A stretch of 61,065 bases of DNA, the filler included. It is 6 parts of 6 records of this genome, joined end to end, with 100 filler letters (N's around TTAATTAATTAA, not from the genome) between each part and the next. Parts side by side here need not be neighbours in the genome. Positions count along the whole stretch, not along the records: positions 1 to 13,692 come from SRR31147125_14796; 5 more parts are not named here. One strand, 5' to 3'. Shown here piece by piece: positions 1 to 61,065 of this stretch (its first letter is position 1; each line of letters opens with the position of its first letter). The notes under the pieces were generated by a model. It saw only the letters and a program-made list of their open reading frames with translations. It searched no databases and was not told the origin of the DNA. The translations under genes were made by a program, and so were the position numbers.

Positions 1-1
1 C

Positions 2-811
2 GATGCAATTATTCATGTTTTGCGTTGTTTTGAAAATGAAAACATTACTCATGTTGATGAGACAATTGATCCGGTTCGTGATAAGGAAACAATTGATCTT
101 GAGCTTCAGTTAAAAGATTTGGAAACTGTTGAGGCTCGTATTAGTAAGGTTGAAAAACAAGCAAGAACAGGAAATGACCCTGATGCTAAGCGGTTATTTA
201 AGATTCTGACTTTATATAAAGAAACATTATTGCAAGGAAAGTCGGCCAGAACTGTGGAACTTGATGATTCTGATCTGGCAATTGCTAAAGACTTACAACT
301 ACTTACAAATAAGCCGATATTATATATTTGTAATGTTGATGAACCAGCAGTAGTGAAAGGCAATGCATTTGTTGATGCTTTAAAAGAAACCATTAAGGAT
401 GAAAATGCTGAGATGCTTATGATTGCGGCAGCAACAGAAGCTGATATAGCTGAACTCGATGATTTTGATGAGCGTCAGATGTTTCTGGATGATCTTGGCC
501 TGGAAGAATCAGGTGTAGCCAAGTTGATCAAATCTGCATATAAATTGTTAGAGTTAGAGACTTACTTCACAGCAGGTGTAAAAGAAGTACGGGCATGGAC
601 ATACCATAAAGGTTACAAAGCACCGCAGGCAGCCGGAGTAATTCATACTGATTTTGAGAAAGGATTTATTCGTGCCGAGGTAATTAAGTATAGTGATTAT
701 GTCGAGCTTGGTTCAGAACAGGCATGTAAAGAAGCAGGTAAAATGGCAATTGAAGGAAAAGAATATGTGGTGCAAGATGGAGATGTAATGCATTTCAGAT
801 TTAATGTTTAG
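2..811 (+). CDS. ychF: Redox-regulated ATPase YchF (5'-truncated by window edge)
   Basis: Frame open from base 2 (DAIIHVLRCFEN). Contains TYFTAGVKEVRAWT, APQAAGVIHTDFEKGFIRAEV and the C-terminal EGKEYVVQDGDVMHFRFNV typical of YchF. Confidence 0.97.
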   Translation, partial: DAIIHVLRCFENENITHVDETIDPVRDKETIDLELQLKDLETVEARISKVEKQARTGNDPDAKRLFKILTLYKETLLQGKSARTVELDDSDLAIAKDLQLLTNKPILYICNVDEPAVVKGNAFVDALKETIKDENAEMLMIAAATEADIAELDDFDERQMFLDDLGLEESGVAKLIKSAYKLLELETYFTAGVKEVRAWTYHKGYKAPQAAGVIHTDFEKGFIRAEVIKYSDYVELGSEQACKEAGKMAIEGKEYVVQDGDVMHFRFNV

Positions 812-835
812 AATATTTTAATTGCAAAAAGATAT

Positions 836-864
836 AAAAGACAGCTAAATGGTTGTCTTTTTTT
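836..864 (+). terminator. Rho-independent terminator after ychF
   Basis: aaaagacagc-taaatg-gttgtctttt stem followed by a T run. Confidence 0.7.
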
Positions 865-1191
865 ATTCATCATTGTTGCATTGAATAGAATGATGACTTC
901 GGGGGTGTTTGTGAAATTGACTATATTTTTCATGATCTTATCTTATTTATGATGGGGTGTTGATGTTTATTTTTATTTTTTAATGTTCGTTTATTGTTTT
1001 TTTGTGGGGGTGTACTTGAAAAATCTCATTTTCAAAATGAACAAAAACAATAGGCTATTTGTGTTATTTGTCAAATAAATGTGAATTTTATTAGATAAAT
1101 GTCAGTTTGAGTTTTAAAAATAGAACAAAACGATTATTTTTATCCGGATTATAAGGCTGAAGAAAAACGATTAATAAGTAAAAATATTTGT

Positions 1192-2871
1192 ATGTGTGGA
1201 TTTGTAGGTGTATTTGATTTAAAAGTTGATGCTCAGGAGTTGAGACCTCAGGTTCTGAAAATGTCAAAACGTATTCGTCATCGTGGACCGGATTGGTCAG
1301 GTGTATATTGCAATGAAAAAGCAATTCTTTCTCATGAAAGATTATCTATTGTTGATCCTGAATCAGGAGGACAGCCATTATATAGCGAAGATAAAAATTT
1401 GATTTTAGCCGTAAATGGCGAGATTTATAACCATAAGGAGATTCGTAGTAAATATGAAGGAAAATATAATTTCCAAACTGGTTCTGACTGTGAGGTAATT
1501 TTAGCTTTATATCAAGATAAAGGTGAAGAATTTCTGGAAGATCTTAATGGAATTTTTGCTTTTGCAATTTATGATCAGGAAAAAGATGAATATTTTATTG
1601 CACGCGATCATATTGGAATTATTCCTTTATATATGGGATGGGATGAGCATGGCAATTTTTATGTAGCTTCTGAATTAAAATCACTCGAAGGATACTGTAA
1701 AAAAATTGAGGAGTTCCCTCCAGCACATTATATGTCAAGTAAAGATGGCGAAATGAAGCGTTGGTGGACACGTGACTGGATGGATTACGAAAATGTAAAG
1801 GACAATGAAACCAGTATTGAAGATCTGAAAAAAGCAATGGAAGATGCTGTGCATCGCCAGCTAATGTCAGATGTTCCTTATGGCGTATTGCTTTCTGGAG
1901 GCTTAGATTCTTCAATTACTTCGGCTTTGGCCAAAAAATTCTCAGGAAAACGTGTTGAGGATGGTGATGAGAAAGATGCATGGTGGCCACAGCTTCATTC
2001 ATTTGTTATTGGATTGCATGGTTCACCAGATTTGGCTGCTGCAAAAAAGGTTGCAGATCATATTGGCTCAGTACACCATGAAATTACGTATAGTATTCAG
2101 GAAGGGCTTGATGCCATTCGTGACGTAATTTATCATATTGAGACTTACGATGTGACTACCATTCGTGCTTCAACTCCAATGTACATGTTGTCTCGTGTAA
2201 TTAAGTCAATGGGTATTAAAATGGTGTTGACAGGCGAAGGTGCTGATGAGATTTTTGGAGGATATTTATATTTTCATAAAGCACCAAATGCTGAAGAATT
2301 TCACAAAGAAACCCTTCGTAAAATTAGTAAGCTGAACCTGTATGACTGCTTAAGGGCAAACAAGTCATTGGCTGCATGGGGTGTTGAAGGGCGTGTGCCT
2401 TTTCTTGATAAAGAATTTATTGATGTGGCGATGCGACTTAATCCAAAAGACAAGATGGCTCGTGATGGGCGGATTGAAAAATGGGTTGTTCGTAAAGCGT
2501 TTGAAGATATTTTGCCAGAAAGTGTTACCTGGAGACAGAAAGAGCAATTCTCTGATGGAGTTGGATATGGTTGGATTGATACACTGAAGCAAATTGCAAG
2601 TGATCAGGTAACTGATGAAATGATGGAAAATGCAAAATTTCGTTTTCCAATTAATACACCGATGTCGAAGGAAGAGTATCATTACCGTACGATATTTGCG
2701 GAGCATTTTCCATCTGATGCGGCGGCATCTTGTGTGCCTTCTGTTCCATCTATTGCTTGTAGTACCGCTGAAGCCCTTGCGTGGGATGAGTCATTTCAGA
2801 ATAATGCAGATCCATCGGGGCGTGCTGTTAATTCAGTTCATGAGCAAGGAACTGTTTTTAAGAAAAAATAA
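1192..2871 (+). CDS. asnB: Asparagine synthase B (glutamine-hydrolysing)
   Basis: N-terminal MCG (Ntn Cys2), RHRGPDWSG, NGEIYNH, LLSGGLDSS, GEGADEIFGGY, RQKEQFSDGVG. Confidence 0.97.
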   Translation: MCGFVGVFDLKVDAQELRPQVLKMSKRIRHRGPDWSGVYCNEKAILSHERLSIVDPESGGQPLYSEDKNLILAVNGEIYNHKEIRSKYEGKYNFQTGSDCEVILALYQDKGEEFLEDLNGIFAFAIYDQEKDEYFIARDHIGIIPLYMGWDEHGNFYVASELKSLEGYCKKIEEFPPAHYMSSKDGEMKRWWTRDWMDYENVKDNETSIEDLKKAMEDAVHRQLMSDVPYGVLLSGGLDSSITSALAKKFSGKRVEDGDEKDAWWPQLHSFVIGLHGSPDLAAAKKVADHIGSVHHEITYSIQEGLDAIRDVIYHIETYDVTTIRASTPMYMLSRVIKSMGIKMVLTGEGADEIFGGYLYFHKAPNAEEFHKETLRKISKLNLYDCLRANKSLAAWGVEGRVPFLDKEFIDVAMRLNPKDKMARDGRIEKWVVRKAFEDILPESVTWRQKEQFSDGVGYGWIDTLKQIASDQVTDEMMENAKFRFPINTPMSKEEYHYRTIFAEHFPSDAAASCVPSVPSIACSTAEALAWDESFQNNADPSGRAVNSVHEQGTVFKKK

Positions 2872-2895
2872 AATCAAAACCCATAAAATAAGTTT

Positions 2896-2935
2896 GGCCG
2901 GAAACACGAGTTGTTTACCGGCCTTTTACTTTTTA
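2896..2935 (+). terminator. Probable terminator between convergent asnB and the downstream gene
   Basis: ggccggaaac...gtttaccggcc imperfect stem followed by T-rich tract. Confidence 0.55.
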
Positions 2936-2986
2936 TAAGGTGTATTTTTTCTTTTTTATGCTTAGAGAGTTTCGGGTTGATAATCT

Positions 2987-4228
2987 TTAATTTTTGCTTC
3001 TTGAAAAGTTTGTTTGATAGAATTGAGTATTCTCTGAGTCCTTCAGTACAAGGTGGTCAATTTTTCCTGTGCCGTAGAAATAGTAAATAACTCCAAGTAA
3101 ATTCCCAAGGCTCTGTTTATATTCTTCACTAAAAACCAAATCATCTGCCAGATAAAGATTAAAATTGCCGTTTTCGGTTTTCATCATAATATCGAGCCAG
3201 TCAGACATGTCGACAGATAAAGGACTTAAGTCGCAGTATTTTCCATCAAAGTGTTTTTCAGAAATTTGCAAACTTGCATAACGGGAGCATTTTGGTTGGG
3301 TAAATTTAAAATCGATTGTGCCTGATTCGCCAATTAGCGATATCCCAATATCATAACATGAAAAACTTCCAGTCATTGCATTGTTTTGGACGCGAGTTTC
3401 AAGAATAAGCTTATCCAGACTTTTGTTAAAAGAGGAAAAGTATCTATAGCATGTGTAGTAATTCTGCTTTAAATCAATATCCTCATTTTTTAATAATTCT
3501 GGAGTAGCATAAAAATGATCAAGTTGGCGAAAGGATTGCTGATCATAAAAGGGTTGAAACTCTTTAGGCGAATCATTTGGGAAGAAACCAGCTTGCCAAT
3601 CCCTGCAATTAACCGTAATTCTTAAACTGTCCAGAACTTTAGATCGTGTTTTTAATACGACATTATAAACTCCAGCTTTTTGATAAAAGAAATTAATCAT
3701 TGATCGGCTAGGTGCAAGGTATGTTTCTCTTTCATTTTCGAAAATTGCAAAAACACTGTCCTTATAATCTGTTATGTCATAGTGAAAAGTTGCAGTGTAG
3801 GGATAATAATCAATAGCGTTTTTACACGAAAATGAGTGATGCTTTGGTATGTTTAAAAAGCTTATTAATATTATAATTCCAATTATAAATGAAACAGAAA
3901 TGAATCGATTCAATTTTTTTGTTTTTTTTTGAATTTTTTTTCGGAATAAGTTTTTTCTAAGTGACCGATTTTTAGGGGTGCTTGTGAACTTAATTAGTGC
4001 TAATTTACTATATGCTTGAGGTTGGTAATTTTCAGTGTCAACTTTACGTTTGCCAAATATTCGTTTTAAAGTTTCTTCACTAATACGATCACCTGTTTCA
4101 TCCAGAATCGCCTTGCTTAGCTCCTTGAAATGGTAATTAGTCCATTCGGATGGAGATCCCCAATTATATCTTTGAGTAATTGCTAACGTAATTTCTTCTA
4201 AGTCGAATTCTTTCATGTCGAATTTCAA
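2987..4228 (-). CDS. Hypothetical membrane-anchored protein: N-terminal HTH-like domain, one TM helix, PKD-like plus beta-sandwich extracytoplasmic region
   Basis: 413-aa ORF. N-terminal WGSPSEWTNYHFKELS...ISEETLKRIFGK, Lys/Arg-rich linker, TM FISVSFIIGIIILISFL, PKD-like FFYQKAGVYNVVL. Real start may be ATG 4216. Confidence 0.7.
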   Translation of the reverse strand: MKFDMKEFDLEEITLAITQRYNWGSPSEWTNYHFKELSKAILDETGDRISEETLKRIFGKRKVDTENYQPQAYSKLALIKFTSTPKNRSLRKNLFRKKIQKKTKKLNRFISVSFIIGIIILISFLNIPKHHSFSCKNAIDYYPYTATFHYDITDYKDSVFAIFENERETYLAPSRSMINFFYQKAGVYNVVLKTRSKVLDSLRITVNCRDWQAGFFPNDSPKEFQPFYDQQSFRQLDHFYATPELLKNEDIDLKQNYYTCYRYFSSFNKSLDKLILETRVQNNAMTGSFSCYDIGISLIGESGTIDFKFTQPKCSRYASLQISEKHFDGKYCDLSPLSVDMSDWLDIMMKTENGNFNLYLADDLVFSEEYKQSLGNLLGVIYYFYGTGKIDHLVLKDSENTQFYQTNFSRSKN

Positions 4229-4395
4229 TCGTCTGATTGTTAGTCTTGTATGCGATGACTAAAAATGCGCAAGTCTGCTTTTTAACTTGCCTAATAAAGA
4301 ATTGTCAATACTTTACATGATAGTCTACCTTTAATATCTTAATTACAGAAGACAAAGGTCAATTACAAAAATATCAAAATTATTCAGAAGCAAAA

Positions 4396-5646
4396 TTGAA
4401 TATGCAACTTTCTAAAAATCTTACAACTATATCCAGTCGGGGCTTTTCTAAAACGATCTTGGGCTTGGGGCTAATGATGTTTATGCAGTATATGATGTTT
4501 GCTGTCTGGTGGGTTCCTTTAGCAGCCTACCTAACTAAAATGGGAATTGGGGATGTGCAAAAGTCGCTGATATTAAGCTCTATGGCTTTTGGTTGTATTG
4601 CAGCACCATTTGTCGGAATGTTAGCTGATCGATTTTTTAAAGGGCAATATGTTTTAGCATTCTGCAATCTGGCAACCAGTGTCTTGTTGTTGTTTGCTGG
4701 TATTACAGTCAATCCTGTACTGTTGTTTTTGTATTTAATGTTGGCGATGGTTTTTTATATGCCATCATGGGGATTAACAAGTTCTATTGCCATGACACAC
4801 CTTCCTTCCGAAATATTTGCAAGGGTTCGTGTTTTTGGGTCAATAGGATGGGTTGTTTCAGGTGTTTTTAGTCTATTCTTTGTGCGTGTTTTGCATTTAG
4901 AGTTTGATGGTTCTTATTTTCCATTTTATTGTGCATCGGCAATAGCTTTTATTGCTTTTCTAATGAATCTTGGATTACCAAATACACCTCCGCAATCAAA
5001 AGGAAAATCTGTTTCAATAACTGGTCTACTTGGATTAAGAACATTGAAATTAATGAAAGACCGGAATTTCTTTTGGTTTATAATATTGTCGTTTTTATCT
5101 ATGATTCCATTTGCAATGTATTGGTCATACGGATCAGAATTTTTATTGGATAGGGGATTTCAATACATAAGTATAACAATGAATTTAGGTCAATTATTTG
5201 AGATGTTGTTTTTGGTTTCTGTGCCGATCATTGTGCGGAATTATGGATTAAGGGGAACTATGATCTTAGGACTTGTGGCTATGTTGATTCGCTATTTGGC
5301 ATTTTTCATTGGATCAACAACCGAAAGTAGTATTTTCTACATGATGGGGATTGTAGTACATGGATTGGTTTTTGGGTATTTTTATTTAGGTGGGCAAATG
5401 TACATTGAGCAAAAAGCACCAAAAGAACTTAAATCCGAAGGACAAGGTTTTATATTTTTAGTAACCTTTGGTTTGGGTTTAATTGCGGGTAACTTCATTA
5501 ATGGTAAGATTATTCGTATTTTTTCAGATAGTTCGGGTGCAAATAAGCTGTATGATTGGGATATGATATGGTCAATCACCACTGGCTTGTCGCTGTTGTT
5601 ACTTGTTTCTTTTATGATTCTATTTCGCAAAGAGAAAATAGCTTAG
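4396..5646 (+). CDS. MFS transporter, nucleoside:H+ symporter (NupG/XapB/YegT-like) family
   Basis: About 12 hydrophobic helices; LMMFMQY..FAVW, GMLADRFF, FARVRVFGSIGW, GQLFEMLF, GIVVHGLVFGYF. Confidence 0.85.
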   Translation: MNMQLSKNLTTISSRGFSKTILGLGLMMFMQYMMFAVWWVPLAAYLTKMGIGDVQKSLILSSMAFGCIAAPFVGMLADRFFKGQYVLAFCNLATSVLLLFAGITVNPVLLFLYLMLAMVFYMPSWGLTSSIAMTHLPSEIFARVRVFGSIGWVVSGVFSLFFVRVLHLEFDGSYFPFYCASAIAFIAFLMNLGLPNTPPQSKGKSVSITGLLGLRTLKLMKDRNFFWFIILSFLSMIPFAMYWSYGSEFLLDRGFQYISITMNLGQLFEMLFLVSVPIIVRNYGLRGTMILGLVAMLIRYLAFFIGSTTESSIFYMMGIVVHGLVFGYFYLGGQMYIEQKAPKELKSEGQGFIFLVTFGLGLIAGNFINGKIIRIFSDSSGANKLYDWDMIWSITTGLSLLLLVSFMILFRKEKIA

Positions 5647-5702
5647 CAATAAAATTATTAAGATATGATGAGTTTTACAGAAACTAAATAAACCTATATA
5701 GT

Positions 5703-7229
5703 ATGAATAATTTAAAAGAAACTGAATGGAGAAAGTTTTTTATTACCGTTTTACGAATCGCTATTGGATGGCATTTTTTATACGAAGGTGTTTCAAAACT
5801 ATTGACTGAGAATTGGACTGCTGCTCATTTTTTAGGTAATTCAAATAGCTTTTTGTCTGGGTTTTATAAATGGTTGGCTTCTCCGGAAATTATTGGTGTT
5901 ATTGATTTCCTGAATATTTTCGGATTAATCATCATTGGCTTGGCATTATTTGTTGGATTGTTTGTTCGATATGCAGCCTTGGGAGGGGTATTGCTTTTAT
6001 CTTTATATTATTTTGCATACCCTCCGTTTGGCGCTTCGTTGATGATGCAATCTGAAGGTTCGTTGTATATTGTAAACAAGATTTTTATTGAAGCAACGAT
6101 CCTGTTTGTATTTCTTTTTCTAAAAGAAAGGGGATACGGATTAGATGGTTTTTTGAAGCTTCGCAAAGTAGGGTATATAAAATCAAGCAGCCCTGAAAAA
6201 CAAACTGAGACAAATACTCGTCGTGAAGCTTTAAAAAATTTAGCAACAATCCCAGTTCTGGGTGTAGTTGGGTTCGGTGCACTTCAAAGTCAGAAAAAGT
6301 ACAAGGTAGATGTAACTTCTGGTGCAACAATACAGGTAAAACAAGCTTCTTTGAGTGATTTGAAAGGGGAGCTTCCTAAGGGGAAAATTGGGGAACATGA
6401 ACTTGGGCGTTTAGTGGCTGGAGGAAATCTGATTGGAGGTTGGGCGCATGCTCGGGATTTGGTTTATGTGCCTTCTCTTTTTAAAGCATATAATACTGAG
6501 AAAAAAGTGTTTGAAACATTAATGCTTGCAGAGCAGGCGGGTATCGATACCATCAATATTGGTTTTCCTTCAAACCCTCTTCTTCAAAAATATAAAGCAG
6601 TAACAGGAAGTAAAATAAAAATCATTTCGCAGGTAGGACCAGATATGAAAAATGAGGATTATGGGTTGAATATTAACAAGGCTATTGATTACGGGGTTGA
6701 TATTATTCAGATACAGGGGAATTGGTGTGACTGGTTGGTTCGCGATGGGAAAATTGAAGTTGTTGGGAAAATGCTGGATATTATAAGAGAACAAGGATAC
6801 ACTGCTGGTTTAGCTTCGCACACTGTTGATGCTCTAATTGCTTGCGAAGATCAGGGCATTATTCCAGATTATTATATGAAAACCATGCATCACGATCAGT
6901 ATTGGTCTGCTCACCCAAGGGAGAATCGAGTTCCGTTTGAAGTTGATGGGAAAAACCATCTTGATCACAATAAATTCCACAATAACATTTTTTGCCTTTT
7001 CCCTGATCGAACAATTGAGTTTGTGAACCGGGTGAAAGTTCCTGTAATGGGATTTAAAGTTTTGGCTGCTGGAGCAATTGAGCCTGAGGATGGATTTAAA
7101 TGGGCATTTGAGAATGGTGCTGATTTTATTTGCGTGGGAATGTTCGACTTTCAAATTGTAAATGACGTTAATATCACCATTGATACTCTTAATAATTTAA
7201 CGAACCGAAAACGAGAGTGGTTTGGGTAA
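5703..7229 (+). CDS. Fusion: DoxX/DoxD-like 4-TM domain + internal twin-arginine helix + aldo/keto-reductase-like barrel
   Basis: LRIAIGWHFLYEGVSKL (DoxX), TRREALK at aa 172-178, C-terminal LPKGKIG..LGRLVAGGN...FKVLAAG...FICVGMFDFQ. Confidence 0.8.
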   Translation: MNNLKETEWRKFFITVLRIAIGWHFLYEGVSKLLTENWTAAHFLGNSNSFLSGFYKWLASPEIIGVIDFLNIFGLIIIGLALFVGLFVRYAALGGVLLLSLYYFAYPPFGASLMMQSEGSLYIVNKIFIEATILFVFLFLKERGYGLDGFLKLRKVGYIKSSSPEKQTETNTRREALKNLATIPVLGVVGFGALQSQKKYKVDVTSGATIQVKQASLSDLKGELPKGKIGEHELGRLVAGGNLIGGWAHARDLVYVPSLFKAYNTEKKVFETLMLAEQAGIDTINIGFPSNPLLQKYKAVTGSKIKIISQVGPDMKNEDYGLNINKAIDYGVDIIQIQGNWCDWLVRDGKIEVVGKMLDIIREQGYTAGLASHTVDALIACEDQGIIPDYYMKTMHHDQYWSAHPRENRVPFEVDGKNHLDHNKFHNNIFCLFPDRTIEFVNRVKVPVMGFKVLAAGAIEPEDGFKWAFENGADFICVGMFDFQIVNDVNITIDTLNNLTNRKREWFG

Positions 7230-7248
7230 ATAGCTAATTTGAGCATAT

Positions 7249-7283
7249 AAAAAAGGGGATAATGTTTAAATTAATCCCCTTTG
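7249..7283. terminator. Probable bidirectional terminator between convergent genes
   Basis: aaaggggat...atccccttt inverted repeat. Confidence 0.6.
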
Positions 7284-7305
7284 TTACATATGGCTGATGT
7301 TAAAT

Positions 7306-8604
7306 TTATTTTTCTCTAAATAGATGTACGAATCCGTGTGCCCATCGTTTTTTATCGTCTCTACCGCTTGCTTCAACTACATAGTAATAAACACCCGGGC
7401 TTGCCATTCTACCTCCAATTTTCCCATCCCAGGCTGATTCTGAAACCGTTGTTTCAAAACCACGAACATTATCGTTTTTCCATTGGTGAACTTTCTTGCC
7501 CCAACGATTGAAAATGTTAATCTTAATTTCTTTTACCGACCAATATTTAATGACAAACTCATCGTTACTACCGTCCCCATTAGGGGTGAAAACATTGGGT
7601 GCATCAATGAATGATGTATCGGCAACAATATAATTGTCAAGATAAAAAGTATCAGTACACGTATTAAATTCGTTTTGTTTGCTTGTGACCAGTTTTACCT
7701 GATATGTACCTGAATTTTCAAAAGTATAAACTGGATTTTCGTCAAGATTATTTCGATCCATAATGCTATCCTCTACAGCAATGCCTGTTTCTTCTGCTTC
7801 TTTTTTCATTTCCAGAAGATCTCTGAAAAAAAACCACTCAAAGCTATCCGCATCCGCATTTTCAGATTCATTGGTGAAAGTAACTTCTAATGGAGCTTCT
7901 CCACTTATGGGGCTGGCAACAAAAGAGGCTTTCGTGACAATTGAAGTATAGGTAATTGAAGTTTCTCCTTCGCAGCCAAAGCGATCATAAACGACAAGCA
8001 TATAATCTGTGTCAGTAGTTGGAGGATTAAAAATACTAGTTGAGATAACTGTTGAAATTGAATTTCCTTCTTCTTCCCAACGAACTTGTACATCTTTAAA
8101 TACTGACAATGGGTTTCCGTTGCTTAAATCGAAATAGCTTAAGTTGGCTTGTGTGAAAGATCCACCAAGCTCAAAGTAGTCACAGTTTGTGACAGGGATT
8201 TCAGCAACCGGAGTATACCAGTTATTAAACACCCACGCTGTATAAGTTTCAGTATTTCCACCTGAAGTGACATTAACCCGATAAGCTCCATTGTGTAAAC
8301 TGCTAATAGCTGAAGATGTCGCTCCTGAATTATCAGTTTGAAAGGCTTCGAAGTTTTTAGTGGTGATATTGTATTTTAACCATTCATAATCAGCTCCTGC
8401 TCCAGAAGAGAAAGTCGCAGAAAGGCTGGCAATAACTTCATTTACACTTGTGCAAAAGATGTGGATATTATCTTGCGATCCTGAGCTATATTCTGTTTGA
8501 ATAGTAGCATCAGATTCTGCAGTTATTTGAGCTTTAAGACTTGTTGCAATCAGAAGAAAAGCAATCAGAAAAAAACAGTTTTGTATTCTTAAGTACTTCA
8601 TCAA
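7306..8604 (-). CDS. T9SS type-B sorting (gliding motility-associated C-terminal, CHU_C) domain protein with PKD domain
   Basis: Signal peptide; PKD SGEAPLEVTFTNES...YTFENSGTYQVKL; C-terminal PNVFTPNGDGSNDEF...IFNRWG...WDGK...GVYYYVV...GFVHLFR. Confidence 0.9.
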   Translation of the reverse strand: MMKYLRIQNCFFLIAFLLIATSLKAQITAESDATIQTEYSSGSQDNIHIFCTSVNEVIASLSATFSSGAGADYEWLKYNITTKNFEAFQTDNSGATSSAISSLHNGAYRVNVTSGGNTETYTAWVFNNWYTPVAEIPVTNCDYFELGGSFTQANLSYFDLSNGNPLSVFKDVQVRWEEEGNSISTVISTSIFNPPTTDTDYMLVVYDRFGCEGETSITYTSIVTKASFVASPISGEAPLEVTFTNESENADADSFEWFFFRDLLEMKKEAEETGIAVEDSIMDRNNLDENPVYTFENSGTYQVKLVTSKQNEFNTCTDTFYLDNYIVADTSFIDAPNVFTPNGDGSNDEFVIKYWSVKEIKINIFNRWGKKVHQWKNDNVRGFETTVSESAWDGKIGGRMASPGVYYYVVEASGRDDKKRWAHGFVHLFREK

Positions 8605-8773
8605 TATTCAACTTGAAATTTTATGACAATACAATGTTAACGCTAAAAATTGAAATATCTTTTACCAGCACTTCATTTTTTCAAGAACAATTTTGTTGAA
8701 AACTAGCTGTATGCTCATTCGTTGAAACTGAAAAAATGCTTTTACTTTTGAAGCTCACTTTGAAAATTGAAGG

Positions 8774-11095
8774 ATGGAGAATTACCTCGATGATTTAAAT
8801 GGCATTCAGCGGAAAGCAGTAGAAACGATTGATGGGCCTTCGCTGGTAATTGCTGGTGCGGGTTCAGGAAAGACACGTGTGCTAACATATCGAATTGCTC
8901 ATTTGTTAAAACAAGGAGCAAAGCCTTGGAGTATACTTGCATTAACTTTTACCAATAAAGCAGCGCGTGAAATGAAGGAGCGGATCGCAAGTATTGTTGG
9001 TGATAATGTTGCAAAATACCTGTGGATGGGAACATTTCACTCTATTTTTGCAAGAATACTTCGTATTGAGGCTGAAGTATTGGGTTTTCCTTCAAACTTC
9101 ACTATTTATGATTCGGCTGATTCCAAAAGCTTAATAAGAACAATTCTAAAGGACTTTCAGCTTGATGATAAAACATATAAACCGAATACGGTTGCAGGTC
9201 GTATTTCTTCTGCCAAAAATGGTTTGGTAACTCCTGTAGCTTATCAGAATAGTTCGCAGCTACGGGAATACGATATGAGTATTCGCATGCCCCGGATTGC
9301 TGAAATTTATAAAGAATATGAGAAACGATGCAGATTAGCTGGTGCAATGGATTTTGATGATTTATTGCTAAGGACAAATATTCTATTTCGCGATCATAAA
9401 GAAATTCTTGAGAAGTATCAGAAACAGTTCGATTATGTATTGGTTGATGAGTACCAGGATACCAATTTTGCACAATATCGTATTGTAAAAGAATTGGCTT
9501 CTATACATCACAATCTTTGTGTGGTTGGCGATGACGCCCAAAGTATTTATTCGTTTCGAGGTGCGCGAATTGAAAATATCCTAAATTTTCAGAAAGATTA
9601 TCCCAAGCACCAAATATTTAAATTAGAACAGAATTATCGTTCTACGCAAACTATTGTAGATGCGGCAAACAGTGTAATCTCCAAAAACAAACGTCAGATT
9701 CCGAAGCGAGTATTTTCAGAAAATGATCAGGGAAACTTGATTAAGGTAATGGAGGCATTAACAGATAACGAAGAGGGGTATTTGGTAGCTAATGAAATTT
9801 CGGAAACCCGAATGCGAAAACATTATCGCTATGAAGATTATGCGATTTTGTATCGAACCAATGCACAATCTCGTATTTTCGAGGAAGCACTTCGGAAACG
9901 GAATATTCCATATAAAATTTACGGAGGTTTGTCTTTTTACCAACGTAAAGAAATTAGAGATTTACTCGGGTATTTCCGATTGGTAATTAACTCAAAAGAT
10001 AATGAAGCACTGAAACGTGTTATTAATTATCCAGCCAGAGGAATTGGAGCAACAACGCTAGCAAAATTAGAACAAGCAGCTGTTGGGAATGGGCTGAGTA
10101 TTTTTGAGGTGATTGTAAAAAGTGGATCTGAAAACCTTGCCGGATTGAATAAAGGAACGTTGACTAAAATTCAGCAATTTGCAGGATTTATCAATCAGTT
10201 TATTGAAAAAGATTCGAATGCTGATGCCTATGAGATGGCAACTGAGGTAGCTACCAAAACGGGTTTAATGAAAGACCTGTACAATGATAAAACACCTGAA
10301 GGGATGAGCCGTTTTGAGAACATTCAGGAATTGCTTAATGGTATTCAGGAATTTACAATAAATGCACGGGAAGAAGGTACTCCAAATGCACTCGCAAATT
10401 ACATGGAAGATGTCGCTTTGCTTACCGATCAGGATTCTGATAAAGATGAAGATCGTGACAAAGTTACCATGATGACCGTTCATTCAGCTAAAGGGCTGGA
10501 GTTTAAAAATGTATTTATTGTAGGCTTGGAAGAAAACCTGTTTCCATCCAATAATTTTGGGAACAATATGAGCCCGGAAGCTTTTGAGGAAGAACGCAGG
10601 CTGTTTTATGTTGCATTAACCCGTGCCGAAGAGAATGCATTCATAAGCTATGCGAAGCAGCGCTATCGTTGGGGGAAGTTGGATTATTGTAATCCGAGTC
10701 GTTTTATCGAAGATTTGGATCAGAAATTTCTGGAACTTCCAGAAGAAAAAGATAGCTTTAGTTTTGATGAGCCATTGTCGTCTCAGGTTGAAAATCGAAC
10801 TTCTGGCTTTTCTAAACAAGTCGTTCAGCCTAATCGCCTTCCTAAAAATGATCAGCCCGGATTAAGCCAAAAGCTTACAAAACTGCGTGAAGCAAAAAAA
10901 GATGCTAAAACCATTGATGGTGATGATCCGCGTGATATTCAGGCTGGTATGAATGTAGAGCATCAGCGTTTTGGGAAAGGGAAAGTTCAACAAATTGAGG
11001 GTGTTTTCCCAAATTTGAAAGCAACCGTATTTTTTCAAAATGCAGGTCAGAAACAATTGTTATTGAAATTTGCCAAGCTTAGGATTGTTCGTTAG
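8774..11095 (+). CDS. pcrA: ATP-dependent DNA helicase PcrA/UvrD
   Basis: AGAGSGKT, LTFTNKAA, DEYQDTN, VGDDAQSIYSFRGA, LEQNYRS, TVHSAKGLEF, EEERRLFYVALTRA, Tudor-like C-terminus VEHQRFGKG. Confidence 0.95.
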   Translation: MENYLDDLNGIQRKAVETIDGPSLVIAGAGSGKTRVLTYRIAHLLKQGAKPWSILALTFTNKAAREMKERIASIVGDNVAKYLWMGTFHSIFARILRIEAEVLGFPSNFTIYDSADSKSLIRTILKDFQLDDKTYKPNTVAGRISSAKNGLVTPVAYQNSSQLREYDMSIRMPRIAEIYKEYEKRCRLAGAMDFDDLLLRTNILFRDHKEILEKYQKQFDYVLVDEYQDTNFAQYRIVKELASIHHNLCVVGDDAQSIYSFRGARIENILNFQKDYPKHQIFKLEQNYRSTQTIVDAANSVISKNKRQIPKRVFSENDQGNLIKVMEALTDNEEGYLVANEISETRMRKHYRYEDYAILYRTNAQSRIFEEALRKRNIPYKIYGGLSFYQRKEIRDLLGYFRLVINSKDNEALKRVINYPARGIGATTLAKLEQAAVGNGLSIFEVIVKSGSENLAGLNKGTLTKIQQFAGFINQFIEKDSNADAYEMATEVATKTGLMKDLYNDKTPEGMSRFENIQELLNGIQEFTINAREEGTPNALANYMEDVALLTDQDSDKDEDRDKVTMMTVHSAKGLEFKNVFIVGLEENLFPSNNFGNNMSPEAFEEERRLFYVALTRAEENAFISYAKQRYRWGKLDYCNPSRFIEDLDQKFLELPEEKDSFSFDEPLSSQVENRTSGFSKQVVQPNRLPKNDQPGLSQKLTKLREAKKDAKTIDGDDPRDIQAGMNVEHQRFGKGKVQQIEGVFPNLKATVFFQNAGQKQLLLKFAKLRIVR

Positions 11096-11151
11096 AAACA
11101 TTTTCAGCAAAAAATCGTTTTTAATAAAAAGGAAGATTTTTTGAAAAAAGA

Positions 11152-11182
11152 TTTGTCAGCAACAGAAAATCACTTAGTTTTG
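11152..11182 (+). promoter_or_regulatory. Bacteroidota housekeeping promoter (-33 TTTG / -7 TAnnTTTG)
   Basis: TTTG 11152-11155, 19-nt spacer, TAGTTTTG 11175-11182, upstream of DUF4290-murA. Confidence 0.65.
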
Positions 11183-11279
11183 CAATAATTAATCGCCTTC
11201 GTATTGATTACCAAGTTACAATAGCCTGATCTTATCGACCTTTTGTGATGCGAGATTTTTTATAGTTAACTTTATTTAA

Positions 11280-11902
11280 ATGGATTATAATTCGAATAGA
11301 TCGAAGTTGCCCCTTCCTGAGTATGGGCGCAATGTTCAAAATATGGTTGAACACATTTTAACCATTGAAGACCGTGAAGAGAGAAATTTTGCGGCTAAAA
11401 CAGTTATTGATGTAATGGGGAATTTACACCCGTATTTACGCGATATTAATGATTTTAAACACAAGCTCTGGGATCATTTGGCAATTATGGCCGATTTTAA
11501 ACTGGATATTGATTATCCGTATGAGCCACCTAAAAAGGAAACTTTTCAGGAAAAACCAAAGCGGGTACCTTATAGCGAGAATACAATTCGATATCGTCAT
11601 TATGGAAAAACTCTTGAGTCTTTGATTAAAACAGCTGCTGACTACGAGGGGGTGAAGAGAAAGAAGTACTTATCAAGTTGTTAGCAAACCATATGAAGAA
11701 ATGCTTTCTGGTATGGAATAAAGACACCGTTGATGATACGAAAATCTATAAGGATCTTGAGGCACTTTCAAGAGGTGAGATCAAAAGAGATGATTTAGGG
11801 TTGACTGAAACAAAAGAAATTCTTTATCGTAACGTACGCACGAGTAAGAAAAGTAACACCCAAAACCGAGGATCAAAAAAACATCGTAAGTCGAATAACT
11901 AA
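11280..11902 (+). CDS. DUF4290 family protein (apparent frameshift at G5 11648-11652)
   Basis: MDYNSNRSKLPLPEYGRNVQNMV and HKLWDHL motifs; sits before murA. Adding one base joins ORFs 11280-11684 and 11678-11902 (EGGEEKEVLIKLLANHMKK). Confidence 0.85.
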
Positions 11903-11912
11903 CCACTTCTGA

Positions 11913-13220
11913 ATGGCAACTTTTCAAATTGAAGGAGGAAAAAAGCTAAATGGTAAGTTAAATCCGCAGGGGGCTAAAAATGAAGCCTTGCAAGTTATAT
12001 GTGCAGTACTGCTTACCCCAGAAAAAGTTCAAATCAGTAATATTCCTGAAATTCGGGATGTCCTCAAATTAATTGAAATTTTGAAGGAGCTTGGTGTGAA
12101 GACTGAGCGAATTTCCAAAGGGAAATATGATTTTCAGGCAGATCAAATCAATATTGACTACCTGCAATCAAAACAATTTGAGAAGCAAGCTACACATCTT
12201 CGCGGCTCAATTATGATTGTTGGCCCATTGCTTGCTCGATTTGGAAAGGCATATATTCCACAGCCGGGAGGTGATAAGATTGGACGTCGTAGGTTGGATA
12301 CCCATTTTGTAGGATTACAAAAATTAGGAGCGCAATTTGATTATGATGCTGCAAATCATTTTTTCAGTGTAGATGCATCAAAACTAAAAGGTAGCTATAT
12401 GCTGCTAGATGAGGCTTCGGTTACTGGAACTGCTAATATACTGATGGCTGCTGTTATGGCCGAAGGTATTACTACCATTTACAATGCTGCATGTGAGCCA
12501 TATTTGCAACAGTTGAGTAGAATGTTGGTAAGCATGGGAGCCCAAATTGAAGGTATAGGTTCAAATCTTTTAAAGATTCAAGGTGTTGCCAGCTTATCCG
12601 GATGTGTACATCAGATTCTCCCAGATATGATTGAGGTAGGTAGTTTTATTGGACTGGCAGCAATGACAGGTTCTGAAATTACCATTCCAAATGCCGGTAT
12701 TGAGCACCTTGGTATTATTCCTGATTCATTTAAAAGACTAGGGATTAAGATTGAGAAAAGAGGTGATGATATTTTTATTCCAGAACAAGAGGAGTATGAA
12801 ATTGAAACCTTTATTGATGGTTCAATCATGACGATTGCTGATGCTCCATGGCCTGGATTAACCCCTGACTTGCTCAGTATTTTTTTAGTTGTAGCTACTC
12901 AGGCAAACGGCAGTGTGCTCATTCATCAAAAAATGTTTGAAAGCCGCTTGTTTTTTGTTGATAAGTTAATTGATATGGGAGCTCAAATTATACTTTGTGA
13001 CCCACATCGTGCAACTGTAATTGGCTTGAATAAAAAGCACATGCTAAGAGGAACAAACATGTCTTCACCAGATATTCGTGCTGGTGTTTCATTGCTTATT
13101 GCGGCTCTTTCAGCTCAAGGCAAAAGTGTAATATCAAACATTGAGCAGATTGATCGTGGGTATGAGCAAATTGATGAACGGTTAAATGCAATTGGAGCAA
13201 GTATTACACGCTTAGATTAA
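11913..13220 (+). CDS. murA: UDP-N-acetylglucosamine 1-carboxyvinyltransferase
   Basis: QGAKNEAL, LRGSIM, PGGDKIGRRRLDTH, SVTGTAN, PDIRAG, QIDRGYE. Asp stands at the position of the catalytic Cys (PGGDKIG versus E. coli PGGCTIG). Confidence 0.96.
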   Translation: MATFQIEGGKKLNGKLNPQGAKNEALQVICAVLLTPEKVQISNIPEIRDVLKLIEILKELGVKTERISKGKYDFQADQINIDYLQSKQFEKQATHLRGSIMIVGPLLARFGKAYIPQPGGDKIGRRRLDTHFVGLQKLGAQFDYDAANHFFSVDASKLKGSYMLLDEASVTGTANILMAAVMAEGITTIYNAACEPYLQQLSRMLVSMGAQIEGIGSNLLKIQGVASLSGCVHQILPDMIEVGSFIGLAAMTGSEITIPNAGIEHLGIIPDSFKRLGIKIEKRGDDIFIPEQEEYEIETFIDGSIMTIADAPWPGLTPDLLSIFLVVATQANGSVLIHQKMFESRLFFVDKLIDMGAQIILCDPHRATVIGLNKKHMLRGTNMSSPDIRAGVSLLIAALSAQGKSVISNIEQIDRGYEQIDERLNAIGASITRLD

Positions 13221-13369
13221 ATTTAGCAGCGTATTTTTTCAGCTTCCATAATCATTTTTTTGGATTCAGTCCCATTTGTTAAAATTTTCAAATAAGTCAG
13301 CTAAAGGACAAACCTCTGTCTTGTTTTTTGTTATAATTGTTAACGAAAAGTAAATCAAAAGAAATAGAC

Positions 13370-13692
13370 ATGAAGAAAAGATTTATAATACTGATTGCAA
13401 GTGTTGCTATTTATTCAACTAATTTACTTGCAGGTAATGAGCCAAAAACTGGAACGAACATTGGTGATAAAGCTCCAGATATTGTAGAACAGTCATTTGA
13501 TAGTAAAGAAATGAAACTTTCCGATTTAGAAGGGAAAGTGGTTTTAATTGATTTTTGGGCATCTTGGTGTGGACCTTGCCGGAGGGAAAATCCAGCTGTT
13601 GTTTCAGCATATGAAAACTTTAAAGACAAAGAATTTAAAAATGGAAATGGCTTTACGGTTTATAGTGTTTCTCTTGATAACAACAAAGCTGC
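13370..13692 (+). CDS. TlpA/ResA-like thiol-disulfide oxidoreductase (3'-truncated by contig end)
   Basis: Signal peptide; GKVVLIDFWASWCGPCRRENP. Confidence 0.9.
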
Positions 13693-13792
13693 NNNNNNNN
13701 NNNNNNNNNNNNNNNNNNNNNNNNNNNNNNNNNNNNTTAATTAATTAANNNNNNNNNNNNNNNNNNNNNNNNNNNNNNNNNNNNNNNNNNNN
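13693..13792. other. Artificial contig linker
   Basis: N44-TTAATTAATTAA-N44; stop codons in all six frames. Confidence 0.99.
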
Positions 13793-13922
13793 AGATCAAA
13801 GTTAAATATGGAAATTTTAGAGCAATTCAAAGAACTAGCTGGGGTGGTTTTTATCTAAAACTATCTTGAAATATAGAATGATTGTAAATTTAATAAATAA
13901 ACAATTATTCTATATTTTTATT

Positions 13923-13967
13923 AAAAAAAGCGAAATCTCTTGTATTAACAAAAGATTTCGCTTTTTT
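13923..13967. terminator. Bidirectional terminator
   Basis: aaaaaagcgaaatct...agatttcgctttttt inverted repeat. Confidence 0.8.
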
Positions 13968-13971
13968 AATG

Positions 13972-14208
13972 TTAACTATTTTTTTCATCTTTTTTTCTCC
14001 AGAAAGTTAAGCAAAGACCAGCCCAAAAGATTACAATGAAAAATGCACCTATGTATAACATTGAGCGACCATCATTTCCTCTAGAAATAGAGTAGTGTTT
14101 GATGCCAATTAGATAAACCATCCAAAGTACAATTGAAGCAAGTTGACCTATAAAATAAATAATTCTTCCTTGTTTTGTTAAATATTTTAAAATTAGCCTG
14201 TCGAGCAT
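13972..14208 (-). CDS. Small two-TM membrane protein (78 aa)
   Basis: AAGGAGGA RBS ahead of ATG 14208; two hydrophobic segments; followed by a terminator. Confidence 0.7.
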   Translation of the reverse strand: MLDRLILKYLTKQGRIIYFIGQLASIVLWMVYLIGIKHYSISRGNDGRSMLYIGAFFIVIFWAGLCLTFWRKKDEKNS

Positions 14209-14374
14209 ATTTTCCTCCTTGGTAAATTTTTTAATCCCATTATTCCCCCTAAATCTAATCAATCTTTAATTTTATTAAACAAAATCAATAATGTTATCAA
14301 ATGAAGAATTTGAATTGTTAAAAAAATTATCATATATGATATTGTCAGGGGCTGGCGAGTTTATGTGAAATCTA

Positions 14375-14965
14375 TTATTCTAATTTCTCTTTTGATTGAG
14401 ATTTTTCAATTATAACTGGAACGATTTGAGAAAAAAGTTCATCTCCATTATGAGTAACAGTAAATATCCAATTACCTTGAAAGAGTTCTCCTTCTTCTAC
14501 TTTAAATACAGCAGCATTCACGGTATCGTCGTTGAATTTATAAGCTATATTTGGCCATCGATCTCTAAGAATGGCGTTACCGTTATAATCAATTACTTTT
14601 ACATCTACAAAAATATCTAATGTATTTTCTCCATTTTTAAATAACTTATCATTTAAAAGATAGGTACATCCGATATAGCTACCTAGTTTCGCTTTCCTAT
14701 TAATGTCAGGAGGAGTTAAACTTATATTTTCATTTTCAACATAATCTTTTTTAAAACCAAAAATTCCATAGGCTTTTACCCATGCTTTTTGAAACTCCCC
14801 ATCAACATTTTCTTTTTTGGGATAATCAGTGTCAGCCGAAGAGTTTTTTTTATTTGTTATATTTTCTGTTTTAGAAACGTGTTTTTCATAAAAATACAGT
14901 GTTGCCCAACTTGTTAAGGTCATTAACATACCAATTGTACTAAATAATAAAATTATTTTTCTCAT
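14375..14965 (-). CDS. Exported hypothetical protein, possibly DUF3859-like beta-sandwich
   Basis: AGGAG RBS; N-terminal hydrophobic helix; YGIF...KLGSYIG...ELFQGNWIFTV pattern. Family call is tentative. Confidence 0.6.
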   Translation of the reverse strand: MRKIILLFSTIGMLMTLTSWATLYFYEKHVSKTENITNKKNSSADTDYPKKENVDGEFQKAWVKAYGIFGFKKDYVENENISLTPPDINRKAKLGSYIGCTYLLNDKLFKNGENTLDIFVDVKVIDYNGNAILRDRWPNIAYKFNDDTVNAAVFKVEEGELFQGNWIFTVTHNGDELFSQIVPVIIEKSQSKEKLE

Positions 14966-15099
14966 TTCTTTTCTCCTACATATCTTAAATTTTCAATTAC
15001 TACCTAATTTCATCATATTATAACAGTATAATCTGAGTTTTGATATTATTATTTCGCTATGTTCCAAAGAACAAGCAAAGTAGGTTTTCTTAAATTTTT

Positions 15100-15477
15100 C
15101 TAATCTTTGATTAAATGATTATTATATAGATCTATTTTCCACTTAACATAATCTTTTATTTCATTTAATTGAGTTATTTCATTTTCTATTGTATTAAGGT
15201 GTTCTACCAGTATCTCTTTTCGCTCTTTGGTAGTTGAAGCTCCGACTCTTCTTAAGTCAGCATACTCAAGGATTTTATCAATTTTCATTTTTGTTTTTTT
15301 GGCCTTTTTTATAAACTCTATCCACTCGATATCTTTTTCGGTATATGAACGATTACCTGAACTGTCTTTTTCTATTTCATCAATTAAGCCGATACTCTCA
15401 TAGTATCGCAAAGTATGTGCTTTTATACCGCTTATCTCAGAAACCTGTTTTATCGAAAATCTTTTCAATGATATCAC
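15100..15477 (-). CDS. MerR family regulator, AdhR/NmlR-like
   Basis: SIKQVSEISGIKAHTLRYYESIGLI...GNRSY..KDIEWIEFIK; downstream of an AKR gene. Confidence 0.92.
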   Translation of the reverse strand: MISLKRFSIKQVSEISGIKAHTLRYYESIGLIDEIEKDSSGNRSYTEKDIEWIEFIKKAKKTKMKIDKILEYADLRRVGASTTKERKEILVEHLNTIENEITQLNEIKDYVKWKIDLYNNHLIKD

Positions 15478-15487
15478 TTCCTATTAT

Positions 15488-16471
15488 TTAACTATTTAAT
15501 CCGGTCATTCCGGCTTTTGAATAACGTGCTCCAGTAACTTTATTTTTATGGAAAATTTCATCGATTTTTCTGATGACATCATCACTTAGGTGAATTTTAG
15601 CAGAAGCAACATTGTCAGTCAAATATTTGATTCTTTTAGTCCCAGGAATAGGTACAATAAATGGTTTTTTATGCATCCCCCATGCAATAGCAAGTTGTGC
15701 AGTTGTACAACCTAGTTTTTTAGCTTGTAAATTGAGGAATTCGATAATTTTATTATTATTATCCATATTTTCATCTGAAAATCTAGGTGCAAATCTTCTA
15801 AAATCGCCCTCTTCAAATTGTTCTTTGTTTTTGATATTTCCCGATAACAAACCTCTGCTAATGGGACTATATGCTACGAAACCTATATTATTCTTTTCAC
15901 ACACTTCAAATACTCCGTTGAACTCCATATCTCTGGTCATTAAGGAATACTCACTTTGAACAGCAGTAATAGGAAAAATCTCGTGTGCTTTCTGTAATGT
16001 AGCTGCTGAAACTTCTGATAAACCTATATGTTTTATTTTCCCCTCTTTTACTAAATCGGCCAATGTGCCAATAGTTTCTTCTAAAGGATACTCATTATTT
16101 AACCTATGTGCATAATAAAGGTCTATACAATCAACCCCGAGTCGTTTAAGTGAATTTTCACATGCATTTCTAATATATTCAGGACTATTATCAATGACTC
16201 TTTCATATTTTCCTGCTTCTCTTTTTATACCAAATTTTGTTGCGATAATAAGTTTATCTCTTTTGTCTTTTATAAATTTCCCCAATAACTCTTCATTATG
16301 TCCAAATCCATAGGTGTCAGCAGTATCATAAAAATTTACTCCAAGCTCATACGATTTTTCCAGAACTTTAAGGGATTCCTTATCATCTGCCTTACCATAA
16401 AATTCAGACATCCCCATACATCCAAGCCCTATTTCATTTACCTCTAGATTGCCAAGTGTTCTCTTATTCAT
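15488..16471 (-). CDS. Aldo/keto reductase
   Basis: IGLGCMGMSEFYG, DTADTYG..HNEELLG, ATKFG, IDLYYAHR, VQSEYSL, YSPISRGLL, PIPGTKR. Confidence 0.95.
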   Translation of the reverse strand: MNKRTLGNLEVNEIGLGCMGMSEFYGKADDKESLKVLEKSYELGVNFYDTADTYGFGHNEELLGKFIKDKRDKLIIATKFGIKREAGKYERVIDNSPEYIRNACENSLKRLGVDCIDLYYAHRLNNEYPLEETIGTLADLVKEGKIKHIGLSEVSAATLQKAHEIFPITAVQSEYSLMTRDMEFNGVFEVCEKNNIGFVAYSPISRGLLSGNIKNKEQFEEGDFRRFAPRFSDENMDNNNKIIEFLNLQAKKLGCTTAQLAIAWGMHKKPFIVPIPGTKRIKYLTDNVASAKIHLSDDVIRKIDEIFHKNKVTGARYSKAGMTGLNS

Positions 16472-16499
16472 ATCTGCCTCCTATATTTAATCTATAAGA

Positions 16500-16530
16500 A
16501 GCATATCACTTAAAGTTAACTTTAAGGCAA
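16500..16530 (-). promoter_or_regulatory. MerR-type promoter with 19-bp spacer and AdhR-type operator
   Basis: Minus strand TTGCCT-19 nt-TATGCT; perfect 18-bp palindrome CTTAAAGTTAACTTTAAG at 16509-16526. Confidence 0.9.
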
Positions 16531-16541
16531 GAACTTTATTA

Positions 16542-17075
16542 TTATAATTTTGTAAACTCTAAAAAAGCTTTTGTCATCTCCTCCGCCATTTGCTCAGGAG
16601 TTTCCTTAGCTCCGTTTTCTATCCATTTTAATGCCATATTGAAGATAGCACCTGTATAGCAATAGATTTTATAACTTTCTACAGAATTAGCCGGCATATC
16701 ACCTGCTGTATTTTCCACAAATTCATTTAACATATCAAGAAAAATATAGGAAAGTCCGTTTTGGCATAACTCTCTAATATACTCTTGATATTTATGGTAA
16801 AACTTAAATGTATATAAAATTCGCCTATATGTAAGCGCTCCTTGAAAATCGAAATTAATATCAGTTATATATTCTTCATGAAGAGTATATGCAAAGTCAA
16901 ATAAGATATCCTCTTTTGATTCAAAATTTCTATAATATGATGCACGTGCAACAGCTGCATTTTTAACAATTTCACTAATGGTAATCTCCTGAAATTTTTT
17001 CTTTTTCATAAGAGAAAATAGTGAATCAGTAATTTTTTTCTTTACTCTATGATTTGCTTCCACTCTTTTATCCAT
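16542..17075 (-). CDS. TetR/AcrR family regulator
   Basis: ITISEIVKNAAVARASYYRNFESKEDIL; C-terminal WIENGAKETPEQMA. Confidence 0.92.
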   Translation of the reverse strand: MDKRVEANHRVKKKITDSLFSLMKKKKFQEITISEIVKNAAVARASYYRNFESKEDILFDFAYTLHEEYITDINFDFQGALTYRRILYTFKFYHKYQEYIRELCQNGLSYIFLDMLNEFVENTAGDMPANSVESYKIYCYTGAIFNMALKWIENGAKETPEQMAEEMTKAFLEFTKL

Positions 17076-17156
17076 ATATTTACTACCTCCTTTGCTAACT
17101 GAGACAAAGTGATGTTGATTGACTCAGGTCTGACTATTGTTGAAAAATGGAAATTA

Positions 17157-17172
17157 TGATACATTTGTATCA
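17157..17172. promoter_or_regulatory. Candidate TetR operator
   Basis: TGATACA-tt-TGTATCA palindrome between the divergent tetR and HXXEE genes. Confidence 0.6.
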
Positions 17173-17231
17173 CATTAAATTATAACACATGTGTAAATTT
17201 ATATCAATTTTAGAATTATATCAATGGAGGA

Positions 17232-17783
17232 GTGATGAGTATGTTTTTTGAAAGTTTTGATATTAGAGTTTTGTTTTATTTTGTTCCTGTTATTTTGTTT
17301 ATTCATGAAATGGAGGAATGGAATATTAATAAATATCATCTGGAAAATTATGAAAATAAAATACCTGGAGAAACAAATTTAAGTTGTCGTCTTTGGTTAT
17401 TTTTTCTAAGTATGTTTGGTTTTATATGGACTAAAATAGCCCTACTTATACCAAACGTCGTAATAACCAGTGCTATAATGATGCTACTTATAGATTTTAC
17501 TCTTCTTAATGGAATACAGCATATAGTCCTGTCGTTAAAATTGAAAAAATATAATCCGGGACTGCTGTTTGGGGGAGTAGTAGGAATAGTGCTTAATCTA
17601 ATAATTTTGAGAGTTATAGTTATACAGAAGATTCTGCCTTTATCAGCTTTGCTTGTTTTATTGTTTCCAATTATCCCTTTCCTTGTGGAGTCAATAATCA
17701 GTAGTAAAAAAAATAAAATACCTAAAATGTTAGAATGGATACTCGTCTTTTCAACAAAGCTTGAAAATCTAATGACAAAATAA
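17232..17783 (+). CDS. HXXEE-domain membrane protein
   Basis: LFIHEMEEW motif, later NGIQH and YNPGL, several TMs; GGAGGA RBS. Confidence 0.85.
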   Translation: MMSMFFESFDIRVLFYFVPVILFIHEMEEWNINKYHLENYENKIPGETNLSCRLWLFFLSMFGFIWTKIALLIPNVVITSAIMMLLIDFTLLNGIQHIVLSLKLKKYNPGLLFGGVVGIVLNLIILRVIVIQKILPLSALLVLLFPIIPFLVESIISSKKNKIPKMLEWILVFSTKLENLMTK

Positions 17784-17945
17784 AGTAAAATTAAAAATTC
17801 TAATACAGGATTTTTATAAACAATAAGCTTACTTTGTTTATCATCTGTTTTGACATTGATACTTAAATGAGATATAATGACTGGAGTTTTACGTAACATA
17901 TATCTACACAGGGATTTTAAGGAAATTTTTAGAGGTGATAAGAAT

Positions 17946-18335
17946 ATGAGCATTATCAACTTTTCTCTCCTAGGTAGAAAAATACTACCTTCAGATATGG
18001 AGAAAAAGGAAGACTCTACTAAAAATATCGATAATAGTGACTTAAAAAAAATCACTAGTTTTGACGATGTTTTAAAGGCAAAAGAAGAGGAATTAAAAGC
18101 AGTATATCAGGATAAAGATATCGCTGTAGAGGAAACAAAAACGGAAGAAAAAGCTCCAGAGAAAGTAGTGGTTGAAGAGTTGGCTGTTGAAAATAGTAAA
18201 ATAGCTAAAACTCCTTCACTTGAGAACTTAAGTGCAAGTAGAATTAATTCAACTGACTATTATACTAATCAGGCATCTATGGTAATCCAGAATCAATTTT
18301 TACATGATTACCTAAATGGCAATAAAAAATTATAG
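17946..18335 (+). CDS. Hypothetical charged cytoplasmic protein
   Basis: GAGGTG RBS before ATG 17946; followed by a terminator; no family recognised. Confidence 0.65.
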   Translation: MSIINFSLLGRKILPSDMEKKEDSTKNIDNSDLKKITSFDDVLKAKEEELKAVYQDKDIAVEETKTEEKAPEKVVVEELAVENSKIAKTPSLENLSASRINSTDYYTNQASMVIQNQFLHDYLNGNKKL

Positions 18336-18390
18336 AAGTTTATAATTTCTATATTTATAACTTTTCCTGGGTATTTATAGCGTAAAACAG

Positions 18391-18414
18391 AAAGCCGGCA
18401 TTAAGCCGGCTTTT
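18391..18414 (+). terminator. Rho-independent terminator
   Basis: aaagccggc-attaa-gccggctttt. Confidence 0.8.
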
Positions 18415-18523
18415 ATGTACCATGGTAAAGTATAGATTATGCAAAGTTCTTGTTATATATAATTACTTTCTTGATAATTTTAGATTTACATGGTAATATG
18501 GCTATCGAACGGTAGGAGGTTAC

Positions 18524-19114
18524 ATGAAAACTCTTAGTAAAAGAAAAATTGAAATACTAAGTATAGCTAAAAACATCCTTGCAGAAAAGGGTTATGGAAG
18601 CACTAGTATGAATGATATTGCTGTAGAAGTTGGAATCAAAAAAGCCAGTTTATATTCTCATTTCGAAAGTAAAGAGGAGATATTTAATTTAATCCTTAAT
18701 AACATTATCCTTAATCATGAGAAAAATTTGCTATTACTGCTTAATTCTATTAAGGAAAAAAATTCTATTTTAAAATTGGAAAAAATATTCTTTAAATATA
18801 TCGAGTATTGTTATAAAAATACTGATATTGATTTTTGGACAAGATTTTACTATTTTCCACCTTTGGGATTAAAAGATGATATATTGCACAAAACACATAC
18901 ATATGAAAAAGTATTTGAAAATGAGTTATGCAAAATTATAGAACAGGGAATCAAAGATGAAGAGATCAAAGATCAGCCAGTGCATGATATTATGCTTTCT
19001 TACTATTATCTGTTAATAGGTTTTAATATGTCTCTAAATGAATACCCAGATGAATTCCCAACAAAAGAGATTAATAAATGTGTGTCAGTATTTCTAAATG
19101 GTATTAAACTGTAA
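18524..19114 (+). CDS. TetR/AcrR family regulator
   Basis: KGYGSTSMNDIAVEVGIKKASLYSHFESKEEIF; AGGAGG RBS. Confidence 0.93.
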   Translation: MKTLSKRKIEILSIAKNILAEKGYGSTSMNDIAVEVGIKKASLYSHFESKEEIFNLILNNIILNHEKNLLLLLNSIKEKNSILKLEKIFFKYIEYCYKNTDIDFWTRFYYFPPLGLKDDILHKTHTYEKVFENELCKIIEQGIKDEEIKDQPVHDIMLSYYYLLIGFNMSLNEYPDEFPTKEINKCVSVFLNGIKL

Positions 19115-19123
19115 AGAGTGTAT

Positions 19124-19169
19124 AATAAAAGAATTGCTTAATTAATTACATTAGCAGTTCTTTATTTTT
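19124..19169 (+). terminator. Probable terminator after tetR
   Basis: aaagaattgct...agcagttcttt imperfect stem plus T-rich tail. Confidence 0.55.
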
Positions 19170-19239
19170 ACATATTGGCACTACCGGTCGGATGCTTAAA
19201 TTGATAAATAATAATTAAATCAAAAAAGGAGAATCATTT

Positions 19240-19415
19240 ATGCAAAATTTGAAATAGTTTTTGCCTGGTTGTTTAAACATAGTATACCAATTATTCCTGT
19301 ACTTGGAGTTAGTAATCTAGAACAACTTAAAAGTAATATTTCAGCTCTCAATATCACTCTAAGTGATGATGAATTTGAATTAATGAACAATGCTGCCTGT
19401 AATGGAAAAAAATAA
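19240..19415 (+). pseudogene. Aldo/keto reductase remnant (C-terminal ~53 codons only)
   Basis: AGGAGA RBS + ATG 19240, then out-of-frame IVFAWLFKHSIPIIPVLGVSNLEQLKSNISALNITLSDDEFELMN, which parallels the AKR C-terminus of 15488-16471 (LAIAW..IVPIPGTKRIKYLTDNVASAKIHLSDD). Confidence 0.8.
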
Positions 19416-19489
19416 GTAAGTAAACTATAATGCTTTGCTTTTTATGATATAATCTACTGATACTAGATCAATTATAGGAGATAATAATT

Positions 19490-21439
19490 TTGAATAAAAC
19501 TATAGGTGTAATAGCTCATGTAGATGCTGGTAAAACAACGCTCTGTGAGAGATTACTTTATCATACAAATACAATAGAAGATTTTGGACGTGTAGACAGC
19601 AAGGATACTCACCTTGATACCCATAGGCTGGAGAAAGAGCGAGGAATAACGATATTTTCTGAGCAAGCTTTAATTAAGTATAAAGGTGATGACTACTATT
19701 TAATTGATACACCTGGGCATATTGATTTTTCAGCTGAGATGGAGCGGGCATTAATGGTGATGGATTATGCTGTTATAATAGTCAGTGCTGTTGAGGGTAT
19801 CCAAGGTCATACCGAAACAGTGTGGAAACTTTTGCAAAGAAACAATATTCCCACTGTTTTTTTCATCAATAAAAGTGATAGAGATGCTGCTAACATCAAC
19901 AGAGTTCACAATGAAATAAAGGATAATTTAACTAAAGATACAGCTATAATAGATGGAGATTTGTCAAAGTTAATTAATGAAAACCTTGTAGAAACAGTTG
20001 CTGATTTGGATTATGAGCTACTTGATATGTATTTAGAAGGGGAATTTGATAGGGAAACATGGATTAGACATATTAGGATATTAATGAGAGAGTTGATGTT
20101 TTATCCCTGTTTTGCAGGTTCGGCGCTTAAGGATATTGGAGTTATGAAGTTTTGGGATAATCTACACCTCCTAAGTGAGACAAACTATCTATCAGATATA
20201 CAAGTAAATGCTAAAGTATATAAGATTAGACATGATGCAGATGGAAATAGAGTTAGCTTTATTAAGCTAAAAACAGGTTCAATTAATATAAAAGATGAAA
20301 TTGTTTATAAAATAAATGGTGATGAGTATAGAGAAAAGATAAATGATATAAGAGTATACCGAGGAAATGAATATACATCTATTAAGCGTGCGGAAGCTGG
20401 GATGCTAGTTGGAGTAACAGGATTATCTCATAGTCAAATTGGTATGAATATTGGTATCGAGGAAATGAATACTAACTTTGATATGCAAGCAGTACTTAAG
20501 TCAAAACTGCTTATAGCTAATAATACAGATATTAATAGTGTGATAAAAGCTCTGAAAATTATTAGTCTGGAAGACCCGGCTATAAAAGTCGAATGGAATC
20601 AAACTCTTCAGGAGATAAATATTAGCGTAATGGGAGTTATTCAACTAGAAGTTTTGAAAGAAATATTGTTTGAGAGATTTAAACTGGACGTGGAGTTCGA
20701 GAGTCCAGGGATAATATATAAAGAAACTATATCTAATAGTGTAGTAGGTAGAGGACATTTTGAGCCACTTAAACACTATGCAGAGGTACATCTAAGCATA
20801 GAAGCCCTACCTCGTAATAGTGGTATAGTATTTGAAAATATTTGCTCAACAGATGATTTGAGCAAGGGAAATCAGAATCTTGTTATGCAACATATAATAG
20901 AGAGAGAACACAGGGGTATATTAACTGGAAGTGGATTAACTGATTTGAGAATCACTCTTTTAACAGGTAGAGGACATAATAAACATACATCTGGTGGTGA
21001 TTTCCGTGAAGCTACTTATAGAGCACTTAGGCAGGGCTTGGAGAAGGCAGAAAATATATTACTGGAACCTTTTTATGAGTTCAAGATAAAAGTTCATAGT
21101 GATTATCTGGGAAAAGTGATGTCAGATATTCAGAAAGGGAATGGAACATTTGATGCGCCATACATTGACGAGGATAAAGCTATAATCACTGGGCGCGTTC
21201 CTGTGGCGAGCTTTATGAACTATCCAAATGAATTACTTAGTTTCACAGAAGGAAAGGGACAGATTAATTTAGTTTTTATAGGTTATGATATATGTAATAA
21301 TTCTAAAAAAATAATAAAAGAGATTGGATATAACAAAGATATAGACAAAGAATATAGCTCCTCATCAATATTTTGCTCCAAAGGGCAGGGGTATACTGTT
21401 CCATGGGATAAGGCTGATGATGAGATGCATTGTAAATAA
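19490..21439 (+). CDS. TetM/TetO-like EF-G superfamily translational GTPase (function not established)
   Basis: AHVDAGKTT, LEKERGITIFS, DTPGHIDF, NKSD, GHFEPLKHYAEV, HTSGGDFREATYRA, LLEPFY. Confidence 0.88.
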   Translation: MNKTIGVIAHVDAGKTTLCERLLYHTNTIEDFGRVDSKDTHLDTHRLEKERGITIFSEQALIKYKGDDYYLIDTPGHIDFSAEMERALMVMDYAVIIVSAVEGIQGHTETVWKLLQRNNIPTVFFINKSDRDAANINRVHNEIKDNLTKDTAIIDGDLSKLINENLVETVADLDYELLDMYLEGEFDRETWIRHIRILMRELMFYPCFAGSALKDIGVMKFWDNLHLLSETNYLSDIQVNAKVYKIRHDADGNRVSFIKLKTGSINIKDEIVYKINGDEYREKINDIRVYRGNEYTSIKRAEAGMLVGVTGLSHSQIGMNIGIEEMNTNFDMQAVLKSKLLIANNTDINSVIKALKIISLEDPAIKVEWNQTLQEINISVMGVIQLEVLKEILFERFKLDVEFESPGIIYKETISNSVVGRGHFEPLKHYAEVHLSIEALPRNSGIVFENICSTDDLSKGNQNLVMQHIIEREHRGILTGSGLTDLRITLLTGRGHNKHTSGGDFREATYRALRQGLEKAENILLEPFYEFKIKVHSDYLGKVMSDIQKGNGTFDAPYIDEDKAIITGRVPVASFMNYPNELLSFTEGKGQINLVFIGYDICNNSKKIIKEIGYNKDIDKEYSSSSIFCSKGQGYTVPWDKADDEMHCK

Positions 21440-21442
21440 TAT

Positions 21443-21486
21443 GAAGAGATTTACTTGATTTTAAGATAAAGTAAATCTCTTCTTTT
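21443..21486 (+). terminator. Rho-independent terminator
   Basis: gaagagatttactt...aagtaaatctcttc stem followed by tttt. Confidence 0.75.
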
Positions 21487-21660
21487 AGTGAAAAATAATA
21501 ACTCGTGAAATGACAAAGGATACGACTAGCTAAAAAATCGAAAACAATTTTGATATCAATGACTATAAAAAGTAAAAAATTGTTATACCTAATTTTGAAT
21601 TATATAGAAAATAATGGTATAGTAGAATGTAATTCATTGTCAAAATAGGAGGGAAACAAA

Positions 21661-24600
21661 ATGAGAAAAAGAACATTACTAATTTCTGTAATAATTATAT
21701 GTTTCATTTTGTCCGTTGTATTACATGCAAAAACTTCTAATCTAAACCTCACGCCAGAGGAAAGGAATTATATAAAAAATAATAAATATATTAATATTGG
21801 TTTTTCAGAGAACGAGCCATTTATATTTATAAAAAACGAAGAGGTAAAAGGTTTAATTGTTGAAATTTTTAGTGAAATGTCGAAAGCTTTAGGAGTATCT
21901 TTTAGCTATAAAAGATATAAAAATATAGAAAATAGAATGGAAGCTTTGCAAAGAAATGAAGTGGATATATTAACAGCTGTTATTTATAATGAAAAATTGG
22001 AAGAAAAAATAGCCTTTGGATATCCTAAAATGAAGGTAGTAAACTCCATATTTACTAAAGAATCTAATTTGGAACGAAACTCTCTTCATAAACTTAAAGA
22101 TAAAAAGGTTGCATTACTAAACAAACTGGGCATGAATAATTTACTTATAGAACAATTTCCAAATGTAAATTTTGTTTTAGCGGATTCGATAGACGAGATG
22201 TTTTTTATGCTTGATGCTGACAAAGTTGATGCAGTTATCATGGAGAAAATACTAGGAAGTTATAAAGTAAAAAAGTTAAAAATAGCTGACATTATAACTA
22301 GTGGAGACATTGCTCTAAAAGAAGAGGTAAATGGACATACTTATGTCACTACAAATGAAAATAAAGTGCTATTGTCTATACTGAATAAGGCTTATATGGC
22401 TATAAGTAAGAATAGGATATTTGAACTATGGCAGAAATGGTTATTTAACTATGAAATAATAAGTCAATTTGAGGATAATAATCTAAATTTAAGTATTGAA
22501 GAATTAGACTACCTTAACACTAAAGAATATATTTCAGTAACAGCCCTTGAAAGCTTTCAACCATTCTCTTTTTATAAAGACGGAAAAGTTGAAGGTTATA
22601 GTATAGAGATTATGAGACTAATAGGAGAGTTGTTAAATAAGGAAATAAGGTTTGTACAGAAGCCCTGGAATGAGCAGTTAGAGATGCTAGAAGCAGGAAA
22701 ACTTGACGTTATTCCACATATTGCTATAACTAATGAGCGTAAAGAGTTTATAACATACACTGATTTTATCCATTTAAGTTTTTTAACGGGATTTATTACT
22801 AATAAAACTAATAAACTTGAAAGTATGGATGATCTAAGTGGAAAAAAATTAGCAATAATAAATAAATACTTCTTTCAAAATTATTTAGAAAAAACTTTTC
22901 CAGAGATTGAATTTATAATTGTAAAATCAGGAATTGAATTAATCGAAGCGGTGTCTCAAGGCGATGCATTTGCGAGTATAGGAAACTTACCAACTCTTAA
23001 CTATTTCATACAAGCAAAATGGGCGAATAATTTAAAAACAATTACAGTTAAAGATTTTGGAATACCAATAGAAACAGAGATGCCAATGGGGGTAAAAAAA
23101 GGAAACCTATTACTAAAATCAATATTAGAAAAAGCAAATTTAGCTTTACCTATAGAGGAAGTTAAAAAGATAAAACAAAAATGGTTAGAAAGTGAGAATA
23201 AGACAAGGAAGATAGAGTTAAGTGAAGAGGAAAAAGCTTATCTTAGAGATAAAAAGGAGATATTAATGTGTATTGATCCAAATTGGATGCCATTTGAAGC
23301 AAACATTAATGGTAAGCACATTGGGATGAGTGCAGACTATTTTGAACTTTTTGAAGAGATGATAGATACTCCTATAAAATTGGTTGAGACGGATATTTGC
23401 TTAAAATCATTTGAGGATGGAAAGAAAAAAGAGTATGATATTTTTTCATTGCTAATGGAAACTGAAGAGAAAAAAACATCTCGATTTCACTAAAAATTAT
23501 TTTGAAACTTCTTTAGTTTTAGCAACAGAAATGGATGGGAAGTGGGTGGAGAGCCTTGATGCTCTAAAAGGTAAAAAAATTGGAATAGTGAAAGGTTATG
23601 TTTGTGGTGAGATTCTGAGAAAAAAATATCCTAGTTTAAATTTACTAGAAGTAGAGAATATTCATGAAGGTTTGTTGAAAGTGGAAAAAAGTGAAATAGA
23701 TGGATTTATTGGAAGCTTAGCAACAGTTGGACATCATATTCAAGAAGCTCATGTTGGTATGGTTAAAATAAGTGGAAGATTTGATGAAATAATAAAAATG
23801 GGTATAGGAATCCGAAAAGATGAACCTTTGTTAAAGTCAATTTTTAATAAAGCAATAGATAGCTTAACAGAGGAAGATCATAGAAAGATCAGAAATAAGT
23901 GGATTAAGATTGAAGTAAATAAAGGCGATAATAATGAACTTAGTTTACAGGAGAAAAGATTTCTTGAAAAACACCCTAAAATTCGATTTAGGATTCGTAA
24001 TGATAGAGCACCGTTTGAGTTTAATCAAAATGGTCAGGCAGCAGGTTTAGCAGTTGATTATTTAACAACTATCGCAGATAGAGTAGGTTTGCAAGCTGAA
24101 TTTGTAGTTGATGATACTGGAGTAGGGAAATCATTTGAAATACTCAATACAACTAGAGATAAATTTGATACTCTTGCATATTCCGTAAAATCTGCTAACC
24201 GAGAAAACTACCTGGTTTATGGCGATGTATACATGTCATATCCAATGATGATAATAACAAATAAAAATTCTCCGTATATTGGAAAAACATCTGATTTAAT
24301 TGGAAAAACAGTTGCTATCGAAAAAGGATTTTTAACCCAAAAATGGTTGGAGCGAGATTATGCTGGAATAAATATAATGGAAGTGGAAAGTACTAAAACA
24401 GCTTTACAGCTTGTAAATGATGCAAAAGTAGATGCATATATTGGAAACTTAGCGGTAGCTAACTTTATGATGGTACATGGAGGTATGTCAAACTTAAAAG
24501 TACAAGCGCCATCAGATTATGGAAACGTTGATTATAGATTTGTTGCTCCAAAAGATTGGCCTGAGTTAGCATCAATTTTAAATAAAGGATACAATCAATT

Positions 24601-25267
24601 AACAGTAAAAGAACACAGCTTGATACAACAGAAATGGTTCTCCCTACAGGTAATAGAAAAATTTGACTACGATATATTAACAAAAGGAGCTATAATTTCA
24701 GTTGCATTTATGGCATTGATTCTATATTGGAATAGGAGATTACAATTTGAAAAAGAAAACACAAACTGCTCTAGAGGAGTTAAAAAAAGTTTCTGTGAGA
24801 GATAAGCTAACTTCACTATTTAATAGGATTAGAACAGATGAGGTTTTATTAGATGAATTAGAGAGAGCACAGAGATTCAAAGAAGCATTTGGTGTTATTT
24901 TACTGGATGTAGATTTATTTAAAGTTATAAATGATGATTACGGACACCAAACAGGTGATAAAGTTTTAATTGAATTTGCTAAACTATTAAAAGAAAACTT
25001 TAGAGACGTTGATACTATTGGTAGATGGGGAGGGGAGGAGTTTATAGTAATCTGCCCCGAAACTGATAAGTTAGGAACAATATATGCAGCGGAGAAAGTC
25101 CGGAGAATAATAGAGAAGAATATTTTTAACGAAGTTGGGAAAGTTACAGCTAGTTTTGGCTGTACTATCTATAATAACGATGAAAACGTTGATGAGATAA
25201 TTCAAAGAGCTGATGACGCTCTTTATAACTCAAAAAAAGTGGTAGAAATATAGTATCATTTAAATAA
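21661..25267 (+). CDS. Diguanylate cyclase with four tandem solute-binding (PBPb) sensor domains and a TM helix (three apparent frameshifts)
   Basis: Four repeats opening L(T/S)xEE/LSLQE and closing QKW/NKW; TM ending YWNRRL; DKLTSLFNR, DVDLFKVINDDYGHQTGD, RDVD I-site, RWGGEEF. Shifts near 23470, 24750 and 25235 restore HLDFTKNY, TQTALEEL and SKKSGRN. Confidence 0.88.
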
Positions 25268-25311
25268 AACAGTTACAGCAATGACACGAATATAAAATTA
25301 ACTAAATACAT

Positions 25312-25362
25312 AAATGAAAAAAGATTAACCTTTAAAGTCTAAAGGTTAATCTTTTTTCATTT
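25312..25362. terminator. Long bidirectional hairpin terminator
   Basis: aaatgaaaaaagattaaccttta...taaaggttaatcttttttcattt, 23-bp arms. Confidence 0.85.
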
Positions 25363-25487
25363 GCACAACAAAATTTATAGAATTAACTTAAAGTGAAAAC
25401 TAAAATTATGTTTTTACTCAAGAAACGACACAAGTATCCATTAATTTAATATGCTTAATAATATAAAAACTCAGTTGATAAATAAAA

Positions 25488-25587
25488 NNNNNNNNNNNNN
25501 NNNNNNNNNNNNNNNNNNNNNNNNNNNNNNNTTAATTAATTAANNNNNNNNNNNNNNNNNNNNNNNNNNNNNNNNNNNNNNNNNNNN
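25488..25587. other. Artificial contig linker
   Basis: N44-TTAATTAATTAA-N44. Confidence 0.99.
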
Positions 25588-28500
25588 TTTTTTGTCTGAA
25601 AAGTTATTACATAGCACCCTTTTGGGAAATCTGCATTTAATCTATGTATGCCTTTTTCGAAATACTTCTGGAATATTTTTGTCCCAGCTATATCAAATAA
25701 GCTTACATTACCTTCCTCATGCAAATCAATTGTAAAATATTGTGTTGCAGGATTTGGATACACTTTTAGCACTTGTTGTTCTTCCTTGATAAAGTAAGCT
25801 GAAGATGTAACATCTCCGAACACCTCAAGTTCTGAAATTGTGTTGTTGTCATCTATATTATTTCCGTGTCCAATTATTTTTACAAACTTGTAAAGAATAG
25901 TTGACTTGTAATTTGCACACTCAACAAGATGTTTGTCATTTGAAAAGCCGCAAGAACTCAATTCTTCGAATAAAGGTTCCCATGTATTGTTGTCCTGAGA
26001 TAAATACACATCGAAATTTGAATATTTTTCATTCATTCCGTAAAATGCGAGTTTTAGATGGCTGATATCAGCAGGAGCATTTAATTCCATTTTAACCCAG
26101 TGATTATCGCCTTTCGCAGACCAATAAGTGTCTGGATTGTCATCTAAAATGTTAACTGGGTGATTGTTACCATCAAAATGGCTGGCTTCAATTGAACTTA
26201 CCTGTAGTTTACTAACATCGGGTTTATAAGGAGTAAAAGTGATATCAATTGATTTATAGCTAATGCCTTTTGCATCACTTACTTCTACTTTAAAACGTCT
26301 TGTAGTTGGATAAGAAACATCGGGAACAAGATATGAAATTTTTGAGCTATTGGTATTTGATAAACTTACACCTTCAGGACCAATCCAGTTAAAGTTTAAT
26401 TCATCATTGTCTGGATCAAAAGATTTTGATGCATCTAAGATGTTGACTGTTCCGCTATTAACAGATTCATTGTAATCCGCAATAATAATTGGAAATGTGT
26501 TTGTTGTACTTCCAGACTTGGTAGAATCATTACTTGGATTTGAAGTCTCATCATAAGATTTTTTTTCTGTTATTATAACTGCATTTACAACACCGTATAA
26601 ATCATTAAATCTTTTACGATAACCTATTTTAATCTCATTGTTTTGAGGGGAAATATTTTTGAAAGAAACTAATTCGCATGTATTTCCTTTTGCATTGATG
26701 CTGTCAACGTGTTCGCCAACAATAAATACAGCGCCTATTTCTTCTGATGTTCTCCGGTTTCTGGAAGACAGAATATCAATATCGTATACTTTAGTTGAAT
26801 TTAGATTACTTAAAGTAAAATTTCGTATACTATTATCCGACGTGTAAATATAATTCCCAACAATATTTTCATGATAACAAGATCCAGATACGTCACCTCT
26901 ATTATAAGATGTCCATCCATTCCACATAGAAAAATTATATGATGAACTAGTTTCGTCTGAATATTTTAAATTTGATATATCTGATCTATTCAATTCCAAA
27001 TCATTCCAGCCTGTAATTTTTGAAGGCTCCCCAAGATTAATTTTTATAACAGAATCACTAAGATTTGTATCAGGGACTTTGTTAATAGTTAAATCAAGAG
27101 TAACAATTGAATCACAACCCAATACTGTTTTTAAAAAGAATTTGATTTCTCCACTTGCAGCTGTAATGGGTATAATCTGATCGTAATAATTGTATGGAAG
27201 TTCATTCTCATTTATATTTAATTTATCAGTTATATTGTAAATAGGGTTAACTGTTAGATCAAGATTTACAATTGAATCTCCACCCGATTGATTTTTTAGT
27301 TTGATTATATATTTTCCAGATTCTGAAAAATTATTGTTTCCAATTTGGAAGATTTCACCTTGACAAATTGATTTTTCTATATAAGTTTCTTGAGATGAGA
27401 TAACAATTAAATCAAGATTTACAATTGAATCGCACCCGAATTGATTCATTAGTTTAGAAGAATAAGAGCCAGACTCTGAGAATACATCAGTACCAATTTG
27501 AACACTTTCTCCTTGGGATATCGTCTTGGTAATGTATATATTTTGACTTTGATTAACTGTTAAATCTAAAATAATAACCGAATCGCATTCGGATTTGTTT
27601 GATAAGCAGACAGTATATGTGCCAGATTCGGTAAAAATAGAGTTGTCTATTTGAACAAATTCTCCACTACATATTGTGTCTGAGATGTAGTGTTTAGTTA
27701 CATTTGAAAAGACTGGTGCTAAAGGCTGTCTTGGAGTTCCACCGCCACCAATATTATCGGGCGAATTATTTATAATAACAGATAAAGCTGTCATTAATCT
27801 ATTCACATCGTTACTCCACGTATCACTTGTCATTGAGAAGCCAAATGTATCTTCAAATTCATCCTCTACACCTTTTTCAACAATGATACCCCAGTAATCC
27901 CCATAACCATCTTCAGCAAAATAGACGCCGTAGTTTTGCATTGTGAAAAAAAGTTTTTTTCCTGCATCTGTTTGAATACCGATGGATTCCGGTGTAACAT
28001 CAGGTGGTATAGCCAATAGAGAACCCATTACAATGTTTGGGTTGTTGCCTCCATACACATTAGGTGCGTAATTATCAGCGCTCCTTGCTGGCCATTTATA
28101 ACCGGGAATAGCATCGTTATAATAACAATATTTGGCTGCCCATGGATTAATTTTAATTGCATGGCGTATAGGATTGTCGCTTGAAAATTCCCCTTTTCTA
28201 ATTGTGCCACCAAGGGCAGACATACCTGATGCTCCCTGACCACCACCATCTAATCCCTCACCTTTAATTGATTGATATCTCCTGTTGCTTGGAGAACTCA
28301 TCCAACTTGGTAAATATACAGGGCCAGCTGCGACACACCTGGATACTAAACTCCCCTCAAATACCATGTCTGAATCAGGTAGGCGAAATGCAAAATTATT
28401 ATTTGGAGTCCAGTTATTGTTTACGGCATCCGGAACAATCCAGTCGTCAGGTACCCTTAATGTAAATCCAAGGTAACTAGTACCATCACATCTACCCGGC

Positions 28501-28759
28501 CCCAAACTTCTGTTCCTAAGACTTGCTGCTCAGGGTAGGAAGAACTTAATTCCATTATATGCTGTATGTCATAGTCAGCGTATTTTGCCGGCTCTAGATT
28601 GGCATCAACGTAAATTGCATTACTGCCAATTGGCTGGTTCCAGATTGAATTTTGAGAATATGGCCATAACCATGGATCTCTATTCCCGGATAAAATTTCC
28701 TGCCCATAGGTATTATAAAATACCATCAATAGAATAAGTATGTATATTGACTTTTTCAT
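25588..28759 (-). CDS. Large T9SS type-A secreted multidomain protein (unassigned N-terminal domain, Cys-containing repeats, PKD-like, F5/8 type C/CBM32, CTD); frameshift at 28500-28503; 3'-truncated
   Basis: Signal MKKSIYILILLMVFYNTYG; one extra base joins EVW-GPGRCDG; CBM32-like DGNNHPVNILDDNPDTYWSAKGD...ISELEVFG; CTD LKVYPNPAT...LFDIAG...KGCYVI. Confidence 0.85.
27080..27690 (-). repeat. Four intragenic ~51-aa repeats
   Basis: IC.GE..QI....F.ESG.Y...L.N..GCDSIV.LDLTV repeated; fourth copy more divergent; limits approximate. Confidence 0.85.
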
Positions 28760-29261
28760 AACTCTCATTTTAGAAAATACAAGGCTGAATATTTTGAATT
28801 CTTCCTTCAAGTCAAAGGAATCATTCTACTTGTCAGCCTTTTTGGTAAAACGCTTTAATTTTTTGACGAAACAACGATTTCAATAGGTAAAACTACGTAT
28901 TAAGGTTTTAAATTGTTACTATTTTGATTAATTTTCTTAGGGATATTTATGTAACGTAGGGTGTAAATGTTTTGTGGTGGCTTATATTAATTGTAAATGG
29001 TATGAAGTATTTTAATTTTTGGCTTGGTGATAAATTATAAGGAATATTAAAATTAAATCAAAAAGGTGAGTGAATTACATTCTATCAAAAATATGAATTA
29101 TAAGATAGTTTTTTTGATATAAATAAAAGTGAATTGTATTTAAGTAAATTTAGATGAGGTGCAAAAGAGTGAAATACAAGTAGCTTTTTATTTAAGAAAT
29201 TAGAGGAAACTGTTTGGTGTTATTTTATTATAGGTGTTTTTAGTGGTCTATGTTATAGCAT

Positions 29262-29292
29262 AAAAAAAGGCAGTCACTGACTGCCTTTTTTT
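29262..29292. terminator. Bidirectional terminator ending the polysaccharide cluster
   Basis: aaaaaaaggcagtca-c-tgactgccttttttt perfect inverted repeat. Confidence 0.85.
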
Positions 29293-29435
29293 GTATAATA
29301 ATGCTAGATATTATTAATAAGATTGTGTTGAGTTCTTATATTTTATTATCCGTATCCTTAATTAACAATAAATCAAATATTTATTCGGTTGTTTGATATA
29401 AATATGACGCCTGCCAAATAGGATGTTTTTATATT

Positions 29436-30488
29436 TTACCCCCCAAATTTTTTCTTATTTCCAAGCGATAAAAACCTTGGCCAGCTATATTTATTTATTG
29501 AGAGTTCATAAATAATAGGAAGAGTTAATCCTAATAATAATGAAATAACAAATACAACAAATTTGTTATTGTCGAAATGAATGATTTCGAGAAATATACG
29601 TCCTGTTGCAGTGCCAAATACGTGATATAGATATACTCCATAACTAAAATGACCAATGACGTTAAAAAAAGATGAGTTAAACCTAAATTTAAACAATAAA
29701 ACCAGTCCGAATAATCCAACCAACATACCAATGATATTATTCCTGCTATTAAAATAACTAATATCGTTGAACCAAGCATGTTGTTGTAATGATATACCTA
29801 TAACAAAAAATAAAGAGCTTGATATAATGAATAGCTTGTTTTTTGAAAATAAAAGTTCATATCTTTTAATTCCACAACCTAAAATAAAGAATGGAAGTAA
29901 ATAAATAGCTTCACTAAAACTGAAAAATGATGTAAATTCAAATAATGAATGAACAGTAATAGCTAGCGCTAAGAAAATCAGTAATTTCCATAATTTGTTT
30001 AGCAGTCCAAAATAATCACTTATGCCAATAAATAAAAAAACTATGAAAAGAGCTTGGAGATACCAAAAATGAGCAAACGGATATATATAAATTATCCATA
30101 ATTCTTTAATGTTTGTTTGTGCATTTACACCTGGAATAAATGATTGAAATAAAAAGTGGATGGTGCTTGCGAAAATTAAAGGAATCAATAATCGTCTACT
30201 TTTTCCTGTGTAAAATTTCAGAAGATTCCCGTTGTTTCTCTGGACAGGTCTGATGGAATAAACATATCCTGAGATTGCTGTAAATAGTGGCATTCTAATA
30301 TACATCAAAGAGTAATAAATATACCTGTAGATAGAATCGTCACTTACGCGTATCCCTTCATGTTCATTTTGACCAATAACATGTCCTGTTACCATTAGCA
30401 ATAACGCAACGCCTCTTAAAGCTTCTATAGAATGATCTTTGTTCTCATGTAAAATATTTGTTATACTAACTTTTACATTTAGTTTCAT
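29436..30488 (-). CDS. Acyltransferase family 3 (polysaccharide O-acyltransferase)
   Basis: IEALRGVALLLMVTGH, RMPLFTAISGY, HFWYL, SYGVYLYH; about 10 TMs. Confidence 0.92.
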   Translation of the reverse strand: MKLNVKVSITNILHENKDHSIEALRGVALLLMVTGHVIGQNEHEGIRVSDDSIYRYIYYSLMYIRMPLFTAISGYVYSIRPVQRNNGNLLKFYTGKSRRLLIPLIFASTIHFLFQSFIPGVNAQTNIKELWIIYIYPFAHFWYLQALFIVFLFIGISDYFGLLNKLWKLLIFLALAITVHSLFEFTSFFSFSEAIYLLPFFILGCGIKRYELLFSKNKLFIISSSLFFVIGISLQQHAWFNDISYFNSRNNIIGMLVGLFGLVLLFKFRFNSSFFNVIGHFSYGVYLYHVFGTATGRIFLEIIHFDNNKFVVFVISLLLGLTLPIIYELSINKYSWPRFLSLGNKKKFGG

Positions 30489-30697
30489 TTAATAATAAAA
30501 TTTACTCTGTTAAAAGTTAATAGTACAAAGAAGAATTGTTATTGCCAAAACAGATTGCAATTAAAATATTCAAATAATATTTAAAGAATTAAATGTATTA
30601 ATTAAAATTTAACACATGTATTGTTCATTTTTGTTGGTGTTAAGTTTAGGTTTGCGTACTTCTTTATTTTCAATATTTGAAAGTTTTATATTTGGTT

Positions 30698-31801
30698 TTA
30701 CTTTTTTTCTTCCATTAAATTATAGTATACATCATAAGTTTGGAGAGCTATGGTGTCCCAATCGTATTTTTCTTTTAATAAATCAGTGTATATAATATCT
30801 GTTGTACTAGATAACTGTTGGTTTATTCTATCGGCTAATTGCGTGACATTACCTACTTCAAAATAATGATTTTCGGGTAAATCAATTTCTAAATTAGCAG
30901 GTATGTTACTTACTACAGTATTTAAATTGTACGACATAGCTTCAAGTAATGCTATAGGTAATCCTTCATGATAAGATGGCATTACAAAAAGTGCTGCGTG
31001 ACTATAAATTTGCTGAAGTTCTTTTCCTTTTATGTAACCTGTTAAAACCACATTATTTTCTTTTGCTAACAATTTTATATTCTCTGAGTAAGATGAAGGA
31101 TGATCGGTATCACCAACGAAAACTATTTTATAGTCTTTGTTAATATTGGGAATTGCATTTAGTAAATCGTGCCATCCTTTTTCAGGTACGAATCGTCCAA
31201 CTGCTATAATATATTTTTTCTTTTCCAATTTACAGGAAGTTATAAAATCTTCTTCTTTAGCTAAAGCTGGTATTTTAACAGCGTTTAATATAAGGTGTGT
31301 ATTATCTCTATTGTATTTTTCTTTCAGGTTAGTTTTTATGGTTTTAGATATAACGATTATTTCGTTTGCAAATTTTGCACCACACCACTCTCCGATACGC
31401 AGAGAACGTTTGGCTATTTTCCCCCATTTCTGTCGATCATAATCTGGGCCGTGATGTGTTAAAATAACCTTTAATCCTAATAACCGAGCTAATGGTATTG
31501 CCAGTGCTGGACCTATTGCATGGATATGGATAAATTTGAAACCTTTAAATCTGGCATACAGCACAGATAAAATTGTGTGTGATATTGCTTCTAGGCTTTG
31601 GTGGGAGAGTGACCCTAAATCAACTAAATGAATACCTTTAAAAAGTCCATGATGTTTATTTTTAGCAACATAAGATTTACGCCTCGTTAGAGTTATTGAA
31701 ACTCCCATATTTACCATACGTTTATATAACTCTTCGCAATGACTTTCAATTCCTCCGGGAATATTGGGTATTCCCCTTGTCCCTGTTACAAGTACCTTCA
31801 T
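30698..31801 (-). CDS. Glycosyltransferase family 4
   Basis: GTRGIPNIPGGIESHCEEL, VGRFVPEKG, PSYHEGLPIALLEAMS. Confidence 0.93.
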   Translation of the reverse strand: MKVLVTGTRGIPNIPGGIESHCEELYKRMVNMGVSITLTRRKSYVAKNKHHGLFKGIHLVDLGSLSHQSLEAISHTILSVLYARFKGFKFIHIHAIGPALAIPLARLLGLKVILTHHGPDYDRQKWGKIAKRSLRIGEWCGAKFANEIIVISKTIKTNLKEKYNRDNTHLILNAVKIPALAKEEDFITSCKLEKKKYIIAVGRFVPEKGWHDLLNAIPNINKDYKIVFVGDTDHPSSYSENIKLLAKENNVVLTGYIKGKELQQIYSHAALFVMPSYHEGLPIALLEAMSYNLNTVVSNIPANLEIDLPENHYFEVGNVTQLADRINQQLSSTTDIIYTDLLKEKYDWDTIALQTYDVYYNLMEEKK

Positions 31802-31999
31802 TTAAAATATTATTTTAGGTGAAATGTTTTTATGAATCAAATCTAATTCTTAGTGAAGAAAGATTCGATCTAAGCATAATTAAAGATTCGGATCTAATAT
31901 TAAAAGATAAAATTTCTAAAAAAATATTCATTTCATTTGTGCGATTTTAGACTTTATATCAGAATAATAAGTTACTAAAATTCTAGCAATCTTATATTA

Positions 32000-33094
32000 T
32001 TATTTAGTATTAAATACTTTGATATATCCATCTGTCATTTTCTTTATAGTAAAATCTTTGCTTCTGTTTAATGCATTTGTAATTAGGTTTTTGCAATATT
32101 CGGGTTCGTTTTTTAAACGCTTTATTGTTTTGATCCAAAGATTTGGTTTGTTCAATGGTAAAACAATACCGGCTTCTAATCCGTCCGAGTTTCTTATAAT
32201 AACGTCTTTTTGTGAAGGTACGTCGCTTGTTAGAATTGGTAAACCTGCAAACATAGCTTCAATTAATGCATTACTCAATCCCTCATAAATTGAAGGCATG
32301 ATAAAAATATTTAGACATTTAAGGAAGTATGGTATATCTTCAGCTTTCACTTCTTTAATTATACATAATTGAGTTGTTATTTTTAGTTCCCTGGTTTTAT
32401 TCAAGATATCGTTCTCCAAAGGTCCTTTTCCAACAATCACTAGCTTTACATTAGGTAAGAACTGTAAAAGATTTATTAAAAATAAATGGTTTTTTTGTTC
32501 AACTAATCGACCAATGGAACCAATTAAAAATTCATCTTTTTCAAATCCAAACTTTTTTCGACAATTCTCTTTGCTTGCTTTTGGAATAGTATACTCCAGT
32601 CCGTTATTAATAACTGATATTTTATTATACGCCTTCTTCGAATAATTTGAAAAAGATTTTTTGGTATCGTTACTAACAGCTGTTATTTGAGTATACAATC
32701 CAGAATTTGCAAAAAAAGCATCAATTTTTTTTAGTATTCTAGATAATTCTTTGTCGCACACATTTCTGTGCGATGCAATACGTTTTTTTACTCCGCATAA
32801 CCATGCTGTAAATAATCCGATAATATTTGCATATGGCAACATTGTTAAAACAACATCTGGTTTATAATTAACAATAAGTTTTATTAATGAATACCAAAGT
32901 ATTAGAAATCCTTTAGCATTTACGCGTTTATCGTAAACTAAATTGGGAGTAGAGTTAGAAAAATTTGGGGTTTTTCGGTTTAAGAACCATGTTTGGGTTT
33001 CATATCCCTCATTATTAAGAGAATCATTTAAACGAAGCGCTACTCTTTGCGCTCCACCTGGTTCATAATTTGAGCAGAGAATTAAAATCTTCAA
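32000..33094 (-). CDS. Glycosyltransferase family 4
   Basis: GGAQRV, IGRLVEQKN, PSIYEGLSNALIEAM. Confidence 0.92.
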   Translation of the reverse strand: MKILILCSNYEPGGAQRVALRLNDSLNNEGYETQTWFLNRKTPNFSNSTPNLVYDKRVNAKGFLILWYSLIKLIVNYKPDVVLTMLPYANIIGLFTAWLCGVKKRIASHRNVCDKELSRILKKIDAFFANSGLYTQITAVSNDTKKSFSNYSKKAYNKISVINNGLEYTIPKASKENCRKKFGFEKDEFLIGSIGRLVEQKNHLFLINLLQFLPNVKLVIVGKGPLENDILNKTRELKITTQLCIIKEVKAEDIPYFLKCLNIFIMPSIYEGLSNALIEAMFAGLPILTSDVPSQKDVIIRNSDGLEAGIVLPLNKPNLWIKTIKRLKNEPEYCKNLITNALNRSKDFTIKKMTDGYIKVFNTK

Positions 33095-33105
33095 GTTATT
33101 AGGAT

Positions 33106-34041
33106 TTATTTTTCAAAAGGAAGTTTCAGGATCTGTCCAAGTTTATAATCCCATTCATTTGGTATAATCTTTCCCATGCCGCTGTTATGATGGTATGTTA
33201 TCTCACCTAAATAAAGTTCTTTGTTTACCTCATACCAATCAATTCTAGATAAAATGAAACTTTTTGCTAATTTTTCCGATAGTTGTATCATTTCATTAAA
33301 TCTACTTGGTCGCTCGATTAATCCGTCATATGGCATAGCTAGTTTTATACCTCCTTTTAGAAAGGGCCAATAAAAAGGAGCATCTTTCCAATCATTTACA
33401 TACCAATTTCTCCGATAATCTTCATTTCGATCGATATCTACCTGAACAGTAATATATTTTCCATTAAAGCAATGAACTTTATAATCATATGGCAATTTAC
33501 CGGCTTTATCACCTAAAAATTTTTCAACCAAAATTTTCGGTTCAATGTTTTTATACTGCCATTCTTTTGTAGGATAATAATAATTTTTGCATAAACGTTT
33601 TTTGAAGTTTTTCTGCAATCTAGACCAGTCCACATTTTCTTTATCGAACACAACAACTCCACCGTGACTATCATGGTTGCATTTTACAATTACTGGAAAA
33701 TTGGGAAAATTTTCTGGTTTTAGATTCTTTACATCTGCAGTTACAAAAACCAATGGAACAGTATAATCTTTACCTAATTTTTGTAAGGCGAATTCCCTCA
33801 TTTTAATTTTGTCAGCGCATATCGTTTGCAAAGAATTTCTATTATAAAGTTTTAACCAGTTTATCTTTTCATTTAACGTTTGTGGATTTTTTAAATTAGG
33901 TAATTTTCCAAAAGAAGTGAGGTACCAAATTTTTGTAAAGAATTTTTCTGGTATTAACCTATTTATTAAATAAGAAATAGTAATTATTATTGGTTTAGAT
34001 AACCAGTAAATACATTTCTTTTTTAAAAACCTCCGTAACAT
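33106..34041 (-). CDS. TupA-like ATP-grasp protein
   Basis: NLKNPQTLNEKINWLKLY, ADK, KCNHDS, EWQYKNIEPKILVEKFL, DYKVHCFNG, RIDWY, GEITY. Confidence 0.9.
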   Translation of the reverse strand: MLRRFLKKKCIYWLSKPIIITISYLINRLIPEKFFTKIWYLTSFGKLPNLKNPQTLNEKINWLKLYNRNSLQTICADKIKMREFALQKLGKDYTVPLVFVTADVKNLKPENFPNFPVIVKCNHDSHGGVVVFDKENVDWSRLQKNFKKRLCKNYYYPTKEWQYKNIEPKILVEKFLGDKAGKLPYDYKVHCFNGKYITVQVDIDRNEDYRRNWYVNDWKDAPFYWPFLKGGIKLAMPYDGLIERPSRFNEMIQLSEKLAKSFILSRIDWYEVNKELYLGEITYHHNSGMGKIIPNEWDYKLGQILKLPFEK

Positions 34042-34214
34042 TTAAATTATTTAGTTTAATAGTTAGTTAGGTTAAATCAAAATTAAAAATTATTTTATCT
34101 GATAAACATAAATTATGTGCAAGGAAATCTATTTGTAAAGCATATATTTCTGGAATTGTCTTTTTTATGTTGTTGATATGGAGTTTAAATTCCAAAGTTA
34201 AACATTGTAGGTTG

Positions 34215-34656
34215 TTATGTTATTAAATTGAATACAGCACCAGAACTTTGAAAGACTTCATTGTTACCGTTTTCAACCTCACTTTCGAATGGAAGTGTTA
34301 ATAGTTTACCAAGTTTATAATCCCACTCTTTTGGCGAAATAGGATCTATTCCCCCACCATGATGGAATGTTAATTCGCCTACATAAAGTTTATTATCAAC
34401 AATATACCAATCTACTCTTGTAAAAAGAAATGGTTTGGCAAGAATTTCCGATAGTTCTATCATTTTGCTTAATAAGTCTGGTTTTTCAACGTCTTTATCA
34501 GTTGGAAATCCAATTAATTTTCCATTTTTATATGATGGCCAGTAAAATGGAGCTCGCGTCCAATCCCTGAGGTAATAATTTGTTTTAAGATTAGTCGTTC
34601 TATCAATATCTACATGTGCAAAAATTACTTTGCCATTAAAACAATATAATTTATAA
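34215..34656 (-). CDS. Second TupA-like ATP-grasp protein (5'-truncated by contig end)
   Basis: Frame open to the contig edge: YKLYCFNGKV..AHVDIDR...PFYWP...MIELSEILAKPFLFTRVDWY...GELTFHHGGG..PKEWDYKLG. Confidence 0.88.
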
Positions 34657-34756
34657 NNNNNNNNNNNNNNNNNNNNNNNNNNNNNNNNNNNNNNNNNNNN
34701 TTAATTAATTAANNNNNNNNNNNNNNNNNNNNNNNNNNNNNNNNNNNNNNNNNNNN
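34657..34756. other. Artificial contig linker
   Basis: N44-TTAATTAATTAA-N44. Confidence 0.99.
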
Positions 34757-34807
34757 GTACATCATACCAATCATTTTCTGCCGTGGTGTTTCCTTACCGT
34801 GCCCCAT
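34757..34807 (-). CDS. gldM: GldM/PorM, first 17 codons only (contig end)
   Basis: MGHGKETPRQKMIGMMY matches the GldM N-terminal motif and follows gldL. Confidence 0.9.
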
Positions 34808-34842
34808 AATCTAATTCAATATCAGCTTTGGTTTAATTAATT

Positions 34843-35814
34843 TTATTTTGCTGAATTTACTGCAGATAACATATTGCCATAAACATTATTTAGTTCGGCA
34901 ATATTACTACCAAGCTTACCCATTTCATCTTTGAAATGTTTTGTCTCTTCAACAGATTCCTTTAAATTTTTAGTCATCTCATCTAATCCCTTGTACAAGT
35001 TATTGGTCTCTTTTAGATGTTCATTTGTACTCTGAAGTTGAAGTTCATATACAGCATTTAAGGCTGAGAGGTTTTTATTTAAAGCTTCAAGACTACCTTC
35101 GTAGTTTTTACTGTTTCTTGTAATATTTTCATGCTCGTTTACAAGCGCATTTGCTAATTTTTGGTATGCATCAGAAATTACATCACCTGTTTTGTGCATT
35201 ACATTTGCAGAATCCTGATAAGTTGTATTTAACATACAGACAGATTCTTTTAAGCTTTCATTTGAATTTGAATAAGTATCAGATAATTCTTTAACAGAAT
35301 CAGATGCATGTTTTACATTCTGGAAATATTCTTTTGTTGCAATTGATGCATCAGAAATATCAGATAGGTTGGTTACGGTAGAGGACAATTTTGTTAGTCC
35401 ATCACCAATTTTTGACATGGTTTCACTATCAACTTCTGGAAGATTTGCAAAAGATGATACTGCTGCGCCAGAATTGTTATTGTTATTTGAATGTGATTGA
35501 AGCTTTTCAGGTTTATGTATTCCTGGATCTTTTATTTCATGAGCTTTAAAGCTATCAATCTCATTTGGATCGGTCATACCTGCTAATTCCGGGTATACTA
35601 ATGTCCAGTCCAAATCTTCGTGTAATGGCTCAAATGCGGAGAAAAAGAATATTAACGCTTCTACACTTAAACCTATAATAAGCATCATAGATGCACCCGG
35701 CCAGTGCATAATCTTAAATAATGCTCCAACAATAACCACCGCTGCGCCCATTCCATATAGCTTAGCCATGAATTTTTTCCAACCCGAACTTTCTACTATC
35801 TCAGTAATGTTCAT
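34843..35814 (-). CDS. gldL: Gliding/T9SS motor subunit GldL/PorL
   Basis: LYGMGAAVVIVGALFKIMHWPG, EALIFFFSAFEP, DWTLVYPEL, C-terminal LNNVYGNMLSA. Confidence 0.96.
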   Translation of the reverse strand: MNITEIVESSGWKKFMAKLYGMGAAVVIVGALFKIMHWPGASMMLIIGLSVEALIFFFSAFEPLHEDLDWTLVYPELAGMTDPNEIDSFKAHEIKDPGIHKPEKLQSHSNNNNNSGAAVSSFANLPEVDSETMSKIGDGLTKLSSTVTNLSDISDASIATKEYFQNVKHASDSVKELSDTYSNSNESLKESVCMLNTTYQDSANVMHKTGDVISDAYQKLANALVNEHENITRNSKNYEGSLEALNKNLSALNAVYELQLQSTNEHLKETNNLYKGLDEMTKNLKESVEETKHFKDEMGKLGSNIAELNNVYGNMLSAVNSAK

Positions 35815-35857
35815 ACACTAACGTCTTAAAACACTTAACAATTTGATTTTTATATTT

Positions 35858-37192
35858 TTAATTTCCTCCGATATAAGATCGAACGCATCTAAATCCAATA
35901 TATGATTTTGATGAATCTTGATATTCGTAACTTCTTGTACCGTTTTGTAGGAAATATCCTATATCCTTCCAAGAACCACCTCTAATAACTTTTCTTTTAA
36001 GTACTGGTGGATCATCAGGTAGAGCATTGTATTTGTAATCAGGATTCATGTCATGCGAGAACTGATATGCTGATTCATCAAAAGCGTTTACGGTCCACTC
36101 AGCTACATTACCAGCCATATCATACAATCCCCATTCATTTGGCTCATAAGTACCAACGGCTGCAGTAGCTAACGCTCCATCATCAGTATAGTTTCCTCGA
36201 AGAGGCTTAAAGTTTGCTAAGAAGCATCCTTCTTTATTTCTTGTATACATTCCACCCCAGGGGTACATAGCATGATCAAGGCCTCCTCGGGCAGCATATT
36301 CCCATTCAGATTCTATTGGTAATCTGTAATCATGAACCCAAGGTTCACCTTCGCTTGACAATGAATTATTTAATAATTGAGTTCTCCATATAGCAAATGC
36401 ATTTGCTTGTTTCCAGTTAACCCCAACTGCTGGGTAATTGTCATAACCAGGATGCCAGAAATACATATTCGCTAAAGGTTCGTTGTACGAGTAAGTGAAG
36501 TCAGATATCCAACATAAGGTATCTGGATAAACTCTTACTACATCTCTGATAATAAATGAAGATCTATCCGTAATTTCTACTCTTTCTCCATTATTATTGA
36601 TAATATATCCTTCGTATTGTTGCGTATCAAAATTATATCTGTTACTTGATTTTGCAGCTTGTTGGAAATCTACCCAAAAATATTCATACATAAGTTTGCG
36701 TGTGTCAAGCTGTTTTCTTCCAAAGAATCTTTCTTCAGTAGGATAGTATAAATCGCTTAATGTTTCAGCAATTTCTTCATCTCTAAAATCAATTTTTTCG
36801 TCCCAGTTGATAAGAGGTGGATCGATAGGATTACCCAATTCGTCTTCCGAGATAGCATACTCATCAAGTACTTCTCCTAACATTCTTCTCATAATTGAGT
36901 CTCTTACCCAGTAAACGAATTGTCTATATTCGTTATTTGTTATTTCTGTTTCGTCCATCCAAAAGGCATCGATTGAAACAGTCCTGGCCATTGTTGTTTG
37001 AGCCCAGGCAACATCTTGGTCACTGGAACCCAAGATAAAACTCCCTTGTGGAATAAAAACCATTCCAAACGGATCAGGTTCAAAATATCTTTTTCTATCA
37101 GGAGCACCTGTTAATTCTCCTTTACTATAACCTCCTCCGCAGCTGCTTATTATTATCGCTAAGAGAATAAAAAGTGAGACAAATTTTTTCAT
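35858..37192 (-). CDS. gldK: Gliding/T9SS lipoprotein GldK/PorK
   Basis: Lipobox IISSC, GELTG, MDETEITNNEYRQFVYWVRDS, YPDTLCW, RLPIESEWEYAARGG, GFRCV; lies between porP and gldL. Confidence 0.95.
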   Translation of the reverse strand: MKKFVSLFILLAIIISSCGGGYSKGELTGAPDRKRYFEPDPFGMVFIPQGSFILGSSDQDVAWAQTTMARTVSIDAFWMDETEITNNEYRQFVYWVRDSIMRRMLGEVLDEYAISEDELGNPIDPPLINWDEKIDFRDEEIAETLSDLYYPTEERFFGRKQLDTRKLMYEYFWVDFQQAAKSSNRYNFDTQQYEGYIINNNGERVEITDRSSFIIRDVVRVYPDTLCWISDFTYSYNEPLANMYFWHPGYDNYPAVGVNWKQANAFAIWRTQLLNNSLSSEGEPWVHDYRLPIESEWEYAARGGLDHAMYPWGGMYTRNKEGCFLANFKPLRGNYTDDGALATAAVGTYEPNEWGLYDMAGNVAEWTVNAFDESAYQFSHDMNPDYKYNALPDDPPVLKRKVIRGGSWKDIGYFLQNGTRSYEYQDSSKSYIGFRCVRSYIGGN

Positions 37193-37250
37193 GGCTAATT
37201 ATTTATCTGCTTTAAAGTTCTTTAATTATCACTTAAATTTAGTCAAATTT

Positions 37251-38234
37251 TTATAAATATCTAATACTTCTATATTTTTGTAGAGCTTTTTCTTTTTTGA
37301 TTTCGAAACAGTAATTTAACATTATTTCGAACGATCCACTTTGGTATCCGATTATTTTACTTGTGCTAACATCGTACGATATACCTAATCTTAAATTATT
37401 CATAAGCTCTAATCCTGCTAGAAATATTATGTCTGATGTTCTTATAGAAACGCCACCCCAAAACTTTTTATTGTATTGAAGCAGAGTATTTATATCAATT
37501 TGTGATGATTTTCCATCTGATTTAAGCAATACAGAAGGTAATAATTCAAAAGATGGATTAGGTAATTGCAGTGTATATCCTGCTGTTAAGTAATAATGTC
37601 TTTGGTAAGCATAAGTTGCTGTAGCCGAAGAATTATCTGATCCCTTGTACTCAATTGTTGGTTCAAGAAATAAACCTGAAAGTACGTTTGTAGCAGAAAC
37701 TCCAAAATAAATATCTTCTGTGCTATAAAAGAGTCCAAGACCTGCGTTAAATACAGTAGCATTGTCTTCACCCTGAGGAACCGCATTATCTGCATCTAGA
37801 GAAGAACCTATTCCACTTCCGTCCGAATATTGCCATTCGGCATTATTTAATGCACTATTTATAAATCCCGCATTAAGTCCTACACCAAGTTTTCCATCTC
37901 CCATATTAATTTGAAGGGCATAACTTAATGATAGGCTAATGTCGTTATTAAATCCATATGTGTCATTATATATTTTGATACCTGCCCCATGAGATGCTCC
38001 AAATAATGTAAATGGTGCACTAACATTTCCAGCAAACGTGGTAGGGGCTCCATCGAAACCCTGCCATTGATTGCGTGCTATTGCTGTAGCGCAAACTTTT
38101 CCGCTACTACCTGCCGCACCTGGATTTATGAAAGCATTGTTAAACATATAGTGACTAAATTGTGCATCTTGTTGTGCATTCAAAATATAAACCGATACTA
38201 TTATTAAATATAGTGATAAGAATAAACGCTTCAT
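37251..38234 (-). CDS. porP: T9SS membrane protein PorP/SprF family
   Basis: AQQDAQFSHYMFN..FINPGAAG, RNQWQGFDGAPTT, HYYLTAGY, SYD, GSFEIMLNY. Confidence 0.93.
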   Translation of the reverse strand: MKRLFLSLYLIIVSVYILNAQQDAQFSHYMFNNAFINPGAAGSSGKVCATAIARNQWQGFDGAPTTFAGNVSAPFTLFGASHGAGIKIYNDTYGFNNDISLSLSYALQINMGDGKLGVGLNAGFINSALNNAEWQYSDGSGIGSSLDADNAVPQGEDNATVFNAGLGLFYSTEDIYFGVSATNVLSGLFLEPTIEYKGSDNSSATATYAYQRHYYLTAGYTLQLPNPSFELLPSVLLKSDGKSSQIDINTLLQYNKKFWGGVSIRTSDIIFLAGLELMNNLRLGISYDVSTSKIIGYQSGSFEIMLNYCFEIKKEKALQKYRSIRYL

Positions 38235-38393
38235 CTTTGTATTTACTTTACTTGGTAAACAAGCAATTGCTTAAAAAGTAAAGTAAATAAAAAAATTATT
38301 CCGCGCCACATAATTAACACTAAATTGTTAATAAAGTCATCTTCTCTAGGATTTATACTGAAAAGATTGAAAATAGTTACTATTTACAGGAAA

Positions 38394-39551
38394 TTATTTG
38401 ATGTTCGTATGGAATTTTAAACATCTTGATGGAATCTCGTTATTACATGCAATTTGATAATCTTTGTAAGAACAGGCTATTAATTGCTCGTTATCGCTAC
38501 TATTCATACCCATCCACCATCTATTGCTTTTTTGACTTTTAAAGAATGTCAGGGAACCAGTTGGATTATTTAATTCTACGATGAATTTTTTGTAGTTGGA
38601 ATTATTTTCCTCCGGGATTTCATCAAAACGGTTAAAATAGCCATCAATAAAATACCAGATTGACTGTGCTGCAAGATGTGATGTTTGATTGTTGTTGTCG
38701 TAATCAGGATTAACGTCGAATAAGCCAAAAATTTTAATTTTTTCACTTATTCCTGCATAGCGGGTAATTGTGCACGCTTCATCGGCCATGAAGCCATTAG
38801 GGGATGGATTATAATGCCCAGGTGCGTCTCCTTGTTTAATTGATGAAATATCGAAACCAAGAAATGTAGTCTCTCTTAATAAGGGTTCTAATTCTATTAA
38901 TTCTTTTTTTGCATCACCAAGCCTTATGCATTCATATTGGTACTGATACAGCTTTTCGAGGATCTCAATATCGTTTAAATATATCTGGTGACCAATATTT
39001 GTATAGTCATCAATTTTATATTTATCACTCTCAATTAATTCTGTTAAATAATTTATAGATTTTGGGATCTCATTATTTGCATTGTAATCAATTCTTGAGT
39101 CAATTGTTGTTAAATTATTTGGCATTTCTAACCTGTTAAATGCCATAATTCCACCAATTGTTATATCCTGACTACCTCCAAGAATAATTACGGTTATTTT
39201 TTTTTCGAGTAGATGAACTAAAATTTCTTTTAATCCAAAATATGTATCGGTAATGCTATTTCCGGGTTTTAAATTCCCCAAATCAAAAATTCGTATAGTA
39301 TTGCTTCGGGGAGTAAATTTTAGTTGATATAACTTATTTCTGATTGCATCGGGTGCTTTTTCAGCACCTTTGTTATACGAATTTCTTGATTCTGGAACAC
39401 CAATTATTGCAATTTGTATCCCTTCTAAATCATCGATGGGAGAATTAGTAGTATTTATTTTAATGTTTGAAATAAAAGAACTTTCATCTGGAACGAAGAA
39501 AGGATCTTTTTTCTCTAAAGCAATAGGGGTTAGATAATCGTTGATATTCAT
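38394..39551 (-). CDS. Arginase/formimidoylglutamase-fold protein with degenerate metal site
   Basis: AIIGVPESR, APDAIRNKLY, DLGN, ILGGSQD, IDSRID, SPNGF, LAAQSIWYFIDG, RWW. Confidence 0.85.
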   Translation of the reverse strand: MNINDYLTPIALEKKDPFFVPDESSFISNIKINTTNSPIDDLEGIQIAIIGVPESRNSYNKGAEKAPDAIRNKLYQLKFTPRSNTIRIFDLGNLKPGNSITDTYFGLKEILVHLLEKKITVIILGGSQDITIGGIMAFNRLEMPNNLTTIDSRIDYNANNEIPKSINYLTELIESDKYKIDDYTNIGHQIYLNDIEILEKLYQYQYECIRLGDAKKELIELEPLLRETTFLGFDISSIKQGDAPGHYNPSPNGFMADEACTITRYAGISEKIKIFGLFDVNPDYDNNNQTSHLAAQSIWYFIDGYFNRFDEIPEENNSNYKKFIVELNNPTGSLTFFKSQKSNRWWMGMNSSDNEQLIACSYKDYQIACNNEIPSRCLKFHTNIK

Positions 39552-39563
39552 ATGGGAAAAATG

Positions 39564-41639
39564 CTATTTTTTCTTTTTATCTTTTTTATCAATAATCTCC
39601 ATACAATCTTTAATTGTGAGTTCCTTGGCTCTCTCTTTTTCTTTTTTTGGAATGGGGTAATTTTTCTTTTTATATGCGATGTATGGGCCCCATCTACCAT
39701 TTAAGATTTGAAGATCAGCATCCTCCTTAAATGTTTTTACAACACGGTTTCTATCTTTTTCTCTTTTTCCTCAATAAGTTCTATGGCCCTTTCAAGATTA
39801 ATTGTATAAGGATCGTCAACACCTTTTTTAAGTGAAGCAAAAAGATTGTTGTGTTTCACATACGGCCCAAAACGACCAATGCTTACAGTAACATCTTTTT
39901 CTTCATAAGCGCCAAGATTTCTGGGTAAGTCAAATAATGTTAGGGCTTCTTCAAGCGTAATTGTTTCCAGCAATTGATTGCTAAGAAGACTTGCAAATTT
40001 TGGTTTCACAGCGTTTTCATCTTCAGGATTTGCCTCGCCAATTTGAGCAATTGGCCCAAACCTACCAAGCCTTACAATTACGGGTTTTCCTGATTTTGGA
40101 TCTTCACCTAGGTACCTTTCGCCTTTGCTTTTTTCTTTTTTCTCTATAGTTTCTTCAACCACAGGGTGAAAAGATTTATAGAATTTATCGAGCATGGCTG
40201 TCCAGTTTTCCTTGCCTTCAGCGATGTCGTCAAATTCTTTTTCTACTGATGCGGTAAAATTATAATCTAAAATATCAGTGAAATTGTCGGTGAGAAAATC
40301 GTTCACAACCATCCCGATATTTTTAGGGAAGAGCTTCGATTTTTCAGTCCCTGTAATCTCGGTTTTTATGGTTTCTGAAATTTTATTGTTCTTCAGAGAT
40401 ATAAAGTCGAATTGTCGTTCTTTTCCATCTCTGTTTTCCTTTATTACATAACCTCTGTTCTGAATCGTAGAAATAGTTGGTGCATAAGTAGACGGCCTAC
40501 CAATACCTAATTCTTCCAGCTTTTTAACAAGGCTTGCTTCAGTATATCTTGCAGGATGGTGTGTGAACCGCTGAGTTGCTAAGATTTCTTTATAGTTCAG
40601 GAGTTGACCTTCCTTAACATCGGGAAGTAATTCATCCGATTTTTCTTCCTGATCATCATCCGTAGATTCAATATATACTTTTAAGAATCCATCGAATTTA
40701 ATTACCTCGCCTGTAGCCTGGAAGATTTCTCCGGAATTTGAAAGTTTTATGTTTATCGATGTTTTTTCTAACTGTGCATCGCTCATTTGAGAGGCGATGG
40801 TTCTTTTCCAGATTAGGTCATAAAGTCTTTTTTCTGTGTCGTTTCCTTTAATATCTTTATTTTCAAGATAGGTAGGGCGAATTGCTTCGTGGGCTTCTTG
40901 TGCTCCTTTCGATTTTGTGGTGTAATTTCTTGAGTTTAGATATTTCTCGCCAAATTCATTTAGGATTACATTTTTTGAACCATTAATGGCCGTTTGTGAA
41001 AGATTCACCGAGTCTGTTCTCATGTAAGTGATTATACCGGCTTCGTATAATTTTTGAGCAACTGTCATTGTTCTCGAAACCGAGAAACCTAATTTTCTAC
41101 TGGCCTCTTGTTGCAATGTTGATGTTGTAAACGGTGCCGAAGGTGTTTTCTTTGATGGCTTTTTGGTAATTCCATCAATTGTAAAGTCTGCATCTTGGCA
41201 TTTCTTTAGAAATTCAAGGGCTTCTTCCTTTGTTTTTATTTTATTCTTGAGCGTGGCTTTAAAAGATATTTCTTTTGCGTTTTTATCTTTTCCTGAAAAA
41301 ATTGCCGATACTTTATATGATGATACAGGATTGAAATTTAGGATTTCCCTTTCTCGCTCAACAAGTAAACGAACGGCAACAGATTGAACCCTTCCGGCTG
41401 ATAGACTAGGTTTTACTTTTCTCCATAATACAGGTGATAGCTCAAAACCTACAATCCTGTCGAGAATACGACGGGCCTGTTGTGCATTAACAAGATTTAA
41501 ATCTATTTTACGAGGCGATTTAATTGCTTTCTGAATGGCTTCTTTTGTAATCTCGTGAAATACAATCCTATTAGTGTTTTCAGGATTTAGTTTTAACACC
41601 TGCAACAGGTGCCATGCAATTGCTTCTCCTTCGCGGTCT
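39564..41639 (-). CDS. topA: DNA topoisomerase I (5'-truncated; apparent frameshift at ~39756-39768)
   Basis: DREGEAIAWHL, SAGRVQS, ITYMRTDS, AQEAHEAIRPT, GIGRPSTYA, repeated GRFGP C-terminal motifs. The shifted tail reads ...ILNGRWGPYIAYKKKNY...KKKK* and ends at 39564. Confidence 0.96.
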
Positions 41640-41739
41640 NNNNNNNNNNNNNNNNNNNNNNNNNNNNNNNNNNNNNNNNNNNNTTAATTAATTAANNNNN
41701 NNNNNNNNNNNNNNNNNNNNNNNNNNNNNNNNNNNNNNN
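41640..41739. other. Artificial contig linker
   Basis: N44-TTAATTAATTAA-N44. Confidence 0.99.
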
Positions 41740-41741
41740 AA

Positions 41742-42629
41742 AAAAAGCCGGAATCTATGGTTATAATTGGTGCCGGAGCTATAGGGGTAGAATTTGCTTA
41801 TTTTTATTCCAGTATCGGAACAAAGGTGACATTGATAGAAATGATGCCACAGATACTGCCGATTGAGGATGCAGAGATAGCTCAGGTTGTAGCCAAATCG
41901 TTCCAAAAGGCTGGCATAAAGATACTCACCGATACGAAAGTGGAAAGTGTTAAAAAAGATGGTGATAGTGTCGTAGTCAATGTAAATACAAAAGATGGGC
42001 CTGCAAAAATTGAAGCAGATATCACCCTGGTGGCCATAGGGGTTCAGGGAAATGTAGAAGGACTGGGCCTTGAGGAACAGGGTGTTCAAATTGTAAAGGG
42101 TGCAGTCCAGGTTGATAAAAAGACCTTTAGAACGAATGCGGACGGCATCTATGCGATAGGTGATGTAATAGGCCCACCCTGGCTGGCGCATGTGGCCTCA
42201 GCTGAGGGTATCGCAGCTGTTGAGCAAATCGCTGGGAAAGAGCATGCCGAGCTGGATTATTCGAATGTGCCGGGTTGTACCTATTGTCAACCTCAGGTGG
42301 CCAGTCTGGGATTAACAGAACAAAAGGCCATTGATGCGGGATATGAGATAAAGGTTGGTCGGTTCCCGGTTAGGGCCAATGGAAAAGCATTAGCTATGGG
42401 CCATAGTGATGGTCTTGCCAAGCTTATCTTTGACGCGAAATATGGAGAATTACTTGGAGCTCATCTGGTGGGACCAGAAGTAACCGAAATGTTGGCAGAA
42501 CTAAACGTTGCTAAAACATTGGAAACGACAGCCGATGAAATTATGAATACAATGCATGCTCATCCAACCATATCTGAGATGATTAAAGAGGCTGCCGAAG
42601 ATGCCTTTGGAAAGGCAATCCATATTTAA
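41742..42629 (+). CDS. lpdA: Dihydrolipoyl dehydrogenase E3 (5'-truncated)
   Basis: IIGAGAIGVEFA, YAIGDVIGPPWLAHVASAEG, PGCTYCQPQVAS, HAHPTISE. Confidence 0.95.
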   Translation, partial: KKPESMVIIGAGAIGVEFAYFYSSIGTKVTLIEMMPQILPIEDAEIAQVVAKSFQKAGIKILTDTKVESVKKDGDSVVVNVNTKDGPAKIEADITLVAIGVQGNVEGLGLEEQGVQIVKGAVQVDKKTFRTNADGIYAIGDVIGPPWLAHVASAEGIAAVEQIAGKEHAELDYSNVPGCTYCQPQVASLGLTEQKAIDAGYEIKVGRFPVRANGKALAMGHSDGLAKLIFDAKYGELLGAHLVGPEVTEMLAELNVAKTLETTADEIMNTMHAHPTISEMIKEAAEDAFGKAIHI

Positions 42630-42756
42630 TAAAAGCGCATTCCAAATCTTCATGACAAAAATTTTGTTTGACATGAAATATGAAATAATACCACTCTGAT
42701 TTTAGTTATTCGCTGTGGAATCATGTTATAGAATTGTTTAAGAAGAGGAGGAATTC

Positions 42757-44763
42757 TTGCGAACGTGGGGTGAATTTACAAAAAAGCAACTACTTCAGAT
42801 TTATAATATCATGCTCACAAGCCGTCACCTGGACGACAAGATGCTGACCATGTTGCGGCAGGGCAAAAGTTATTTTCATATTGGATGTGCCGGGCATGAG
42901 GCAGCTCAGGTAGGAGCTGCCCTCGCTTTTCAGCCAGGCGTTGATTGGGCCTATCCTTATTACAGGGACCAGGCCTTTGTGCTGCAATGGGGGGTGCCAA
43001 TGGAGGCATTGTTGCAGAATTTTCTGGCACGTGCTGATGATCCTTCCTCAGGCGGAAGACAGTTACCGCAGCATTATGGATACGCTAAATTGAATATGGT
43101 TTCACAATCCAGTTCAACCGGAACCCAGTTTTTACAAGCTGTTGGTACTGCAATGGCGTGTAAAAAAATGAAAACAAAACAAGTCGTATATGTTTCATCC
43201 GGGGAAGGTACAACAAGTCAGGGAGATTTTTACGAAGCGATTAACTGGGCAACCAGAGACAAGTTGCCCATTATATTTTTTATTGAGGATAACAATTATG
43301 CCATATCGGTTCCGAAAAGCAATCAGGCTTCAGGAATGTCTGTTTATGATATGGTTATGGGGTATAAAAACCTTCACCGTCATCATATCAATGGATTAAG
43401 CGTACCTGAAACCTTCAAGATTGTCAAACATTGCACAAATCTGGCTCGGCGTGGCAAAGGTCCAAGTGTTGTGGTCGCAAATACGATTCGCCTGTTATCT
43501 CATTCCTCTTCCGATGATCAGCGAAAATACCGCAATAAGGATGAGCTTGAGCAAGAAAAAAAACTGGATCCCATAACTCAATATGCTGACTGGCTTGTCG
43601 AATCGAAGGGCATATCTGCTAAAGAACTTGAGGATATTCGATTTGAGGTCAAAGAAAGGGTGAACCTGTCTGCCGATGCTGCGGAGAAATCGCCTCTGCC
43701 AAAAGATGATTCGGTAGAGGATCATTTGTTTGATAAAGTTGTATTTAACAATCCTGTTTCACCGGAAGTTTCCAGACAATCAGTTGTGATGGTAGATGCC
43801 ATCAATCACGCGTTACATGAGGAAATGGAAATAAATCAGGATATTCATATATATGGCCAGGATATTGCTGATTCAAAAGGGGGTGTTTTTACTGTTACAA
43901 GGGGATTATCTTCAAAATTTGGCGAAAACAGAGTTTTTAATTCTCCACTAGCTGAATCTAGTATTATCGGGACAGCAATTGGTATGGCCGCGGCAGGGCT
44001 TCGGCCGGTTGTTGAAATTCAGTTCGGGGATTATATCTGGACGTCCATGATGCAAATAAGGAATGAATTGGCAACCATGCGCTGGCGCTCCATGGGTTCA
44101 TACTATTGTCCTATCGTTATACGGGTGCCTGTGGGTGGATATATTCATGGAGGATTATGCCATAGCCAGAATATTGAAGGCTTTTTTGCCCATGTGCCTG
44201 GAATTTATATATGTTATCCCTCAAACGCTGCAGACGCGAAAGGACTTCTCAAGCAGGCCATGAGATTGAATGATCCTGTCCTGTTTTTAGAACATAAAGG
44301 ATTATACAGACAAAGTTATGCAAAAAGTCCGGAACCTGACAAAGATTATGTGCTGCCGTTCGGCCATGCGGATATAAAAAGAAAAGGTAAAGATTTAACG
44401 ATTGTTACCTATGGATTGCTATTACACAAGTCTATGAATGTCGCAAAGGAACTTGAAGCAGAGGGTTTTGATATTGAGGTTATTGATTTGCGAACGATTG
44501 TACCCCTGGATATTGATACCATTCGAAAATCTGTTGCAAAAACAAACAGGTTACTTGTTGTGCATGAGGATACACTAAGTGGCGGATTTGGTGCAGAAAT
44601 TGTGGCGCTTGTTGCGGATATCGGATTCGAGTTTCTGGACGCACCTATAAAACGTATTGCAGCCAAAGATGTGCCTGTTCCTTATAATTGGGACCTTGAA
44701 GCAGCCGTTTTACCCTCAGATGAGGATATTAAACGTTCTGCAAAAGAATTACTGATATATTAG
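42757..44763 (+). CDS. 2-oxoacid dehydrogenase E1, fused alpha+beta (branched-chain type likely)
   Basis: GHEAAQ, PYYRD, ThDP motif GEGTTSQGDFYE..EDNNY, HSSSDD; beta part GGVFTVT, NSPLAES, EIQFGDY, GGLCHSQ. Confidence 0.92.
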   Translation: MRTWGEFTKKQLLQIYNIMLTSRHLDDKMLTMLRQGKSYFHIGCAGHEAAQVGAALAFQPGVDWAYPYYRDQAFVLQWGVPMEALLQNFLARADDPSSGGRQLPQHYGYAKLNMVSQSSSTGTQFLQAVGTAMACKKMKTKQVVYVSSGEGTTSQGDFYEAINWATRDKLPIIFFIEDNNYAISVPKSNQASGMSVYDMVMGYKNLHRHHINGLSVPETFKIVKHCTNLARRGKGPSVVVANTIRLLSHSSSDDQRKYRNKDELEQEKKLDPITQYADWLVESKGISAKELEDIRFEVKERVNLSADAAEKSPLPKDDSVEDHLFDKVVFNNPVSPEVSRQSVVMVDAINHALHEEMEINQDIHIYGQDIADSKGGVFTVTRGLSSKFGENRVFNSPLAESSIIGTAIGMAAAGLRPVVEIQFGDYIWTSMMQIRNELATMRWRSMGSYYCPIVIRVPVGGYIHGGLCHSQNIEGFFAHVPGIYICYPSNAADAKGLLKQAMRLNDPVLFLEHKGLYRQSYAKSPEPDKDYVLPFGHADIKRKGKDLTIVTYGLLLHKSMNVAKELEAEGFDIEVIDLRTIVPLDIDTIRKSVAKTNRLLVVHEDTLSGGFGAEIVALVADIGFEFLDAPIKRIAAKDVPVPYNWDLEAAVLPSDEDIKRSAKELLIY

Positions 44764-44784
44764 AAAAATCGAAAGGCTTTTGTC

Positions 44785-46071
44785 ATGAAAGTCGATATGA
44801 TCATGCCGCAAATGGGGGAAAGTATTGTTGAAGGAACGATTGTAAGCTGGCGCAGGCAAGCAGGAGATGTTGTCGAAAAAGAAGAAATTATTCTTGAGAT
44901 AAGTACAGATAAAGTCGATTCAGAGATACCTTCGCCAGTAGCGGGCAGGATTCTTGAGATATTGGTAAAAGAAGGGGAGACAGTGGAGGTTGGCACTGTT
45001 ATCGCCAGCCTGGAAACTGAAACAAAGGCTCAGAGGGACGTAAAGGAAGAAAAAGTTATAGAACCTCTTCCACCAATTGAGGATAAAACACGAAAAGTCG
45101 TAATTCAGGAGCGAAAAAGAGAAAATAATTCGAAAAAGTTTTTGTCCCCTGTGGTAAAGAAAATTGCACAAGAAAATGGACTGGATCGGGCACAAGTCGA
45201 ATCCATAGCCGGCACAGGTGCTAATGGCAGAATTACGAAACACGATATTTTGGCTTATCTTAAACATGGAGCTACAAGAAAACAGGATGTTTTGCAGGAG
45301 CCTGAAAAAGAATCCGTTTTGCCGGAAAGTTCTTTAACAGAAATATCACATTCAGATTCTGTTTTTGATAACCCGGAAGAAATCATACCTATGGATCATA
45401 TGCGAAAAAAAATAGCAGAGCATATGGTTTTTAGTCAACAGACTTCAGCACATGTGACATCTGTTTCTGAGGCTGACTTGACTCAGATTGTCCAGTATCG
45501 TGAGAAAATAAAATCCAGCTTTCAGCAACGTGAAGGTGTGAAATTGACCTTTTTAGCCTTTATTGTTAACGTTGTTGCCAAAGCATTAAAAGAATATCCT
45601 CTTTTGAACAGTTCTGTCAAGGGAGATAAAATTGTTTTAAAAAAAGGTATCCATATTGGTGTTGCTGTTGGCATGGAAAATGGTCTCATCGTTCCGGTTA
45701 TAAAGAATGCAGATCAACTGAGCTTTACAGGGATTGCCCATGCCATTGCTGATCTGTCAGAAAGGGCGCGCTCCCGCAAATTAAATCCGGAAGAAGTGCA
45801 GGGCGGTACTTTTTCTATTACAAATCTTGGTACTTTTGGAAATCTCTTCGGAACGCCAGTGATTAATCAACCGCAGGTTGCCATACTGGGTTGTGGTGCC
45901 ATTAAAAAGAAACCAGTTGTTGTGAACGATGCGATTGCGATTCGATCTATGGCTTATCTGAGCTTAACATTTGATCATAGAATTATTGATGGTCTGTATG
46001 GTGGTTCCTTTTTACAGAGAATTTGTCAACTTTTGGAAAATTACCGGGATCCTGCTATAATAGAAGCCTGA
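44785..46071 (+). CDS. Dihydrolipoamide acyltransferase E2
   Basis: Lipoyl domain ISTDKVDSE, E3-binding domain SPVVKKIA..GTGANGRITKHD, catalytic FDHRIIDG. Confidence 0.94.
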   Translation: MKVDMIMPQMGESIVEGTIVSWRRQAGDVVEKEEIILEISTDKVDSEIPSPVAGRILEILVKEGETVEVGTVIASLETETKAQRDVKEEKVIEPLPPIEDKTRKVVIQERKRENNSKKFLSPVVKKIAQENGLDRAQVESIAGTGANGRITKHDILAYLKHGATRKQDVLQEPEKESVLPESSLTEISHSDSVFDNPEEIIPMDHMRKKIAEHMVFSQQTSAHVTSVSEADLTQIVQYREKIKSSFQQREGVKLTFLAFIVNVVAKALKEYPLLNSSVKGDKIVLKKGIHIGVAVGMENGLIVPVIKNADQLSFTGIAHAIADLSERARSRKLNPEEVQGGTFSITNLGTFGNLFGTPVINQPQVAILGCGAIKKKPVVVNDAIAIRSMAYLSLTFDHRIIDGLYGGSFLQRICQLLENYRDPAIIEA

Positions 46072-46332
46072 TTAATATGAATATTTTGTTTCTTCGATCA
46101 GATTTTTTTATTTTTGGTGCTTACTTTTTGAAAAAACTGATTTTCGACACATGGATGCCACTTTATTTTAAATGAAAAAATCCCGCAAAAAAGAACATTT
46201 TCTTTCCAATTTTTTCTGCGTATTTTATATTCTTTCTGTGGCAGATGAAAACAACTCTTTGAATTTATTAAAGATTTATTATATTTAGAATGAAACAAGT
46301 TGAGTTAATATTATTTTAGAGGATAGATAAAA

Positions 46333-47019
46333 ATGGACATAAAAGATCTACAGGTTTTGGATCACGGATTTGTTCGCCTGGTTGAATTTATGGGAGGTGA
46401 TAGTGCTGTTGTTCAAGCGGCAAGAGTCTCTTTTGGTGGTGGATTGAAAGACCCGGAGCGTGATAAAAAATTGATTGATTACCTTTTAGCCAATCATCAT
46501 GAAACGCCTTTTGAACATTCTGTTTTCAAATTTCATATAAAATGTCCTATTTTTGTTGCACGGCAGTGGTTTCGCCATCGGGTTGCCAGTTATAACGAGA
46601 TATCCGGGCGGTATACAAAGATGCAGGAAGAATTTTGTATGCCGGAAAAACTGCGAACTCAAAAAGCGAAAAACTATAAATACGAACAGCTGGACGAGGA
46701 AAAGAACGAGGAATTAAAAGCAAAAATAAAGGATTTTTATGATTCGTCTTATAATCTGTATAAAGAATTACTTGATAATGGAGTGGCAAAAGAACACGCT
46801 CGTCTCGTTCTGCCGTTATCGCTTTATACACAATTTTATTGGACGATTAACGCTCGGGCTCTTTTGAATTTTCTGTCTCTTCGACTAGATGAACATGCTC
46901 AGTATGAAATTCGGCAATATGCCATATCAATAAATGATATTTTTAAGGAAAAAATGCCGTGGACGCATGAATCCTTTAATAAATATGTCGTTTCCGGTGC
47001 CCAATGGGAAGATAAATAA
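46333..47019 (+). CDS. thyX: FAD-dependent thymidylate synthase
   Basis: QAARVS, HETPFEH, ARQWFRHRVASYNEISGRY, EHARLVLP, HAQYEIR. Confidence 0.96.
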   Translation: MDIKDLQVLDHGFVRLVEFMGGDSAVVQAARVSFGGGLKDPERDKKLIDYLLANHHETPFEHSVFKFHIKCPIFVARQWFRHRVASYNEISGRYTKMQEEFCMPEKLRTQKAKNYKYEQLDEEKNEELKAKIKDFYDSSYNLYKELLDNGVAKEHARLVLPLSLYTQFYWTINARALLNFLSLRLDEHAQYEIRQYAISINDIFKEKMPWTHESFNKYVVSGAQWEDK

Positions 47020-47088
47020 AGATCACACAAAAATAATCTGTTAATTTTTGTATAACCGGAACATGTACTCTTTTTCTCTCTCGATGAT

Positions 47089-47970
47089 ATGAATAATAAA
47101 GACTATAAAAGAAGGCCTCACTGGCTAAAAGTAAAACTGTCCGGGGGCGGACATTATAATCAGGTACGACATCTTGTAAAAGAATCTTCTCTTCATACTG
47201 TTTGTGCCAGTGCTCACTGTCCCAATATAGGTGAATGCTGGGCCAAGCGAACGGCTACCTTTATGATTATGGGTGATAACTGTACAAGAAATTGTCGGTT
47301 TTGTGCTGTTCAAAATGGAAAACCACTGGTTTTGGATCCGAATGAACCTGAAAAAGTCGCTTTGGCAGTAAAAGAATTGAATTTACGGTATGCTGTCATC
47401 ACGTCGGTCACACGTGATGATCTCGAGGATGGCGGTGCCGCGCATTTTAGCGAGACCATACATGCTATCCGAAATATGTGTCCCGGGTGCAAAGTAGAGG
47501 TTTTAATACCTGATTTTCAAGGTGATGAAAACGCGTTGCTCACTGTTTTAGACGCCGAACCCGATGTGTTTAACCATAATATCGAATCAGTAGCAAGGCT
47601 CTATCCACTTGTAAGGCCTCAGGCAAATTACCAGCGTTCACTGGATGTATTAGCTTTTGCAAAAAAGAATGGTGCCCTGACCAAATCCGGCATAATGGTT
47701 GGATTTGGCGAAACGTTCGAAGAAATTATTCAAACTATGCGTGACCTGCGTAAGGTGAATTGTGATTTGTTGACAGTTGGTCAATATTTACGGCCATCGC
47801 GGGATTATGTGCCAATAGATCGTTTTCTCGCGCCAGAAGAATTTCAGGAAATAGAAAAACAAGGTTTACAATTGGGTTTCATGCATGTGGAATCGGGGCC
47901 ACTCGTGCGTAGTTCTTATCATGCTGAAGAACAATTCCTGCAACAGGATTGTAAGCAAGATGTCAAATAG
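47089..47970 (+). CDS. lipA: Lipoyl synthase
   Basis: CASAHCPNIGEC, CTRNCRFC, TSVTRDDL, GQYLRP, VRSSYHA. Confidence 0.97.
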   Translation: MNNKDYKRRPHWLKVKLSGGGHYNQVRHLVKESSLHTVCASAHCPNIGECWAKRTATFMIMGDNCTRNCRFCAVQNGKPLVLDPNEPEKVALAVKELNLRYAVITSVTRDDLEDGGAAHFSETIHAIRNMCPGCKVEVLIPDFQGDENALLTVLDAEPDVFNHNIESVARLYPLVRPQANYQRSLDVLAFAKKNGALTKSGIMVGFGETFEEIIQTMRDLRKVNCDLLTVGQYLRPSRDYVPIDRFLAPEEFQEIEKQGLQLGFMHVESGPLVRSSYHAEEQFLQQDCKQDVK

Positions 47971-48421
47971 AAAAGAAAGCCGATATGAAACAGAAATATC
48001 CGTTTTAGCAAAACCAGCGGATGCGAATACTGTTGGATCAATATTTGGTGGTCGTATTATGGAACTAATGGATATGGCGGCTGCCATTTGTGCCCGGAGA
48101 TATTCGAATCTTCGCGTTCAAACCGTTGGTGTTGAAAAAATGGAATTTAATCGGCCTTTAAAAGTTGGACATGTTATTTGTGTCAAAGCTACTATAAACC
48201 GAACGTTTAATACCTCCATGGAGGTTGGACTATCTGTTTATGGGGAGGATACCTATAAACAGGATACGTTTCTGGCTGCTTCTGCTTTTTTTATTATTGC
48301 AGGCCTGGATGACGCCTTGAAACCTTGTAAAGTAATGGAATATATTCCAAAAACACCTCAGGAAAAAGAACGGTGGGAAGAGGCCGGAAAACGTAGGACT
48401 TGTAGGATGTTGGATACATAG
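47960..48421 (+). CDS. Hotdog-fold acyl-CoA thioesterase (YciA-like)
   Basis: PADANTVGSIFGGRIMELMDMAAAI, FNTSMEVG; start placed at ATG 47960, overlapping the lipA end. Confidence 0.9.
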   Translation: MSNRKESRYETEISVLAKPADANTVGSIFGGRIMELMDMAAAICARRYSNLRVQTVGVEKMEFNRPLKVGHVICVKATINRTFNTSMEVGLSVYGEDTYKQDTFLAASAFFIIAGLDDALKPCKVMEYIPKTPQEKERWEEAGKRRTCRMLDT

Positions 48422-48629
48422 CCCCTGCTCGTTTAGGTTTGTGAGAAGTAAAATTCAGACCGGTGTTAAGAATTTAGAATATTGAAGAACAAATTGATCC
48501 TTTTTGTTGTTGAAATGAAGATGAAACGTAAAATTCGTATATAATAATCGGATCCCAATTCGAAACATATTACTCCAGGATTGTTTATGGAAAAACATAT
48601 AACGTTCACGCAACCATAGGATTAGATTT

Positions 48630-49205
48630 ATGCCAGTACTTGATGTCATCAAATATGGTCATCCAACACTTCGTAAAAAGGGCGAAAACTATAAGGTTGA
48701 GGAAATTGATCAACAATTTGTCGAAGATATGATTGTGACCATGCGAGAAGAAGATGGTGTAGGGCTTGCTGCGCCACAGGTTAATATTTCAAAGCAAATG
48801 CTTGTTGCAACTGATTTTGAGAATTTATATGTTCTTATAAATCCAAAAATTGTAGCACATAGTGAAAGTTGTGTCACTGAAACAGAGGGTTGTTTGAGCC
48901 TACCCGGTTTACAAGGTTCAGTAGAACGTCCTGAAAAAATAGTTGTTCAGGCATTGGATCGAAACGGTGATCCTGTTGAAATAAAAGCGTCCGGATTCCT
49001 GGCGCGTGTGCTACAACATGAAATCGATCACCTCAACGGTGTTCTTTATATCGATCGCGCCGATCCTGACTCGATCGTATGGATCGATGCGGCAGATGCA
49101 GAGCAAGGGATAGCTCCAAAAAGTGCACTAAAAGCCGATATTGAAATGGCGTTCAAAAAGCATTATAATCAAGATGTTAAAGAGTTGGTATTTGAGTCTG
49201 TTTAA
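48630..49205 (+). CDS. def: Peptide deformylase
   Basis: GVGLAAPQV, EGCLS, QHEIDHLNG. Confidence 0.96.
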   Translation: MPVLDVIKYGHPTLRKKGENYKVEEIDQQFVEDMIVTMREEDGVGLAAPQVNISKQMLVATDFENLYVLINPKIVAHSESCVTETEGCLSLPGLQGSVERPEKIVVQALDRNGDPVEIKASGFLARVLQHEIDHLNGVLYIDRADPDSIVWIDAADAEQGIAPKSALKADIEMAFKKHYNQDVKELVFESV

Positions 49206-49319
49206 GACAAAATTGTGTCAACACAGTAGAAATAGCATCGAAAATGAATCAAATTCATATTTGCCAACTTTTGACTTGACTATTAGTCGATTTATTACTA
49301 AATTCGCCCCGATTAAAAG

Positions 49320-49826
49320 GTGAACATCGTGTTAAAATTAAATATATCCGGTCTTACACAGGCTCATTATCAGCACAAGGCAACCGTTGAAGCGCAGATG
49401 ATTCAACTGGATGATTATGCTGAATTTCAGCATGCTATTGATGTGTTTTTTGATGTTGAAAAGATCGGACGAAATATTTTTGTTAATCTGGAGTTGAAAA
49501 CAAAATTAGAGCTTGTATGTGATCGCTGTCTGGAAACTTTTGATCACGATTTCGATGATAATATCAAATTAATCTATACATTCGATAAAGAGTTTAAAAA
49601 TAGTGAAGATCAGGATGTTTATGTCATAAACGAATCAACGAATATTATCGATGTGACTGAGCCGGTTCGGCAAACATTACTTGTATCTTTACCATATAAA
49701 CGCACTTGCGATAAACTCTGTAAGGGATTATGCTCACAGTGTGGTATTAATCTCAACAAAGGGGAATGTGATTGTAAAATAGTAATGACGAATCCTGAAT
49801 GGGATAAATTAAAAAAATTACTGTAA
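49320..49826 (+). CDS. yceD: DUF177/YceD family protein
   Basis: CDRCL, CKGLCSQCGINLN..CDC, PEWDKLK; directly before rpmF. Confidence 0.9.
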   Translation: MNIVLKLNISGLTQAHYQHKATVEAQMIQLDDYAEFQHAIDVFFDVEKIGRNIFVNLELKTKLELVCDRCLETFDHDFDDNIKLIYTFDKEFKNSEDQDVYVINESTNIIDVTEPVRQTLLVSLPYKRTCDKLCKGLCSQCGINLNKGECDCKIVMTNPEWDKLKKLL

Positions 49827-49854
49827 TTATTTAAAAAGAGAAATCGAGGAAGAT

Positions 49855-50037
49855 ATGGCACTGCCAAAGAGACGACACTCAAATTCAAGAACAGCCAAAA
49901 GAAGAGCAAACTGGAAAGCAACCGCACCAACGGTCGTGGACTGTTCAAACTGTGGTCAACCAAAATTACCACATAGAGCTTGCCCAAGTTGCGGGTATTA
50001 TAAAGGAAGATCCATTTTTTTGCCCAGAGAATCTTAA
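49855..50037 (+). CDS. rpmF: 50S ribosomal protein L32 (zinc-binding form)
   Basis: MALPKRRHS..RTAKRR, CSNCG..KLPHRACPSCGYY. Confidence 0.97.
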   Translation: MALPKRRHSNSRTAKRRANWKATAPTVVDCSNCGQPKLPHRACPSCGYYKGRSIFLPRES

Positions 50038-50119
50038 TGCAAACTCCCCCTTAGTTAATGCCTGTTGGCTCATGGTCAAATGGGTTCATCTCTTCACATT
50101 AATAATCCGGAGTTGAAAA

Positions 50120-51141
50120 TTGATAAAAATTGCGCTTGATGCCATGGGGGGGACAATGCTCCCCACGATGTTGTTCATGGTGGAATTGAAGCTGCCAGAG
50201 CTTCAAAAGGCAATTTTGAGGTTGTTCTGGTCGGAGATGAAGAGAAAATTAAAAAGGAAATTAACCGTCACTTTCGAACAGATGAGTTACCCCTTAGTAT
50301 TGTGCATGCCAATCAGGTTGTAGAAATGGATGAACAACCATCCGCTGCTTTGAAATATAAAAAGGATTCGTCCATTTCAGTGGCCGTTAAATTACACAAG
50401 CAAAAGGAAGTGAATGCCATTGTGAGTGCCGGAAATACAGGCGCTGTGATGGCGGCCTCTTTGTTTGGTTTGAAACGTGTTAAAAATATACGACGACCAG
50501 CCCTTGGGCAAATTTTACCCACTGAAACGGGTGGCACGCTCATTCTGGATGTCGGGGCGAATATGGATAGTCGTCCGCAGGATTTGGTGCAATTCGCAAC
50601 CATGGGAAGTATCTATTTTTCACAAGCATTTTCAGTAGAAAAACCCAGAGTCGCTTTGCTCAGTGTTGGCCATGAGGATGTCAAAGGAAACGACGTTTCA
50701 CTTAAAACCAATCAACTATTAGCTTCAACTTCACTGAATTTTATTGGAAATGTAGAAGGTGGGGATATACTCAAAGGACGTGCCGATGTTGTCGTGTGTG
50801 ATGGGTTTGTTGGAAACATTGTTATAAAATTTGCTGAAAGTCTGCACGGACTTTTCAAGTCAAGTTTACGAAAACTGGTCAGAAAATATCTTTTTTCACA
50901 ACTTGGCGCTGTTCTTATGAAACCCACATTTGAAGGTATACGGAAAATATTTGATTATCAGGAATATGGTGGTGCGCCGTTGCTGGGAGTAAGAGGTGTG
51001 GTCATTATTGCGCACGGTCGTTCAACACCACGCGCTATCAAAAATGCTATATTAGCAGCTAACAAACTGGTTCGTGAAAATTTTAATGAAGAGATTGAAA
51101 AACAAGTCTGTGATGAGACTGTTTTAACAGCCGTTGAATAA
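50120..51141 (+). CDS. plsX: Phosphate acyltransferase PlsX (apparent frameshift at G7 50146-50152)
   Basis: IALDAMGG then shifted DNAP; SAGNTGA, LDVGAN, GNVEG, DVVVCDGFVGN, YGGAPLLG, AHGRS. Confidence 0.95.
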
Positions 51142-51198
51142 TGGCTTTGGACGTATTTTACGATCTTTATCTGCTAGCTGGATCATAAAGAAATTTAT

Positions 51199-52200
51199 TT
51201 GGAGTTAATTTTGCGGAAATTACCAAATGCAAAAATCGTGGGAACTGGTCGGGCTGTTCCCACAAAAATTCTTTCAAATCAGGATTTGGAAAAGATAGTA
51301 GATACATCGGATGAGTGGATTCGTACGCGGACGGGTATGGAAATTCGTCATATTGCCACAAATGGTGAATTAACCTCTGACTTGTGTACAGAAGCTGCCC
51401 GGATTGCGCTGGACGAAGCTGGTCTTAAACCGGATGAACTTGATGCTGTAATTATTGCAACTGTTACCGGTGATGTTGGTTTTCCATCAACGGCATGTTA
51501 TGTTCAACAGAAATTGGGCGCCGTTAATGCTTTTGCTTATGACATTTCTGCCGCTTGCTCAGGCTTTATCTATGGCCTGGATATGGCTGACTCGTTAATC
51601 GCCACAGGTAAAGGGAAAAATATACTCGTTGTTGGTGGTGAAACGCTTTCAAAAATTGTGGATTACACGGATCGTGACACTTGTGTCCTGTTTGGTGACG
51701 GGGCTGGTGCTGCTGTGCTTGCACCAGCTAATGATGAAAAAGGTATTCTGGCAACTTATTTAAAGAGTGATGGCCGTCTGGAATATCTTTTAAATTTACC
51801 TGGCCTTGGAACGAAAAATCCACCTAGCTATGAAACTGTTGACCAGAAAATGAATTTTATCAAAATGGAAGGACGGGAAGTATTTAAATACGCTGTCACA
51901 GCTATGGGTGAGGCTGCTGAAAAAATATTGAAAATTTCAGATTTATCCAATGATGATGTCGATGTACTGATTACACATCAGGCAAACCTGAGAATTATCG
52001 ATGCAACAGCCAGACGTATTAAGGTTCCTTCTGAAAAAGTTTATGTAAATATTCATAAATATGGAAACACGTCTGCTGCTTCTATACCCATTGCATTGGA
52101 CGAAGCCAGAAAATCAGGTCGTTTACAGGAAGGACATTTGGCTGTTTTAGTGGCCTTTGGTGCCGGTTTTACGTGGGGCTCGACAGCTATTAGATTTTAG
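51199..52200 (+). CDS. fabH: Beta-ketoacyl-ACP synthase III
   Basis: DTSDEWIRTRTG, AACSGF, HQANLRII, YGNTSAASIP, FGAGFTWG; exact start uncertain. Confidence 0.96.
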   Translation: MELILRKLPNAKIVGTGRAVPTKILSNQDLEKIVDTSDEWIRTRTGMEIRHIATNGELTSDLCTEAARIALDEAGLKPDELDAVIIATVTGDVGFPSTACYVQQKLGAVNAFAYDISAACSGFIYGLDMADSLIATGKGKNILVVGGETLSKIVDYTDRDTCVLFGDGAGAAVLAPANDEKGILATYLKSDGRLEYLLNLPGLGTKNPPSYETVDQKMNFIKMEGREVFKYAVTAMGEAAEKILKISDLSNDDVDVLITHQANLRIIDATARRIKVPSEKVYVNIHKYGNTSAASIPIALDEARKSGRLQEGHLAVLVAFGAGFTWGSTAIRF

Positions 52201-52305
52201 AGTCACGTTTTTAGCAAAACCCGATAAACGTCGGTATAGATTTAATATTCAGGAACGTGATTTTTATTTGACTGAAAACAAAAGTCGAATTTTAGATATT
52301 TTAAG

Positions 52306-53259
52306 TTGACTGAAAGTAGTATAAAAGGTATAGATTTGAGCAAAACAGCATTTGTTTATCCAGGTCAGGGTTCCCAATCTGTAGGTATGGGACGAGATCT
52401 ATTTGAAGAATTTTCTGTCGCAAAAGATCGATATCGATTGGCAGACGAGATTTTGGGATACAATATATCTTATATTTCTTTTGACGGGCCTGATGATAAA
52501 CTCAAACAAACACAGTATACTCAGCCAGCTTTATATATACATAGTATGATCCTGCATGACATACTGGCCGAGCGCGGATTAAAACCGGATGTGGTTGCCG
52601 GTCATAGTTTAGGTGAATATTCTGCGGTCACTGCAGCTGGTGCACTCGATTTTGAACAGGGATTGTTACTGGTCAAGGTTCGGGGTGAGCTGATGCAGAA
52701 TGCAGCAAAGTATCAAAAAGGCACTATGGCTGCTATTATTGGTTTATCATTTGAAAAAGTTGAGCAGATATGTGAGGATGCTTCTGAACACGGTCTGGTT
52801 CAAATTGCAAATTTTAATTCACCTCTTCAAATAGTCATTTCAGGATCTGAAGATGGCGTGGATAAGGCAAGGGAATTAGCCGGAACAGAAGGTGCGAAAA
52901 GAGTTGTACCATTAAATGTGAGTGGTGCATTTCATTCACCTTTAATGGAACCTATTGTTAATGAATTTTCTAAAGCCTTGAACGAGGCTGATTTTAAGGA
53001 ACCAAAAGTTCCTGTATACACGAATGTAACGGCATTACCTGTTAGCCAAAAAGAGGTTATCCAACAGTTATTGGCAAAACAGCTGACAAGTCCTGTTTTG
53101 TGGACAAAATTAATTCAACAGATGATTGATGATGGCGTTACAACTTTTATTGAAATTGGTTCCGGAAGTGTCTTAAAGGGATTGATAAAGAAAATTGACA
53201 GATCGGTAAATGTTCTGACCATTAATGGTGTGAACGAATTAAAAGAGCTTTCTTTATAA
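52306..53259 (+). CDS. fabD: Malonyl-CoA-ACP transacylase
   Basis: YPGQGSQ, TQPAL, AGHSLGEYSA, VSGAFHS, EIGSG; start may be TTG 52336. Confidence 0.96.
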   Translation: MTESSIKGIDLSKTAFVYPGQGSQSVGMGRDLFEEFSVAKDRYRLADEILGYNISYISFDGPDDKLKQTQYTQPALYIHSMILHDILAERGLKPDVVAGHSLGEYSAVTAAGALDFEQGLLLVKVRGELMQNAAKYQKGTMAAIIGLSFEKVEQICEDASEHGLVQIANFNSPLQIVISGSEDGVDKARELAGTEGAKRVVPLNVSGAFHSPLMEPIVNEFSKALNEADFKEPKVPVYTNVTALPVSQKEVIQQLLAKQLTSPVLWTKLIQQMIDDGVTTFIEIGSGSVLKGLIKKIDRSVNVLTINGVNELKELSL

Positions 53260-53276
53260 TATAGAGGAGATAATAT

Positions 53277-54020
53277 TTGCAATTACTTGAAAATAAAGTG
53301 GCCGTAATAACAGGTGCTGCTCGTGGAATCGGCAAGGCTATTGCGCTAAAATTAGCTTCTTCAGGTTGTGATATTGTTATTTCGGATATTGATCTTGACA
53401 GTGCAAACGAGGTCGTAAAAGAGATCGAGGATATGGGTAACGCTGCTTTAGCTGTTCAGACGAATGTTGCCAAAATGGAAGATGCTGAGCAGTTGGTAAA
53501 ATCAAGCCTGGACAAGTTTGGCAAAATTGATATTCTTGTGAACAATGCAGGCATTACCAGAGATAATTTGCTCATGCGAATGAATGAATCTGAGTGGGAT
53601 GCTGTTATCTCTGTTAATTTAAAAGGAACGTTTAACTGCATTAAAGCGGCAACAAGAACACTCATGAAACAAAGAGCCGGAAAAATTGTCAATATTGCCT
53701 CAGTTGTTGGTGTGATGGGTAACGCTGGTCAGGCTAATTATTCCGCATCTAAAGCCGGTGTCATTGGTTTGACAAAGTCTGTTGCAAAAGAATTGGCTGC
53801 GAGAAATGTACAAGTCAATGCCGTAGCTCCAGGCTACATCCAAACCGAGATGACCCGGGATTTACCAGATGCCGCAAAAGACGCTTTTATGACAGTAATA
53901 CCCCTGAAAAGAGCTGGTTTGTCAGACGATGTTGCTAATGTTGTATATTTTTTGGCCAGTCCATTATCTGATTATGTAACCGGTCAGGTTATTAATGTGG
54001 ATGGCGGAATGGTAATGTAA
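53277..54020 (+). CDS. fabG: 3-oxoacyl-ACP reductase
   Basis: TGAARGIG, NNAGITRD, GNAGQANYSASKAG, VDGGMVM. Confidence 0.96.
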   Translation: MQLLENKVAVITGAARGIGKAIALKLASSGCDIVISDIDLDSANEVVKEIEDMGNAALAVQTNVAKMEDAEQLVKSSLDKFGKIDILVNNAGITRDNLLMRMNESEWDAVISVNLKGTFNCIKAATRTLMKQRAGKIVNIASVVGVMGNAGQANYSASKAGVIGLTKSVAKELAARNVQVNAVAPGYIQTEMTRDLPDAAKDAFMTVIPLKRAGLSDDVANVVYFLASPLSDYVTGQVINVDGGMVM

Positions 54021-54102
54021 TAACAGAGTGAATGAGGTTAAACATAGATAACACGAAAACAAAATTAACATTTAAATCAATAATGTTAGGAGGATTAGTA
54101 AA

Positions 54103-54336
54103 ATGGCAGTTGAAGATCGGGTAAAAGAGATTATCGTGGAGCAATTAGGTGTTGATGCAGGTGAAGTTACACCCGAAGCATCCTTCATCGATGATTTAGG
54201 TGCCGATTCTTTGGATACAGTCGAGCTTGTTATGGCTTTTGAAGAAGAATTTGGCCTTGAGATCCCTGACGAAGAAGCTGAAAAATTGACGTCAGTCGGT
54301 GAAGCACTCAATTACCTTAAAGGCCATTTAGGTTAA
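54103..54336 (+). CDS. acpP: Acyl carrier protein
   Basis: [29 protein letters not shown]. Confidence 0.97.
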
Positions 54337-54354
54337 TTCATCAAAGAATGACAT

Positions 54355-54391
54355 ATTTATAGGGGGGCAACCTGGTTGCCCCTTTATAAAT
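54355..54391 (+). terminator. Hairpin after acpP (terminator or attenuator)
   Basis: atttataggggggcaacc-t-ggttgcccctttataaat imperfect inverted repeat. Confidence 0.7.
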
Positions 54392-54549
54392 AATGTGTTT
54401 TTGTGCAGTGATTTTGTCAGCTGAGGCTGGATTAAAATCCAAAGATTGGCACGACAGGTAGTTAGTATGCGATCAACATCTAAATTTAACCTCAATCAAA
54501 AGAGTACCCGCCGTTTTCACTCCTTGCCGAGAAAAAATACTCGTTAAAA

Positions 54550-54649
54550 NNNNNNNNNNNNNNNNNNNNNNNNNNNNNNNNNNNNNNNNNNNNTTAATTA
54601 ATTAANNNNNNNNNNNNNNNNNNNNNNNNNNNNNNNNNNNNNNNNNNNN
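54550..54649. other. Artificial contig linker
   Basis: N44-TTAATTAATTAA-N44. Confidence 0.99.
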
Positions 54650-54799
54650 CTCTTTGATATATTCGTACCATATTGTCGGCTCGTTATATGTAAAAGCTAT
54701 GCCGATTGAGTCTGTATGTCTATTGGATATATCTAAAAGTTTTTGGACAGGAATATCTTTAAGTGGAGGTGTATGTTGCGAGATTTGCTGTTTAGTCAT
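54650..54799 (-). pseudogene. N-terminally truncated AmmeMemoRadiSam-type radical SAM enzyme fragment (runs off contig)
   Basis: ISQ...GIAFTYNEPTIWYEY matches the segment just after the CxxxCxxC motif of this family; no such motif upstream, in-frame TAA at 54809-54811. Confidence 0.65.
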
Positions 54800-54818
54800 A
54801 ACACTTCGTTAGTTCTGT

Positions 54819-55241
54819 CTAGAGAGTGGAAAAATTATACTTATGTAAAAGAATATCAGTTTCTGTTAAGCTCTTTTTTCGACCTATACAAAAAATCATT
54901 ACGGAGTCGCGCTTGTTTTTAGAATACAAAATAGCATAACCACATCTCTTAAGCATGATTTGAGTTTCTTTATAATCAAGTTTGAGGGCGAAGGCAAACT
55001 GAAGCATTTTATCACGCTCTGGTCTTTTTTCTTGTCGCAGTATTTCATATATATAGCCTGTATTAATATTAAGATACGAAGTAAAATCCTTTTTCTTTAG
55101 ACGCTTAGTTTTGAGCTGTTCTGAAATATATTGGCCAGGATGAATAGAGCTAAGATGGTGCTTATTCTCCTTAAAAAAAACATCAAAGTCTTTTGATGTT
55201 TCGAGTCTTTTCTCAATGACATCTGTAGATATTTCGTTCAT
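54819..55241 (-). CDS. XRE-like helix-turn-helix protein (Clostridia-type)
   Basis: YIYEILRQEKRPERDKMLQFAFALKLDYKETQIMLKRCGYAILYSKNKRDSVMIF; GGTGG RBS before ATG 55241. Confidence 0.82.
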   Translation of the reverse strand: MNEISTDVIEKRLETSKDFDVFFKENKHHLSSIHPGQYISEQLKTKRLKKKDFTSYLNINTGYIYEILRQEKRPERDKMLQFAFALKLDYKETQIMLKRCGYAILYSKNKRDSVMIFCIGRKKSLTETDILLHKYNFSTL

Positions 55242-55390
55242 AAAACCACCATAAAATATTATTATAGATAGTATAATGGTAATTTGTATAAAAAACAATA
55301 GTATTTAGTTATTTTGCATAACTATCTGATTATTTGATATGGTAAAATACTCAATGAAAAACTTAATTAAAACTATGAGATGGAGTTTCT

Positions 55391-57196
55391 ATGGGAGGAA
55401 ACAGTACAATGATTAACACTTATGGATTGGGTCAAGGGACAATGCTTAATAAACGCTATAAAATAGAAAATTTATTGGGCAATGGCGGTTTTAGCATTAC
55501 ATATATAGCGCACGATATTATTCTTGATATAAAAGTTGTCATTAAGGAATATGTGCCAAAAGATATTTTAACTAGAGAAAACGGCACAACCGAAATCATC
55601 TTAAAGTATGGAGAGTATCAAGATAATTTTGAAAAAGGTATTAAAGATTTTTTAGATGAGGCACGTACTCTTGCAAAATTAACATTCAATGAAAGTGTAG
55701 TGGGTGTCATTGATTATTTCCCTGAAAATAATACAGCATACATAGTTATGCAATATTGTGAAGGCATTACCCTTGAAGAGCATATAAGAAGTAATCATGA
55801 AAAAATTAGTGTAACGGATATATTTGAGTTGTTATTGCCCATTATTGAAACTATGTCGTTAATACATGCTAAAGAGATTATTCATAGGGATATTAGTCCG
55901 GACAATATATTAATCACGACAGAAGGAAATGCGGTTCTATTAGACTTTGGTATATGTGAGCCTGTTTGTGATGAAAAAAATGATTTAGATAATTTTAAGT
56001 TATCTTTAAAACATGGGTATTCGCCGCCTGAGCAATATATAAATCAAGGCATACAAGGATCCTGGACGGATGTGTACAGTATGGCGGCTACAATTTGGTA
56101 TTGCATAAATGAAAGGATACCACCACAATCTGCACAGAAACGTATGCATCATGATGAGTTAATAGACCAAATAATGCACAAAAAGGATATTCCCTTTTAT
56201 GTGAAAGAGGTGCTATGTAAAGCTTTAAGCTTGTGCAGCAAAGACAGATACCAGAGTATGAATACTTTTGCAAAAGCACTAAAAACATATAAACTGCCAT
56301 TATTACTAAGGTCTTTTTTAAAGGCAAGTGTTTTTGTGATGATATTTGCAGTAGGCTTGGTAATAGGCAGCTTATTTAATGTTAATCAAGCAAGTGGTAA
56401 AAAGGCAGTTGCGGAAGATGGCATAAAAGCAGATACTCAAAAGTTAAACTATTTGAGTGAAAACAGCACTGCTATGGCGCAAAGTAGTGATGCTGAGTCG
56501 AAAGACGTTTTTCTATCCGAAGATACAACGGAAGATGATGCAACAGAAAACACTCATACTGAATCTCCAGAATTATTAGAAAACAATAATATAATACCGA
56601 TTAACACAGAAGATGACCCGATTATACATTTTGATGATGACAATTTTGAAATGGCTATTCGTGAGGTTATTGGAATAACAAATGGAGACATTTTAAAGAA
56701 AGATGTTAATAGTATCAATGTATTGGATTTGAGAACGAGAAAGATCGAGAGTATTGAAGGGCTGCAATATTTTACAGGGCTGGAACGCTTAGATTTATCA
56801 GGTAACTTCATTGGGGACATGTCGCCGTTATCAGAATTAGCAAAATTGAATGCATTATTTATTGACAACAACCTTATATACGATATATCTCCTCTTGAAG
56901 ATTTAAGCTCTATGACCGAGCTGAATTTGTGTGACAATTATATAGTAGATATAACTGCTTTGGAAGAATTGAAAAATTTGACTTGGTTGGATTTACATAA
57001 TAATAATGTTGAAGATGTCAGTATCCTTCAAAGCCTGCCTAAATTAAAATGGCTTAATCTAGCAGGCAATAATGTAAAAAACCATTCTTGCCTGGCAAAC
57101 TGCCCAAGGATTGAAAGTCTATCGTTAGGTGAGATGGGAATCAGTGATTTTAGTGCATTCGAGAATCACCCAACATTACAACACTTACAAAGGTAG
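55391..57196 (+). CDS. Hanks-type Ser/Thr kinase - TM - internalin-like LRR receptor
   Basis: LGNGGFSITY, VVIKE, HRDISPDN, DFG, GYSPPEQY, DVYS; TM SVFVMIFAVGLVIGSLF; FDDDNFEMAIRE cap and 22-aa LxxLxLxxNxIxD repeats. Confidence 0.92.
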   Translation: MGGNSTMINTYGLGQGTMLNKRYKIENLLGNGGFSITYIAHDIILDIKVVIKEYVPKDILTRENGTTEIILKYGEYQDNFEKGIKDFLDEARTLAKLTFNESVVGVIDYFPENNTAYIVMQYCEGITLEEHIRSNHEKISVTDIFELLLPIIETMSLIHAKEIIHRDISPDNILITTEGNAVLLDFGICEPVCDEKNDLDNFKLSLKHGYSPPEQYINQGIQGSWTDVYSMAATIWYCINERIPPQSAQKRMHHDELIDQIMHKKDIPFYVKEVLCKALSLCSKDRYQSMNTFAKALKTYKLPLLLRSFLKASVFVMIFAVGLVIGSLFNVNQASGKKAVAEDGIKADTQKLNYLSENSTAMAQSSDAESKDVFLSEDTTEDDATENTHTESPELLENNNIIPINTEDDPIIHFDDDNFEMAIREVIGITNGDILKKDVNSINVLDLRTRKIESIEGLQYFTGLERLDLSGNFIGDMSPLSELAKLNALFIDNNLIYDISPLEDLSSMTELNLCDNYIVDITALEELKNLTWLDLHNNNVEDVSILQSLPKLKWLNLAGNNVKNHSCLANCPRIESLSLGEMGISDFSAFENHPTLQHLQR

Positions 57197-57305
57197 TAGC
57201 GTTATAAATTAGAATTTAATGTATTTTTACGCTGTCAGCATAACTATTCCGTAAATTGAAATGGTACAATAACATAAATTGAAATAAATGGAATGGAGGG
57301 AACGA

Positions 57306-57809
57306 ATGAGAAAATTGTCTATAATTTGTTTTTTAATACCTGTTATGTTTCTTGTTGTTAGCTGTAGAGGAAATACTGTCTATGGTAAGTTGATTGGACC
57401 TAATGGAAATCCAATGGAAAAAGCATCAATTGCAGTAAAAGAAATTGAAGAAATCCAAGCTGATTCAGCCTATGGAATTATTGATGCAAAGCCATTCACC
57501 AGAAATATGGGCGACGGTATTAATATGAATTTGGATGGGGATACATTTGATGATAATTATATAGTGGTAAAATCCGACACAGATGGAAAATTCACACTAT
57601 CAGAAATTGAAAACGGAACCTATATTATGATTATCACATATGACTTACCTTATGATTTTGTATCGGACGAACGTTTGGGATTGGAGTCTTATGACGGATT
57701 TGTAGCTTCATTGCCAGCTAAAGACTATCCAAGAGATAGAATTGTGCTTGTAAAGGAATTCGAACTTAAAGGGAAAGGACTTAAAGTCAAAATAGATATA
57801 TCAAAATAG
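57306..57809 (+). CDS. Lipoprotein with carboxypeptidase-regulatory-like (transthyretin-fold) domain
   Basis: GGAGG RBS; lipobox VVSC; VYGKLIGPNGNPMEKASI and SDTDGKFTLSEIENGTY. Confidence 0.72.
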   Translation: MRKLSIICFLIPVMFLVVSCRGNTVYGKLIGPNGNPMEKASIAVKEIEEIQADSAYGIIDAKPFTRNMGDGINMNLDGDTFDDNYIVVKSDTDGKFTLSEIENGTYIMIITYDLPYDFVSDERLGLESYDGFVASLPAKDYPRDRIVLVKEFELKGKGLKVKIDISK

Positions 57810-57982
57810 AAATAGTTAAGTATTGGTTTGAAAATGGAGATAGACAAATAAAGATTTTATATAGAACGAAGTATCATTATGGCAACCAAGATAACTGTAT
57901 AAAAGCAATTCCAAATTGGTAAAAAACACAAAATTGTTTCTATAAAGTGCAAACTAAAATGAATTTCATTAGCTAAGGAGGT

Positions 57983-59148
57983 ATGAAAATGAGTAATTCA
58001 CAATTATTTATGGCATGTAAAAATGGTGACTATCAAACATCAAAAAGCTTAGAACTTAACCCATCGACTATTAATATTACCGATGAGGATGGCAATACAC
58101 CCTTGATGTTTGCTGTGGAGTCACGAAACATAGAATTAATTAATCTATTGATTGACAAAGGTGCAGACGTAAGCAAAGCAAATAAAGTAGGCTATTGTCC
58201 ATTGGTTGTAGCTGTTATGAGTGAGAATACAAAGGCAGTTGAAGAGCTGTTAAATGCGGGTGCTGTTATAGATATGAATAATAATTGGATTGTTAAATGT
58301 ATTAATTATGCAGATAACAATGATTTTCATAAAATAAATAGATTGCTAAAAGAGCACAACGAAAGCAAAAAAACTGATGAAGAGATGAATTTATCAGAGA
58401 ATGAAAAGAACAAAATATATTTGAAGTTATTAGAATTGATAGAATCAGAAGAGATTAACGAGTTTACAAAACTATTTAAAACACATGAAAGTTGGATAAA
58501 TGTAAACAAAGAAATAGAAAATACATTTAGCGTTACAACATTACTGGCTGAATGCTGCGAAATTGAAAAATACGATTTAGCAAAGTTGTTATTAGAAAAA
58601 GGAGCAAATCCTAATCAAAAAACAGGAGATGTATGGACTCCTTTTTCATATGTTTTTAGTCCTAATGGCGGATGTGATGAAAAGTTAGTAAGGTTATATG
58701 TCGAAAATGGTGCTGATGTAGATGCACAAGATGGAGGTGGATTTACAGCTCTTATGTATTTTAGTTCATATGGAAATGAGGAAATGGTTAGATATATGCT
58801 TTCAAAAAGGCAAATAAGTACTTAACCAGCAACAATGGGTATGACGCTTTATCTTTAGCAGAGAGAGACAACCATGTTGGAGTAATTAAACTACTGAAAA
58901 ATCCGCCAAAAGCTAATATCCAAAACAATTCTGATGTTAGTAAAGATACGAAACCTCTTCCTAAAGGCATAAAGGTTGCTATGTGGGTGTTCTCTATTCT
59001 TGGTGGGTTAATTGGTTTGATTATTGCGGAACAAATTATTAAATCGCCAGTTTGGGATGATAAAAGCAAAAGTGCAAAGGTTGCCCGAAATATATGCATT
59101 GTTGTCATTATTATTTCTGCGTTTATCTTCTTTTTATCAAATTGTTAA
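57983..59148 (+). CDS. Ankyrin-repeat protein with two C-terminal TM helices (apparent frameshift at A5 58804-58808)
   Basis: GNTPLMFAV, LLIDKGADV, LLLEKGANPN, GFTALMY. The shifted frame continues ANKYLTSNNGYDALSLA..HVGVIKLLK and ends with two hydrophobic segments; stop at 59146-59148. Confidence 0.85.
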
Positions 59149-59181
59149 GCAAAAATATGCTAAATTACATAAGGATTAATC

Positions 59182-59571
59182 ATGGTGTATAACATACAAA
59201 AGCACTATTGGAGCGTTATTACGAGAAATAAGTGCTTAATCTTTTATATATTATTTATTATGATATTGGGCTTAAGTGGCTGCGGATCGCGAACGCCTGA
59301 AAAAAGTATAGAGGAGATTATTCTTGATCGTAGCAATAGTGATATGGAGATAATAATTGAATATCTTGAAAGTGGAGATAAAGAGAATCTTGATGAAGTG
59401 ATGAATCTATTTGCTTACATTAACGACGAAAAGGCGCTTAGAAACTATGTTATGTATGCAAAAAACAATTTTGATTTTTATGAGACTGATTACTTATTTG
59501 CAGAACAAGAATACAAAGAAGCGTATATGCTTTATTTAGGCACAGTTTTTGATGAAGTTGTAAAGATATAA
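59182..59571 (+). CDS. Putative lipoprotein
   Basis: AAGGA RBS; hydrophobic stretch and lipobox LSGC. Confidence 0.65.
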   Translation: MVYNIQKHYWSVITRNKCLIFYILFIMILGLSGCGSRTPEKSIEEIILDRSNSDMEIIIEYLESGDKENLDEVMNLFAYINDEKALRNYVMYAKNNFDFYETDYLFAEQEYKEAYMLYLGTVFDEVVKI

Positions 59572-59596
59572 AACAATATTAATTTCAGGAGGGAAT

Positions 59597-60676
59597 ATGA
59601 AAAGAGTAGTTATTTTATTAATTTTGGTTATGGTTTGTTGTATGACGTTTGCTGGATGCAGCGACGCAAAAGCAAATTTGGTTGAGGCTACAGCTGAGCC
59701 GATGGCTTCGCTAGAACCAACGCCAGAACCAACGCCAGAACCAACGCCGACACCGCTTGTTTTAGAGCAGGGATTTTTGGAAAATAAAGATACGCTTGTT
59801 GCAGGAAAACTAGTTACATTTGGGATAAGAGAAGATGGTACAATAGCTCATGCTGGAGATGCAGAAAATTATGATGTAAGTGATTGGGCAGATATAGAAG
59901 TGCTTGAAATGAGTAGAGGAGTTCTATATGGGTTAAAAGCAGATGGAACGGTTGTTACTACAGAAAGCAATTATAATGATACAGGTGAATGGAATGATAT
60001 AGTCTATGCCACGGCGGGGTTCAGAGACAATGTTGGTTTGAAATCTGACGGTACAGTTGTTATTGAAGGTGAGGAATGGTTTTATGATTTTGAATCGATA
60101 AGAGAATGGACGGATATTGTATCGATTGATGGCGGAATGATGCACCTTGTAGGTTTAAAATCAGATGGTACGGTAGTTTGGGCTGGAACGAACGAATATG
60201 ATCAGTGTAATGTTGATGATTGGACAGATATTGTAGCAATCAGTGCTGCTGGTTTTAATACAGTTGGATTGAAATCTGACGGTACAGTTGTTACCTCTGG
60301 GAACATTGTTATCAGGGATGGATTAGAAGGTAAATATGGAAAAGAAATCGATACGGAATCATGGACAGATGTAGTTGCTATCAGCTCTGGACTTGGCTGT
60401 ATTTTGGCACTAAAATCAGATGGAACTGTCTATGAATTTAGTGAACCAAACCCTGAAGGACACAAAGTAATGGAGTATTCCAGTCTTGACCATTTGGAAG
60501 AGATTGACTATGGGAACACGCAGGATTGGACAGATATTGTTAGTATATTTGCTGGAGAATATCACTCGGTTGCTATGAAAACGGATGGAACTATTGTTAT
60601 AGCAGGAAAAGTATACAGCGGAGAAGATGGGGCAACTCAATGGACAGATATTAAGATGCCGATGGAAATTGATTAA
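59597..60676 (+). CDS. Lipoprotein with PT linker and RCC1/BLIP-II-like beta-propeller repeats
   Basis: Lipobox FAGC; EPTPEPTPEPTPTP; about six to seven repeats of W.DIV.I..G..H.VGLKSDGTVV. Confidence 0.88.
   Translation: MKRVVILLILVMVCCMTFAGCSDAKANLVEATAEPMASLEPTPEPTPEPTPTPLVLEQGFLENKDTLVAGKLVTFGIREDGTIAHAGDAENYDVSDWADIEVLEMSRGVLYGLKADGTVVTTESNYNDTGEWNDIVYATAGFRDNVGLKSDGTVVIEGEEWFYDFESIREWTDIVSIDGGMMHLVGLKSDGTVVWAGTNEYDQCNVDDWTDIVAISAAGFNTVGLKSDGTVVTSGNIVIRDGLEGKYGKEIDTESWTDVVAISSGLGCILALKSDGTVYEFSEPNPEGHKVMEYSSLDHLEEIDYGNTQDWTDIVSIFAGEYHSVAMKTDGTIVIAGKVYSGEDGATQWTDIKMPMEID
59713..59748 (+). repeat. 12-bp tandem repeat x3 encoding an EPTP linker
   Basis: (agaaccaacgcc)3. Confidence 0.9.
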
Positions 60677-61022
60677 TCGAGCATAGTGTATACATAAAAT
60701 TCAATGCAATCAATGTAATCATATTAATAAGCTTAGAAGTGGTTTATGTAAAAAATGTGGAGCCGGATTAGTGAGATCAGCTTGTCCAGAACGCGCGTCT
60801 AGACAAACAATAGTCGCGAGGAAACAGTTATTAAATAGTACAATGTAATTATGGCTACATAGTCATTATGATAATGTGGACAGAGCTGAATAAAAGAGTA
60901 GATTGAAAAAGATTGTATTTATAGTAAAATGCAATCTACTGAAAAGGAATTGTTAGATAAGGAAAGCTAATGACGGTGTTGAGTTTTTACTGAAGTGTTT
61001 AATTCTATTCACCTCCACAATG

Positions 61023-61054
61023 AAAAAACGCTGTACAAAGGTGCAGTGTTTTTT
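61023..61054. terminator. Hairpin terminator
   Basis: aaaaaacgctgtac-aaag-gtgcagtgtttttt, stem with G-U pairs on the + strand. Confidence 0.7.
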
Positions 61055-61065
61055 ATGTAACGAAA

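Follow-up and report, generated by a model that had tools for sequence, protein, structure and literature searches.

The locus at 5703..7229 (+) raises the question of whether one polypeptide might carry a membrane domain inserted by Sec and a barrel domain handed over to Tat, and of what such a protein would do. It lies on the first contig (1-13692) of the window, a stretch of 61,065 nucleotides in which unrelated contigs are joined by N spacers, and is a single unbroken open reading frame of 508 aa. An earlier note on this DNA had described it as a DoxX domain fused through an internal twin-arginine (RR) helix to a barrel, a description upheld both by the one ORF and by a large, genuine family of fused homologues. 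The features of the gene are:

5703..7229, + strand: fusion gene of 508 aa comprising DoxX, twin-arginine helix, flavinylation motif and aldo-keto-reductase (AKR)-fold barrel (ORF reading, homologues)
5730..6119, + strand: DoxX-subfamily membrane domain with four predicted TM helices and an N-terminus predicted to be cytoplasmic (Pfam PF07681, model, Lys/Arg per loop, alignment of fused and split forms)
6120..6215, + strand: basic loop of low conservation (aa 140-171) with a predicted cytoplasmic location and a short helix at 147-157 (alignment, model, Lys/Arg count with a mean of 8.2 in aa 141-174)
6216..6236, + strand: twin-arginine motif T172-R-R-E-A-L-K178 (RR in 303/303 full fusions)
6240..6284, + strand: segment of moderate hydrophobicity (aa 180-194) in which P184 and G187 are conserved, a candidate Tat-inserted fifth helix (alignment; split Gfo/Idh/MocA partners begin with this signature)
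6294..6305, + strand: basic KKYK after the helix, aa 198-201, a Sec-release feature in known dual-targeted proteins (Lys/Arg counts; passages of PMC5449189)
6309..6329, + strand: ApbE flavinylation motif D203-V-T-S-G-A-T209, with T209 as the predicted FMN acceptor (definition in a passage of PMC12052999; conservation; flexible low-confidence segment 200-209 in the model)
6372..7226, + strand: (beta/alpha)8 barrel of the AKR fold lacking the AKR tetrad (domain model, Foldseek and wide structure search, profile alignment)

The top 120 homologues of the fusion protein are 492-540 aa long and 66-77% identical to it, the nearest coming from Prolixibacteraceae (Sunxiuqinia, 77%), and 5636 of 8000 scored candidates (279-889 aa) match it. 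A scan of GTDB recovered 340 stretches encoding a relative; most of the 80 retained are labelled as Bacteroidota, the others being some Acidobacteriota, a single Opitutaceae and a single Planctomycetota. The family as a whole carries the phylum labels Bacteroidota, Acidobacteriota, Verrucomicrobiota and Planctomycetota, and some genomes have paralogues, with up to 7 barrel matches per genome. Longer fusions (890-2540 aa) were not found in a weak search for them, and among the loci examined the DoxX and RR-helix module was seen fused to no other enzyme. Contigs of relatives from public runs are gapless over parts of the gene, one of them covering 6230-6691, and as none spans the DoxX-RR junction they are silent on that junction; the public runs listed as carrying the gene include no RNA run. 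Promoter and terminator scans around the gene stayed at chance level. The neighborhoods of 80 close relatives hold no conserved gene, the commonest neighbor being present in 17/80. Glycoside hydrolases and sulfatases are among the frequent neighbors, and, being abundant in these genomes, are not taken as evidence for a substrate; a nucleoside:H+ symporter-family gene lies upstream of the fusion gene and is likewise not a conserved neighbor among the 80 relatives. The fusion family itself is well supported on comparative grounds as genuine and appears to be a new combination of two known kinds of system.

The N-terminal domain is recognized by the Pfam DoxX model (PF07681) over aa 14-101 with an E-value of 3.1e-7 and 31.4 bits, above the cut-off of 23.6, and the DoxX motif LRIAIGWHFLYEG is located where it had earlier been placed. 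In the full-length AlphaFold2 model (150-row alignment; mean pLDDT 89.7, pTM 0.66), long helices at aa 2-34, 61-84, 88-105 and 126-139 precede the RR, the TM helices being predicted at about aa 10-34, 61-84, 88-105 and 126-139; residues 147-157 form a short helix and 173-199 a further one, with low confidence in the linker between them (160-171) and in the segment (200-209) that leads to the barrel. Across 40 fusions with less than 65% identity, the set to which all residue frequencies 'of 40' below refer, the mean Lys/Arg count is 2.8 in the N-terminus, 1.1 in loop 1 (29 aa), 1.0 in loop 2 (5 aa, R89), 0.2 in loop 3 and 8.2 in loop 4. Under the positive-inside rule, this distribution predicts that both the N-terminus and the RR lie inside. 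The proposal that an even number of helices places the RR in the cytoplasm agrees with the four predicted helices before it and the N-in charge pattern.

The motif T172-RREALK (nt 6216-6236), the segment LATIPVLGVVGFGAL (aa 180-194) and the KKYK (198-201) are at the positions that the earlier note gave. The conservation of the RR, on which its dual-targeting proposal hinged, holds in 303/303 full fusions. Of these, the full-length search supplied 121 (this protein among them), GTDB loci 74, the barrel-only search 21, searches of genomes 20, and a metagenome scan 67, the last being biased because the RR peptide served as its seed. The wider RR..P/G signature is present in all 303/303, including 21/21 from the barrel-only search; a chimeric protein with a partial DoxX and a single R (P0358) stands outside this set. 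R173 and R174 are invariant in 104/104 aligned fusions and in 40/40 at <65% identity, and such invariance beside an unconserved flanking linker is more than would be expected by chance. The resemblance to the Tat motif S/T-R-R-x-F-L-K that had been drawn holds for the arginine pair and fails at the consensus F position, which is A in this protein and is occupied by L in 21, M in 5, A in 3 and V in 3 of the 40 fusions. Within the following segment P184 is kept in 39/40 and G187 in 36/40, and the helix is followed by at least one Lys/Arg in 40/40 and by at least two in 88%.

According to passages of PMC5449189, dual-targeted families are recognized by an even helix count, by an RR that precedes a last helix of low hydrophobicity and by a C-terminal positive charge, and their relatives also occur as split pairs. 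By this comparison of sequence features, we consider it likely that the barrel is handed over to Tat, making the protein a dual Sec/Tat substrate. TatC and ApbE are both encoded in 5/5 host genomes of relatives; they are common anyway, being present in 11/14 and 8/14 of the control genomes, respectively. Were all five helices instead inserted by Sec, the barrel would fold outside and the RR would act as a positive-inside signal only. The hydrophobicity of the RR helix is compatible with this, its sum on a crude scale (4.6) being about level with those of helices 1 and 4 (both 4.4) and denoting a weaker helix than helices 2 and 3 (-0.3 and 1.2). However, Lys never substitutes for either Arg (40/40), basic residues after the last helix block Sec insertion in the families tested (PMC5449189), and the stand-alone relatives discussed below use RR signals, which leaves insertion by Sec throughout highly improbable.

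A search with the barrel alone yielded 1011 clusters. Among the 65 stand-alone clusters with a plausible start, an RR precedes the barrel in 58, and a TATFind-like pattern is matched by 53; many of these N-termini look like canonical Tat signals with F-L-K. The question of whether unfused barrel homologues carry N-terminal twin-arginine signals is answered in the affirmative by these 58/65 clusters. A search for shorter barrel relatives gave mostly fragments, which were left out of the signal counts. On a quick tree, some of whose 'unfused' rows may be truncated fusions, the fused and stand-alone barrels are interleaved and the well-supported branches require a minimum of 10 label changes, pointing to repeated fusion or loss with an RR signal on both sides of the change.

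A profile of the membrane module also found stand-alone DoxX genes coding for about 160 aa, each with a separate gene a few bases after it that Pfam assigns to Gfo/Idh/MocA. Such a gene adjoins the stand-alone DoxX in 25/25 Acidobacteriota and 20/20 Bacteroidales loci (30 loci examined per search, of 40 and 57 matches). The same RR..P helix as that at aa 172-194 is found at the N-terminus of 54/57 Gfo/Idh/MocA partners, and R, R and P are invariant across 57 aligned rows including this protein. Thus, the internal helix of the fusion corresponds to an N-terminal twin-arginine anchor in its relatives, paired with DoxX whichever enzyme follows. A version of Tat export in which signal peptidase cuts after this helix, so that a soluble FMN-tagged enzyme meets DoxX transiently, finds some encouragement in the small residues at positions 190 (G/A/V in 32/40) and 192 (A/G/S in 35/40), which form an A-x-A-like pattern around a large residue, and in the often cleavable-looking signals of the stand-alone barrels. 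We nevertheless hold it to be very improbable: the basic residues come after, not before, the would-be cleavage site, the P184/G187 pattern persists whether DoxX is fused or split, as one would expect of a helix that stays in place, and little would be gained from the fusion if its product were cut.

Besides the retained helix, the linker holds an element that had been overlooked, together with its apbE association, leaving the earlier picture incomplete rather than wrong. The segment D203-VTSGA-T209 is an exact match to the target motif of ApbE, given as D-x-x-[S/T]-G-A-[S/T] in a passage of PMC12052999. Position 206 is S/T in 40/40 fusions and position 209 in 39/40, with S and T interchanging, and D203 is kept in 32/40. 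The strict motif occurs in 18/34 fused as against 2/65 unfused clusters and a loose version in 24/34 as against 5/65, even the loose one being missing in 10/34 fused clusters; a background of 445,860 residues contained 0 strict and 13 loose hits. The gene apbE directly adjoins DoxX in 21/25 of the Acidobacteriota split loci and adjoins long-insert DoxX genes in 14/16 rows from Planctomycetota, where most genomes are counted twice; it is found within 1.5 kb of the split DoxX in 0/20 Bacteroidales loci. Among 181 fused-locus rows, L070/L188 (one genome) and L146 have it next to the fusion and in L234 it is convergent, amounting to two independent same-strand cases and one convergent case, and no apbE is present on the first contig (1-13692). 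The Gfo partners have D-x-x-[ST]-[GST]-[AP]-[ST] near residue 437 in 43/57, at a place unrelated to that of the fusion's motif; it is missing in 14/57, several of these with an adjacent apbE. These counts cover enzymes adjoining DoxX, the comparison away from DoxX consisting of 1 row, and the Fisher tests on them (p 1e-8, 1e-10) take no account of kinship and are given no weight here. On the strength of the motif and its genomic associations, the fusion protein is likely to be flavinylated, with ApbE attaching FMN to Thr209.

On which side of the membrane this would happen is a separate matter. Most ApbEs beside the split DoxX genes show no hydrophobic signal, some retaining only RR-x-F-L, and hence the motif alone does not fix the membrane side; the flavin might be attached before export. 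These many signal-less neighbors would also suit an arrangement in which the RR helix is a retained, untranslocated signal-like anchor, a cytoplasmic barrel uses free NAD(P), a cytoplasmic ApbE flavinylates it and DoxX is fed from inside, as would the want of the consensus F after the RR, the strong basic charge after the helix and the uncertain position of helix 5 in the full-length model (pLDDT about 54-67 between aa 171 and 200). Against it stand the invariance of the RR over four phyla next to an unconserved linker, the canonical Tat-type N-termini of the sister stand-alone barrels, the exported look, by eye, of both ApbEs beside fused genes (Tat-like in L070, lipobox-like in L146) and the position of the conserved polar DoxX residues in the predicted outer half. 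A cytoplasmic barrel consequently strikes us as improbable, and we retain export by Tat with helix 5 kept in the membrane as the preferred reading.

The barrel, modelled as a domain with a pLDDT of 97.2 and a pTM of 0.94, has AKRs as its top Foldseek matches (4exa, E 2e-9). In a wide structure search, AKR-fold chains occupy ranks 1-25, with other TIM barrels at Z 15.8 and below; it superimposes on PA4992 (4exa) with Z 20.0 and an rmsd of 3.1 over 226 aligned residues, on Cbei_3974 (6hg6) with Z 18.6 and on the Luteolibacter L-galactose dehydrogenase (9w6y) with Z 18.4. A profile of 22 AKRs matches the barrel family in hhalign at 95.4%, and the barrel profile matches the single AKR encoded elsewhere in the window at 1.2% only. 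Neither the full protein sequence nor the barrel profile gave anything significant against solved structures (best E for the latter 0.0085, to other TIM barrels), and in the ESM Atlas the barrel matches unnamed clusters only (0.88-0.90). The catalytic tetrad of the AKRs is Asp-Tyr-Lys-His. This tetrad is absent from the barrel family, which has lost the D-T-A-x-x-Y loop, has Gln/Asp/Cys in place of the beta3 Lys and keeps the beta4 His in 19/86. The Pfam AKR model (PF00248) has no match in this protein and matches 1/118 family members, at E 0.003. Of the previous designation 'AKR-like', the fold survives and the catalytic residues and Pfam AKR membership do not; as modelled, the barrel is an AKR-fold protein and not a member of the AKRs. 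Its family conserves another set of residues, namely H249, R251, D252, Y255, Y263, H373, D389, K393, T394, H396, Y400, K452, G479, M480 and D482. Given the loss of the tetrad, redox chemistry and NAD(P) binding remain putative. The beta7/beta8 segments align with the cofactor-binding end of AKRs in the profile alignment, and it is from these segments only that a bound NAD(P) is inferred; we judge the chances of this cofactor in the barrel and of a sugar-like substrate to be evenly balanced.

Bringing these elements together, we propose that Sec would insert the four DoxX helices and release the fifth, that the barrel would fold with its cofactor before export, and that Tat would then carry the folded barrel to the periplasm with helix 5 staying in the membrane. 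ApbE would attach FMN to T209, and electrons from the barrel may travel over the resulting flexible FMN arm to DoxX, at its outer face, and from there probably to a membrane quinone. A periplasmic NAD(P)-type enzyme has no free pool with which to re-oxidize its cofactor, a problem that an FMN tethered to it and docking on a membrane module would solve. The account as a whole, in which Sec and Tat both take part in inserting a periplasmic dehydrogenase that bears an FMN tag and is connected to the membrane via DoxX, is one that we moderately favor.

The role of DoxX in this account depends on what kind of domain it is. The fusion protein scores below the cut-offs of Pfam DoxD (E 0.018, 15.4 bits against 22.7), NCBIfam DoxD (12.7 bits against 300) and Pfam MauE, there is no DoxA part within the 508-aa protein, and a DoxX profile has no significant match among solved structures. 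In the alignment of fused and split forms R18, G22, W23, H24, G29, K32, W38, P107 and E130 are invariant and E28, D68 and N71 near-invariant, the polar positions among these (H24, E28, K32, W38, D68, N71, E130) lying mostly in the predicted outer (periplasmic) half; only one invariant residue is a His, which speaks against a heme pair within one chain. The quinone link of this DoxX subfamily is weakly indicated by a sub-threshold kinship to DoxD, and a quinone is as apt to be the electron acceptor as not. The sub-threshold DoxD matches, the want of a structural match and the single His would all be accommodated if the protein were exported and flavin-tagged with DoxX serving as an anchor or docking scaffold, electrons passing to a periplasmic cytochrome or NQR/RNF; alternatively, the barrel chemistry might be other than NAD(P)-linked oxidation and use the His/Asp/Tyr cluster, in keeping with the lost AKR tetrad and the newly gained conserved polar set. 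That most stand-alone barrels are devoid of the flavinylation motif would suit either variant. Both taken together seem unlikely to us, as the invariant polar set of the fused and split DoxX forms is more what one expects of a binding site than of a simple anchor, DoxX pairs with two unrelated NAD(P)-type folds that both bear the motif, and the beta7/beta8 segments correspond to a cofactor-binding end.

Returning to DoxX as an electron-transferring partner, we tentatively posit, as a broader scheme that falls a little short of an even chance, that this DoxX subfamily is an unrecognized membrane terminal, or plug-in socket, for flavinylated periplasmic enzymes. Two unrelated NAD(P)-type folds would have been captured via the same twin-arginine anchor helix and covalent-FMN arm, so that nicotinamide enzymes could run as net dehydrogenases with electrons going to quinone; the present gene would be the single-chain version, a fifth dual Sec/Tat family and the first in which the exported domain is a non-metal one, its barrel having a new active site. 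If the account of the fusion protein proposed above is true, the protein would be an undescribed kind of wired-in periplasmic enzyme, in which oxidation outside the cytoplasm feeds the membrane, and would suggest, in testable form, by what route NAD(P) enzymes exported by Tat have their cofactor re-oxidized there. It would also add a large family (340 GTDB stretches) to the handful of proteins that need both Sec and Tat, and would place DoxX among the membrane proteins that partner with ApbE flavinylation. For the DoxX family, which is poorly understood, it would provide a single-polypeptide assay system.

Among known systems, the closest parallels in targeting are the Class IV Tat substrates, which in passages of PMC5449189 and PMC13673990 comprise the actinobacterial Rieske proteins, Sco3746 (an MsrQ-MsrP-like fusion), the MLMS-1 polyferredoxin (a NapH-NapG fusion) and a long YkuE; Rieske proteins are the only example in those of the 2026 review (PMC13673990). 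The fusion shares with them the even number of predicted helices, the conserved RR, possibly the weak hydrophobicity of the last helix, the basic residues after it and the folded C-terminal domain, as well as relatives consisting of a separate membrane protein and a Tat-signal enzyme, as in MsrPQ and NapGH. It differs in that its membrane module is a DoxX domain without heme His pairs or Fe-S, and in that the exported domain is an AKR-fold barrel rather than a metal-cofactor domain and is accompanied by a flavinylation motif. DoxX is absent from the six searchable supplements and the passages of PMC5449189, whose online candidate list could hold PF07681.

With respect to flavinylation, the ApbE-dependent extracytosolic electron-transfer systems covered in parts of PMC8238504 and bioRxiv 2024.03.13.584918 include the FMN_bind domains of NqrC/RnfG/NosR/PplA, NapH-, MsrQ-, PepSY-, DsbD- and DUF4405-linked proteins, and fumarate/urocanate reductases. 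The present family has in common with these the same D-x-x-[S/T]-G-A-[S/T], an apbE in the cluster and a membrane partner combined with an outside enzyme; unlike them, its motif lies in a short linker and not in an FMN_bind domain, the partner is DoxX, and the enzyme has an NAD(P)-type fold. Neither source mentions DoxX in its main text (0 occurrences), although the supplements of both could list PF07681, and DoxX goes unmentioned in the Tat and flavinylation literature among the matches listed. Literature searches, with subscription journals largely outside their scope, found neither the combination of DoxX and ApbE nor that of DoxX, MocA and Bacteroid-, and no such protein is evident in the titles and abstract openings of the further matches listed.

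The AKRs (4exa, 6hg6, 9w6y) resemble the barrel in their fold, the N-terminal hairpin and beta1, the GIN at beta2 and the beta7/beta8 segments, and the barrel departs from them in its 12-16% identity, the lack of a Pfam match, the lost tetrad elements, the other polar set, its tether to the membrane and its likely export. For the membrane module, the nearest reference is the thiosulfate:quinone oxidoreductase (TQO) DoxDA, which passes electrons to decylubiquinone and of which DoxD-DoxA fusions exist (passages of PMC6335251). Its DoxD is a distant relative of the fusion's membrane domain; the fusion differs in its DoxD match far below the cut-off, in having no DoxA, and in that no sulfur-oxidation context was seen. 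The precedent that TQO, with this distant relative, offers for a quinone acceptor is thin. Finally, Gfo is exported by Tat with bound NADP, which is recycled on a second sugar, and BT2158 has been proposed to behave likewise (passages of PMC8121099). The export of a folded protein with a tightly bound nicotinamide cofactor, putative in our case, would be common to these and to the fusion, and their Pfam family is that of the split DoxX partners. In contrast to Gfo and BT2158, the fold of the enzyme in the window is a different one, and net oxidation would become feasible through its flavin arm and membrane module.

Three features flank the gene coding for the DoxX-barrel fusion, in which a DoxX domain, a twin-arginine helix, an ApbE flavinylation motif and an AKR-fold barrel occur in one chain (5703–7229, plus strand):

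2987–4228, minus strand: unannotated protein of 413 aa
4396–5646, plus strand: MFS gene of the Nucleoside:H+ symporter family (Pfam E 9e-75; under the TIGR00889 cut-off)
7252–7282: inverted repeat AAAGGGGAT ... ATCCCCTTT, between convergent genes (found by eye)

The MFS gene lies upstream on the same strand, separated by 56 nt, and is possibly co-transcribed with the fusion gene; it is not conserved as a neighbour. The 413-aa protein had no match in a Pfam search, and a protein resembling it by eye is encoded in L168 (6–1235), where its gene precedes a DoxX-barrel paralogue and points away from it. Proteins of this type are perhaps regulators or membrane sensors tied to DoxX-barrel loci. The inverted repeat, which is absent from the terminator-scan output, is likely a two-way terminator. 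As the window consists of six mutually unrelated contigs joined end to end, genes past 13692, including a true AKR gene, are not neighbours of the fusion gene:

13693–13792, 25488–25587, 34657–34756, 41640–41739 and 54550–54649: N spacers
15488–16471: true AKR gene, on a different contig from the fusion gene

Duplication is seen among the relatives, with one locus carrying a tandem partial duplication directly behind a full fusion gene:

L100, 1589–2107: stand-alone second DoxX-domain copy

Two genomes (G260 and G257) have seven barrel-family matches each, for the most part fused paralogues, suggesting that their substrates might have diversified.

In Planctomycetota, DoxX variants of 410–490 aa have an insert of 250–300 aa between helices 1 and 2, and have apbE on one side and a Gfo/Idh/MocA gene, where one was seen, on the other (L263–L278). 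Where DoxX is split, i.e., a stand-alone gene adjoining a separate Gfo/Idh/MocA gene, the order can be reversed with DoxX downstream (L178, L232, L236, L251); in L178 the next gene codes for a protein with an F5/8 type C domain. Most ApbE proteins adjoining split DoxX lack a hydrophobic signal, and many keep a bare RR-x-F-L start (L191, L237–L258, L272–L278); they may be cytoplasmic or undergo piggy-back export. One Gfo/Idh/MocA clade lacks the flavinylation target motif D-x-x-[ST]-x-A-[ST], although apbE is adjacent (L191, L195, L248, L250, L252, L253, L256, L258); a Ser/Thr-rich segment takes the equivalent place and may constitute a variant target.
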